Shown here: one piece after another, positions 1 through 39,756 of the stretch
Layout of the letters: every line of letters starts with the position of its first letter
Position numbering within the stretch: the first letter of the stretch is position 1
From: a virus
Reading direction: 5' to 3' (one strand)
Virus record (IMG/VR): IMGVR_UViG_3300045988_064554
Length of the DNA: 39,756 nucleotides
The notes under the pieces: generated by a model
The model's database searches: none
What the model was told of the DNA's origin: nothing
What the model saw: the letters and a program-made list of their open reading frames with translations, nothing else
Translations under genes and position numbers: made by a program

Positions 1-127
1 TTTGAAACCGTAGTTATAATTGCATTTAACACGTTACTTATCACTGATTTAATACTATTCCATACGGTTGTAATAACTGTCTGAATGTTGTTGATTGCGG
101 TTGATACCGCTGTTTTTATGGCTTCCC
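1..127. repeat. Terminal overlap: bases 1-127 are identical to 39630-39756. The window is therefore one circular (or terminally redundant) genome of 39629 unique bp, opened inside the tape-measure gene.
   Basis: Base-by-base comparison of both window ends. The copy lies inside a continuous ORF, not at an att site. Confidence 0.95.
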
Positions 128-1946
128 ATATTGTTGTAAAGGTATTTTTAATACCATCCAATATAGGGGTCAGGAATCCAACAATAGCATTCCAAATATT
201 GCTGATGGTGGTTGAAATTGCATCAAGTGCTGTTGATACAGCGTTCTTGATAAACTCCCAAGCTGCAATGATATATTCCTTGCAGTTTTCCCATATAAAC
301 ATCCAAGGCATTGTGATGATCTGAAATGCAGCACTGATGATTTCACCAATAAACATGATAGCAACCTGCACTGCATTCTTGATTGTTTCCCACACTGCAC
401 TTACAGTATCAGCTATTGCAGTAAACACATTGGTTACTGTTTCTTTTATGACATCTATCTTTTCAGATATTGCCGTTTTGATGTTCTCCCAAGCCTGTTT
501 GATTGAATCAACTAAACCTGTGAAGAATCCTTTGATTGCTTCAATGGCAGTACTTACTGCTTCTTTTACAGATTCCCAAGCATTTGTGACTGCTTCTCTG
601 AATCCATCATTGGTGTTCCACAATGTGATCAAGGCAACCACAAGTCCGGCTATAATTGATATAATAAATACAGCGGGATTTGCAAGCATGGCTGTATTCA
701 ATCCGGTTTGTGCTACTGTTGCAGTTTCTTCCACACCTGTTAAAATTCCAATTGCTGTACTCACTGCACTAATCAGTGATGATATTGCCATAGCAACCTT
801 TAAGGTTACGAATCCGGCAGCAACTCCGGCTATCAGTGGTGACCAATCCTTGAACGTTTGAATAATCTTAGGTATATCTTCAATAAGACCACCTAGTTTT
901 TCAAGGAAGTTTTCAACACCGTCCATTCCTTTTTCAAAGAATGTTGTAAAATCAATCTTTTGAATCCAGTCAAATACCCTTTGTAGGGCATCACCGACAG
1001 ACGTTGCAAATGCATCCCAATCTATCGTTTCCATCCAGTCCGACAACTGCTGTAAAAATCCCATAACAGTAGGTGCAAGTTTTGAACCTACTTTTGTAAG
1101 GATATTCTCAAACAATGCCTGTACTGAACCCCATGAACCTGATATTGTAGTACCTGCTTCAAGTGCTGTTGTTCCGGTTATACCTAAGTTGTCCTGAATC
1201 TTGTGAATAGCTTCAATCATTTGGTCAAACGTTACGTTATCCAAACTTTCAATCTTTTCACCAAGTACACCTGAATCATTTATCAATCTGATCATTTCAG
1301 ATTGTGTACCACCATAACCAAGTTTCAGGTTATCCAACATTGTGTAATTCTGCTTTGCAAAACCCTGATAAGCGTCCTGTATCGAACCTATGTCAGTACC
1401 CATCTTGTTAGCATTATCTGACATATCAGTGATAGCAAGGTTGGTCAGTTCAACCGCTTTTGCAGTATCACCGCCAAGACCTTGAATCAGTGAAGCAGCA
1501 AATGACGTTGCGGTGTCCATATACTGATTTGAACTCATTCCGGCTGTCTTATATGCCTTTTCAGCATAATCAATCAGTTTACCGGAACTGTCTTTGAATA
1601 GTGTTTCAACACCACCAACTAACTGTTCATATTCAGCATAGTGACTAACCGCTGATTTTGTCACATCTTCCATTTTTTCAGCTAACTGTGTACATCCTGA
1701 AATTACTTTTGTGATTGCTGTAGATGCTAAATTCGCAAGCGTGGCTTTCCATGTTGTAAATCCACTGTCTGCATTCTTGGCAGCTTGTCCGGCATCTTCT
1801 ACTGAATCACCTGCACCATCTGCCTTTTTGTCAACATCTTCCAGTGTTTCAGCAGTGTCCTTTGCAGACTTTGAAACCTTTTCAATGTTGTTTACCGCAT
1901 CAGCGTAATTGATCGTTATTTTTCCGACCAACGAAAAAATATCCAA
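1..1946 (-). CDS. Tail tape measure protein, N-terminal about 648 codons. The ORF runs off base 1 and resumes at 39629.
   Basis: The minus frame is open from TTG 1946 to base 1. The RBS AAAGGGGGTGG lies 7 nt upstream, and the start is one codon after the chaperone stop. The frame matches ORF 39191..39673 once the 127-bp overlap is removed. Hydrophobic central helices and repeated W-x2-IK motifs are present, and the gene sits between the chaperone and Dit. It is absent from the ORF track only because it has no stop inside the window. Confidence 0.9.
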   Translation of the reverse strand, partial: MDIFSLVGKITINYADAVNNIEKVSKSAKDTAETLEDVDKKADGAGDSVEDAGQAAKNADSGFTTWKATLANLASTAITKVISGCTQLAEKMEDVTKSAVSHYAEYEQLVGGVETLFKDSSGKLIDYAEKAYKTAGMSSNQYMDTATSFAASLIQGLGGDTAKAVELTNLAITDMSDNANKMGTDIGSIQDAYQGFAKQNYTMLDNLKLGYGGTQSEMIRLINDSGVLGEKIESLDNVTFDQMIEAIHKIQDNLGITGTTALEAGTTISGSWGSVQALFENILTKVGSKLAPTVMGFLQQLSDWMETIDWDAFATSVGDALQRVFDWIQKIDFTTFFEKGMDGVENFLEKLGGLIEDIPKIIQTFKDWSPLIAGVAAGFVTLKVAMAISSLISAVSTAIGILTGVEETATVAQTGLNTAMLANPAVFIISIIAGLVVALITLWNTNDGFREAVTNAWESVKEAVSTAIEAIKGFFTGLVDSIKQAWENIKTAISEKIDVIKETVTNVFTAIADTVSAVWETIKNAVQVAIMFIGEIISAAFQIITMPWMFIWENCKEYIIAAWEFIKNAVSTALDAISTTISNIWNAIVGFLTPILDGIKNTFTTIWEAIKTAVSTAINNIQTVITTVWNSIKSVISNVLNAIITTVS

Positions 1947-1949
1947 CGA

Positions 1950-2683
1950 TTAGCCACCCCCTTTCAACGGTGGCACGAATCCATTCAGAATTTTATTTGC
2001 TTTTTCCACCTGTAACTTAATCTGTGCATTGTTCATTGTCGGTTCAGTTTGTTCAGTGTTTTCACCTTTCGGTGCTGTACTCATAAACCGCTGTTTAAAT
2101 TCTTCAAAATTTCCAACATCATCAGCAAGTGGGTTTGCTGTGATTGCACAGTATAAGTCCCACTGTTTATCTTCATTGTCCTGTTTCAGGACTGTTCTAA
2201 CAGTAGCGTCTAATTTCCCCCGGCTGATTGCATTATCTAAATAGCTGTAGGGGTTACCATATCTACGGTTGCAGCATTCATCGAATCGTTCTGTTCCGTA
2301 CCCACTAATTCGGCAACACCCTCGAAAAAATCCATAAGATCATCTTTCTTAGCAAAATCTTTTACCATGACAACAAACTGTTTCAGCTTGAATTTCTTCA
2401 CATCATCAGCAGTAACCGCTGTACCGTTGTCCCACTCCATACAGTTAGCAAAAAACTTACAGATTTCATTTCTTGCCTTGGAAATGTTCTTGATCAGAAT
2501 GCCACATACCTTCATAGCAATGACAATACCAACTTCTTTCATATCTGTACCGGATTCCTGCAACTGCTGAATCTCGTCTTTGTCAAATGCACCAATAACC
2601 TGTTCTACTCCGATAACTGCAAGAACCTCACAAAAGTCAAATGCGTTATCGACCGTTAAATCCTTAAATCTGAAATCTGCCAT
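1950..2683 (-). CDS. Frameshift-extended tail assembly chaperone (gpGT-like), about 244 aa, made by a -1 slip at 2324-2330.
   Basis: I checked the -1 frame triplet by triplet. It is open from 2339 to the TAA at 1950-1952. The span of 734 nt plus 1 re-read nt gives 245 codons. The stop sits one codon before the tape-measure start. Confidence 0.8.
2237..2683 (-). CDS. Tail assembly chaperone (gpG-like), zero-frame product of 148 aa.
   Basis: ORF track. Acidic small protein located between the major tail and tape measure genes. Confidence 0.85.
   Translation of the reverse strand: MADFRFKDLTVDNAFDFCEVLAVIGVEQVIGAFDKDEIQQLQESGTDMKEVGIVIAMKVCGILIKNISKARNEICKFFANCMEWDNGTAVTADDVKKFKLKQFVVMVKDFAKKDDLMDFFEGVAELVGTEQNDSMNAATVDMVTPTAI
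2324..2330 (-). promoter_or_regulatory. -1 programmed ribosomal frameshift heptamer T TTT TTC (X XXY YYZ).
   Basis: Zero-frame codons are GAT TTT TTC. The heptamer is in the correct phase, and it lies just downstream of where the -1 frame opens (TGA at 2340-2342). Confidence 0.75.
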
Positions 2684-2685
2684 GA

Positions 2686-3003
2686 TTATTTATCCTCACT
2701 TTCTTTTTTCGCTCTGTTTCTTCTACCACCACTTGCAGGTTTATCCCGTTTTGGTGTAGGTTTTTCTTCATGTTCAACAGGTTCAGTCTGTTCACTTGCT
2801 GTTTCCTGTTCCTGATCTTCTACCTGTTCAGCAGATACAGCAGGTGTTTCCTGCTGCACTACTTCATCAGAAATATCAACCACAAACATCCCTTTGTCCT
2901 GAATTTCTGCAAATCTTTCTTCTGTCATATCCAGTTTTTCACCAATTACATGACCTTCACCTGTGTACTTGTCTGTGTATTCTCTAACTACAACTACTCT
3001 CAT
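2686..3003 (-). CDS. Hypothetical tail-module protein with an acidic E/Q-rich middle and a basic C-terminal tail.
   Basis: ORF track, tightly packed between the major tail and chaperone genes. No family recognised. Confidence 0.6.
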   Translation of the reverse strand: MRVVVVREYTDKYTGEGHVIGEKLDMTEERFAEIQDKGMFVVDISDEVVQQETPAVSAEQVEDQEQETASEQTEPVEHEEKPTPKRDKPASGGRRNRAKKESEDK

Positions 3004-3015
3004 AATTCACACCCC

Positions 3016-3600
3016 CTACACAACAGAAGTTGGGTAATAAATTGCAATATCCAACTTGTTTAAGCTGTCATTTTCAAGGTCTGCTGTACACTCAAACTTG
3101 ACAGCAAATGTTGTCTGTTCAGCATTCTTTGTTTCCAGTTCAAACGCTTCTGTACAGAGTGCATTCGGTAAAATGATAATTACATTTTTACCGCTTGAAA
3201 GTGTTCCAACGTAGGCAACATTTTCAAGATAATCTGCTTCTGTGATGTTTTCCTTAGATACATATTTGACATAGGTTGTATCTTCGGAAGTGGATTTTAC
3301 GAGGTGTAATGCATTTACAAGAATATCTTCTGTAAGTTCTGTCATCTGACCTTCAAGTGTGGCAGATTCACCAACCTTCTGCTTGCTGACACCCTTGATC
3401 AGTACAGTTGCACCGTCCACCTCAACATCTAACCACTGTGCTTCATAATTGAACTTAAGACCACCGGAAGTTGCACCAAGTGGTGTACCAGTCCAACCAT
3501 TGGCTGATTTTTCATACTTAAGATTTTTGTAAATAACACCTGCACCCAAGATCATATTCTTGATAGTTTCAGATGTAATACCATGCTTTTTTAAGCCCAT
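3016..3600 (-). CDS. Major tail (tube) protein.
   Basis: Position and size fit. I prefer the ATG at 3600: GAAAGGAG lies 9 nt upstream, and this start avoids overlap with the upstream stop at 3605. The track ORF starts at 3624. Confidence 0.8.
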   Translation of the reverse strand: MGLKKHGITSETIKNMILGAGVIYKNLKYEKSANGWTGTPLGATSGGLKFNYEAQWLDVEVDGATVLIKGVSKQKVGESATLEGQMTELTEDILVNALHLVKSTSEDTTYVKYVSKENITEADYLENVAYVGTLSSGKNVIIILPNALCTEAFELETKNAEQTTFAVKFECTADLENDSLNKLDIAIYYPTSVV

Positions 3601-3604
3601 TCTT

Positions 3605-3970
3605 TTATGCTCCTTTCCACTCATTTGTGTTAAGTGTTATCGTAATTCTAAAAAGATCTTCTTCACCTGTTGGAATCATTAAACCGTTCCAATAGGTAAT
3701 AAAAAAAGCAGTTCCTTCCTGAACTGCCCTTAAATCTTCAAATGCTTTTTTTAATTTGTCATTTATTTCTGCAAGCGGTAATTTTGACCCCCTTGACCAA
3801 CCGTCAAGTGTAAACACACCGCCTGTATATCCGTCCTCTAATCTGTGTTCAGTTTCATTGAACGAACCGACAAAGTAAGGATAGCTAATTTCACCCGTCC
3901 ATTCACCAAATTCATAGGGAATACCAAGTTGATCAAGCTGATCAGAAATAAAACCAAGCATATCAACCAT
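3605..3970 (-). CDS. Putative tail terminator / tail completion protein.
   Basis: Last gene of the connector set, immediately before the major tail gene. 121 aa. Confidence 0.5.
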   Translation of the reverse strand: MVDMLGFISDQLDQLGIPYEFGEWTGEISYPYFVGSFNETEHRLEDGYTGGVFTLDGWSRGSKLPLAEINDKLKKAFEDLRAVQEGTAFFITYWNGLMIPTGEEDLFRITITLNTNEWKGA

Positions 3971-3972
3971 AA

Positions 3973-4395
3973 TTAACCCCCTAAATTCTGTTTAATAACA
4001 TTTACAAGCTGTCTCTTTATCTTTGGGGCTACACTCTGAAATGCTTTCGTGAGTGGTTGTCGTGGTGTTTTTCCGTAAGTATGGTAAAATTTACCGTCTT
4101 TCTTACTCTTATAAACCCAACCGCCTTTTCTTCCATCACCATGCAGTGCATATTCACCAGTACCAAATTCTTCCCAAATCGCATTTTCAAGGTCTGAACC
4201 TACAGCAACAGTTGATTCATCTTTTCCTTCATCAACCATATACTTGTAAGACCCCTTTGTTTGTCCGGTATCAACCCTGCTGTTTCTTTGGGTCTGTGCC
4301 TGTATTTCACCACCTGCTTCGTGAAGGAATCCAATAACCCCTTCCGATAATGCAGCTTTAATTTTTGCTGTGTTATCTGTAAATTCAACTGACAT
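3973..4395 (-). CDS. HK97 gp10-family head-tail joining protein.
   Basis: Sequence pattern (VDTGQTKGSY...GSDLENAIWEEFGTG) and synteny. Confidence 0.7.
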   Translation of the reverse strand: MSVEFTDNTAKIKAALSEGVIGFLHEAGGEIQAQTQRNSRVDTGQTKGSYKYMVDEGKDESTVAVGSDLENAIWEEFGTGEYALHGDGRKGGWVYKSKKDGKFYHTYGKTPRQPLTKAFQSVAPKIKRQLVNVIKQNLGG

Positions 4396-4396
4396 A

Positions 4397-4813
4397 CTAC
4401 TGACCCCCTATAAATCTTAAATAGATTTCTAAATGATCATGCATATTCATAGGGTCATCAATCAGAAGGATTTCATACACTTCACCATTCACAATCATTC
4501 TTGCATTGTCACTTGTCACATCAACGGTTTCCTGTTCATCCGTCTTACTGATCACACCTGTCAGAAAACTGAATGGATTCCAAACCCAATCAGTTGACAG
4601 GTTTTTCAGATTGGTAAAGTCACACAAGAAAATGTGTGTACTTTCCTGAACCTTGGCATAAAAAGTTGTGTGCTTTGAATCACCTGTTGATAAATCCAAC
4701 CAACCTAAGATTGATGTACAATCAACCCATGTGTTTACACGCTCACCTATGGCATTTTTAGCACCGTTCTTTTTTACCTGTAACAATGCTTGAATGTTAC
4801 CGCCAACACTCAT
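4397..4813 (-). CDS. Head closure protein (SPP1 gp16 / HK97 gp7-like).
   Basis: Synteny between the gp6-like and gp10-like genes. 138 aa. Confidence 0.6.
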   Translation of the reverse strand: MSVGGNIQALLQVKKNGAKNAIGERVNTWVDCTSILGWLDLSTGDSKHTTFYAKVQESTHIFLCDFTNLKNLSTDWVWNPFSFLTGVISKTDEQETVDVTSDNARMIVNGEVYEILLIDDPMNMHDHLEIYLRFIGGQ

Positions 4814-4817
4814 ATAA

Positions 4818-5342
4818 TCAGAATCTAGCCTTTATATAAGGCTTTAAGAATCCAAGTATGGCAACAGGATAGCCCATAACCTGATTGTTAGCATCCTGAT
4901 CAAAGTAAGTTGCACTGTATCTTGACAGCGTTTCAGACTTGACCCCGGTTTTCGGTCTGTTCTTAATATCCCACTTAAGCAGTTCAAGCACACCTGCACG
5001 AATATCAGCCGGATATTCCACCTTAGTGATCAGGTTTGTACTTTTATACAACTCCTGATTAACTCTGATGAAATCATCACCAATTTCAGTAATGGTATAC
5101 AGTCCATCATTCACCATTGACTGTGAAATCTGAACTGTATCACCCACTTTTAAGAAATCTGATGTTCTAAGCAAACGATTACCCAAACTATCAGCGGTAA
5201 AACGAACAAACCGATTCTGAAAATTGTTATTAGTGTATGCTCTGATCATAAGTTCAGCAGCGTTCAGTTTTTCTTCAATCACCTTTTCATTTTGCACAGC
5301 AAATTCAGGTAATTTCATTACATCATCAACTGCTAATATCAT
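4818..5342 (-). CDS. Head-tail connector (gp6-like adaptor).
   Basis: First gene after the capsid gene. The N-terminal pattern is typical of gp6-like connectors. Confidence 0.6.
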   Translation of the reverse strand: MILAVDDVMKLPEFAVQNEKVIEEKLNAAELMIRAYTNNNFQNRFVRFTADSLGNRLLRTSDFLKVGDTVQISQSMVNDGLYTITEIGDDFIRVNQELYKSTNLITKVEYPADIRAGVLELLKWDIKNRPKTGVKSETLSRYSATYFDQDANNQVMGYPVAILGFLKPYIKARF

Positions 5343-5356
5343 CAGATCACCCTTTC

Positions 5357-6379
5357 TTAGACAACTGCTGTACCAACCTTGGACTTGATAAGACCCATCT
5401 TAACGTTCTTTGTATTGAACTTAAGGCTGTAGTTTGCAGACTCACCAAGTTCTGCATAAGTCGGTGATTCTTTTGCAATCTGATCAACTGCTAAAGAAAG
5501 ACCATTCGGATGCAGCACCTTACCCTGCTTTGTATAGAACTTGTCAATACCTGCGGATGCTTCCGGGTCATAGTTGGTTGTATACTGATTCTCATAGTTG
5601 CTCTTATCACAAGATAAAAATGCACCTTCGCCAAACAGATATGTGTTGTAAACCGCATCTGCACCTGCTCCTGTAGCTGTAAATCTGTCAGTTACAAGTA
5701 CGTGTTTACCTGCGATAGTTGGCAATGTAATTTCTTTCTGAATCACACCGTTGACAACATACTTATCATAGTCAACCATTTCCATTTTCTTGTACTCTTT
5801 GAAGATCATGGAATGCATAACCATCAGACCGAGACCACCTGCCATATCACCAAGTGCTGCCTGTTCTGCATCGTAAATTGTACCTGCTTCAATGTTTGTC
5901 TTAGTACCTTTAGTAAGATCAAGTACATGATCGCTAAGTGCTGCAACTGCCAATACTGCCTGTGCAATGTTCATCAGTTCTTTTTCCCAAACCTGACCAT
6001 AATAACCTGCAATCTTATTTCTGATCAGTGTCATAGGGTCAGCACCAGTTAATTCCTTTGTAAAGTCTTTAGCCTTGAATGCTTTCATTCTCTGGATAAG
6101 CATACAAGTCTGTTTGTCACCGCTGATTTCAACAGGTGTGTTGTTTGTTTCACCATCGTTGTTCAGTGCTTCCATACCGCTTTCATTTGCGTCAATCGGC
6201 TTATAGATTGGAATTGTTGCCACGTTTCCATGCTCACCGATCAAGTCCATAATAGAACTGTCCTGCTGCACGATACCGGAAGCAATGATTGGTGTAGTCC
6301 AATAGTCGGCTTCCTGCATCATCCCGGTAAATACTTCTTCATCAAAAGCAAAACCGCCAAAATTTCCTGTTCTTGCCAT
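5357..6379 (-). CDS. Major capsid protein.
   Basis: 340 aa ORF directly downstream of the scaffold gene, in a conserved head-module position. Confidence 0.85.
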   Translation of the reverse strand: MARTGNFGGFAFDEEVFTGMMQEADYWTTPIIASGIVQQDSSIMDLIGEHGNVATIPIYKPIDANESGMEALNNDGETNNTPVEISGDKQTCMLIQRMKAFKAKDFTKELTGADPMTLIRNKIAGYYGQVWEKELMNIAQAVLAVAALSDHVLDLTKGTKTNIEAGTIYDAEQAALGDMAGGLGLMVMHSMIFKEYKKMEMVDYDKYVVNGVIQKEITLPTIAGKHVLVTDRFTATGAGADAVYNTYLFGEGAFLSCDKSNYENQYTTNYDPEASAGIDKFYTKQGKVLHPNGLSLAVDQIAKESPTYAELGESANYSLKFNTKNVKMGLIKSKVGTAVV

Positions 6380-6402
6380 TTAATTCACCATTTTAACCTT
6401 TC

Positions 6403-7074
6403 TTAGTGTACATTTAACTGTTTGAATAACTCCGGGTTTTCCTCTTTGAGTTTCAGTCTTTCGTTGTAACCCATCTTAAGGAACTGTTCTTTGGTAACTG
6501 TCTTGTCTTTATCCCCACCCGGCAGGTTGTTTTCAATAATCTTTCTGTTACCACTCTGCTGCTGATTACCATTGGATGCTTCAAACATGGTAGGATGCTG
6601 TGTTTTAAGACCTGAAATCAGATCATCTTCACCCTTGATTTTTCCATCATCACCAAGTTTGATTTCACCTTTTTCCTTTGCCTTGAATACAAGATAATCA
6701 ACATCAACCGCACCGGCTGCAACCAACGCAAATTTCAATGCATTTTCTGTTTTCAGTTCTGCATTCTCTTTCTTAAGGTCTGCAATCTCTGTTTCATATG
6801 CAGTGATTTTCTGCTGTGTTTCTTCATCTTTTCCGGCTGACTTTTTCAGTTCTTCAATCAGGTTATTAGCCTTGGTCAGTTCTGTAGTCTTACCGGAAAG
6901 GTCAGTTTCAAGGTTGGTGTATTTGTCCTTAGACACATAACCACCATCAGTAAGGTTAACCATCTTGATCAGCTTCTCTTTGTTCTTTTCATCACCGTTA
7001 TAGGCATTGATTGCTTGTACCAGTTCATCGTAGGTGATAGCCTTATCACCAAAAAATGCTTTTAAAAATTCCAT
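6403..7074 (-). CDS. Scaffolding protein (Phage_GP20-like coiled coil).
   Basis: Coiled-coil K/E-rich sequence. I prefer the start at ATG 7074, which has the RBS GAGAAAGGAAG. The track ORF extends to 7146. Confidence 0.8.
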   Translation of the reverse strand: MEFLKAFFGDKAITYDELVQAINAYNGDEKNKEKLIKMVNLTDGGYVSKDKYTNLETDLSGKTTELTKANNLIEELKKSAGKDEETQQKITAYETEIADLKKENAELKTENALKFALVAAGAVDVDYLVFKAKEKGEIKLGDDGKIKGEDDLISGLKTQHPTMFEASNGNQQQSGNRKIIENNLPGGDKDKTVTKEQFLKMGYNERLKLKEENPELFKQLNVH

Positions 7075-7198
7075 GTTTCTTCTTCCTTTCTCCGTCATGT
7101 TTTTATATCCGGTGTCACCGGGAACGGTCAACAGTTTATATCTCATGTTGCAGGAGTCATTTCAGCAGCAGTTTAAACGTCATAAGCCTTTTTCGGAC

Positions 7199-7223
7199 AA
7201 AAGAAAAACACCCTTGCGGATGT
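7199..7223 (-). terminator. Rho-independent terminator after the Tad2-like gene.
   Basis: Minus-strand RNA reads ACAUCC-GCAA-GGGUGU followed by UUUUUCUUUU. Confidence 0.7.
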
Positions 7224-7274
7224 CTTAAAAATACTATTTTACCCATAGTTGGAAGATTCTGGATCACCGCCTTT

Positions 7275-7769
7275 CTACTCTGCGAACACCCAGTCATCTG
7301 CCAGCATATCAGCCTGGGAAGCAAGCCATCCCATCTGAACACCAGATGTTCCGCAGAATGCGATAGCCATATTACCGATGGCATTATGTTCGCAGTTTAC
7401 GATTTCACCATCTGTTGCTTTGTAAGAGATCCCTGTGGCGAGCTGGATGTACTGTTTCTTTCCGTTCCAGCCTTTACGAGCTACTTTGAACCCTCTTTTC
7501 AGATATTTAATTGCTTCTCCGAAAGAAAAGGTTGCTTCTCCGCCAAGAATCGGACAGTTTCGACCATTAGCATAAATCCACTCATCTGAAAGAATGTTCT
7601 GAATCGTATACTCCACTCTCTGTGTTTCTCTAATGTCCAGACAGCCGCCATCTTTGGTGTACATGAGAATCGTCTGAGCTTCTTCATCCCACCACCAGTA
7701 TCCAGACCATGACGGTAATTTTACCGCGAGTCCAGATTTCATTTCTCTAAACGCTTCTTTGAAATTCAT
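7275..7769 (-). CDS. Tandem two-module DUF2829 / Tad2-like protein (candidate anti-Thoeris signal sponge).
   Basis: The C-terminal half (FSFGEAIKYLKRGFKVARKGWNGKKQYIQL...WLASQADMLADDWVFAE) matches the DUF2829 pattern as I remember it. The N-terminal half (MNFKEAFREMKSGLAVKLPSWSGYWWW...ILSDEWIYA) repeats the same pattern in shorter form. GGAGG lies 9 nt upstream of the ATG. Confidence 0.7.
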   Translation of the reverse strand: MNFKEAFREMKSGLAVKLPSWSGYWWWDEEAQTILMYTKDGGCLDIRETQRVEYTIQNILSDEWIYANGRNCPILGGEATFSFGEAIKYLKRGFKVARKGWNGKKQYIQLATGISYKATDGEIVNCEHNAIGNMAIAFCGTSGVQMGWLASQADMLADDWVFAE

Positions 7770-7782
7770 AATTCACTACCTC

Positions 7783-8067
7783 CTATTCTTCTGTATGGCA
7801 TGTATTAGTTATTTTACCGTATACATCTTCATACAGCTCCTGCTTATCACCGTTATAGGTATACTCTGCATAAATACCATCGCCGCTTACTGTAGTAGAT
7901 ACCAGGCATTTATAGTTCTGAAGCGTTTTACAAGACCACACCACAAACACATTAGATAAATCAATCGGCGGTGTTGTCGGTGTAACGGCATAGCCGTTTT
8001 TGTTATACCATTCCACCATCTTCTTTTTGCACACGCTCTGAAAGTGCGCCATACCTGTAATAATCAA
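7783..8067 (-). CDS. Small conserved phage protein, DUF6275-like (FVVWSCKTLQNYKCLVSTTVSGDGIYAEYTYNGDK).
   Basis: The track ORF runs to 8142, but its first codons overlap a terminator hairpin. More plausible starts are TTG 8067 (GAGAGG 9 nt upstream) or ATG 8052. Confidence 0.55.
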   Translation of the reverse strand: MIITGMAHFQSVCKKKMVEWYNKNGYAVTPTTPPIDLSNVFVVWSCKTLQNYKCLVSTTVSGDGIYAEYTYNGDKQELYEDVYGKITNTCHTEE

Positions 8068-8100
8068 TATCTTTGACCTCTCTTTCTTAAAATTGGGTAT

Positions 8101-8135
8101 AAAAATACCACCAATCATTTTTTGACCGATGGTAT
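8101..8135 (-). terminator. Rho-independent terminator, copy 1 of a duplicated hairpin.
   Basis: Minus-strand RNA reads AUACCAUCGGU...AUUGGUGGUAU followed by UUUUU. It starts at the stop codon of 8135..8350. Confidence 0.65.
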
Positions 8136-8350
8136 TAATCAATTATTATTTCTGGTTTGGGATACTTTTTTGGTACCTGCGTACCATATTTCTTAACTGT
8201 ATAATCATAGTTGTCGGCAACGCTTTTTAATAAATCATCTGCATATGCCGATTGATCAAAATCTATCTCATTTGGAATTTTAGGACAATATCCAAAATGA
8301 AGTACAAAATCTTTATGCGCCTTTTCAAATTTCGAGCATAAAACATTCAT
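8135..8350 (-). CDS. Hypothetical 71-aa moron protein.
   Basis: ORF track with the RBS AAAGGAGG upstream. Near-identical terminator hairpins lie on both sides. Confidence 0.65.
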   Translation of the reverse strand: MNVLCSKFEKAHKDFVLHFGYCPKIPNEIDFDQSAYADDLLKSVADNYDYTVKKYGTQVPKKYPKPEIIID

Positions 8351-8423
8351 TTACAACGCCTCCTTTATCTTCTTTTCAAAATATATCTTACACTTCTCAC
8401 CTCTTCGCCTTAAAAATGTGTAC

Positions 8424-8457
8424 AAAAATACCACCGGTCATTTCTGATCAATGGTAT
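8424..8457 (-). terminator. Rho-independent terminator, copy 2 of the duplicated hairpin.
   Basis: Minus-strand RNA reads AUACCAUUG...ACCGGUGGUAU followed by UUUU. It shares the forward-strand core AAAAATACCACC with copy 1. Confidence 0.6.
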
Positions 8458-8567
8458 TAAAAAATCTCCGGCCAATCTGTTAATTTTTCGCTTTCTTCTT
8501 TCAGACGCTGAAGTTCTTCTTCTCTTTCTTCTGGTGTCATATCTGGATTCGTAATAACAACATCCAT
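8457..8567 (-). CDS. Possible 36-aa acidic micro-ORF (MDVVITNPDMTPEEREEELQRLKEESEKLTDWPEIF).
   Basis: Found by hand translation; it is below the track cutoff. It starts 8 nt after the MuF stop, has a weak RBS, and ends at the terminator. Confidence 0.3.
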   Translation of the reverse strand: MDVVITNPDMTPEEREEELQRLKEESEKLTDWPEIF

Positions 8568-8575
8568 ATATGATC

Positions 8576-10093
8576 TTATTTTAATTCTTCCCATATTATA
8601 CCATACTCCTTTGATATTTCATTTAATGCTCTTGTATGTGCCTCTTCTATACTCAAATTATAAGGTTCATTCTGGTATTTGTCAATTCGTCCATCCAACA
8701 TTCCAGGAAGAAACGGCTTACTTCCAGCTTTATACTTATATACCCTTCCGCTATGAGCCACTGCTATCCCGAAGTCATATTTTCTATATCCAGCAGCTAC
8801 AAAATCGCTACCTGTCGGCGGTATGTTCGTTGGATGATTATGTATTCCTATAGTTCCATTTTGTTTTCTTATCCTCTCCGAATCTTCTTTTGAAATTGTA
8901 ACTCCTAATTCATTCTTTCCTGATATTTCTCTAAGAATCAGTTTTCCATCTGTATCAATAATATATAAATCTTCTCCATCTGTTCCATTTCTATGAGTCA
9001 ACATTGCTGTTGCATAACTTCTAAGTGCATCATTGATAGCAGTATTTGTTGTAATTTTATTAAATTTCTTTCTAAATCCTTCTGATCTAATATAATCTAA
9101 ATCAACCTTATTCGTTCCGATCCTTTTAACAGATGTTAAATACGAACCTTTTTCTGTTTCTTTAGCAACGCTTAGGTACTTTTCCTTAAACTCACCAAAC
9201 TCTTTTGTCTTATCTAACCCAAAGAATTCTGCACGCTCTTTTAAAGTTTCAAGTTCCTTCTCGTCCAATGCCCATTTTGCACGTTGCAGCAGACAGCACC
9301 GACAGTTACAAACGTTCTTTGCAGAACCGCCAACACCCGGTGCTTGCATTTTCTCACCGCCAACATCGAACGGTTCATCAATTTCCCTGATTTGTCCGTC
9401 ACACTCCCGGTGTTCGTCCCTTGTCCGTCCGTCAAGTGTGGAATCCCACTGTTTGACTATATCAGCACCCTTTTTCTTTGCCCCATGCTGACCGTCAAGG
9501 GCTGCTTCATTCTGTATTCTATGCCCTTCTGTCCGGGCAATCCGTATCGCATTGTTATATGCTTTACGAAAAGGGCTGTTCATACCCTTGGCAATCCTTA
9601 ATGCCATTTCATTCCAAGTTGAACCGCTTGCAATTCCCCTTGAAAGTTCGGCACGAATTGACCGCTTCAGATAATCAACATCTTCACCTAAACGCTTATA
9701 CAGACTGCTTGACAGTTTACTGTTGGTTTTCAATGCTTTGACAACCTGATCTTGCTGAATTGGTATTACAAGCGGTATACCGCTAAGATGCAGGTCGTAA
9801 TACATCCCCACATAACCATTGATATATGACTGCTGTAGATAATCAGCTATTGTTGTAAACTGCCCTTCGTGCAAGTCATACAGGATTGATTCTATCTGAT
9901 CAACCATAATCTGCTGATATTCTTTTTGGTATATGATGCTTTGCAGATTTTCAAGGTCTGTCCTTGCAGACAGTTCCCTGATTTTCTGTTCACAATCCTT
10001 TTTCGCCTGTTCATATACTCTTTCTAACAGCTTGATTACTTTCTTTTCATCATTAAGCTGTGCCTGTTGTACTTCCTTCTGTGCCTTGTTCAC
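8576..10093 (-). CDS. Minor head protein (MuF / SPP1 gp7 family) fused to a C-terminal RadC/JAB-like domain.
   Basis: MuF core motifs are RIARTEGHRIQNEA and DSTLDGRTRDEHRECDGQ...NCRCCLL. The C-terminal 180 aa carry EDLYIIDTDGKLI...TIGIHNHPTNIPPTGSDF. Confidence 0.85.
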   Translation of the reverse strand: MNKAQKEVQQAQLNDEKKVIKLLERVYEQAKKDCEQKIRELSARTDLENLQSIIYQKEYQQIMVDQIESILYDLHEGQFTTIADYLQQSYINGYVGMYYDLHLSGIPLVIPIQQDQVVKALKTNSKLSSSLYKRLGEDVDYLKRSIRAELSRGIASGSTWNEMALRIAKGMNSPFRKAYNNAIRIARTEGHRIQNEAALDGQHGAKKKGADIVKQWDSTLDGRTRDEHRECDGQIREIDEPFDVGGEKMQAPGVGGSAKNVCNCRCCLLQRAKWALDEKELETLKERAEFFGLDKTKEFGEFKEKYLSVAKETEKGSYLTSVKRIGTNKVDLDYIRSEGFRKKFNKITTNTAINDALRSYATAMLTHRNGTDGEDLYIIDTDGKLILREISGKNELGVTISKEDSERIRKQNGTIGIHNHPTNIPPTGSDFVAAGYRKYDFGIAVAHSGRVYKYKAGSKPFLPGMLDGRIDKYQNEPYNLSIEEAHTRALNEISKEYGIIWEELK

Positions 10094-11555
10094 CTATTCC
10101 ACCACCTTCATCATCCGGTATAATAGAATCAAGATCATCTTGCACCTGCTGCACCTTATTAGCTTCATTATCCGGCAACTTGTCCTTCACATCTTCATAA
10201 TCAATATCAAGAACATCACAAATATACTGAATAATCAGATCATCACCAAAAACGTTTGCAAGTGACATCAGTGTGTTGATTTGTACCTGTTGTTTCTGTG
10301 CTTCTGTAAGTTCATTCTGTTCATTTTCCTGTTCATTACTCATTACTTCATGGGTGAACTCAAAATAAACATCTGTGATCTGATAATCTGTACCATTCTG
10401 TTGATTGATTTCATCAATGCATACTGCTACGATCTTACGCAAGAACCGCTTGATGTTCCTTTCAAGGTGTTTACATCTAAGATCAAGCAGTGAATAGGCT
10501 GCCTTGATTGCAATATTGGTTGTTGCTGATGTATCTTTCAGACCTGACAAGTTCAGACCCATACCAAAACGGTATATGTTCTTTTCATCCAGTTCCAACT
10601 TAACCTTTCGTGCTTCATACGGTACATCTACTGTATGTACTTCAATACCACCATCTGAACCGACACCAACAATCTTTTTTGTCTTAAGATTCTGCTGCAA
10701 TTCATCAAGGTTATCACCTTCAAACCCTTTAACTGCATATAATGGATGGTCAAAGTCAATCAGGTTATTGGAAAGACTGGATGCCATAAGGTCATAATCG
10801 TCAATCAGATCTTTTACTGCTTTCAGGTTACTGAACTGTTTCTTGTTATTATCCAACCGGAAGAATGGCAAGAATCCAAGTGAATCAATATAGGTATTAT
10901 CATCACCATCAACCTGATACAGTATATGAGGTCTTGGGTTCACCTTGGCTTTATCATCAAGCTGTATTTCCCATTCATCTGTCTGAACATAATAAACAAC
11001 CTGTTCATCGTCCCAATCCATGATTTTCTTTATTCTGTGACCTTCCTTGTCAACCCGGTCAACGTACCAGTAAATTACATGGTCTTTCTTATCTTCTGCA
11101 AATCGTGCTTCTACTTCCACAACACCGATACTGTCAGCACACGTAAATTTCAACTTGTCAGTGCTGTCTTTCATAGCATACATATAAGCAAAACCCTTTG
11201 TCTGACAGTCCGTAAGTGTTTCTGACAGTTCATCAATAAAATCATCATTGTTATTGAATCTTGCATCAAGTTCACTCTGTAATTCAGGCACATCACTGAA
11301 TACAAAACCATCTGAACCTGAAAGGGTGTATTGTGTACCCTGTTCTGTCAGTTCCTTAAAGAATGGGTGTGGTATTCTTACATTTGCCCGGCTTGTATCT
11401 TCCACAAGCTGACCATCAGAATTGAAGTAAAACATTCTGTAATTTTTTATATCGTGATCACCGTCAAAATAGCGTTCACCTATTCTTGCAAAATGCTTTT
11501 TCACTGATGCAGCATCTTCATCAATGAACATCTTTATTTCTTCGATCGTAAGCAA
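10053..11555 (-). CDS. Portal protein (SPP1 Gp6-like).
   Basis: 500 aa, located between terL and the MuF gene. The N-terminal pattern is typical of SPP1-type portals. Confidence 0.85.
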   Translation of the reverse strand: MLTIEEIKMFIDEDAASVKKHFARIGERYFDGDHDIKNYRMFYFNSDGQLVEDTSRANVRIPHPFFKELTEQGTQYTLSGSDGFVFSDVPELQSELDARFNNNDDFIDELSETLTDCQTKGFAYMYAMKDSTDKLKFTCADSIGVVEVEARFAEDKKDHVIYWYVDRVDKEGHRIKKIMDWDDEQVVYYVQTDEWEIQLDDKAKVNPRPHILYQVDGDDNTYIDSLGFLPFFRLDNNKKQFSNLKAVKDLIDDYDLMASSLSNNLIDFDHPLYAVKGFEGDNLDELQQNLKTKKIVGVGSDGGIEVHTVDVPYEARKVKLELDEKNIYRFGMGLNLSGLKDTSATTNIAIKAAYSLLDLRCKHLERNIKRFLRKIVAVCIDEINQQNGTDYQITDVYFEFTHEVMSNEQENEQNELTEAQKQQVQINTLMSLANVFGDDLIIQYICDVLDIDYEDVKDKLPDNEANKVQQVQDDLDSIIPDDEGGGIGEQGTEGSTTGTA

Positions 11556-11576
11556 TTTATCACCCCTTTCTTCTAC

Positions 11577-11903
11577 TTACTCTGTACAACCAAGCTCCTG
11601 AAATACCTTGAGCATTTTCGGAAACTGCATTGCAAGCCAATCAACCAGTTCCTCATTGTTCGAATAGTCACTAAGACCACTCTCATTAAAAAAAGCATGA
11701 ATTACTTCATGCCGCATTACTTCGCTGTGTCTTTTCTTTCTCTCATCTTCTGTTGCTTCACCGTAAAGCATATTCTGTAGTGGTCTGATTCTGATAACCT
11801 TCGCATAAGTCTGACACTTTCCGTCAACATTTACTTCTATCAGACCATGATCATTTTTAATCAACTCATACTTTGTACCTAAGATTTCCATTTTGCACAC
11901 CAA
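11577..11903 (-). CDS. Small HExxH protein (putative minimal zinc metallopeptidase).
   Basis: Carries the motif RHEVIHAFF. The start is probably the ATG at 11891 (MEILGTKYEL). Confidence 0.55.
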   Translation of the reverse strand: MVCKMEILGTKYELIKNDHGLIEVNVDGKCQTYAKVIRIRPLQNMLYGEATEDERKKRHSEVMRHEVIHAFFNESGLSDYSNNEELVDWLAMQFPKMLKVFQELGCTE

Positions 11904-11908
11904 ATTGG

Positions 11909-13012
11909 CTAGAATATCCAGCCGTTACCTTTCTTGATATATTTTTCTAATGCATATCGCATCGCATCCATCAAATGATTGAAGTCATCAATAGGGCGGT
12001 TCAGTTTATTACCGAACTTGTCCTTATCCCAAGTATAGTTGCTGATCTCCGTCAAGAAATTCACACATCTTGGGTGTATGATGATTTCAAAGTCCTGAAT
12101 AAACTGAATACCGCTGTTGATACTGTCCTTACCTTTTTCAGCACCTTTGACCCTAAGACCATAACCCTTTAACTGATCAATAGACTTTGGTTCTGCTGAA
12201 TCCGCTGTGATTCTTTCCTTTGCATAGCCCATATCAGTGATATTCTGATATATTCGCTCATTGGAAAGACCTGCACTATACATTTCATCCCACACGAATA
12301 TCTTTTTGTTCTTCGTGTCAATGAATCCACAAAACAATGCAGATGGGTCATTTGTATAACCAAAGTCCAAGCCAAAGGCTGAATCAATCTTGTATTGCTG
12401 TCTGATCTGTTCCAGTGTAAAGGCTTCTTCGTGCCAATTCTCATACACAAGACCATCAACAATACCCCAGTCCCCAAGACCTGCCACTGCGTAACGTCTT
12501 GGGTTCTGCTTTCGCATGGTTTCAAAAACCTTAAGATCGGCTTTATCTAACCATTCATTGCACTTGTAATTGGTTGTAAGTGCAAGGGTTTCATCATCAG
12601 GGTTATCAAAAAACCGTTTCTTCAACCAATGGTGTTCATTCCAAGGGTTGAATGTTACGGTGATCTGTTTGAACAGGTTTGAACCTTCCGGTATTGCTCC
12701 ACGGATAGATTCATCGAGCATATTGAAATCGTCCTCTGAACTGATCTCATATGCTTCTTCAATCCACATCCAGCACAATACACCCTGATCGACAGTAATG
12801 GATGTTACTTTCAGCGGATCGTCAAGACCTCTGAAATAGATCTTCTGACCTGTCGGTTTGTAGGTCATTTCAAGTGGTGACTCTTTAATATCCCAGAAGC
12901 TGTCAACACCAAGTCGGTGGATCGCCCATTTTAACTCTGTAAAACAGGAATCCTTTAATGTCCTGTATGTCTTCCTGACAACTAAGGTATTAGCATCAGG
13001 ATACTTCATCAT
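11909..13012 (-). CDS. terL: Terminase large subunit, C-terminal 367 codons (PBSX/TIGR01547-like), lacking its Walker A segment.
   Basis: The sequence MMKYPDANTLVVRKTYRTLKDS... is typical of the region just after Walker A. Upstream in the same frame the sequence reads KVEDTALWYITN, preceded by a TAA. Confidence 0.85.
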   Translation of the reverse strand: MMKYPDANTLVVRKTYRTLKDSCFTELKWAIHRLGVDSFWDIKESPLEMTYKPTGQKIYFRGLDDPLKVTSITVDQGVLCWMWIEEAYEISSEDDFNMLDESIRGAIPEGSNLFKQITVTFNPWNEHHWLKKRFFDNPDDETLALTTNYKCNEWLDKADLKVFETMRKQNPRRYAVAGLGDWGIVDGLVYENWHEEAFTLEQIRQQYKIDSAFGLDFGYTNDPSALFCGFIDTKNKKIFVWDEMYSAGLSNERIYQNITDMGYAKERITADSAEPKSIDQLKGYGLRVKGAEKGKDSINSGIQFIQDFEIIIHPRCVNFLTEISNYTWDKDKFGNKLNRPIDDFNHLMDAMRYALEKYIKKGNGWIF

Positions 13013-13269
13013 GTTGGTGATATACCATAATGCTGTGTCTTCGACTTTTTAGAAGCACGGGACCCTTTGACTGCTCTGTATCTACCTCTCCACCGCCAAA
13101 ATGTACCGTAACCCTTACCGACTACTTCCGGCAATTTGATATTTACTTTGCCGGACTTTGTAGTCTTGTAATAGTCCGGGTGCAGTATGTACTTCTGATA
13201 CCCAAATACATATTGACTTGATGGCTGTCTATATTTAGTCCTCAAGTGCATCTGCTCCTGAAATAACAA
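13009..13269 (-). CDS. terL: Terminase large subunit, N-terminal fragment carrying Walker A (KLPEVVGKGYGTFWRWRGRYRAVKGSRASKKSKT).
   Basis: It ends 8 codons after Walker A, and it is offset by -1 from the 11909..13012 frame. Confidence 0.8.
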   Translation of the reverse strand: MLFQEQMHLRTKYRQPSSQYVFGYQKYILHPDYYKTTKSGKVNIKLPEVVGKGYGTFWRWRGRYRAVKGSRASKKSKTQHYGISPT

Positions 13270-13735
13270 TAGGGGCTGTCACATTCACATCTAACTTATC
13301 GTTCCACATGCCTAAATGTTTACCAAGCAGTTCAAGGGCTTTTATCTTGGAAGCAATCTTGACTTCTCTTTCAACACTTCCTCCAAATTCATTATCAGAT
13401 TTCTTATATTTGATTGATTCAATACAAGACAGATCGTCAGCAGATGCATCCTGTTTGATTCTCCCGTTACTGTCAACAACGTCTGGCATTCGGACAAATG
13501 CGATTTTCGCAAGCTCTAATACAACCCTATCTTGATTCACTCCAGTTCTTCTCGACCTTGCTGCCATGCGTTCAGCAATAGCTTCTTGAACTGAAGTTTT
13601 CTGAAGTAATTGATAGCCTTGTTCCATTGCTGTTTTAGGTGAATAACCTGCCCTGATGCAAGCCTGTGTTGCATTCAGGTCAATCAGGTATTCTTCAACA
13701 AATTTCTTCTGTTTATCAGTCAGCTTTCTTGCCAT
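13235..13735 (-). CDS. terS: Terminase small subunit (Terminase_2-like).
   Basis: The N-terminus LTDKQKKFVEEYLIDLNATQACIRAGYS is a classic terS HTH. It lies directly upstream of terL. Confidence 0.85.
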   Translation of the reverse strand: MARKLTDKQKKFVEEYLIDLNATQACIRAGYSPKTAMEQGYQLLQKTSVQEAIAERMAARSRRTGVNQDRVVLELAKIAFVRMPDVVDSNGRIKQDASADDLSCIESIKYKKSDNEFGGSVEREVKIASKIKALELLGKHLGMWNDKLDVNVTAPIVISGADALED

Positions 13736-13797
13736 CCTGCAACACTCCTTCCTATCAACTTCTAACCTGCTGAACTAATAGTCCTAATTTTTGCATT

Positions 13798-13820
13798 AGA
13801 AAAGCACCCCGAAGGGTGCT
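13798..13820 (-). terminator. GC-rich stem with a UUCG tetraloop between the late activator gene and terS.
   Basis: Minus-strand RNA reads AGCACCC-UUCG-GGGUGCU followed by UUUCU. Confidence 0.6.
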
Positions 13821-13838
13821 TCTTGGGTTTTATACAAA

Positions 13839-13923
13839 GAGAGGACGAGCCATCAGCTTTCCGCCTCAGGCTCATTGTAATTCTCTCACACATCTATACT
13901 AAACTTCAATAAACTATAATAAA
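13839..13923 (-). promoter_or_regulatory. Leader of the late operon: three tandem 10-bp repeats followed by a nested hairpin.
   Basis: The repeats TTTATTATAG / TTTATTGAAG / TTTAGTATAG occupy 13894-13923. The nested hairpin GAGAG...GAGCC...GGCTC...CTCTC occupies 13839-13887. All were read directly. Confidence 0.4.
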
Positions 13924-14382
13924 TTATTTTGGTATTTTTAAACGTCCTAATGCTCTCCCATGCAACTTATGAACCCACTGTTCTGTACAATCCATCTTTT
14001 CAGCGATTTCCCAAAAACGCAATCCCTTAATGTATCGATAAAACAGTACGTCATTTTCATCTTCATTCTTCACTGTCTTAATCTGATTCTCAATGGATAT
14101 ATACGATTCGATACATTTGCTCTTTTCCATCTCAAGTTTTTTCTCCAGGGAATCTATTCTTGCCAGTTCATCTGACAAATCTTTCTGATTCCCACTTCCA
14201 TGAGGCATCCCCGAATAGTCTGTTGCTTTCGTAGATTCTGCAAGTTCCCTGAGTTCTCTTACCTCATCGTCAATTCTACTGATTCGTCTTCTGTTGGCTC
14301 TGTATCCTCTCAGATACTCTTTTTTCCGGTTGTTCTCGTTCTTCACATTGTTCTCTTCCAGTCTCTTCTCCATTGGCATCAT
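13924..14382 (-). CDS. Late-gene transcriptional activator with a sigma-70 region-4-like HTH (ArpU/RinA/DUF1492-type).
   Basis: The C-terminus reads LFYRYIKGLRFWEIAEKMDCTEQWVHKLHGRALGRL, and the gene sits immediately upstream of terS. The true start may be the ATG at 14373. Confidence 0.7.
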   Translation of the reverse strand: MMPMEKRLEENNVKNENNRKKEYLRGYRANRRRISRIDDEVRELRELAESTKATDYSGMPHGSGNQKDLSDELARIDSLEKKLEMEKSKCIESYISIENQIKTVKNEDENDVLFYRYIKGLRFWEIAEKMDCTEQWVHKLHGRALGRLKIPK

Positions 14383-14479
14383 CCCCTATCTTGTATTTTC
14401 TTGCCAAGTATTCTGCTACATCTCCATGCCACAACTGCTGCCCCTGCGCTTCGATCAGATTGCCTGCTTTGTATGCCGG

Positions 14480-14599
14480 TCAGTGAAACTTCTCGCTTGC
14501 CTTCCGATCAGGTGGATGTTCTGCCATAGCAGCATAATGTTCTTTTTGGTTCTGCTGGATCTCTGCAGGACTCCAGCGTGTGTCTGTACTCCGTTTCAC
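14480..14599 (-). CDS. Possible 39-aa micro-ORF, GTG start overlapping the upstream stop (CAGTGA).
   Basis: Hand translation gives VKRSTDTRWSPAEIQQNQKEHYAAMAEHPPDRKASEKFH. Its geometry suggests translational coupling. Confidence 0.3.
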   Translation of the reverse strand: MKRSTDTRWSPAEIQQNQKEHYAAMAEHPPDRKASEKFH

Positions 14600-14694
14600 T
14601 GTTTATCACTCCAATCCTTAGCGCACTCATCACAATCACCATTTGCAGCTCCGAAGCAACCGTAACAAGCATTTGTCTGCTCTTTATTTTTCAT
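14596..14694 (-). CDS. Possible 32-aa Cys-rich micro-ORF (MKNKEQTNACYGCFGAANGDCDECAKDWSDKQ).
   Basis: Hand translation. The ATG overlaps the end of the upstream gene (GATGAAAAATAA). It contains CxxC...CxxC. Confidence 0.35.
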   Translation of the reverse strand: MKNKEQTNACYGCFGAANGDCDECAKDWSDKQ

Positions 14695-14875
14695 CTCTTC
14701 CACCTTGCTTAACAATTTTAATGGCTTCATTCTCCTTTACATAATCCGGGCATTCTTCCATGTATTCATATTGGTCCAAATCATTACACAGAATATTGCA
14801 TTCTTCGTGCTTCTCGCATTCCATACAGCATTTCCGGTTGCCTATGTCTACGATACATAACCGTTTACATCCCAT
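14684..14875 (-). CDS. Hypothetical Cys-rich 63-aa protein.
   Basis: ORF track. It has 8 Cys, including CC-x-EC. Confidence 0.55.
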   Translation of the reverse strand: MGCKRLCIVDIGNRKCCMECEKHEECNILCNDLDQYEYMEECPDYVKENEAIKIVKQGGRDEK

Positions 14876-14892
14876 CTTCTTTCTCCATCCAT

Positions 14893-15513
14893 TTATTCAG
14901 CTTTATCTTCAAGTGCCATCTCACTGAACCTCTTCAAAACATCAGGGATATTCATTCTCTCGATCGTTTCTTTCGCAAGATTCTCTTTTAATTTCTGTTC
15001 CAGTGACTTCACAAGACTTTCTTCCACTTCTCTTTTTGCAGTAGCAATCATATTTTCTACTTTTGTACCAAGTTCTTTTTCCAAATATTGTCTCGTAATG
15101 AGATCGGCAGCAGATAGGTTTCTGTCACTGGAATAACTTGCAGTGCGTCCGTCTCTATCGTATCTCTTCTCTGTAAGAAACAATCCAAACCGCTTTCCTA
15201 CATATTCAGACAACGGTATATATGCTACTTTGCTACTCCAAGAATCTTCTTTTACAGGAATCGCAATCTCTGCAATCTTTTCTTCCGATACAGTCTTAAC
15301 AAATTTGTCTACAGTGTCTTGAATTGTTTCTTCTGCTTTAAGAATCTTATCTGCAATAGCCTTATCCACTCTCTGTACTGCTTCATCTGTTGCTTTTCTA
15401 AGAAGTGCATCCTTAACACCACTTACAACCTGTTCTTTAATTTCTTCATCAATTGTGTATCCGGTTTCCTCGTCTACCCAATCAAGTTCTACCTCAATAT
15501 TAAATTTTGCCAT
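14893..15513 (-). CDS. Hypothetical acidic coiled-coil protein.
   Basis: I place the start at ATG 15513, with AAGGAGAAAGGAAC upstream. The longer track ORF (to 15606) would run through a terminator hairpin. Confidence 0.65.
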   Translation of the reverse strand: MAKFNIEVELDWVDEETGYTIDEEIKEQVVSGVKDALLRKATDEAVQRVDKAIADKILKAEETIQDTVDKFVKTVSEEKIAEIAIPVKEDSWSSKVAYIPLSEYVGKRFGLFLTEKRYDRDGRTASYSSDRNLSAADLITRQYLEKELGTKVENMIATAKREVEESLVKSLEQKLKENLAKETIERMNIPDVLKRFSEMALEDKAE

Positions 15514-15545
15514 TATAATTCGTTCCTTTCTCCTTAAAAATGCGT

Positions 15546-15581
15546 AAAAAAATACCAACCACCGAATATTGATGGTTGGTA
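15546..15581 (-). terminator. Rho-independent terminator after the YjcQ-like gene.
   Basis: Minus-strand RNA reads UACCAACCAUC-AAUAUUC-GGUGGUUGGUA followed by UUUUUU. Confidence 0.7.
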
Positions 15582-15590
15582 GATGATTCA

Positions 15591-15890
15591 TTAAAATGGA
15601 AGCCATTCTCGTACTTCTTTTAGTCCTCTATACGTCTTCATTAAAGCAGAATTATTGTTTAAATATTCCATACCTTTTATTGTGATTCTAGCATGATCCG
15701 TAGTAACAATCGGCTGTTTATGTTTATCAAAATTCACTTTCAAATTGTCCACAAAATTCTCCTTCTGAATTTCATACAAAATATTGTTTAAATCCTGTTC
15801 TGTGATTCCATAATCTTCTGCCGTAGGAATATTTCCATCCGCAATTTCATGCAACAAACTTACTACAATTTTTAATCTGTTAATTGCCAT
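15591..15890 (-). CDS. YjcQ-like winged-helix protein.
   Basis: Pattern MEYLNNNSALMKTYRGLKEVREW and a size of 99 aa. Confidence 0.6.
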   Translation of the reverse strand: MAINRLKIVVSLLHEIADGNIPTAEDYGITEQDLNNILYEIQKENFVDNLKVNFDKHKQPIVTTDHARITIKGMEYLNNNSALMKTYRGLKEVREWLPF

Positions 15891-15924
15891 TTTCGGTACC
15901 TCCCGTACATTTAATTTATACGGA

Positions 15925-15953
15925 AATTATACCATTCCAACCATCAATATTCA
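15925..15953 (-). promoter_or_regulatory. Sigma-70-type promoter: -35 TTGAAT, 17-nt spacer, extended -10 TGGTATAAT.
   Basis: Read on the minus strand. The -10 is at 15925-15930 and the -35 at 15948-15953, upstream of the YjcQ-like gene. Confidence 0.65.
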
Positions 15954-15972
15954 ATTGTCAAGGTGCTGTTAT

Positions 15973-17343
15973 TTAAGCAAATCTTAATTGTTCCTGTGTA
16001 TCATCAATGCTCATGTTCGGCATTCTCTCACCGACTTTCAGATACGGACAGTTTGCTTCTACAAGCTTTTCTGCCATAATCGGTACTACACTGTTTCCAA
16101 TCCTTGCCACCTGTTTTGCAATCGGGTATTTCTTCCAGTTATAATCCCGGTCTATAATGTAATCTTTCGGGAACCCTTGCATTACTTTTAGTTCTTCCGG
16201 CTTCAGCATCCGCAAAAAGATATCTGATATGATGTATTTCTCGCCCTTGATATCCAGGATTACATTCACCAGTCCAAAACGGTCTTTCGTTGTGATCGTA
16301 TCAAGCGGTCTATCCAGTGTCTGTCCGCACCCACCGCCGTAATACTTAATCAGAAATGCTGATACCAATCCGAAATGCCCCGGAGATGTCGTAATTGTAT
16401 GTAATGGTTCATCACAGCCCTGTCCAATCCCCGTCTTGTAATACTTCGTGATAAATGCTGTCACAAGTCCATATCTATTCGATGTATCAATCGTCTTAAT
16501 TGGTTCTGTCAAAAGCTGTCCTCTTGAATCACCGGCTCTCGTCTCTCCGTGATACTGGATGATGTATGCCAATGCTTCTCCGTTTCTCACGATATAAGGA
16601 GACTCAGCATCGATAACGTATTTCTTGATGCCGTTTGCAATTCTCTTCTGTGTAGCTTCTGCAAGTGGCTTCTTGCGGTCAAATATCGAACTGCCAAGAT
16701 CTGACCAGTCAATGTAATCTCCACAAGGTTTCCACTTCTTAAAGTCGATGCCGTCAGCACTGTGAGTTTGCTCTGGCCATCTGATTTCCCGTCCATCTCT
16801 ACGGAATACTGCATACCATCTCTTTCTTGTGGTCGGTGCTCCGTAGTCCGCAGCTATCAATTCTCTACTACCGAAACGGTACCCGAGACTCTTCATTGCC
16901 GTAATAAATTTCTTGTAATCCTCGCCTTTTCTCTCTGGAATTGGATATCCTTTTTCATCCAGCGGGCCCCATTGCTGTATCTCTTCTACGTTCTCCATAA
17001 GAATTACATCCGGCAGAATTGCTTTTGCGTGCTTATATACTGCCCACGGAAGTATCCTCAAGCCTTTCTCTCTTGGCTTACCACCTTTTGCTTTTGAATG
17101 GCTTGTGCAATCCGGACTCGCCCACATAAGAGCCACATGCTGTCCTTTTACATATTTCTTTAAGTTGACCTTGAAAATATCCTCGGTCAGATGAAGTGTG
17201 TCCGGGTGGTTGGTCTTATGCATCAATATAGCGTCTGGATCATGGTTGATTGCTATGTCTACCGGTCTGCCGAGTGCCATCTCAATTCCAACTGATGCAC
17301 CCCCTCCACCAGCAAAGCAATCTACGATTAAATCTTTCATCAC
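15973..17343 (-). CDS. DNA (cytosine-5) methyltransferase, orphan.
   Basis: Motif I is DCFAGGGG, motif IV SPDCTSHS, motif VI ENV and motif X RIGNSVVP. No adjacent endonuclease gene is present. Confidence 0.9.
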   Translation of the reverse strand: MMKDLIVDCFAGGGGASVGIEMALGRPVDIAINHDPDAILMHKTNHPDTLHLTEDIFKVNLKKYVKGQHVALMWASPDCTSHSKAKGGKPREKGLRILPWAVYKHAKAILPDVILMENVEEIQQWGPLDEKGYPIPERKGEDYKKFITAMKSLGYRFGSRELIAADYGAPTTRKRWYAVFRRDGREIRWPEQTHSADGIDFKKWKPCGDYIDWSDLGSSIFDRKKPLAEATQKRIANGIKKYVIDAESPYIVRNGEALAYIIQYHGETRAGDSRGQLLTEPIKTIDTSNRYGLVTAFITKYYKTGIGQGCDEPLHTITTSPGHFGLVSAFLIKYYGGGCGQTLDRPLDTITTKDRFGLVNVILDIKGEKYIISDIFLRMLKPEELKVMQGFPKDYIIDRDYNWKKYPIAKQVARIGNSVVPIMAEKLVEANCPYLKVGERMPNMSIDDTQEQLRFA

Positions 17344-17570
17344 TTCACCTCATTCGCAAGCTGGAACCCCATTCTTGCTGCATTTCTAAGGTTGTCCTTA
17401 ATCAATGCTTTGTTTGGCGCTCTGTGCATAGATAACCATCTCATATCGGTTTCCCAGTTTTTAGAATCGTATTCGTCCAAAAACATGGCTTCTCCTTTTG
17501 CTACCTGTAAACACTGAATCATGTAATCTATCTTTTCTCCTGTGTTCATGGTTACTCCTTTACTACGCAT
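17340..17570 (-). CDS. Hypothetical protein.
   Basis: ORF track. Its start and stop overlap the neighbouring genes. Confidence 0.55.
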   Translation of the reverse strand: MRSKGVTMNTGEKIDYMIQCLQVAKGEAMFLDEYDSKNWETDMRWLSMHRAPNKALIKDNLRNAARMGFQLANEVK

Positions 17571-18139
17571 CTGCGCTCGCTGATTGCATAATATTTTCCA
17601 TCATGCTCTGAACAGTATTTCTTAAGGATTTCTGCCTTTTTCGCATCAATTGATTTGAAATCAGTTCCAACCTTTTCTTCGTGTTTCAAGGTATGAGTAT
17701 CAGCTTCGATAATCAGCACACACCACGTAAACTCCGTCTCAACCTCTTTCTTCTCATGCTCTTTTTTCCTCTGTTTGAGAATTTCAACTACTTTGTCAGG
17801 ATGTTCTCTTCCGTAATCCCCACAAAGCAAATATCCAGATTCTTTGACGAGTTTTCCTAACTCGCAAGCTTTACAGCCTCTTGCGCACATATCTCCCAAT
17901 GTCTTGAACGCTTCTTCCGCTGTCAGTTCATTCTCTGCCAATCCTTCAAACATTTCGTCCGTCCAGTAATAGAGATTATCATTGATTTCGTATCGTTGCT
18001 CTTCGTTTTCTACTTTTTTAATCTCAACAATGCTTCCGTGCAGTTCTGCCATATTTCTATTTGCGCCATACTTACCATATTGCCCGTATTCTTCCAAGTC
18101 TCTTCTAACTCTTACCTTGTCTCCAACTTTGTATTTCAT
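17552..18139 (-). CDS. Hypothetical protein.
   Basis: ORF track. No motif recognised. Confidence 0.6.
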   Translation of the reverse strand: MKYKVGDKVRVRRDLEEYGQYGKYGANRNMAELHGSIVEIKKVENEEQRYEINDNLYYWTDEMFEGLAENELTAEEAFKTLGDMCARGCKACELGKLVKESGYLLCGDYGREHPDKVVEILKQRKKEHEKKEVETEFTWCVLIIEADTHTLKHEEKVGTDFKSIDAKKAEILKKYCSEHDGKYYAISERRCVVKE

Positions 18140-18258
18140 TTCATGCCTCTCTTTCTCAGTTTTTCTAACAGATTCTTTCTCTTCTGTTTTTTCTCTTTAC
18201 CATCGTCTCAGGTACTCAATCTGCGCCTGATCCTCTTTCTCTTGTCTATTCATGGTCT

Positions 18259-18705
18259 TTATCCCTTGTACAGTTTCGGAAGTGGCATCCATGCTGTCAC
18301 CTTGTACAGTGAACAACCGCCATGTCCGTTTGAATATCTGTCCCACTCAAGGTATCCATACTGTCGTCTATCAAGCCAGTGCTTTTCCTCATCCTCATCA
18401 AATACCTTGATGTAACATCCAACACTGTATTCTCTGTATCCGCTACCGCTCTTGGATGCGATTGTTGTAAGAACATCACTTTCATCTTCTGGGAGTCTTT
18501 CCGTTACCGGAATCCATCTACAGTCCTCATCGGCATCATCAATCTTGCACATCTTCTCGACATACTTTCTGACATTCTCGGTTGCCAGTAGGATTCCTTC
18601 ATCCTTGCGATCAGGGTTCAGCTCATCCGCTCTTTCTCCCTTTAGTTCTTCCTCAGTTTCATTCAGCCATGAAAGAAATTCTTCTACATCAAGTGTCTTA
18701 CCCAT
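18259..18705 (-). CDS. DUF551-like protein.
   Basis: Motifs WIPVTERLPE ... VTAWMPLPKLYKG. The start is at ATG 18705, with AAGGAG 5 nt upstream. Confidence 0.65.
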   Translation of the reverse strand: MGKTLDVEEFLSWLNETEEELKGERADELNPDRKDEGILLATENVRKYVEKMCKIDDADEDCRWIPVTERLPEDESDVLTTIASKSGSGYREYSVGCYIKVFDEDEEKHWLDRRQYGYLEWDRYSNGHGGCSLYKVTAWMPLPKLYKG

Positions 18706-19033
18706 TGTTTCTCCTTCCGCCGGTTGCAACGTACTCTCCGTAACTCATCCCAAGCTTTCTTGCTTCTGCTGCAATCCTTGCTATCTCATTTTGGTACTTT
18801 GGCTCTCTTGCAGCCTTTTTCTTTTTCGGCATGGCTCTCTTTCTCTTCTCCCATTCCGCTTTCTTCTGTTCGGCAGTTAATGCTCTGTATCTTGCCTTAC
18901 CTCTCTCACAAGACTTTTTTCTACTGGCTTCTGCACAGCAAGCCTTGCTGCAATACTTCTTTCGATTGCCAACTATCTCAAATTCTTTTCCGCAGACTGA
19001 GCATACAGCCCAGCTGCTTTTTATCTCTGCCAT
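18698..19033 (-). CDS. Zinc-ribbon protein with a basic tail.
   Basis: Contains CSVCGKEF...KYCSKAC. Confidence 0.55.
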   Translation of the reverse strand: MAEIKSSWAVCSVCGKEFEIVGNRKKYCSKACCAEASRKKSCERGKARYRALTAEQKKAEWEKRKRAMPKKKKAAREPKYQNEIARIAAEARKLGMSYGEYVATGGRRNNG

Positions 19034-19039
19034 TCTTAA

Positions 19040-19849
19040 TCACCTTCCTAGCAACTTACTTTCCAGATCATCCATGTCGTAATGTCTTCTCTCAAAGTTG
19101 TTATTGTTCTTCGTTGCTGGTTTCTTATCGTGCCGTTCATCATACTTTCCTTCAAGCACCTTCACAAAATTATTCGGATTGATGAACCAATCGAAGTTCA
19201 GTGAGAATCTCGCATCTGTCTTTCCCTGAAGGAAGTCACTCTGTTTGACCTTATCAACAGCTTGTATCACTTTTTCTTCTCCGAATTGCTCAAGTAAGGC
19301 AATCAGTGAAGTACATCTCTTAGAACCCGGGTTGATGCGGTAAATCATTTTGATTCCGTAAGGCTCTAGCTGATTCCATGCATCGATGATGGATTGAATG
19401 CTATGCTGCTTTATAGATACGTTAGTATCTATATATTCTTTCTTCCTTTCTTCCCTTCTTCTATTGTTGTCACTTGCTTGTCGGTTGCTTGTCGGTTGCT
19501 TGTCACTTTGCGTGTCACTCGATTGATACGAACAGTAATTATTCACCGTAAATACGCTGAATTTGTTATATTTTTTGCTTGTCACTTCGCCTGTCGATTC
19601 TAGGTGTTTTATTGCTGTTCTTATCTCTCTAACTGAAAGGTTAGTTTCTTCAGATAATTTGGCTAAAGAAGATACGAACGACCCCCTTTTTATCTCAATT
19701 CCTAAGAAAAATCCGTCCTTCCAGTTCGCTTTTAAAAGCATGTGTATGAACAATCTGGAAGTGTTTTTGTCTTTGTACCACCCCCACTCGAGAAGTGACC
19801 GGTTAATCTTTATGTAGTCCCCTTTCATACAATTCCATCCAATCTTCAA
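19040..19849 (-). CDS. Replisome organizer / DnaD-like replication initiator with a Phg_2220_C-type C-terminus.
   Basis: N-terminal winged-helix pattern (YIKINRSLLEWGWY...LSVREIRTAIKHLE). The C-terminal pattern is IIDAWNQL...FDWFINPNNFVKVLEGKY. Confidence 0.75.
   Translation of the reverse strand: MKIGWNCMKGDYIKINRSLLEWGWYKDKNTSRLFIHMLLKANWKDGFFLGIEIKRGSFVSSLAKLSEETNLSVREIRTAIKHLESTGEVTSKKYNKFSVFTVNNYCSYQSSDTQSDKQPTSNRQASDNNRRREERKKEYIDTNVSIKQHSIQSIIDAWNQLEPYGIKMIYRINPGSKRCTSLIALLEQFGEEKVIQAVDKVKQSDFLQGKTDARFSLNFDWFINPNNFVKVLEGKYDERHDKKPATKNNNNFERRHYDMDDLESKLLGR
19474..19516. repeat. Iteron-like array: TTGCTTGTC x3 plus TTGCGTGTC, with 11/11/12-bp phasing (candidate ori).
   Basis: Copies at 19474, 19485, 19496 and 19508. 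They lie inside the linker of the replication organizer gene, next to an AT-rich stretch. Confidence 0.6.
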
Positions 19850-20126
19850 ACTTCATTGTGACCAGCCAATCCTTGTGATTCTTCCGATGCATTACCGTAG
19901 GCATTTCGCCCTCTCTCGCATCGTTTATGGACTGTTCCACAGCTTCATAGATGTTAAGCTTCTCTACCCTCTTGCACTCAATATGGATGCCAGGAAGACC
20001 GACTACATCTGCATCTCCATTGGATCCACAGAACTGCTGCCCTCTCCGGCAATCATATCCGTATCTGTCTTTAAGCAGATTTGCTAACTCTCTTTCTCCC
20101 TCTTTCCCTTTTCGGTTTGAGTTCAT
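19803..20126 (-). CDS. PD-(D/E)xK nuclease, Hjc-like Holliday junction resolvase.
   Basis: Pattern GKEGERELANLL...GDADVVGLPGIHIECK. GGAGG lies 9 nt upstream. Confidence 0.6.
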   Translation of the reverse strand: MNSNRKGKEGERELANLLKDRYGYDCRRGQQFCGSNGDADVVGLPGIHIECKRVEKLNIYEAVEQSINDAREGEMPTVMHRKNHKDWLVTMKFEDWMELYERGLHKD

Positions 20127-20445
20127 CTGTGTCTACCTCCATGTTGCAATTCTTGGCTGTTCGCCTTGCTGTTTTTAGTGCCCAGCCGATACTCTTCAGC
20201 CGGCTTTCTTCTTGTCTGATGTACTTCATCAGCATCATTCTTTCTTCTAAGATATTCATATCTGGAATGAAGTACCCTCTTCCATCTTGCATGTTGAGAA
20301 TCGGTATATCTCTCCTTGCGTAATGGATCATGTCTCTTATCGTTCTATCATCTATACCGGTCAGATCAGACAATTCAGCTCTTGTGATTGCTCTGTCATG
20401 TCCGGTTCTAATGTAATCTAATATGTCAATATCGTAAGTCTGCAT
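20071..20445 (-). CDS. Winged-helix DNA-binding protein.
   Basis: Pattern ITRAELSDLTGIDDRTIRDMIHYARR. Confidence 0.5.
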   Translation of the reverse strand: MQTYDIDILDYIRTGHDRAITRAELSDLTGIDDRTIRDMIHYARRDIPILNMQDGRGYFIPDMNILEERMMLMKYIRQEESRLKSIGWALKTARRTAKNCNMEVDTDELKPKRERGRKRVSKSA

Positions 20446-20573
20446 TGTTCTCCTTTCTCTCCCCGGACAAGCCGAGGAGATGAATCATCATGCTTTTGAA
20501 AAGGATTGTGACATGCTGTTCAGTCAGCCATTAGGAGTTCATATATCAACCTTATCCGCAAGGTTAATACCTG

Positions 20574-20882
20574 TTATAACCAAGACTTTCCGAACACCTC
20601 TCTGAACTCTTCTCTGCTGCCTATATGCTCTTCGAAATATCGTTGAGCCATCTGCTTGAGTTCCAAGTCCAAACCGTGATTCGGATTGTCATGTACGCTC
20701 CCCTTTTGGAATTCATGGAGATACGGTGCAAGGGGAATCACAAATCCGTATCTCTCAGATATCTTTCTTCTGCTGCCACAAAAGATATGGTGTATGTGTG
20801 GATAAGGATATCCAGTGAAGAAGCAGTGGTCCATATCATCAGTGAACACACTTTTCAATCGTTTAGCCAATGTCCACTCCAT
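20574..20882 (-). CDS. His/Cys-rich small protein (HNH-like metal-binding), function unknown.
   Basis: Pattern DHCFFTG...HIHHIFCGSRRKISERYGFVIPL...H...HDNPNH. Confidence 0.45.
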   Translation of the reverse strand: MEWTLAKRLKSVFTDDMDHCFFTGYPYPHIHHIFCGSRRKISERYGFVIPLAPYLHEFQKGSVHDNPNHGLDLELKQMAQRYFEEHIGSREEFREVFGKSWL

Positions 20883-21438
20883 ACCTTTCTTTCAGTAATC
20901 TCTTCTCATCTGGTGTCGCAATCTCTGATGCTGCAAGTCCTGCTTCCTTACAGCTTGTAATAAGTCCATCAATGAGCCTTGCCATCTCTGATGTATCGTA
21001 GGTACTTGAACCTCTCAACAACTTGTACGTTCTGTACATGATACCGTCCAAGCCTTGCCTTACTTGTAATGTTGGCATCAGATGATATTCTGTTGCTTGC
21101 ATCACTTTCTTTTCCGCATCTTCCGTATCCGGTACTGTCATGTATACCGGCTTTCCTTCAATGATCTCCGGCTCTCCGTAGTGAATCAACATCAAGTTAT
21201 GCATCTCTGCATTCGATGTGTTCATTACCTTTGCAAGCTTGGTGAGTAGTACCCAGTAGTAAGCATTAGCATCAAGACTTCTTTTCTTCCTGTATGGCTT
21301 TATCTCAAGGCTTAAAACCTCTTTGCCTTTCAATTCCTCGTAAGTCTCAAGAAAGTCCTCATTTGGCTCAAATAGAATGGTCAGACGATGCGTTACAAAG
21401 TCGATAATTGGTTCTTTGAGTTTTCCAGTGAAACGCAT
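20863..21438 (-). CDS. NinB/Orf-like recombination-associated protein (tentative).
   Basis: KKRSLDANAYYWVLLTKLA resembles the lambda NinB RSLDQNRKLWA segment. It lies downstream of the annealase gene. Confidence 0.45.
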   Translation of the reverse strand: MRFTGKLKEPIIDFVTHRLTILFEPNEDFLETYEELKGKEVLSLEIKPYRKKRSLDANAYYWVLLTKLAKVMNTSNAEMHNLMLIHYGEPEIIEGKPVYMTVPDTEDAEKKVMQATEYHLMPTLQVRQGLDGIMYRTYKLLRGSSTYDTSEMARLIDGLITSCKEAGLAASEIATPDEKRLLKERYGVDIG

Positions 21439-22116
21439 TTATTTCTCACCCATTCTTTTCATCAAGTAGTCAAATTGTTCAATGTTCAGTTCTTCCAGTG
21501 ATTTGACCTTAAATGTTTTGCAAACCTTTTCAACGGTCTGTCCGTGACTCTGGATGCACGTTTGTAATGTTGCTACATGAGAAGCATCAAGAGTATGTGG
21601 TGTCACTGGTTGTTCGGCTGTTGTCTTTCCCATTGTGTACACAATCTTTCCAGTCTTCTCATTCTTGATGGACAATTCTTTGATTGTCTTGTCCTCAATA
21701 ACAATGTGGTCTACTTCGAACTTGTCATTGCATTTTGTTCCGTTAATGTTGCAATTACTTGAGCTGATCCAGATGAATGGTGCTGTGTACAGTTCTCTTC
21801 CAATTCCCCAGTTAAAACACGCTCTCTTGAAAGAATCGGATGCCTGACCTTTCTCTTTCTCTGTGTAAGACTCTTTTCCTACATCTTGTTTTGATACCCA
21901 GATACCTTTTTCCGCATCGTAGATTGATACTGTACAGTACAGATTACCGTCTATCACTTCATGTGATCTCTGCCAGTTAAAAGGTCCGACTGCCTCATCT
22001 AAGACATTCTGATCAACTCTCGCATCCTTGTATAGCAACAGTGATATACCATTTGATTTCACCGTTGAAATTCGGCAGTCTATTTCGCTTGCTTTCAAAT
22101 CTCTAAATGTAAGCAT
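21439..22116 (-). CDS. Rad52/22-family single-strand annealing protein (Sak-like).
   Basis: Pattern GKESYTEKEKGQASDSFKRACFNWGIGRELY. Confidence 0.75.
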   Translation of the reverse strand: MLTFRDLKASEIDCRISTVKSNGISLLLYKDARVDQNVLDEAVGPFNWQRSHEVIDGNLYCTVSIYDAEKGIWVSKQDVGKESYTEKEKGQASDSFKRACFNWGIGRELYTAPFIWISSSNCNINGTKCNDKFEVDHIVIEDKTIKELSIKNEKTGKIVYTMGKTTAEQPVTPHTLDASHVATLQTCIQSHGQTVEKVCKTFKVKSLEELNIEQFDYLMKRMGEK

Positions 22117-22126
22117 CTTTTCACTC

Positions 22127-22612
22127 CTATCTAATACGCAAGCTTTCTGTCTGCTCTAAGTGAGCAAAGTCTGCTTTGTTCTCTTTCAGCCACTTTTTAA
22201 GTGCTGTGTTGTCAAGTTTCGGTTTTTGTGCCACCCAGTACTCATCTGGAATGTTTTCTTCCTGGTCAATAACAAGGCTTGGTGGATTCTTCTGAATACT
22301 GAATCCGAAAAGGTCTGTCTTAAACTTCTTCTTGCCGGTTGCAATCATTACACTCTCAAGGTACTTCTTCGCACTCTTTGCATTGTTACTAATAGCATCT
22401 TTCTTCGCTTTCAGACGGTTGATCTCTGTCTCGATCATGGTTGCTGTTCCGTCCAGCTCTTTAATAATCTTCGCAAGGTTCTCAGCCTTAATCTCAATCT
22501 CTCCTTCTACACCTTCCAGTGTGTCACGAAGCACTTCCATATCTACGGAATCATCTTCCATCATTTCAAGCAGTTCGTTGTACTCTTCTGCAAGTTCATA
22601 TAATTTAGACAT
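22127..22612 (-). CDS. Siphovirus Gp157-like protein.
   Basis: MSKLYELAEEYNELLEMMEDD...FKTDLFGFSIQKNPPSLVID. The start is at ATG 22612, with GGAGGAAAG upstream. Confidence 0.7.
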   Translation of the reverse strand: MSKLYELAEEYNELLEMMEDDSVDMEVLRDTLEGVEGEIEIKAENLAKIIKELDGTATMIETEINRLKAKKDAISNNAKSAKKYLESVMIATGKKKFKTDLFGFSIQKNPPSLVIDQEENIPDEYWVAQKPKLDNTALKKWLKENKADFAHLEQTESLRIR

Positions 22613-22886
22613 CTTCTCTTTCCTCCGCGTTGTAATTATCCGCAAGTCTCTTGTGCATCTTGTGCTGTGTGATTCCTAATTCATCAAAGGACAGTTCCTC
22701 ATGATCCCACACCGATGGTTCTTCGTGCTTGACCGGAAGTCCGATAATTGCTTTCACTGTGTCCAGTTTGATATATCCGTTTTCTTCATTGCTGATGTAA
22801 GCTTTGAGCGTTTCCATTCGTGCATCTGTTTTGCACAGCTCTTCAAATTTTGAAACGCTTACTTCAAGTGTTTTTTCTAACAACAT
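22605..22886 (-). CDS. Hypothetical early protein.
   Basis: ORF track. Confidence 0.55.
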   Translation of the reverse strand: MLLEKTLEVSVSKFEELCKTDARMETLKAYISNEENGYIKLDTVKAIIGLPVKHEEPSVWDHEELSFDELGITQHKMHKRLADNYNAEEREDV

Positions 22887-22898
22887 TGCTTTCTCCTT

Positions 22899-23132
22899 TC
22901 ACAATGGCAGTTCTTGTACTAATTGCAGAACAAGTGTGCTAATTGCAAGAAGTTTTTCGTCAACGTCTCTATCTCCACGCACGTACCGTTCTACGTTTGC
23001 GAAAATGTATGCTGATGCTTTCATAATCAAATCTTCGTCTTTGACACCATTCATGTCACAAAACTCTGATGCAAATATTGGAATGATTGCGTTCAGCTTA
23101 TCCAAAGTTATGGTAAAATTATCTTTTTTCAT
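22899..23132 (-). CDS. Hypothetical early protein.
   Basis: ORF track, with the RBS AAAGGAGAAAG upstream. Confidence 0.55.
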   Translation of the reverse strand: MKKDNFTITLDKLNAIIPIFASEFCDMNGVKDEDLIMKASAYIFANVERYVRGDRDVDEKLLAISTLVLQLVQELPL

Positions 23133-23217
23133 TGCTTTCTCCTTTTTGAATTGTTATTATTAAGTTGGTTAATTACCTAAGCGCCTGAAGATTTGCCGTC
23201 TTTCCCGGGCGCTTATT

Positions 23218-23400
23218 TTAATATCCGAAGATAACCCATGTTGCGATTCCTAAGACAACTACCAATCCCATCGCAACTACTGTCATAACAGCAGACTTTT
23301 TTTCTTCTCTGTCATCATGCTCAATTCTTCTTGGCTGTCTCTTGGTATTAACTATCTGGATTGCTCTTCTTTGGATGTCGATCATATCGATCTGATTCAC
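23218..23400 (-). CDS. Small membrane protein with a C-terminal TM helix.
   Basis: GTG start with GGGAGG 8 nt upstream. The hydrophobic stretch is VMTVVAMGLVVVLGIATWVIFGY. Confidence 0.55.
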   Translation of the reverse strand: MNQIDMIDIQRRAIQIVNTKRQPRRIEHDDREEKKSAVMTVVAMGLVVVLGIATWVIFGY

Positions 23401-23480
23401 CTTGTCTCCCTCCCTTCACATAAGATGTACATGGAATGAATCTACTCATCTCCATGCAGTGGTTCTTTCTTCTGCATTCC

Positions 23481-23855
23481 TTACAGTTCCGCATCTGTCT
23501 CTCCTTCCATCTTCCGTACCAATATCATCGATTCGATTGGATCATACTCAGGAACATACTTTCTTGTTGCACCTTCCAGTGCTCTGAAGAATCGGTTGTA
23601 ATCTGCGTAGACCGCTTTATCGATGTATCTGTCAATAATCGCATCTTTTGGATACCGACCAAGCTTGATCTGATTCATGATTCCATATTTCCGATTCTTA
23701 ACAGTTCCCATTGACTGACCATACACATCCTTGAAGTACGATGTCTTTGCGTACTGAGCAACTGGCTTTCTTTCATCTGCCAGTGCAGATGCAATCTGCG
23801 GAAGAATTTCATAGATGCGTTCCAGCTCTGCAACAGCTTGTGCTCTTGTCAGCAT
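23481..23855 (-). CDS. Hypothetical early protein.
   Basis: ORF track. Confidence 0.55.
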   Translation of the reverse strand: MLTRAQAVAELERIYEILPQIASALADERKPVAQYAKTSYFKDVYGQSMGTVKNRKYGIMNQIKLGRYPKDAIIDRYIDKAVYADYNRFFRALEGATRKYVPEYDPIESMILVRKMEGETDAEL

Positions 23856-23869
23856 CTCTTCTCACCTCT

Positions 23870-24109
23870 CTAGTCATCATAAGTGCGTGGAATCATGTCC
23901 TCTGTCAGTGCGTAGAAATCGCTGAGGTACGCTCCGTCTTCTGTGATACTTAAATCAACAGCAACGTTGTTCTCGTTCATCAGCATGATACTCAACGCAC
24001 ACTCTCCTTTGATTATTCCGTTGCCAACAGCCAAGACCTTAAAGCCTTTCAGCGCGTGCAGTTCTTCGGAATCTCCGTTTACTTTTCCATAATTAAGTTT
24101 GTTTATCAT
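23870..24109 (-). CDS. Hypothetical early protein.
   Basis: ORF track. Confidence 0.5.
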   Translation of the reverse strand: MINKLNYGKVNGDSEELHALKGFKVLAVGNGIIKGECALSIMLMNENNVAVDLSITEDGAYLSDFYALTEDMIPRTYDD

Positions 24110-24124
24110 TGTTTTTCACCTCAC

Positions 24125-24153
24125 TTGCTATTTTCTATTTCTTCTCCTATACT
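24125..24153 (+). promoter_or_regulatory. Sigma-70-type promoter: TTGCTA, 17-nt spacer, TATACT.
   Basis: Read directly. It lies about 50 nt upstream of the plus-strand gene at 24201. Confidence 0.55.
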
Positions 24154-24200
24154 TTAAATACAGCACTGCCATGCCGAGTATAAAGAAAGGGGTTTACTAT

Positions 24201-24446
24201 ATGAATAAAGTTTACGCTTGCCTTGCTGGTGAGTGGGTATGTCTTAACGATGACCCAGACAGCAAAATCAGCGAATACGGAAAATCACCGTATCTCTGGT
24301 GGGAAGAGGGGGCTCCCATCTATTCTCCATGCAATAAGGATAAAGAACTTGAACATAGCTTTTATGGTCTTGATTATGTTCACGTTTATTACAAAGGGAA
24401 CGATTGGAGAATCAACCCTATGTTTATCCAAATTGTGAACGGATAG
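24201..24446 (+). CDS. Hypothetical 81-aa protein on the opposite strand to the early operon (moron).
   Basis: The ATG at 24201 has AAAGGGG 8 nt upstream and its own promoter. The track ORF starts at 24099. Confidence 0.55.
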   Translation: MNKVYACLAGEWVCLNDDPDSKISEYGKSPYLWWEEGAPIYSPCNKDKELEHSFYGLDYVHVYYKGNDWRINPMFIQIVNG

Positions 24447-24591
24447 TTTTTCCTACACGCTCCACATCGGTGAGTTCGAGTTTCCTCTTGGATTCACCGA
24501 TTAACCGGTTAAATTCATTGTCCATACCTTCCCGTAACTTAATCCATTCAAAATAGGAAATTCCCTTTAATGCTTCGATGTATTTCTCCAC
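24424..24591 (-). CDS. Hypothetical 55-aa protein.
   Basis: GTG start at 24591, preceded by GGTGAGTAAA. This is the same 14-nt initiation region as the upstream gene. Confidence 0.45.
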   Translation of the reverse strand: MEKYIEALKGISYFEWIKLREGMDNEFNRLIGESKRKLELTDVERVGKTIRSQFG

Positions 24592-24592
24592 T

Positions 24593-24775
24593 TTACTCAC
24601 CCACTTTCTGCACATACAGTTCATCTCTTGTGATAAGAAGCGACCATTTTCCATTATTAAATTCCAAATCAATACGGCTTACCATTGACACTTCCTCGCC
24701 ATTCAATAAATAAATTCCTTTTTCTGTATCAATATGAATTGATTTAAATGGTTTTCTTTCTATTGTTTCAGCCAC
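24593..24775 (-). CDS. Hypothetical 60-aa protein.
   Basis: GTG at 24775 lies 8 nt after AGGAGG. The track start at 24784 abuts the RBS. Confidence 0.5.
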   Translation of the reverse strand: MAETIERKPFKSIHIDTEKGIYLLNGEEVSMVSRIDLEFNNGKWSLLITRDELYVQKVGE

Positions 24776-24816
24776 TTTACTCACCTCCTACATCACTGAT
24801 TAGTTCGTCAATAATT

Positions 24817-24871
24817 GAAAATATTTTCATGTTATGATAAAATTCTTTCATAAAATTACGAAAATATTTTC
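24817..24871. promoter_or_regulatory. Two identical 12-bp perfect palindromes, GAAAATATTTTC, at 24817-24828 and 24860-24871 (candidate operators).
   Basis: Read directly. They are 43 bp centre to centre, in the 212-bp divergent intergenic region. Confidence 0.6.
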
Positions 24872-24996
24872 GCAACATTTTGTATAACAAACATTCGTTT
24901 TGCACTCTATCTAGTATTTTTGTATTGACACATCATAATATTAGTAGTAGCCTTTTTATAGAAGCTTCAAAATTCTAATGAAAGGCAGGTGACAAT

Positions 24997-25227
24997 ATGA
25001 GACGCTACAACCCTCCATTTAATGGAAACCGCTATGTATTAAACAAAGCAACTGGAGAAATCCACGATCTGGATAACGAAACATCTCTCTGTCAAATCGA
25101 TGAAATGAATCCAGACCATGTATCGAACTGTGTATCTTATGAAGATGCCAAGTTCCGTGCTGCTTTCTTTTCACCACATGGCGGAAATGGTTGCTACTAC
25201 TGTTTACGATCAAAAGATAACGGATAA
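24997..25227 (+). CDS. Hypothetical 76-aa Cys-containing protein on the plus strand.
   Basis: ORF track, with RBS-like GGCAGGTGA upstream. It converges on and overlaps 25197..25403. Confidence 0.5.
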   Translation: MRRYNPPFNGNRYVLNKATGEIHDLDNETSLCQIDEMNPDHVSNCVSYEDAKFRAAFFSPHGGNGCYYCLRSKDNG

Positions 25228-25403
25228 CCCGATTGAGCTATGGACTTCAATGTCTGTAGCTCTTTTTCTGGCATTTCTTCCCTCAGAAGCTCCGTAAGCC
25301 TTTCGGTTGTTTTGCATTCCGAAACCATGTCAAATACCAGTTCTGAAAACTTCTGTTCGTCTGTGACCATCTTTAATGCATCGAACTTTTTCACATCTCT
25401 CAC
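25197..25403 (-). CDS. Hypothetical early protein.
   Basis: ORF track. It overlaps the stop of the Cro-like gene. Confidence 0.5.
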   Translation of the reverse strand: MRDVKKFDALKMVTDEQKFSELVFDMVSECKTTERLTELLREEMPEKELQTLKSIAQSGYPLSFDRKQ

Positions 25404-25639
25404 TCTCCTTTCTTGATTCCAAAAAGATAATTTGCATCTACGCCAAATTCTTTTACAACATTAATTAATGATGCTATGTCTGCCGCACGCATAATTCTTC
25501 TTCCGTTTAACATGTCATTTAACTCTTGTGCAGTAAATCCAGCTTTTGTTGCTATTGCTGCTTGCTTCAATCCCTTTTCAGAAATAACATTTTTTAAACG
25601 AACCGCAACAACACTGTTTGATGCTGTAATATCAAGCAA
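25400..25639 (-). CDS. Cro-like XRE-family HTH regulator.
   Basis: HTH segment LKQAAIATKAGFTAQELNDMLNGRR. TTG start at 25639 with GGAGG 7 nt upstream. The longer track ORF would begin inside its own promoter. Confidence 0.7.
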   Translation of the reverse strand: MLDITASNSVVAVRLKNVISEKGLKQAAIATKAGFTAQELNDMLNGRRIMRAADIASLINVVKEFGVDANYLFGIKKGE

Positions 25640-25661
25640 CTTGATTCCTCCTTTCTTTTTA

Positions 25662-25732
25662 ACAAGTTTCTTTTCATTTACGATACTATAACAAGATTCT
25701 TGCTTTGTCAATATGTTTTAACAAATTTCTTG
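25662..25732. promoter_or_regulatory. Three 12-bp operator-like repeats, consensus ACAAnnTTCTTG, at 25662, 25691 and 25721.
   Basis: Read directly, with 29- and 30-bp spacing. The middle copy contains the perfect palindrome CAAGA-T-TCTTG and sits in the spacer of the leftward promoter. Confidence 0.6.
25683..25711 (-). promoter_or_regulatory. Leftward early promoter: TTGACA, 17-nt spacer, TAGTAT.
   Basis: Read on the minus strand. Confidence 0.65.
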
Positions 25733-25742
25733 TTTGTTTATA

Positions 25743-25771
25743 TTGACATGCCAAGATTTATGAAATACAAT
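25743..25771 (+). promoter_or_regulatory. Rightward repressor promoter: TTGACA, 17-nt spacer, TACAAT.
   Basis: Read on the plus strand, 35 nt upstream of the GTG at 25806. Confidence 0.65.
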
Positions 25772-25805
25772 ATTTACATAAAAATATAAAAAAGAGGTGA
25801 TTTAA

Positions 25806-26279
25806 GTGAGCGTAGGAAGTCGTATAAAAGAATTACGCGAAAGTAAAGATATGTCCAGAAATGAACTCGCTGATTCTGTTGGTGTTACGATTGGAGCTAT
25901 TTCAAATTATGAAAACGAGGTTAGCTCTCCTAAAGAACCCATTCTATTTAAAATCATGGAAGTTCTTAAATGTGATGCTAATTACTTATTTCAAGATGCT
26001 ATTGAAATGCCAAAGATGAAAAACACTGTTTCTGTAGAAGAGTTTCGTTTTGTGGAAAAGTACCGTGAACTCGATGCTCATGGACGAGAAATGGTCGATT
26101 TTACATTAACTAAAGAATGGGAACGTTCCATAGATATAAAAAATCGACCGAACAATATTGCGGAGATGCATCCTCATCTTATGGCTAATGCAGCTCACGA
26201 ACGTACAGATATAGAAGTAACTGATGAAATGAAGCAACATGATGACAACCTCATGAGTAATGACAAGAACTGGGAATAA
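25806..26279 (+). CDS. cI-like XRE-family repressor without an S24 peptidase domain.
   Basis: HTH segment SRNELADSVGVTIGAISNYENE. GTG start with AAGAGGTGA upstream. Confidence 0.8.
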   Translation: MSVGSRIKELRESKDMSRNELADSVGVTIGAISNYENEVSSPKEPILFKIMEVLKCDANYLFQDAIEMPKMKNTVSVEEFRFVEKYRELDAHGREMVDFTLTKEWERSIDIKNRPNNIAEMHPHLMANAAHERTDIEVTDEMKQHDDNLMSNDKNWE

Positions 26280-26328
26280 TTTTCATAAAGCATATTGCGT
26301 AATATAGATGTATTGGAGGTGTTACACA

Positions 26329-26790
26329 ATGGATGCATATGAAGAGCTTTTAGAGTCTGCTTACAACGAGGGACTGATTGTAAAAGAAATGCCATTGCAA
26401 TCCAGTGATGGTAGGATTTATGGAAATAGAATTGCTATACGGCAAGATATAACAACCTCTATTCAAAAAGCCGGAGCGCTTGCCGAAGAATTGGGGCATT
26501 ATTATACAACTGTTGGAAATATCCATAATCAAAGTATAATTGAAAATCGAAAGCAGGAACGTCAAGCCCGGTTGCACGGCTACAACCGCCTGATCGGACT
26601 TGTGGGAATCATCCACGCATTCAATGCTGGATGTCAAAATAAATATGAAATTGCAGACTTTCTGGATGTTACAGAAGAATATCTGGAAGAATGTATTAGC
26701 TGCTACCGTGATAAGTATGGAGTATATACTACCGTTGATAACTATATTATATACTTCATTCCATATCTTACGGTTATTAAAATGCTTTAA
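26329..26790 (+). CDS. ImmA/IrrE-like (M78-type) protein with a non-canonical EELGH motif in place of HExxH.
   Basis: The segment GALAEELGHYYT aligns to the usual LAHELGH. It lies directly downstream of the repressor. The ATG at 26329 has GGAGG 9 nt upstream. Confidence 0.6.
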   Translation: MDAYEELLESAYNEGLIVKEMPLQSSDGRIYGNRIAIRQDITTSIQKAGALAEELGHYYTTVGNIHNQSIIENRKQERQARLHGYNRLIGLVGIIHAFNAGCQNKYEIADFLDVTEEYLEECISCYRDKYGVYTTVDNYIIYFIPYLTVIKML

Positions 26791-26869
26791 AATACAGTAC
26801 GAATGTAACTGGCACGATATATACAAGAATTTATAAATGTCCAAATGTATTTTAACTTCATATAAAAAA

Positions 26870-26894
26870 ACGCCATTCTTCGAACTGGTGTTTT
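26870..26894 (+). terminator. Terminator-like hairpin after the ImmA-like gene.
   Basis: ACGCCA-N10-TGGTGT followed by TTT. Confidence 0.45.
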
Positions 26895-26904
26895 GGAGGA
26901 ACAA

Positions 26905-27060
26905 ATGATGCTTGAAAAAACTAAAGATTATTTTGTAACTAGATATTCTTTAATTCCAGACATACAGCTTGATTTAGATTCCTTTTGCGGCATTACAAAG
27001 GAAAAAAAGTTTTTAGACTGGTTAATGTCCTTTAACATAAGAAAAAAACAAGGAACTTAA
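26905..27060 (+). CDS. Possible 51-aa ORF (MMLEKTKDYFVTRYSLIPDIQLDLDSFCGITKEKKFLDWLMSFNIRKKQGT).
   Basis: Hand translation. GGAGGA lies 4 to 7 nt upstream of two tandem ATGs. It is below the track cutoff. Confidence 0.45.
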   Translation: MMLEKTKDYFVTRYSLIPDIQLDLDSFCGITKEKKFLDWLMSFNIRKKQGT

Positions 27061-27118
27061 TTATCGTGGTAAGAATTATACTCTGTATTGTAAGCGAGTA
27101 TTTGATAATTGTTTTTTT

Positions 27119-27772
27119 ATGAGTTTTGCAAAAGAAGTGCATGAAACAATAGGCACAAAAACAGACGAAGGGATTCGAGACAAACTAATTGAAAATTACA
27201 AAAAATGCAACATTTTAATTCAAACTCAAAATCAATGGATGCTAATAGAAAAAAGTTCCGATATTTCCAGTAGCATTGAATCTCAAAAAAATCTTATTGC
27301 AAAAGTCATATCTAAATCGCTGAAAAATAAAAATCTTTACTTCGAATTAGGTATAATGACCGAAAAAAATAATTTTTGGAAATATGTTACCGATAACGCC
27401 GACTGTTTGACTGATATCGATATTACTCTTTCTTCACCAAATTTCTTGAACGGTATAAAAACTGTTTCAGAGTTTTTGCATCAGACAAATGATATTTACA
27501 ATAACACTAGCGTGGGTATACACTTGAAAAATGAAGAAGGACATCTTATTATTAATAAAGATAATGAATTTTTACGAGATTCTATTCGCTATGCTTCTGC
27601 AGGTTGTGGAAGGTGGAAAGCAAAAGCTTCTAAAGATTCTAAAGGATGTTCTAGCATAGATAATCCTTTTATTATACATTTACCTGAAAATGTAAGTCAG
27701 CTTAAAGATTCTGACGAAAAACATATTCTTGATGCAATTAGTCACTTAGAAAGAATTGACTCAGAAACGTAA
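27119..27772 (+). CDS. Orphan 217-aa soluble protein (AT-rich cassette, gene 1).
   Basis: ORF track. I recognise no catalytic or nucleotide-binding motif. Confidence 0.7.
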   Translation: MSFAKEVHETIGTKTDEGIRDKLIENYKKCNILIQTQNQWMLIEKSSDISSSIESQKNLIAKVISKSLKNKNLYFELGIMTEKNNFWKYVTDNADCLTDIDITLSSPNFLNGIKTVSEFLHQTNDIYNNTSVGIHLKNEEGHLIINKDNEFLRDSIRYASAGCGRWKAKASKDSKGCSSIDNPFIIHLPENVSQLKDSDEKHILDAISHLERIDSET

Positions 27773-27787
27773 AAAGGAATTGATTTT

Positions 27788-28384
27788 ATGAAATTAAAAA
27801 AATTTTTTATTTTGTTGGCGTCATGTCTTGCCACTTCTGTTGCTTTAACTATTACTTTATCGCCATTTGACGAAGATGTTATTAATTATGGCGTGGTAAT
27901 TAATATAGAAATTGCACTTTTTTCCGTTTCTTTAACTATTGTGGCACTACTAATCACTATTTTAGAAAAGTATAAAGAAAAAGTGACCAATCAATCAGTA
28001 TGGGCACAAAACAGTACTAAAATTTTAAAAGAGCTTTGTGAAAACACAATATCATTATTGTGTTTATTAGCCCTGCTTTTCCTGGCAACAATTTTTAAGT
28101 CCTTGTTAATTTTAATTCCTGTAGTAGACGTAATGACAGTAATCTTGCTTTTTTCTATAATTCTTTCTATAATTGCTTGCTTTGATACAACCATTAGCGT
28201 TTACCATTTAATAACCAATTTAAAAGATGTACTCGTTCAGCCTTCTGTATCTATCGACAATCTATCGCAAAAAGAATTATATTTAGTAGATGCATACAGG
28301 CAATTAGACGCAAAACACAAAGAAGAACTAGAGGATTTACTTAGGGCTTTTTCGATAGACCAACAAATCCGAACAAATAAATAA
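27788..28384 (+). CDS. Orphan 198-aa membrane protein with four hydrophobic segments and a charged C-terminal tail (AT-rich cassette, gene 2).
   Basis: Hydrophobic stretches at about aa 6-24, 34-58, 86-110 and 114-137. It starts 16 nt after gene 1. Confidence 0.7.
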   Translation: MKLKKFFILLASCLATSVALTITLSPFDEDVINYGVVINIEIALFSVSLTIVALLITILEKYKEKVTNQSVWAQNSTKILKELCENTISLLCLLALLFLATIFKSLLILIPVVDVMTVILLFSIILSIIACFDTTISVYHLITNLKDVLVQPSVSIDNLSQKELYLVDAYRQLDAKHKEELEDLLRAFSIDQQIRTNK

Positions 28385-28403
28385 GATATAACCGCTTCGG
28401 CGT

Positions 28404-28440
28404 TTATATAGAGTATGTGGTGTACTCAAAGGAATAGGCT
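28404..28440 (+). promoter_or_regulatory. Leader element copy A: TTATATAGAG, hairpin GAGTA-TGTGGTG-TACTC, then ...AGGCT.
   Basis: Aligns to copy B at 29076-29112. Confidence 0.55.
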
Positions 28441-28461
28441 CGTAAAAGAAAGGAAAAGCTT

Positions 28462-29061
28462 ATGAAAAAGAAAATTGTAACAATGTTGTTGGTTGGTGCT
28501 ATGGCATTATCGTCTACTGCTTGCGGTAGCACTCCAAAAAATGAAGTGAAAAGTGAAACTTCTACAGACCAGTCGTCTGATGATGGAGAGGAACTGAAAG
28601 CCGAAAAGAACCTACTTAGCGTTGAAGTTACACTTCCAGCTTCCCTTGTCAAAGACGGTGAAGCTGAACTGGATGAAGAAGCTAAGGAAGCTGGTGTTAA
28701 AGAGATCACTAAAAACGACGATGGTTCTATCACCATGAAAATGACAAAGGAAGCTCATAAAGAACTTCTTAGTTCAATCAAGGAAAGTGTAGATGAAAGT
28801 AACGAAGAAATTATCGCAGATAAGGAAAACTACCCTTCCATTGAATCTATCACTTACAATGATGATCTGACAGAATTCACTGTCAGTGTTGATGGCGCAT
28901 CATTTAATGGTCTTGAAAGCTTTGTTGCTATTGCTTTTTACATGGAAGGGAATATTTATCAAGCATTGAATGCTGTTCCGGAAGATGAAATTAATACTAC
29001 CGTTAATTTCGTAGACAAAGACTCTGGAGAAGTTATAAACTCAGCTGATTCTTCAACATGA
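28462..29061 (+). CDS. Prophage lipoprotein.
   Basis: Signal peptide plus lipobox: MKKKIVTMLLVGAMALSSTAC. Confidence 0.8.
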   Translation: MKKKIVTMLLVGAMALSSTACGSTPKNEVKSETSTDQSSDDGEELKAEKNLLSVEVTLPASLVKDGEAELDEEAKEAGVKEITKNDDGSITMKMTKEAHKELLSSIKESVDESNEEIIADKENYPSIESITYNDDLTEFTVSVDGASFNGLESFVAIAFYMEGNIYQALNAVPEDEINTTVNFVDKDSGEVINSADSST

Positions 29062-29075
29062 AAGATCAGCAGTAA

Positions 29076-29112
29076 TTATATAAAGCGTGTGGTGCGCTTA
29101 GCAAACAAGGCT
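29076..29112 (+). promoter_or_regulatory. Leader element copy B: TTATATAAAG, hairpin AAGCG-TGTGGTG-CGCTT, then ...AGGCT.
   Basis: Aligns to copy A. The stem sequence differs but base pairing is kept, and the 7-nt loop is identical. Confidence 0.55.
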
Positions 29113-29143
29113 ATATCACTAAAAGAAAGAGAGGGAAACACGA

Positions 29144-29722
29144 ATGAAAAAGAAAGGCGGATGTTTAAAAACTGTATTAATTGTTATCGGCGTAATTATT
29201 ATACTCGGTATCATAGGTTCTGTTATTGGTGGAAAGGATGACGGACCTAAAAAGGTAAACAGCGACACTTCTACTGACGCAACGCAAGATGCTTCAAAGA
29301 ATGAATCAGAGCCGGAACAGACTGTATTTAACGTTGGAGATACTGTGAATCTCAATGATGTTGAAATTACACTTGTGAACATCACCGAATCTGCCGGTGG
29401 GGAATATACTACCCCTGACGAAGGAAACGAGTTCTTAATCCTTGAGTTTGAGATTGCAAACAACTCATCAAAAGATATCAGCATCAGCTCCGTAATGAAT
29501 TTCGAAGCCTATTGCGATGATTACTCACTAACACAAGATCTTGTTGGACTTCAAGCCCCTGAAGCTAGTGGAAAGAATCAGCTTGATGGAAGTGTTGCTG
29601 CTGGAAAGAAGATGAACGGTGTGATTGCATATCAGGTACCTACAACTTTCTCGAAATTCGAGGTTAGCGTTGCTCCTGATTTCTGGTCATCAAAAGATAT
29701 TCAGTTTGTTTACAGTAAATAG
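29144..29722 (+). CDS. Membrane-anchored DUF4352-like protein.
   Basis: An N-terminal TM helix is followed by VGDTVNLNDVEITLVNI...GNEFLILEFEIANNSSKDISI. Confidence 0.7.
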   Translation: MKKKGGCLKTVLIVIGVIIILGIIGSVIGGKDDGPKKVNSDTSTDATQDASKNESEPEQTVFNVGDTVNLNDVEITLVNITESAGGEYTTPDEGNEFLILEFEIANNSSKDISISSVMNFEAYCDDYSLTQDLVGLQAPEASGKNQLDGSVAAGKKMNGVIAYQVPTTFSKFEVSVAPDFWSSKDIQFVYSK

Positions 29723-29768
29723 TTAATTTGCGGTGTTTGGAACAAGGTTCATTTGCATGAGAGGAACC

Positions 29769-29942
29769 ATGAATATAAAAGAATACGTTTATGACAACAA
29801 ACTTTCTTCCTTATCCGATACAGAATTGAGAGCTTATGGAAGAGAACTACTGGCAAGACAATATGCCGGTGAAGAACTTACAGATGAGTTATATACAGAG
29901 TTGAGAGATGTATGTAGCGAATTTGTAAACAGGGATAATTAA
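29769..29942 (+). CDS. Hypothetical 57-aa protein.
   Basis: The ATG at 29769 follows GAGAGGAA. The track ORF begins at 29733. Confidence 0.45.
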   Translation: MNIKEYVYDNKLSSLSDTELRAYGRELLARQYAGEELTDELYTELRDVCSEFVNRDN

Positions 29943-29951
29943 ATAAAATAA

Positions 29952-29979
29952 AACCGCTCCTGTTGGCGCAGGAACGGTT
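29952..29979. terminator. Hairpin AACCGCTCCTG-N6-CAGGAACGGTT, with its T-run only on the minus-strand side.
   Basis: Read directly. It lies between the accessory block and the integrase. Confidence 0.4.
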
Positions 29980-30120
29980 GACACACCAAACTCCGAAGAG
30001 CGGTGCAGATTATATGAAGCAATAATATTGTATCATCTTCGGGGCAGTCATACAAGCAGAACTGTTGTTCTGTTGTGGGGCTGTTATTTTTGTACTCAAA
30101 AAATAGAAAGGAAGATGATT

Positions 30121-31218
30121 ATGTGGGTTGAAGAATTAAAGAATGGCAAGTACAAATTTGTGGAACGCTACACCGATCCAATGACCGGGAAGTCAAAACG
30201 AGTAGCTGTTGTAATGGATAAAAACACAGCAAAGAATCGTAAAATGGCAGCACTGACTCTGTCAGATAAAATTGAGAGTGCCCTCACACCGCAAGTGGAC
30301 AGAATCCGTTTAAAAGACCTTGTCGAGCTGTACAGAAAAGAGCAAGTCAAGACACTTAAACAATCTACTTACAGACGGAACATTGCCGTGTGTAACACGC
30401 TTATGAGCATTCTTGGCAAAGATATCTATGTTGACAAGCTGACAGCCGGATACATCAGAGAACGTTTTCTCGGCACTGGTAGAGAACACAGCACTCTAAA
30501 TGAATGGATGATCAGATTAAAAGCGTTGTTACGTTGGGGATACAAGAATGATTATATTGCAGACATATCTTATCTTGGAAAGATAGAGCGTTTCAGTGAT
30601 ATACCTCATCGGCAGAAAATAGAGAACAAATTTGTTGAATCATTGGAGTTAAAGGAGTTAATCGCTGGAATGACCGTTGTAGAATGGAAGTTGCTTACTG
30701 AATTTCTCGCCTTGTCTGGTCTTCGATTTGGCGAGGCTGCAGCTCTGAACACTTCTGATGTTGATTTGAAGAATAGGAAAATTCATGTAACGAAAACGTA
30801 TGACAATGTAGCAGACATCGTTACAAGCCCAAAGACACCGTGTTCTGTGCGAGATGTATATATACAAGACGAGTTACTCACTGTCTGTAGAAACGTGCTC
30901 CTATGCTACCACAAAGGCACTGTAGTGGCATTCAGCACAGCTTTCTTCCCTGGAACAACGAAAGAACACATCAACTTCGATTGCTACTCTAAATATTTAC
31001 GTGAAACATCTGAACGAATCATTGGGCGGAGAATCACACCGCACACTCTTCGGCATACACATGCCAGTTTACTGATGGAGCAAGGAATTGACATTGACAG
31101 TATCTCAAAAAGGCTTGGACATAATGACAGCAGAATTACACAAGAAATTTATCTCCACGTCACAAAGAAATTAGAAAGTAAGCGAAACGAACAGCTAAGG
31201 GAGTTAAAAATTTTATAG
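30121..31218 (+). CDS. int: Tyrosine recombinase / integrase.
   Basis: The C-terminal catalytic pattern is TPHTLRHTHASLL...LGHNDSRITQEIYLHV. The ATG at 30121 follows GAAAGGAAG. Confidence 0.9.
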   Translation: MWVEELKNGKYKFVERYTDPMTGKSKRVAVVMDKNTAKNRKMAALTLSDKIESALTPQVDRIRLKDLVELYRKEQVKTLKQSTYRRNIAVCNTLMSILGKDIYVDKLTAGYIRERFLGTGREHSTLNEWMIRLKALLRWGYKNDYIADISYLGKIERFSDIPHRQKIENKFVESLELKELIAGMTVVEWKLLTEFLALSGLRFGEAAALNTSDVDLKNRKIHVTKTYDNVADIVTSPKTPCSVRDVYIQDELLTVCRNVLLCYHKGTVVAFSTAFFPGTTKEHINFDCYSKYLRETSERIIGRRITPHTLRHTHASLLMEQGIDIDSISKRLGHNDSRITQEIYLHVTKKLESKRNEQLRELKIL

Positions 31219-31450
31219 TTTGCCCCATTTGTGCCCCATAAACATAATAAAAAATCTCCAAACCCCTTGCAAACACTGGATTTACAAGGAATTCAGAGAT
31301 TAAGTTCGATGCCGCAGACCGGCTACTCAATGCATATAAATAGGTACAAACTAATGTGAAATAACGTATTTTAAGACGTTTTCAACTCTGAAACCGTATA
31401 TCAAAGTACAATATTCTGCCCCTTTTTTGCCCCTCATGATACAATATTCA
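31219..31450. other. Putative attP region with two pairs of TGCCCC motifs.
   Basis: Motifs at 31221/31232 and 31417/31428, each pair 11 bp apart. The non-coding stretch lies between the convergent int and endolysin genes. Confidence 0.5.
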
Positions 31451-31479
31451 ATCCCCCAGGGACAAACGCTCTGGGGGAT
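31451..31479. terminator. 9-bp GC-rich hairpin ATCCCCCAG-N11-CTGGGGGAT between the convergent int and endolysin genes.
   Basis: Followed by CCTTTTG on the plus strand. Confidence 0.55.
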
Positions 31480-31555
31480 CCTTTTGAAACCACAACTATT
31501 GATTCGGCCAGTTATGCTTTTCCCTAAGTAAGTTAAGTATAGTGCGATATGGTGA

Positions 31556-32737
31556 TTATTCATTCTGCTGCATATATCCATTCTTTCCGAACATGTACTT
31601 CTTACCGCCAATTACTAATGTTTCATCACAAGCCATTTCTCCATTATCTTTGAAGTAATACCATGCTTCTGGCAGTTTTAACCATTTATTTTTGTACATC
31701 GCTCCAAGCGGCATATCTTTTGTGGCTATTGTATTGTACCAGTAATAATCATCTCCTGCCTGTCTCCATCCGGTAAGCATCTGGCCTGTCTGATAACGTC
31801 TGTCTTCTCCTGATTTAACAAGATAATAGTCGTTACCGGCATATCCTTTTAACTCACCTTCCAGTAGTGTTCCCTGTGCATGTTTTCCTTCTCTCTTCGG
31901 TCGTAGATAGAAATAGTTTCCACCTGCCAGAACCCAACCGGTTAACATAGCCCCAACCGGTTTCTTTGGTGCGACTACTCCATCATTCAGGAAGTACCAT
32001 TCCCCGTCAATCTTATTCCATCCGGTCCGCATTCCCCCTGTTCCGTTAAGCCAGTAGAAATTTCCCTGGTACTGAATCCACTGATTCTGGACAACGTACC
32101 CTTTCTCGTTAAACCAGTAAAATGTCCCTGCTATTTTTCTCCAACAGTTCCGTGGATAGCTTCCATCCGGATCCTGCCACCAGTCACCGACTTTGTCTTT
32201 TATCCATTTTCCCGTCGTTTTTTTCGTCACAATAATTCCGAAAGCCCTGAGGATTCCTTCCGCGATTTCCGCAATATGATCATTAAAAATTTTTCTGTCC
32301 TGATCATTGTCAATAAATCCGCATTCCATTAAACGATAATTCAGCCCTCTCTTGGCAGCCCGGTCTACATTTGCCAGGTCAGAACGATACTTGATATTCT
32401 CGGCTCTTCCCGGCATTAATGTAGAGATAAAAAGAGCAAGTGACAAATCGTATTCGTCTGGAGTGAATCCCTCTTTGATGATGATATGTCCGCCTCGTGC
32501 CGATCCACCGCCTGCATCCATATGCAGCTCTAAAATGTTTGAATCTTCCGAGAAGTTGTAAGTACTTATCAGCTTATCTCTGTACCAGTTTTTACTCGTA
32601 TCCCCAAGAATGACCGCTTCTCCGCCAAGTTCTTTAATTTTGGCGGCCAACGTTCTGACGCGTTCTGCTTCTGTATATCCACCACCATCGGCTCCCGGAT
32701 CCCCTTCACCGTGTCCACAAATAATAAATAACTTCAT
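31556..32737 (-). CDS. Endolysin: N-acetylmuramoyl-L-alanine amidase (Amidase_3-like) plus C-terminal cell-wall-binding repeats.
   Basis: N-terminus MKLFIICGHGEGDPGA...ECGFIDN, and multiple GW/YYF-type repeats. The ATG at 32737 has AAGGAAG 6 nt upstream. Confidence 0.9.
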   Translation of the reverse strand: MKLFIICGHGEGDPGADGGGYTEAERVRTLAAKIKELGGEAVILGDTSKNWYRDKLISTYNFSEDSNILELHMDAGGGSARGGHIIIKEGFTPDEYDLSLALFISTLMPGRAENIKYRSDLANVDRAAKRGLNYRLMECGFIDNDQDRKIFNDHIAEIAEGILRAFGIIVTKKTTGKWIKDKVGDWWQDPDGSYPRNCWRKIAGTFYWFNEKGYVVQNQWIQYQGNFYWLNGTGGMRTGWNKIDGEWYFLNDGVVAPKKPVGAMLTGWVLAGGNYFYLRPKREGKHAQGTLLEGELKGYAGNDYYLVKSGEDRRYQTGQMLTGWRQAGDDYYWYNTIATKDMPLGAMYKNKWLKLPEAWYYFKDNGEMACDETLVIGGKKYMFGKNGYMQQNE

Positions 32738-32786
32738 ATTGCTCTTCCTTTCATGTACTGCATGCATCTCTTGCACCGGTACAATT

Positions 32787-33110
32787 CTACTTTTTCTTAT
32801 ATGCATTCCGATTCCACATTTCTGTCACACGTTCCCAGCCGCCTGTGCTGACCAGGTAAACTATAAAAGCGGCAATGAATGATGCGAAAATGTAATACCA
32901 CTCAATCACTATCTGATAATAGGTGCACAAGACGATTACTGCTGCCGGTGTCAGAATCAGTGATGTGATCAGTGCCACAACATTCGTCTGCACTTTTTTC
33001 AGTGCCGGCATCTCCTTGATTGCCTGCACGATCACGCTGACCAAGAAAGCCAGCACTCCAATTCCTGCTAAAATGTAACTCATGTACTGCATTAATGTTT
33101 CAATGTTCAT
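32787..33110 (-). CDS. Holin.
   Basis: Three hydrophobic segments and a basic C-terminus (NAYKKK). The ATG at 33110 has GGAGGG 8 nt upstream. It lies directly upstream of the endolysin. Confidence 0.75.
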   Translation of the reverse strand: MNIETLMQYMSYILAGIGVLAFLVSVIVQAIKEMPALKKVQTNVVALITSLILTPAAVIVLCTYYQIVIEWYYIFASFIAAFIVYLVSTGGWERVTEMWNRNAYKKK

Positions 33111-33357
33111 GTTCAATTCCCTCCAAATCTTCAATTCTATGGTTTGCTACCTTGATCTGTTCTTTTTGAATAGAAAGTTCCCTCTCTATACTATATGTAC
33201 GTTCAACCACATGATTGTGTTTGTCTACTCTTTTGGTCAGCTCATCTAGCTTGTATTCCATAAGAGCTCTTGTCTTTTCCTGCTGGCCGTGGTTGTTCAG
33301 CAGACAGATTATCAACGTTACTGCTGCTGTGATGCAGGATGATATAATAGTTTCCAT
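33100..33357 (-). CDS. Membrane-anchored coiled-coil protein of the lysis cassette (XhlA-like function possible).
   Basis: N-terminal TM helix plus heptad-rich region. The topology differs from B. subtilis XhlA as I recall it. Confidence 0.45.
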   Translation of the reverse strand: METIISSCITAAVTLIICLLNNHGQQEKTRALMEYKLDELTKRVDKHNHVVERTYSIERELSIQKEQIKVANHRIEDLEGIEHEH

Positions 33358-33372
33358 TTTTTGTTCTCGCTT

Positions 33373-33486
33373 TCATCTCTTGATCTGTATCAGACACATA
33401 ACTACGATTCTCTTGTTCTGCCTGTGCTGCTCATCATCAATTCTTTTGGCGAACTCTGCATGCTCTTCTCTGCCTACATATTCCAT
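33373..33486 (-). CDS. Possible 37-aa ORF (MEYVGREEHAEFAKRIDDEQHRQNKRIVVMCLIQIKR).
   Basis: Hand translation, with AAGGAG 7 nt upstream. The N-terminus resembles XhlA-type H..F..R...E..R...RI. Confidence 0.35.
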   Translation of the reverse strand: MEYVGREEHAEFAKRIDDEQHRQNKRIVVMCLIQIKR

Positions 33487-33524
33487 CACCATTCTCCTTA
33501 AATACTTATAGTTCTGATTTTGTT

Positions 33525-34433
33525 TTAGCTTCCAATCGCAATCCAATTATAGGTAGCATTATCCATGAATTTATATTCTTTCACTGATTCTGTCCAAGAG
33601 AATGTACCACCAGACACGCTAAAACCAGACCTATCTGTGATTCCACAAGGTTTTGAGTACACGCTGTAATCACCACAGAATGTCACCTTTGCTTTTCCAT
33701 CTGCGGAATACACAGCAGTTACAACACCTACTGATGTGATTTTATCGGCATAGATTATCAGCTTATCAATCTTAGACAAGCCAGTATTTATAGTAGGAGA
33801 TGATGTTGTTCCAGTTTTTACCTGTACACCACCAGAACCTCCGCTAGATGCTTCCATTGTGCCAGTAGCAACACCATCCTTTGAAGTGAATCTCTTACCT
33901 TTTCGCACATCTTCTGGCAACGCATCGCCAAAGAATCTACCTAATGTGCCATTGCCATAGAGCCGAAACGAACCTCCATTTTTTAGGTACGCTGATGCGT
34001 TGCTAAGAGAAACATTGTTAAAAATCATAGTAAGGTCTTCGCTATCTTTGGTCAAAGTAATTCTTCCTATACCAACTGTAGGCTTGCTTGCATCAAGCGT
34101 TGCCATACTTCCAGTGACTTTTTCGCCACCAACATAAGCTGTCTTACCCGATACAATGTCCTCTGATAATGCTGTAGCATCTGATGTGTCGACTCCGCTT
34201 GACTGTATCATCGTTCCGACAATTCGCTGTCCGCTACTATCATGAGCTGTAGCACCAGCTAACAGATTTTCTGGTGTCACAGTGTCTTCTGCAAGATTAA
34301 TTAGCGCACCAACTATTTTTGCACCAGTTTTATCATGAGCCACAGCACCCTCTAAAAGCTGGTCTTCTGTCACTGTGTCCTCCGTCAAATCAAGTAATAC
34401 CTTACCTGCATATTCTACTTTATTTACTGCCAT
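33525..34433 (-). CDS. Tail fibre protein, paralog 1.
   Basis: The module DTVT-x3-LL-x-G-x2-AHD-x2-G-x2-IVG occurs twice. The N-terminus is shared with 34446..35021. Confidence 0.65.
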   Translation of the reverse strand: MAVNKVEYAGKVLLDLTEDTVTEDQLLEGAVAHDKTGAKIVGALINLAEDTVTPENLLAGATAHDSSGQRIVGTMIQSSGVDTSDATALSEDIVSGKTAYVGGEKVTGSMATLDASKPTVGIGRITLTKDSEDLTMIFNNVSLSNASAYLKNGGSFRLYGNGTLGRFFGDALPEDVRKGKRFTSKDGVATGTMEASSGGSGGVQVKTGTTSSPTINTGLSKIDKLIIYADKITSVGVVTAVYSADGKAKVTFCGDYSVYSKPCGITDRSGFSVSGGTFSWTESVKEYKFMDNATYNWIAIGS

Positions 34434-34445
34434 ATATCACACCAC

Positions 34446-35021
34446 CTAACCAATCGTCACTGTAGTTCCACCAGCAGAATTTTCTGATTCCACATACGGT
34501 ATCTTTTCCACTGTAACCTGTGACAGATGCGTATATCCGGCATCCGGCAGAATGGTCTGTTGTGCGCTTGACGGAGTGACTGTCTTAGCCTGTGCTTTGA
34601 CACCTTCACTTCCTGACATCGAACCTTTCACTCCGAGGATAGTCACACCCTCTCGGATATTATTAGCGGTCAGTTTCGCCTTTTCTGTGGCATCAATAGA
34701 AACTTTTCCTGACCCATCATGATATCCCTGTGGGATTGTATACGCACCATCTTTTGTGCTGATTTTACCTGTCACAGCACCGTTGTTTGGCATTGTTCCA
34801 GTCAACATTACTCCTCTTGCGTAGGCTGTTTTGCCTTTTAAAATCTCTGCAACTGCGGCAGTGGCATCATTAGAATCTACATCAAACGTACACGCTCCTG
34901 TGACCAATTCTCCGTCTTTTCCATGTGCCGTGATACCGCTCAACAGCTTATCCGCAGTCACAGTATCGCCTGTTAAGTCAATCAATGTCTTTCCACCATA
35001 TACTACTTTATTAACACTCAT
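34446..35021 (-). CDS. Tail fibre protein, paralog 2.
   Basis: The N-terminus MSVNKVVYGGKTLIDLTGDTVT matches paralog 1. The C-terminal VTP...IPY.E..N..GG.T..IG module matches 35028..35312. Confidence 0.65.
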   Translation of the reverse strand: MSVNKVVYGGKTLIDLTGDTVTADKLLSGITAHGKDGELVTGACTFDVDSNDATAAVAEILKGKTAYARGVMLTGTMPNNGAVTGKISTKDGAYTIPQGYHDGSGKVSIDATEKAKLTANNIREGVTILGVKGSMSGSEGVKAQAKTVTPSSAQQTILPDAGYTHLSQVTVEKIPYVESENSAGGTTVTIG

Positions 35022-35027
35022 ATTTAA

Positions 35028-35312
35028 TCACTCCTTTCCAATAAATATAGTCTGCCCACCTTCAAGATTTGACACCTCGAAGAACGGTATTTCTTTTATT
35101 CTCACATCTTCTGCAAGATATTTTTTTGCTGTTGGAAGACTCTGTTCTTCCACTTTTGGTGTGACCGTGTAGGAACCATCGTAGTAATCAACATCCCCCT
35201 GCTCAGTGATACGCTGAAAACATTGAAATTCTGCGTTTAGTTTTTTATCCTTTGCAGAAAAATCGACATCCAGATTTTTATTCAACACACGAAATGATAC
35301 CTCTAGTCTCAT
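35028..35312 (-). CDS. Small tail-fibre-associated protein sharing the C-terminal module of paralog 2.
   Basis: Sequence YTVTPKVEEQSLPTAKKYLAEDVRIKEIPFFEVSNLEGGQTIFIG. Confidence 0.55.
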   Translation of the reverse strand: MRLEVSFRVLNKNLDVDFSAKDKKLNAEFQCFQRITEQGDVDYYDGSYTVTPKVEEQSLPTAKKYLAEDVRIKEIPFFEVSNLEGGQTIFIGKE

Positions 35313-35617
35313 TAAATCACACCTTCCTTCAGAATCCGCCCTACATACAATCTCATGATATCGGATGCCAGCGCATCTCCGCTCTTCATTCGCACACGTA
35401 TCTGCACTTCCGCTGTTTTGAACTCCGATTGCTGCAGTTTTAATGTGTCCTCTTGCGATAACTTAACAGTCAGTGTTTTTCCTGCGCACGTAAGCTCCGA
35501 CAAGCTCTTATCAACCACCACTGATTGATTCTGTGATATCGTAACATACGCCTCTGCAATCAGATCTACTTCAAACGGCAGAGTAAACTCAAGTGTCGGT
35601 GTAGTTCCTCTTATCAT
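35312..35617 (-). CDS. Hypothetical tail-module protein.
   Basis: ORF track. Its stop and the next start overlap. Confidence 0.55.
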   Translation of the reverse strand: MIRGTTPTLEFTLPFEVDLIAEAYVTISQNQSVVVDKSLSELTCAGKTLTVKLSQEDTLKLQQSEFKTAEVQIRVRMKSGDALASDIMRLYVGRILKEGVI

Positions 35618-35632
35618 ATAATCACCGCCTCA

Positions 35633-35767
35633 CTATTTATCGTTTGCAAGCTCTCCCATTCCGGAATCTTCCAAGATTTCTTTTACCTTGTCCTTTAAGA
35701 GTCTCGGGACCTGTGCGTAAGTCTTCTTTCCTAACATAATCTGCTGTGCCCATAACATTGCCATCAT
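35633..35767 (-). CDS. 44-aa XkdX/CD1375-like small protein.
   Basis: The ATG at 35767 has GGAGG 7 nt upstream. Sequence MMAMLWAQQIMLGKKTYAQVPRLLKDKVKEILEDSG. Confidence 0.5.
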   Translation of the reverse strand: MMAMLWAQQIMLGKKTYAQVPRLLKDKVKEILEDSGMGELANDK

Positions 35768-35823
35768 TTCTTTTCCTCCGTTGTTTTGTAGTAATATGAA
35801 TAGATTTGTTAATAGAGTTACCA

Positions 35824-36195
35824 TTACTGATATACCTGTTCTGACATCTCCAAGATGCAACCTTCCAACTGGTTAATTTTCTCCTGTATCTCATTTTTTT
35901 CCTTCTCAAGTGTCTTGATCCGATCTTCTGGTGCCTGTTCTTCCTGGTACATAACAATTCCAAGGATTCCCGCAGTGTATTTCACAACAGCATCAAACTG
36001 GATATAATTTTCATAACTCGCGATCTGCACACCTCGTTCCTGCACGTTCATCTTCTTTGTTGTCATGGAATCTGAAAAAATCGCTTTGATCTGCTCCTCT
36101 GTTGCTGAGATCGTTTTGATCAGAAGGCTGCCATCAGTCTGGATAGATGTATCCTGCACTGTCAGTTCCTGTCCATCGTTGAATACAATTTTCAT
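35824..36195 (-). CDS. Hypothetical protein with a C-terminal coiled coil (XkdW-position).
   Basis: The ATG at 36195 has GAGAGGAG 5 nt upstream. Confidence 0.55.
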   Translation of the reverse strand: MKIVFNDGQELTVQDTSIQTDGSLLIKTISATEEQIKAIFSDSMTTKKMNVQERGVQIASYENYIQFDAVVKYTAGILGIVMYQEEQAPEDRIKTLEKEKNEIQEKINQLEGCILEMSEQVYQ

Positions 36196-36245
36196 AGCTT
36201 CTCCTCTCTGAATCATGTTTCTGTGTTTCATATATAAAAGTGCAT

Positions 36246-36273
36246 AACAAAAACACCCGACCTACGCCGGATG
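36246..36273 (-). terminator. Rho-independent terminator inside the tail module.
   Basis: Minus-strand RNA reads CAUCCGGC-GUAG-GUCGGGUG followed by UUUUUGUU. Confidence 0.65.
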
Positions 36274-36310
36274 TGAGCAAAAATCAACTTACGTGAATTA
36301 AATGACAAAT

Positions 36311-37189
36311 CTATTTTTTAGTATATTTCACACTTATGATGCAGGCATATCCACTCCAATCATTGGCCGTTACAATTGTGATGGTGGATCCGCTACCTGT
36401 CAATCTTACACTTATAGCATTATAGTTTGAATTATCCGAAAATGGAACTGGATAAGTTGCTCCTCCGTTAAATGCCATACTATTTGCCGGATTTATCCAA
36501 AAATAATCTAGTCCGGATAACCCTGTACTAACAGTTTTTGTGGTTTTATTTGGAAGTGATCCACACTCAATCATCTTTTCGTAAATTGGCTTATTTTGTA
36601 AATATTGTCCAGTGAATATTTCCTTTCCAACGCCTAGAGTCTGATTGTCAACTTTTCTCTCTAATTTGCCATTTAATTCAGTAAGCTCTTCCTTTAACTT
36701 GCTGATATTACCGATCACATTAAACAGCGGATTCACCTTTACAATATTGATTCCATTCAGTTCCACGCTATACAGAGGGAAGTCTGACTTCATTGCACCA
36801 GTCAAAATATTCCCATTAACTGCTGTCGGTGCTGTGGGTGTCCAAGTAGAATCTTCTCCTTGGATCACAACCAGATCAACCGTTTCTTTTCCTGTGCTAT
36901 CCTTTGTGTACCGAAACACGATCAGATCAATCCTGTTCGTTCCAGAATGTCCATTGTTAATTGTCACCAATGCACTGTCATTTGCCGGAATCCTTACGTG
37001 TCTCCCGTGCATGACTGCATCACCATCGGAGATTTTTACAATGTTATTGGACTGTACTTCTGCCTTAAACTGGCTACCATTTTCCAGTACAAATTTTTCA
37101 TTTCCAAAGATCCCGGCAAATAACGCCCCGTCAGACTCCGCAGTAACAGCACGTCCCGTATCTCCTGTATCCAAATAATTTGTTGCCAT
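36311..37189 (-). CDS. Putative receptor-binding / baseplate protein.
   Basis: 292 aa, located after the Tal-like gene. It has a central coiled coil (KLKEELTELNGKLERK) and a C-terminal beta-rich head. Confidence 0.5.
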   Translation of the reverse strand: MATNYLDTGDTGRAVTAESDGALFAGIFGNEKFVLENGSQFKAEVQSNNIVKISDGDAVMHGRHVRIPANDSALVTINNGHSGTNRIDLIVFRYTKDSTGKETVDLVVIQGEDSTWTPTAPTAVNGNILTGAMKSDFPLYSVELNGINIVKVNPLFNVIGNISKLKEELTELNGKLERKVDNQTLGVGKEIFTGQYLQNKPIYEKMIECGSLPNKTTKTVSTGLSGLDYFWINPANSMAFNGGATYPVPFSDNSNYNAISVRLTGSGSTITIVTANDWSGYACIISVKYTKK

Positions 37190-37191
37190 TG

Positions 37192-38160
37192 TTATTCCTC
37201 ACCAACCTTATATGTTATCGTTTCAATTCCATTTTTTATTTTTATAATTTCCTGTGTGACCTGTTCCTTCAGCAATATTCCGGTTGCCCGGTTTCTTCCA
37301 CCAACAATATCACCAATATCCACGTCTAATTTACTGAACGATGCAGAGACAGAATCCGAACTTTTCAGTTCCTTCAAATGTTCAATTCCCTTTTCTTTCA
37401 GCTCTGTAGCTGATTCAGAATTTCCATAATCGTATGTTTCTGCAATTTCATACTCACCGAAATACGCCTGTTTTTCGCTGATCTCTCCTGTCTTATCTAC
37501 ATACAGATCAATCACCGTTCTGGCTGCCAATTCACCAGCCCCAAGACAGATCAGATGATTTACCCCTCCGGTTTTCTTTTCGATTATGATCTTCATTCCG
37601 TAGTCATCGGAATACTCATATTTCTCTGACAGATCTTCGATCGGGACAGATGATATATTCACACAAGAATCCTTGTCGTTGTAAATGATTTTCAGCTTTG
37701 CCCCAGCAGCAGACAACATTTTTACAATGCCTGAATAAGCATCGACGTATCTCTGGAATTGATAATTACTTATCTGTATTCCGGAAGACGTATCCGGAAC
37801 AGCAAACATATCTACCAGATCACACCGCTTTATCAGCAATGCAAGAATATCATGTACATCACCGGATACTGTCAGGTAATCTTTTCCTGCGTCCGGTCGG
37901 ATCACTTTCTTTTCCAGAACACCACGCCAACTTCTTCCGGAATAATATACCTTGGATTTTTCTGTGTCGACTTTTACATCATCCACAATACCGCCGTATT
38001 CTTCGTCTTTTACATACCAAATGCATCCGGCACTCATGCAGTGATTTTTCACATTCATTTGAAGCTCAAAGTCATTATTGCCTCCGAGTTCCAGATCAAC
38101 GGAATATTTTTCAAGACTCCCTTGTGGAAGCCTGTTTACGTCTGTATACATTACTTCCAC
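37192..38160 (-). CDS. Tail-associated (Tal-like, Gp37-like) baseplate protein.
   Basis: Located immediately after Dit. 322 aa. Confidence 0.55.
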   Translation of the reverse strand: MEVMYTDVNRLPQGSLEKYSVDLELGGNNDFELQMNVKNHCMSAGCIWYVKDEEYGGIVDDVKVDTEKSKVYYSGRSWRGVLEKKVIRPDAGKDYLTVSGDVHDILALLIKRCDLVDMFAVPDTSSGIQISNYQFQRYVDAYSGIVKMLSAAGAKLKIIYNDKDSCVNISSVPIEDLSEKYEYSDDYGMKIIIEKKTGGVNHLICLGAGELAARTVIDLYVDKTGEISEKQAYFGEYEIAETYDYGNSESATELKEKGIEHLKELKSSDSVSASFSKLDVDIGDIVGGRNRATGILLKEQVTQEIIKIKNGIETITYKVGEE

Positions 38161-38981
38161 AATGGTTCACTCCTTTTATCAATAAGAATCAGGTCGAATG
38201 AAAAACTGCCATCCCAAGCAATTACTTGTGTACCAGCTACAATTTTTTCAAAGATGTAACACTCTTTTGCAGCCGACCATAGAACATTTTCCGTATATCC
38301 GTCAGTATGTACCAGTTTTACTGTTTTCTTTATGGAATCAATCTCCAATCGCTCACCGGCATTCAGTGATATATTGACCTGATAGGTATTATCTCCAATC
38401 TTCACAAGTGGCTTTGACACAGAACCATATATACGAAGAACAAAATCTGATTCTGTGATAGCTGGGTTGATGATCAAGGAAGATGATACCTGATTCAGAT
38501 AATAGTATCCGTATTTGTATGGATATTTCTTCAGATCATCCATTTCAACTGTCTTGCCTTCTGTCTTCAGGAAGTTGTACTCTCTTTCCTGTACCCAGTC
38601 CGGCTGATCTGTTGCAATGGTTACTTCGATCTCTATATACTGCTTCGTCAGATACCATTTCGCTTTTTTTGATGCTACGATATAACAACTTAAATAGTAG
38701 CCGTCCTGATATAGTCTTCCTGACTGTTCTGCACGAATATCAGATTCGAAGATCTGGAAGATAGCATTTCTTTTTGCAATCCCCTCTTCCTCGGAAGATG
38801 CCGAAATGATGATCTTCATTTTCTTTTCCTTGACACCTTTATGAAAGTTGGTAATCTCGTCATAGTCCGTATCATACTCCCATTCATAATCCCTTAATTC
38901 AGAGGATGTAATAAAAATACCACCCGAACCAAAGTCAATACTTTGGTTCAGATGGTTCACATATTTCGCTCTATCAAGCAT
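38151..38981 (-). CDS. Distal tail protein (Dit).
   Basis: First gene after the tape measure. Its ATG overlaps the stop of the out-of-frame tape-measure C-terminus (ATGCTTGA). Confidence 0.7.
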   Translation of the reverse strand: MLDRAKYVNHLNQSIDFGSGGIFITSSELRDYEWEYDTDYDEITNFHKGVKEKKMKIIISASSEEEGIAKRNAIFQIFESDIRAEQSGRLYQDGYYLSCYIVASKKAKWYLTKQYIEIEVTIATDQPDWVQEREYNFLKTEGKTVEMDDLKKYPYKYGYYYLNQVSSSLIINPAITESDFVLRIYGSVSKPLVKIGDNTYQVNISLNAGERLEIDSIKKTVKLVHTDGYTENVLWSAAKECYIFEKIVAGTQVIAWDGSFSFDLILIDKRSEPLWK

Positions 38982-39236
38982 ATTTTTTCACCAACCTTGC
39001 TATCTCTCTGTTATCAAATTCAAACTCTACGCCGTTTGTCAGAACATCAATTAACAGCTTGTACAATCCACCGTTCCGCATCCAGTTAAAGATTGCTTCC
39101 AGTAATGCACGGGTCGCTTCGCTGTCACCGCTTCCACTTCCGGCATTATTCACAGCTCCTGAATCATGTCCATCAAGTTCTGCGTCCCAACTACTGTTTC
39201 CGATCCGGCTTCACCGCCTGCAAGAATTGATTTGAC
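38974..39236 (-). other. Out-of-frame continuation of the tape measure protein.
   Basis: The conserved segment [25 protein letters not shown] is in the -1 frame (39236-39150). The last 78 codons, ...GVEFEFDNREIARLVKKYA, are in the next -1 frame (39210-38974). Hand translation of all three minus frames; coordinates checked codon by codon. Confidence 0.7.
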
Positions 39237-39756
39237 TTAGCGTTGTAACCGAAAATAGTCGGCTGATTCATGATCATACCATCATCCATTGCTTTCTTAT
39301 ACCATTCAATACCGAAGTGCGGTACACTTGGCGGTGTCAAGTTGAAAGAACCACTGATTGAAATATGAGGAAGTTTCAATTTAGGTAATGACCAACTAAA
39401 GTTCATAATTGACTTAATCTTATTGATTGCTCCTGATACAATAGACTTACATCCATTCCACACACTAGTAAACGTTGACTTGATACCATTTAACACGCCT
39501 GTGACGGTTGATTTTGCACCATTCAATCCACTTGATATAGTGGACTTGATACCATTGATCACATTACTTACGGTTGACTTGATACTATCCCAAACACTTG
39601 TAAATGTTGATTTAACGTTGTTCAGGATGTTTGAAACCGTAGTTATAATTGCATTTAACACGTTACTTATCACTGATTTAATACTATTCCATACGGTTGT
39701 AATAACTGTCTGAATGTTGTTGATTGCGGTTGATACCGCTGTTTTTATGGCTTCCC
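39191..39756 (-). CDS. Tape measure protein, continuation of the 1..1946 ORF up to the in-frame TAG at 39191 (39630-39756 duplicate bases 1-127).
   Basis: ORF track 39191..39673 is in phase with 1946 after removing the overlap. Sequence ...[30 protein letters not shown]. Confidence 0.9.
39630..39756. repeat. Second copy of the 127-bp terminal overlap (identical to 1-127).
   Basis: Base-by-base comparison. Confidence 0.95.

Follow-up and report, generated by a model that had tools for sequence, protein, structure and literature searches.

Tad2 proteins form one of the most widespread and functionally versatile families of phage sponges. To our knowledge, all structural and biochemical work on the family concerns single-module homotetramers, in which symmetric pockets are built of identical half-sites. 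The initial annotation of the gene described here noted that the described members are single-domain proteins, and this holds for those characterised in the PDB: SPO1 Tad2, HgmTad2, SptTad2 and ModTad2 all consist of one module.

SPO1 Tad2 (gp34.65; PDB 8SME/8SMF/8SMG) and HgmTad2 (PDB 8KBI-8KBM) are homotetramers of ∼89-104 aa chains, with the ligand pockets where protomers meet. SPO1 Tad2 contacts gcADPR through W25, N26, W73 and D79, together with S76 and T78 (preprint 10.1101/2023.05.01.538930). In HgmTad2 the gcADPR residues are W21, N22, G23, W87, L88, S90, T92 and D93, and binding was lost in the W21A/N22A and S90A/T92A/D93A mutants (PMC10680739). The specificities of Tad2 homologues are varied and include His-ADPR, N7-cADPR, cUMP/cCMP and cyclic dinucleotides (PMC12393519). 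Fusions of one sponge to another have been published as Tad2-Acb4 (Pasteurella phage Pm86) and Tad2-Sequestin (PF21825), Acb4 being the name given to PF13876 (PMC12265669). A further relative, pdAcrIIA7 (PDB 9KZR; PMC13133391), has a Tad2 core after an extra N-terminal domain, a "head" of two α-helices, as well as a long extended insertion and a claimed tracrRNA-binding activity.

We examined a Tad2-like gene in a viral DNA stretch of 39,756 nt (the window; IMG/VR record IMGVR_UViG_3300045988_064554). The gene encodes a Tad2-family (DUF2829, PF11195) protein with two different Tad2-fold modules per chain; the protein is probably an anti-defence sponge of the phage, and an anti-Thoeris-type signal sponge is its most likely predicted function. 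Our search of the literature for tandem Tad2, Tad2-Tad2 or DUF6275 proteins found nothing relevant. The features of the locus are as follows.

7195..7226, minus strand: terminator-like hairpin of 9 pairs with a GCAA loop and a T-rich tail, 49 nt past the stop codon of the two-module gene
7275..7769, minus strand: two-module Tad2-like gene, ATG start, TAG stop, 164 aa (ORF list)
7278..7532, minus strand: C module, residues 80-164, canonical Tad2/DUF2829 domain (Pfam, PDB, Foldseek)
7533..7568, minus strand: linker, residues 68-79 (NGRNCPILGGEA; alignment A1)
7569..7769, minus strand: N module ("N-type"), residues 1-67, short divergent Tad2-fold domain
7778..7784, minus strand: Shine-Dalgarno AGGAGGT, 8 nt before the ATG, read from the sequence
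7783..8142, minus strand: DUF6275 protein of 111-119 aa, upstream neighbour (PF19791, 7.3e-29)
8135..8350, minus strand: 71-aa ORF, a gene call in all sibling contigs
8457..8594, minus strand: 45-aa ORF, first of the accessory block, overlapping the MuF stop (ORF list)
8657..8685, minus strand: sigma-70-type consensus TTGACA-17-TATAAT, 12/12 positions, within the 3'-terminal part of MuF

The encoded protein (18.5 kDa, pI 5.3, net charge -3) is acidic overall, and the identical 164-aa sequence is found on at least 21 public contigs. All four motifs quoted in the initial annotation are present, FGEAIKYLKRGFKVARKGWNGK at residues 83-104, WLASQADMLADDW at 148-160, FKEAFREMKSGLAVKLPSWSGYWWW at 3-27 and ILSDEWIYA at 59-67. 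A Pfam scan with a cut-off of 25 bits gave PF11195 as the only family in the protein (84.7 bits, 6.4e-24, two stretches matched), with neither PF13876 nor PF21825; phrog_1048 matches residues 1-163 (2e-59), the full length. The PDB sequence matches were Tad2 and AcrIIA7 proteins only, and when the full-length AlphaFold2 model (pLDDT 90.5) was compared with the PDB by Foldseek, 24/24 significant matches were Tad2. The Tad2 fold is defined by an N-terminal helix followed by an antiparallel β-sheet, with a short helix preceding the last strand; it was found both in the full-length model and in a model of the N half alone, and in the former the secondary-structure elements run in parallel order in the two halves. 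The pTM of 0.74 for this predicted single chain indicates a defined packing of the N module against the C module. When the full model was searched against the folds in BFVD, only single-module proteins matched and none was a structural twin along the whole chain (best TMq 0.43).

The C module belongs to the canonical, SPO1/Hgm-like type of Tad2 domain and keeps the predicted gcADPR (3'cADPR or 2'cADPR) pocket residues. Residues 74-164 alone score 75.2 bits against PF11195, whose gathering score is 25, which bears out the original assignment of the C-terminal half to DUF2829. Sequence matches in the PDB include SPO1 Tad2, HgmTad2, SptTad2, ModTad2 and pdAcrIIA7, and Foldseek aligned the module to Tad2 structures with E ∼1e-6, TMt up to 0.81 and ∼30% identity. 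In the PDB sequence alignments the pocket equivalents are W101, N102, G103, W148, L149, S151, A153 and D154, all identical save T78/T92, which is A153 here. Thus the fold and the equivalents of W101/N102/W148/S151/D154 are common to SPO1 Tad2, HgmTad2 and the C module, and the motif GWLASQADMLADDW hardly differs from GWLASQTDMLANDW of HgmTad2. The adenine-side contacts of SPO1 Tad2, in contrast, are altered (I63 to A137, T65 to C139, D67 to T141 and H71 to M146), so the real ligand of the C module may not be 3'cADPR. Within the two-module family the C-module pocket is itself variable, N102 being found in 19/48 sequences and W148 in 27/48, so that not every member can work alike. Cyclic-dinucleotide binders of the HgmTad2/SptTad2 type are recognised by an insertion of 35-41 residues between β2 and β5 that forms the pocket. 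This long insertion was not found in the C module: W101 and W148 are 47 residues apart, compared with 48 in SPO1 Tad2 and 66 in HgmTad2, and SPO1 Tad2 with its spacing of 48 does not bind cyclic dinucleotides (PMC10680739).

The N-terminal ∼68 aa were originally said to repeat the DUF2829 outline in shorter form. A check of the domain boundaries against PF11195 secured the C half only; the N half alone reached 16 bits (E 0.018, profile positions 1-31 only) against the gathering score of 25, and the Pfam HMM therefore does not establish it. That the N module is a second, shorter Tad2-fold domain is instead supported by BLASTP, profile-profile comparison, AlphaFold and an orthologue. BLASTP aligned the two halves end to end (E 1e-4), and hhalign of an N profile (128 sequences) against a C profile (20 sequences) gave 96.1% probability and E 3.2e-9 over columns 1-67 versus 3-85. 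For the N half, a model with pLDDT 95.4 had Tad2 chains and nothing else among its best 15 PDB hits (TMq 0.63-0.71), followed by a next hit with TM 0.46. The 68-aa orthologue from Clostridium phage vB_CpeS-CP51, with 52% identity to the N module, covers the whole PF11195 profile (positions 1-72) at 27.8 bits, above the Pfam threshold. The repeat of the outline is thereby upheld.

The motifs of the N module are W21-x-G23-Y24-W25-x-W27, D45-I-R47-E-T49, Y54-T55, N58 and W64. Conservation across the family is highest in this module, with W21, G23 and W25 invariant and D45, R47, Y54, T55 and W64 conserved at ≥90%, and 497 clusters (50% identity) match it. By alignment, the gcADPR pocket of Tad2 is present in the C module and absent from the N module, where W21 alone of the pocket equivalents is kept: N is replaced by S22, W by Y54 and D by N58, and there is a gap at S76. 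In the hhalign register W21/D45/R47/T49/Y54/N58 correspond to SPO1 W25/I63/T65/D67/W73/D79. Conserved N-module residues occupy 4/9 pocket-equivalent positions, an enrichment that is not significant at an 85% conservation cut-off (hypergeometric P 0.19); T49 and N58 lie slightly below this cut-off.

The linker that joins the modules contains two nearly invariant residues, N71 and G77, in alignment A1 of the family, and the head-core linker of pdAcrIIA7 aligns with it (GELLGEETGTF versus PILGGEATFSF). The 164-aa protein is a hetero-fusion of two paralogous Tad2 subfamilies. Identity between the N and C modules is no higher than ∼20-25%, and the N-type occurs independently; a recent internal duplication was rejected on these grounds. 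The term "covalently duplicated" used in the initial annotation is accordingly replaced here by a separate short subfamily, which is free-standing in the equivalent slot of other phages. Two equal half-pockets in a symmetric "fused dimer" are also unlikely on alignment grounds, since of the four canonical pocket residues three are missing from the N module. Nor did the two-module form prove unusual: phrog_1048 covers it at full length, the 90% cluster of the protein has 1008 members, and a C-type module follows the N-type module in 68 of the 150 best N-type cluster representatives. The N-type module was also found fused to the nucleotide-related domains DUF4406, MazG, dUTPase and DHFR, and joined with DUF6275 in one protein on 145 contigs.

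Relatives of the N module that stand alone are CP51 gp006 (68 aa), Ruminococcus phage RG-TP1 gp24 (75 aa) and P0285 (19 contigs). The free-standing short DUF2829 proteins CP51 gp006, RG-TP1 gp24 and BFVD A0A8S5LV12 share 51-53% identity with the N module as well as its W-GYW-W, DIRET and YT..N motifs, and the A0A8S5LV12 model superposes on the module with an rmsd of 0.9 over 68 columns. They differ from the present protein in not being fused to a canonical Tad2, and none has been characterised. In Bacillus phages phi4J1 (gp62, gp63) and Waukesha92 a canonical Tad2 (REGWNGK...GWLASQTDMLANDW) comes directly after a divergent DUF2829 gene, in which GGYW is present and the equivalents of N26 and W73 are missing. 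The pair mirrors the module order of the 164-aa protein and has overlapping start and stop codons, but these are two genes and not one chain; phi4J1 gp62 lies between the N and C types and is not a clear N-type. We concluded that the adjacent pair of phi4J1 is an unfused counterpart of the two-module gene.

In the window, the two-module gene occupies part of the interval that separates MuF (8576-10093) from the scaffold gene (6403-7146). The initial annotation regarded this as a moron position, and an accessory placement stands; the gene is, however, not inserted alone but closes a run of four small ORFs, after those for the 45-aa, 71-aa and DUF6275 proteins. The strong ribosome-binding site ascribed to the gene was seen, and its Shine-Dalgarno sequence overlaps the stop codon of the DUF6275 gene upstream. 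The proposed terminator (7199-7223) was likewise recognised as a terminator-like hairpin at 7226-7205 on the minus strand, followed by TCTTTTGTCC; a scan of the 2.4-kb region gave 7 terminator-like sites against 1.5 expected. The DUF6275 gene is probably co-transcribed with the Tad2-like gene. The consensus at 8657-8685 is a possible candidate promoter for the accessory block, by consensus match only, and an 11/12 sigma-70-type site is found at a comparable place in Dorea phage DO134P1. Pfam and PDB searches gave no match for the 45-aa and 71-aa ORFs, nor for the ∼195-aa C-terminal extension of MuF.

Megablast of positions 1-25000 of the window against GenBank phages found no match, and the relative detected, at the protein level only, was Dorea phage DO134P1. 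Its equivalent slot holds an orthologue 77% identical to the two-module protein and a 46-aa counterpart of the 45-aa ORF; no terminator comparable to 7195-7226 was found behind the orthologue. In RG-TP1 and CP51 the same MuF-scaffold slot holds the free-standing N-type protein, and in CP51 this adjoins a PF13876 (Acb4-family) protein. Sibling contigs that are 99.4-99.8% identical to the window on both flanks carry DUF4406, a 42-aa ORF and a Tad1 homologue in place of DUF6275. The exchanged segment is the body of the DUF6275 gene, 7850-8134 (blastn boundaries; gene calls L005-L010), and the cassette lies directly upstream of an identical two-module gene. The Tad1 homologue is a 133-aa protein of the cbTad1 type that matches PDB 7uav/8kbe at E 7e-47. 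The slot thus has two features of an anti-defence island, anti-defence neighbours (Tad1 and the Acb4 family) and a content that varies among close relatives.

If the gene encodes a signal sponge, the protein would oligomerise in the infected cell, in the simplest case as a dimer of chains that provides four modules, comparable to the Tad2 homotetramer. The pocket residues of the C module would sequester TIR-made (Thoeris-type) ADPR-derived signals, so that the host effector would stay off. The N module would replace the partner protomers and would either complete asymmetric pockets with the C module or form N:N' pockets of its own with different chemistry. Published Tad2-Acb4 and Tad2-Sequestin proteins resemble this arrangement in having two small ligand-sponge domains per chain encoded by a phage accessory gene; the present protein differs in that both domains are Tad2 folds. 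Counting against the sponge reading, the gene sits in the late structural module and sponges are expected to act early; the candidate promoter is a consensus match only, and the terminator is not kept in the Dorea phage.

The alternatives differ mainly in the role they give to the N module. It might be an independent sponge for another signal, in which case one chain would neutralise two. Its occurrence alone and next to nucleotide-related domains, its being the most conserved part of the family, and the position of W21, D45, R47, T49, Y54 and N58 at SPO1 pocket equivalents all agree with such a bifunctional protein, and two-sponge fusions such as Tad2-Acb4 provide precedent (PMC12265669). On the other hand, there is no characterised N-type protein, the pocket-position enrichment is not significant, and the conservation could come from an oligomer interface or from the folding of a very compact domain; we regard this version as possible but rather doubtful. 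A similarly tentative joint proposal is that the N-type constitutes a new non-gcADPR sponge subfamily or supplies an asymmetric N:C half-pocket, that the slot is an anti-signalling island and that DUF6275 is a new anti-defence family. The six conserved residues would then line a pocket for a non-gcADPR immune signal; alternatively, the N module would provide an asymmetric N:C pocket with its second, specialised half, a type of pocket that a homo-oligomeric Tad2 cannot evolve. DUF6275 might also be a sponge; its assignment to anti-defence is suggested by its exchange with the Tad1 and DUF4406 cassette in ≥99%-identical phages and by its fusion to the N-type module.

An AcrIIA7-like anti-CRISPR, in which the basic groove of a core tetramer binds tracrRNA/sgRNA and blocks Cas9 loading with the N module as a regulatory head, is very unlikely. 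It is true that the best PDB sequence match is pdAcrIIA7 (9kzr, E 5.7e-13), aligned from the similar linker on, and that K91, K99 and K104 align with pdAcrIIA7 K58, K66 and K71, mutations of which abolish sgRNA binding (PMC13133391). Yet the two-helix head of pdAcrIIA7 is replaced here by a β-rich Tad2 fold, the long extended insertion is absent and the protein is acidic. Full-length AcrIIA7 with its head is reported to be inactive, Li et al. could not reproduce any Acr activity for HgmTad2 (PMC10680739), and sibling phages have Tad1 rather than Acr/Aca genes as neighbour. Still less credible is a head-morphogenesis or virion component without a role in defence evasion. The location inside the portal-MuF-scaffold-capsid module, on the strand shared with those genes, speaks for it, but we rejected a structural role because the slot content varies (tandem; N-type alone; N-type with Acb4-family protein; with or without Tad1, DUF4406 and DUF6275). 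Detectable homology is moreover solely to soluble signal sponges, and DUF2829 genes occupy quite different genome positions in other phages.

For the preferred reading, a sponge with two different Tad2-fold modules, the hetero-tandem common in human-gut Clostridia phages means that the two half-sites are genetically separated, which could give a single small protein asymmetric pockets or a dual specificity. Cheap and concrete candidates for experiment are the tandem protein, the N-type protein that stands alone and DUF6275. The MuF-scaffold slot is recognisable and could be mined for further anti-defence genes in temperate siphophages of Lachnospiraceae and Clostridia. Some homologues of the two-module protein are called as "long" versions of 208 aa; we judged these to be upstream start mis-calls, since the extension is unconserved and the sequence after an internal Met is the same.

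The tandem gene, encoding the two-module Tad2-like protein, lies in a run of same-strand genes ordered portal, MuF, 45-aa ORF, 71-aa ORF, DUF6275, tandem gene, scaffold and major capsid. The features of this interval are:

10053-11555 (-), portal (PF05133)
8576-10093 (-), MuF-like minor head protein (PF04233)
8685-8657 (-), perfect sigma-70 consensus TTGACA-17-TATAAT, inside the MuF 3' end, just upstream of the four-ORF block
8457-8594 (-), 45-aa ORF, accessory block
8135-8350 (-), 71-aa ORF, accessory block
7783-8142 (-), DUF6275 protein (PF19791, 7e-29), 13 nt upstream of the tandem gene
7778-7784 (-), Shine-Dalgarno sequence AGGAGGT, 8 nt from the tandem gene ATG, overlapping the stop codon of the upstream gene
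7275-7769 (-), tandem Tad2-like gene, ATG start, TAG stop, 164 aa (ORF list)
7226-7205 (-), terminator-like hairpin, 49 nt past the tandem gene stop, followed by a T-rich tail
6403-7146 (-), scaffold protein (PF06810), next after the tandem gene
5357-6379 (-), major capsid protein, next after scaffold

The strong ribosome-binding site claimed in the initial annotation is present, a terminator-like hairpin lies close to its proposed terminator, and its four quoted peptide motifs were all found (residues 3-27, 59-67, 83-104 and 148-160). Its moron-like position between MuF and scaffold also holds, but the gene is no lone insert, because three small ORFs precede it in the MuF-scaffold interval; it closes a block of four small accessory ORFs. 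The consensus match at 8685-8657 (-) could be a promoter of this block. Dorea phage DO134P1 carries an 11/12 sigma-70 match at a comparable place (L001 3161-3190).

The C-terminal half (C module, residues 80-164) is a canonical Tad2 domain. The Pfam HMM PF11195 (Tad2-like; cut-off 25 bits) scored 84.7 bits for the whole protein; with residues 74-164 alone the score was 75.2 bits. Significant PDB sequence matches were limited to pdAcrIIA7 (9kzr), HgmTad2 (8kbi), SPO1 Tad2 (8sme, 8wje), SptTad2 (8wjd) and ModTad2 (9eib, 8v3e), every one aligned to residues about 73-164. An AlphaFold2 model of the full protein, with 48 diverse family members as input, had a pLDDT of 90.5 and a pTM of 0.74, and the 24 PDB matches that it had at E ≤ 0.001 consisted entirely of Tad2 chains (~30% identical; target-normalised TM up to 0.81). 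The ligand is contacted in SPO1 Tad2 by W25, N26, W73 and D79, plus S76 and T78 (10.1101/2023.05.01.538930), and in HgmTad2 by W21, N22, G23, W87, L88, S90, T92 and D93, where W21A/N22A and S90A/T92A/D93A lost binding (PMC10680739). PDB sequence alignments map these contacts to W101, N102, G103, W148, L149, S151, A153 and D154 of the C module, the sole difference being T to A153. On the adenine side, SPO1 I63, T65, D67 and H71 correspond to A137, C139, T141 and M146. HgmTad2 and SptTad2 bind cyclic dinucleotides through a long insertion (PMC10680739). The C module does not have it, since its W101-W148 spacing of 47 residues resembles that of SPO1 (48) and not that of HgmTad2 (66).

The N half alone reached only 16 bits against PF11195 (E 0.018, profile positions 1-31 only), below the cut-off, so that the HMM search suggested in the initial annotation supports the C half but does not by itself show the N half. 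Four further comparisons gave a different picture. BLASTP of residues 1-73 against 74-164 produced an end-to-end alignment (E 1e-4) in which the F-EA...G..V....W.G start and the L.D.W..A end both line up. With the N half as query against 1.84 billion cluster representatives, 497 clusters matched at E ≤ 0.001; an N profile (128 sequences) and a C profile (20 sequences) were both built from these hits, and hhalign of the two gave 96.1% probability (E 3.2e-9, columns 1-67 vs 3-85). Modelled by itself with AlphaFold2 (pLDDT 95.4), the N half had as its top 15 PDB matches only SPO1 and Myroides Tad2 chains (TMq 0.63-0.71, probability 0.99-1.00), after which the next match fell sharply to TM 0.46 and probability 0.47. 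CP51 gp006, a 68-aa protein of Clostridium phage vB_CpeS-CP51 that shares 52% identity with the N module, scored 27.8 bits across the whole PF11195 profile and so passes the cut-off. From BLASTP, hhalign, the fold matches and CP51 gp006 we concluded that the protein begins with another, divergent domain of the Tad2 fold, as the two DUF2829-like modules of the initial annotation had implied.

The two modules are not copies of each other. The N module has 67 residues and the C module 85, and in a comparison of 48 two-module proteins conservation is far stronger in the N module than in the C module. W21, G23 and W25 are invariant; Y24, W27, D45, I46, R47, Y54, T55 and W64 are conserved at about 89% or more, and T49 and N58 at about 83-84%. 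The C-module pocket residues are kept in 19/48 (N102), 27/48 (W148), 35/48 (W101) and 39/48 (D154) of the two-module proteins. By the hhalign register, only the first tryptophan of the SPO1 pocket is retained in the N module (W21), and N26, W73 and D79 are replaced by S22, Y54 and N58. N-type genes also stand alone in CP51 (gp006), Ruminococcus phage RG-TP1 (gp24), BFVD A0A8S5LV12 (53% identical to the N module, rmsd 0.9) and the database protein P0285 (on 19 contigs), and N-type modules occur as an N-N tandem (P0234) and in fusions with DUF6275 (P0171 and P0271, the latter on 145 contigs) and DUF4406 (P0253). Other fusion partners are MazG, dUTPase, DHFR, a RyR domain and a PG-binding muramidase (P0223, P0179, P0235, P0248, P0247). 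The N-N tandem and the fusions with DUF4406 and these other partners are mostly single cluster representatives, and some of them may be assembly or gene-call artefacts.

In Bacillus phage phi4J1 two separate DUF2829 genes with overlapping stop and start (gp62 and gp63, L004 977-1482) follow the order of the tandem protein: a divergent DUF2829 (GGYW, without the N26 and W73 equivalents), then a canonical Tad2. The pair looks like an unfused, and possibly a hetero-oligomeric, counterpart of the tandem protein. An adjacent DUF2829 pair is also present in Waukesha92. Self-duplication was rejected on the grounds that the N module is compact, has its own conserved motifs and is found independently. 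The tandem protein joins two DUF2829 subfamilies in a hetero-fusion, in place of the covalently duplicated dimer first proposed.

The two-module architecture is common in nature. The tandem protein matches phrog_1048 over its full length (2e-59), its 90% cluster has 1008 members, and the exact sequence was found on 22 contigs (NCBI, JGI, ENA, Logan). A word-indexed search returned 6642 clusters at E ≤ 0.001, of which the best 120 share 79% identity or more, with alignments that almost always span the full query. Among the best 150 N-type representatives, 68 have a C-type module after the N module; frameshifts or truncation in metagenome gene calls affect many others. The 208-aa homologues (P0005-P0020), with a 44-aa unconserved extension before the same Met-x-F-x-EAF start, are probably upstream start-codon mis-calls. 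Our literature search found no paper describing a Tad2-Tad2 tandem; Li et al. limited one analysis to "short Tad2 versions" (PMC10680739), and the Tad2 fusions in print have Acb4 (PF13876) or Sequestin (PF21825) as partners (PMC12265669). The architecture is therefore "unusual" only in comparison with characterised proteins.

We examined the MuF-scaffold slot in related phages. An orthologue with 77% identity occupies the same portal-MuF-small ORF-gene-scaffold position in DO134P1, and RG-TP1 has a free-standing N-type gene immediately ahead of its scaffold gene. In CP51 (L003 1501-2171), N-type gp006 and a 154-aa gp007 with PF13876, the Acb4 anti-CBASS sponge family (PMC12265669), lie between the minor head protein and scaffold. 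The exact-sequence look-up gave the strongest evidence on context. One sibling contig from it is 99.99% identical to the window (L005). Four others (L006, L008, L009 and L010) carry the identical 164-aa gene and the same flanking genes, and all four lack DUF6275. By blastn, L006 is 99.4% and 99.8% identical to the window on the two sides of the slot, and window 7850-8134 (the DUF6275 gene body) is exchanged for 959 bp (L006 2962-3920) coding for a DUF4406 protein (28.8 bits), a 42-aa ORF and a 133-aa Tad1 homologue, which aligns along its entire length with Tad1 structures from Clostridium botulinum (7uav, 8kbe-8kbh; E 7e-47). This is a clean cassette exchange, and the tandem gene of the siblings is directly preceded by a Tad1 sponge gene. 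We concluded that the slot is an exchangeable anti-signalling island, a context that supports an anti-defence role of the tandem gene. For DUF6275 itself we found no literature and no PDB relative. It lies C-terminal to an N-type module in a 168-aa protein on 145 contigs; since it is fused to a sponge, it is a candidate anti-defence family by the logic of PMC12265669.

A signal sponge is the likely function of the tandem protein, as predicted from sequence. The protein would oligomerise, a dimer of chains supplying the four modules of a Tad2 tetramer; C-module residues would sequester a TIR-derived ADPR-type signal, and activation of the host effector would be blocked. Two protomers contribute the same residues to each gcADPR pocket of SPO1 Tad2 and of HgmTad2 (10.1101/2023.05.01.538930; PMC10680739). 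As the N module lacks three of the four key residues, two arrangements are conceivable: C:C' plus N:N', with one canonical and one variant pocket, or two asymmetric N:C pockets. That the N module adds a ligand specificity of its own is a tentative extension of the sponge explanation, and we hold it to be doubtful. An RNA-binding function of the AcrIIA7 type is very improbable: K91, K99 and K104 do align with the RNA-binding K58, K66 and K71 of pdAcrIIA7 (PMC13133391), but the head of that protein consists of two helices, whereas the N-terminal domain here is a Tad2 fold; the tandem protein is acidic (pI 5.3), Acr activity is contested for this family (PMC10680739), and Tad1 adjoins the gene in sibling phages. 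Overall, the initial annotation was confirmed in its observation and partly supported in its interpretation: the two-module protein at a moron-like position is real. The leads that follow are the N-type subfamily, pockets that may be asymmetric or dual, and a putative anti-defence role of DUF6275.

Elsewhere in the window we noted:

11909-13012, TerL
15973-17343 (-), C5 cytosine DNA methyltransferase
30028-31218 (+), tyrosine integrase
31556-32806 (-), amidase endolysin with choline-binding repeats

The window is a temperate siphophage, and the methyltransferase, integrase and choline-binding amidase point to a Gram-positive gut host. Megablast of window 1-25000 found no nucleotide-level match among GenBank phages. 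The C5 methyltransferase possibly has an anti-restriction function. Some MuF proteins are known to bear additional cargo domains at the C terminus; the C-terminal extension here (~195 aa, residues about 311-505) has no Pfam or PDB match and contains GIHNHPTNIPPTGSDF, which we take to resemble the HxHP...S..D motif of JAB/RadC-type domains. A plus-strand ORF block (27119-29722) adjoins the integrase and includes a DUF4352/DUF5067 protein (29144-29722) and two ORFs without a family match; lysogenic conversion or superinfection exclusion is a possible role of these genes.
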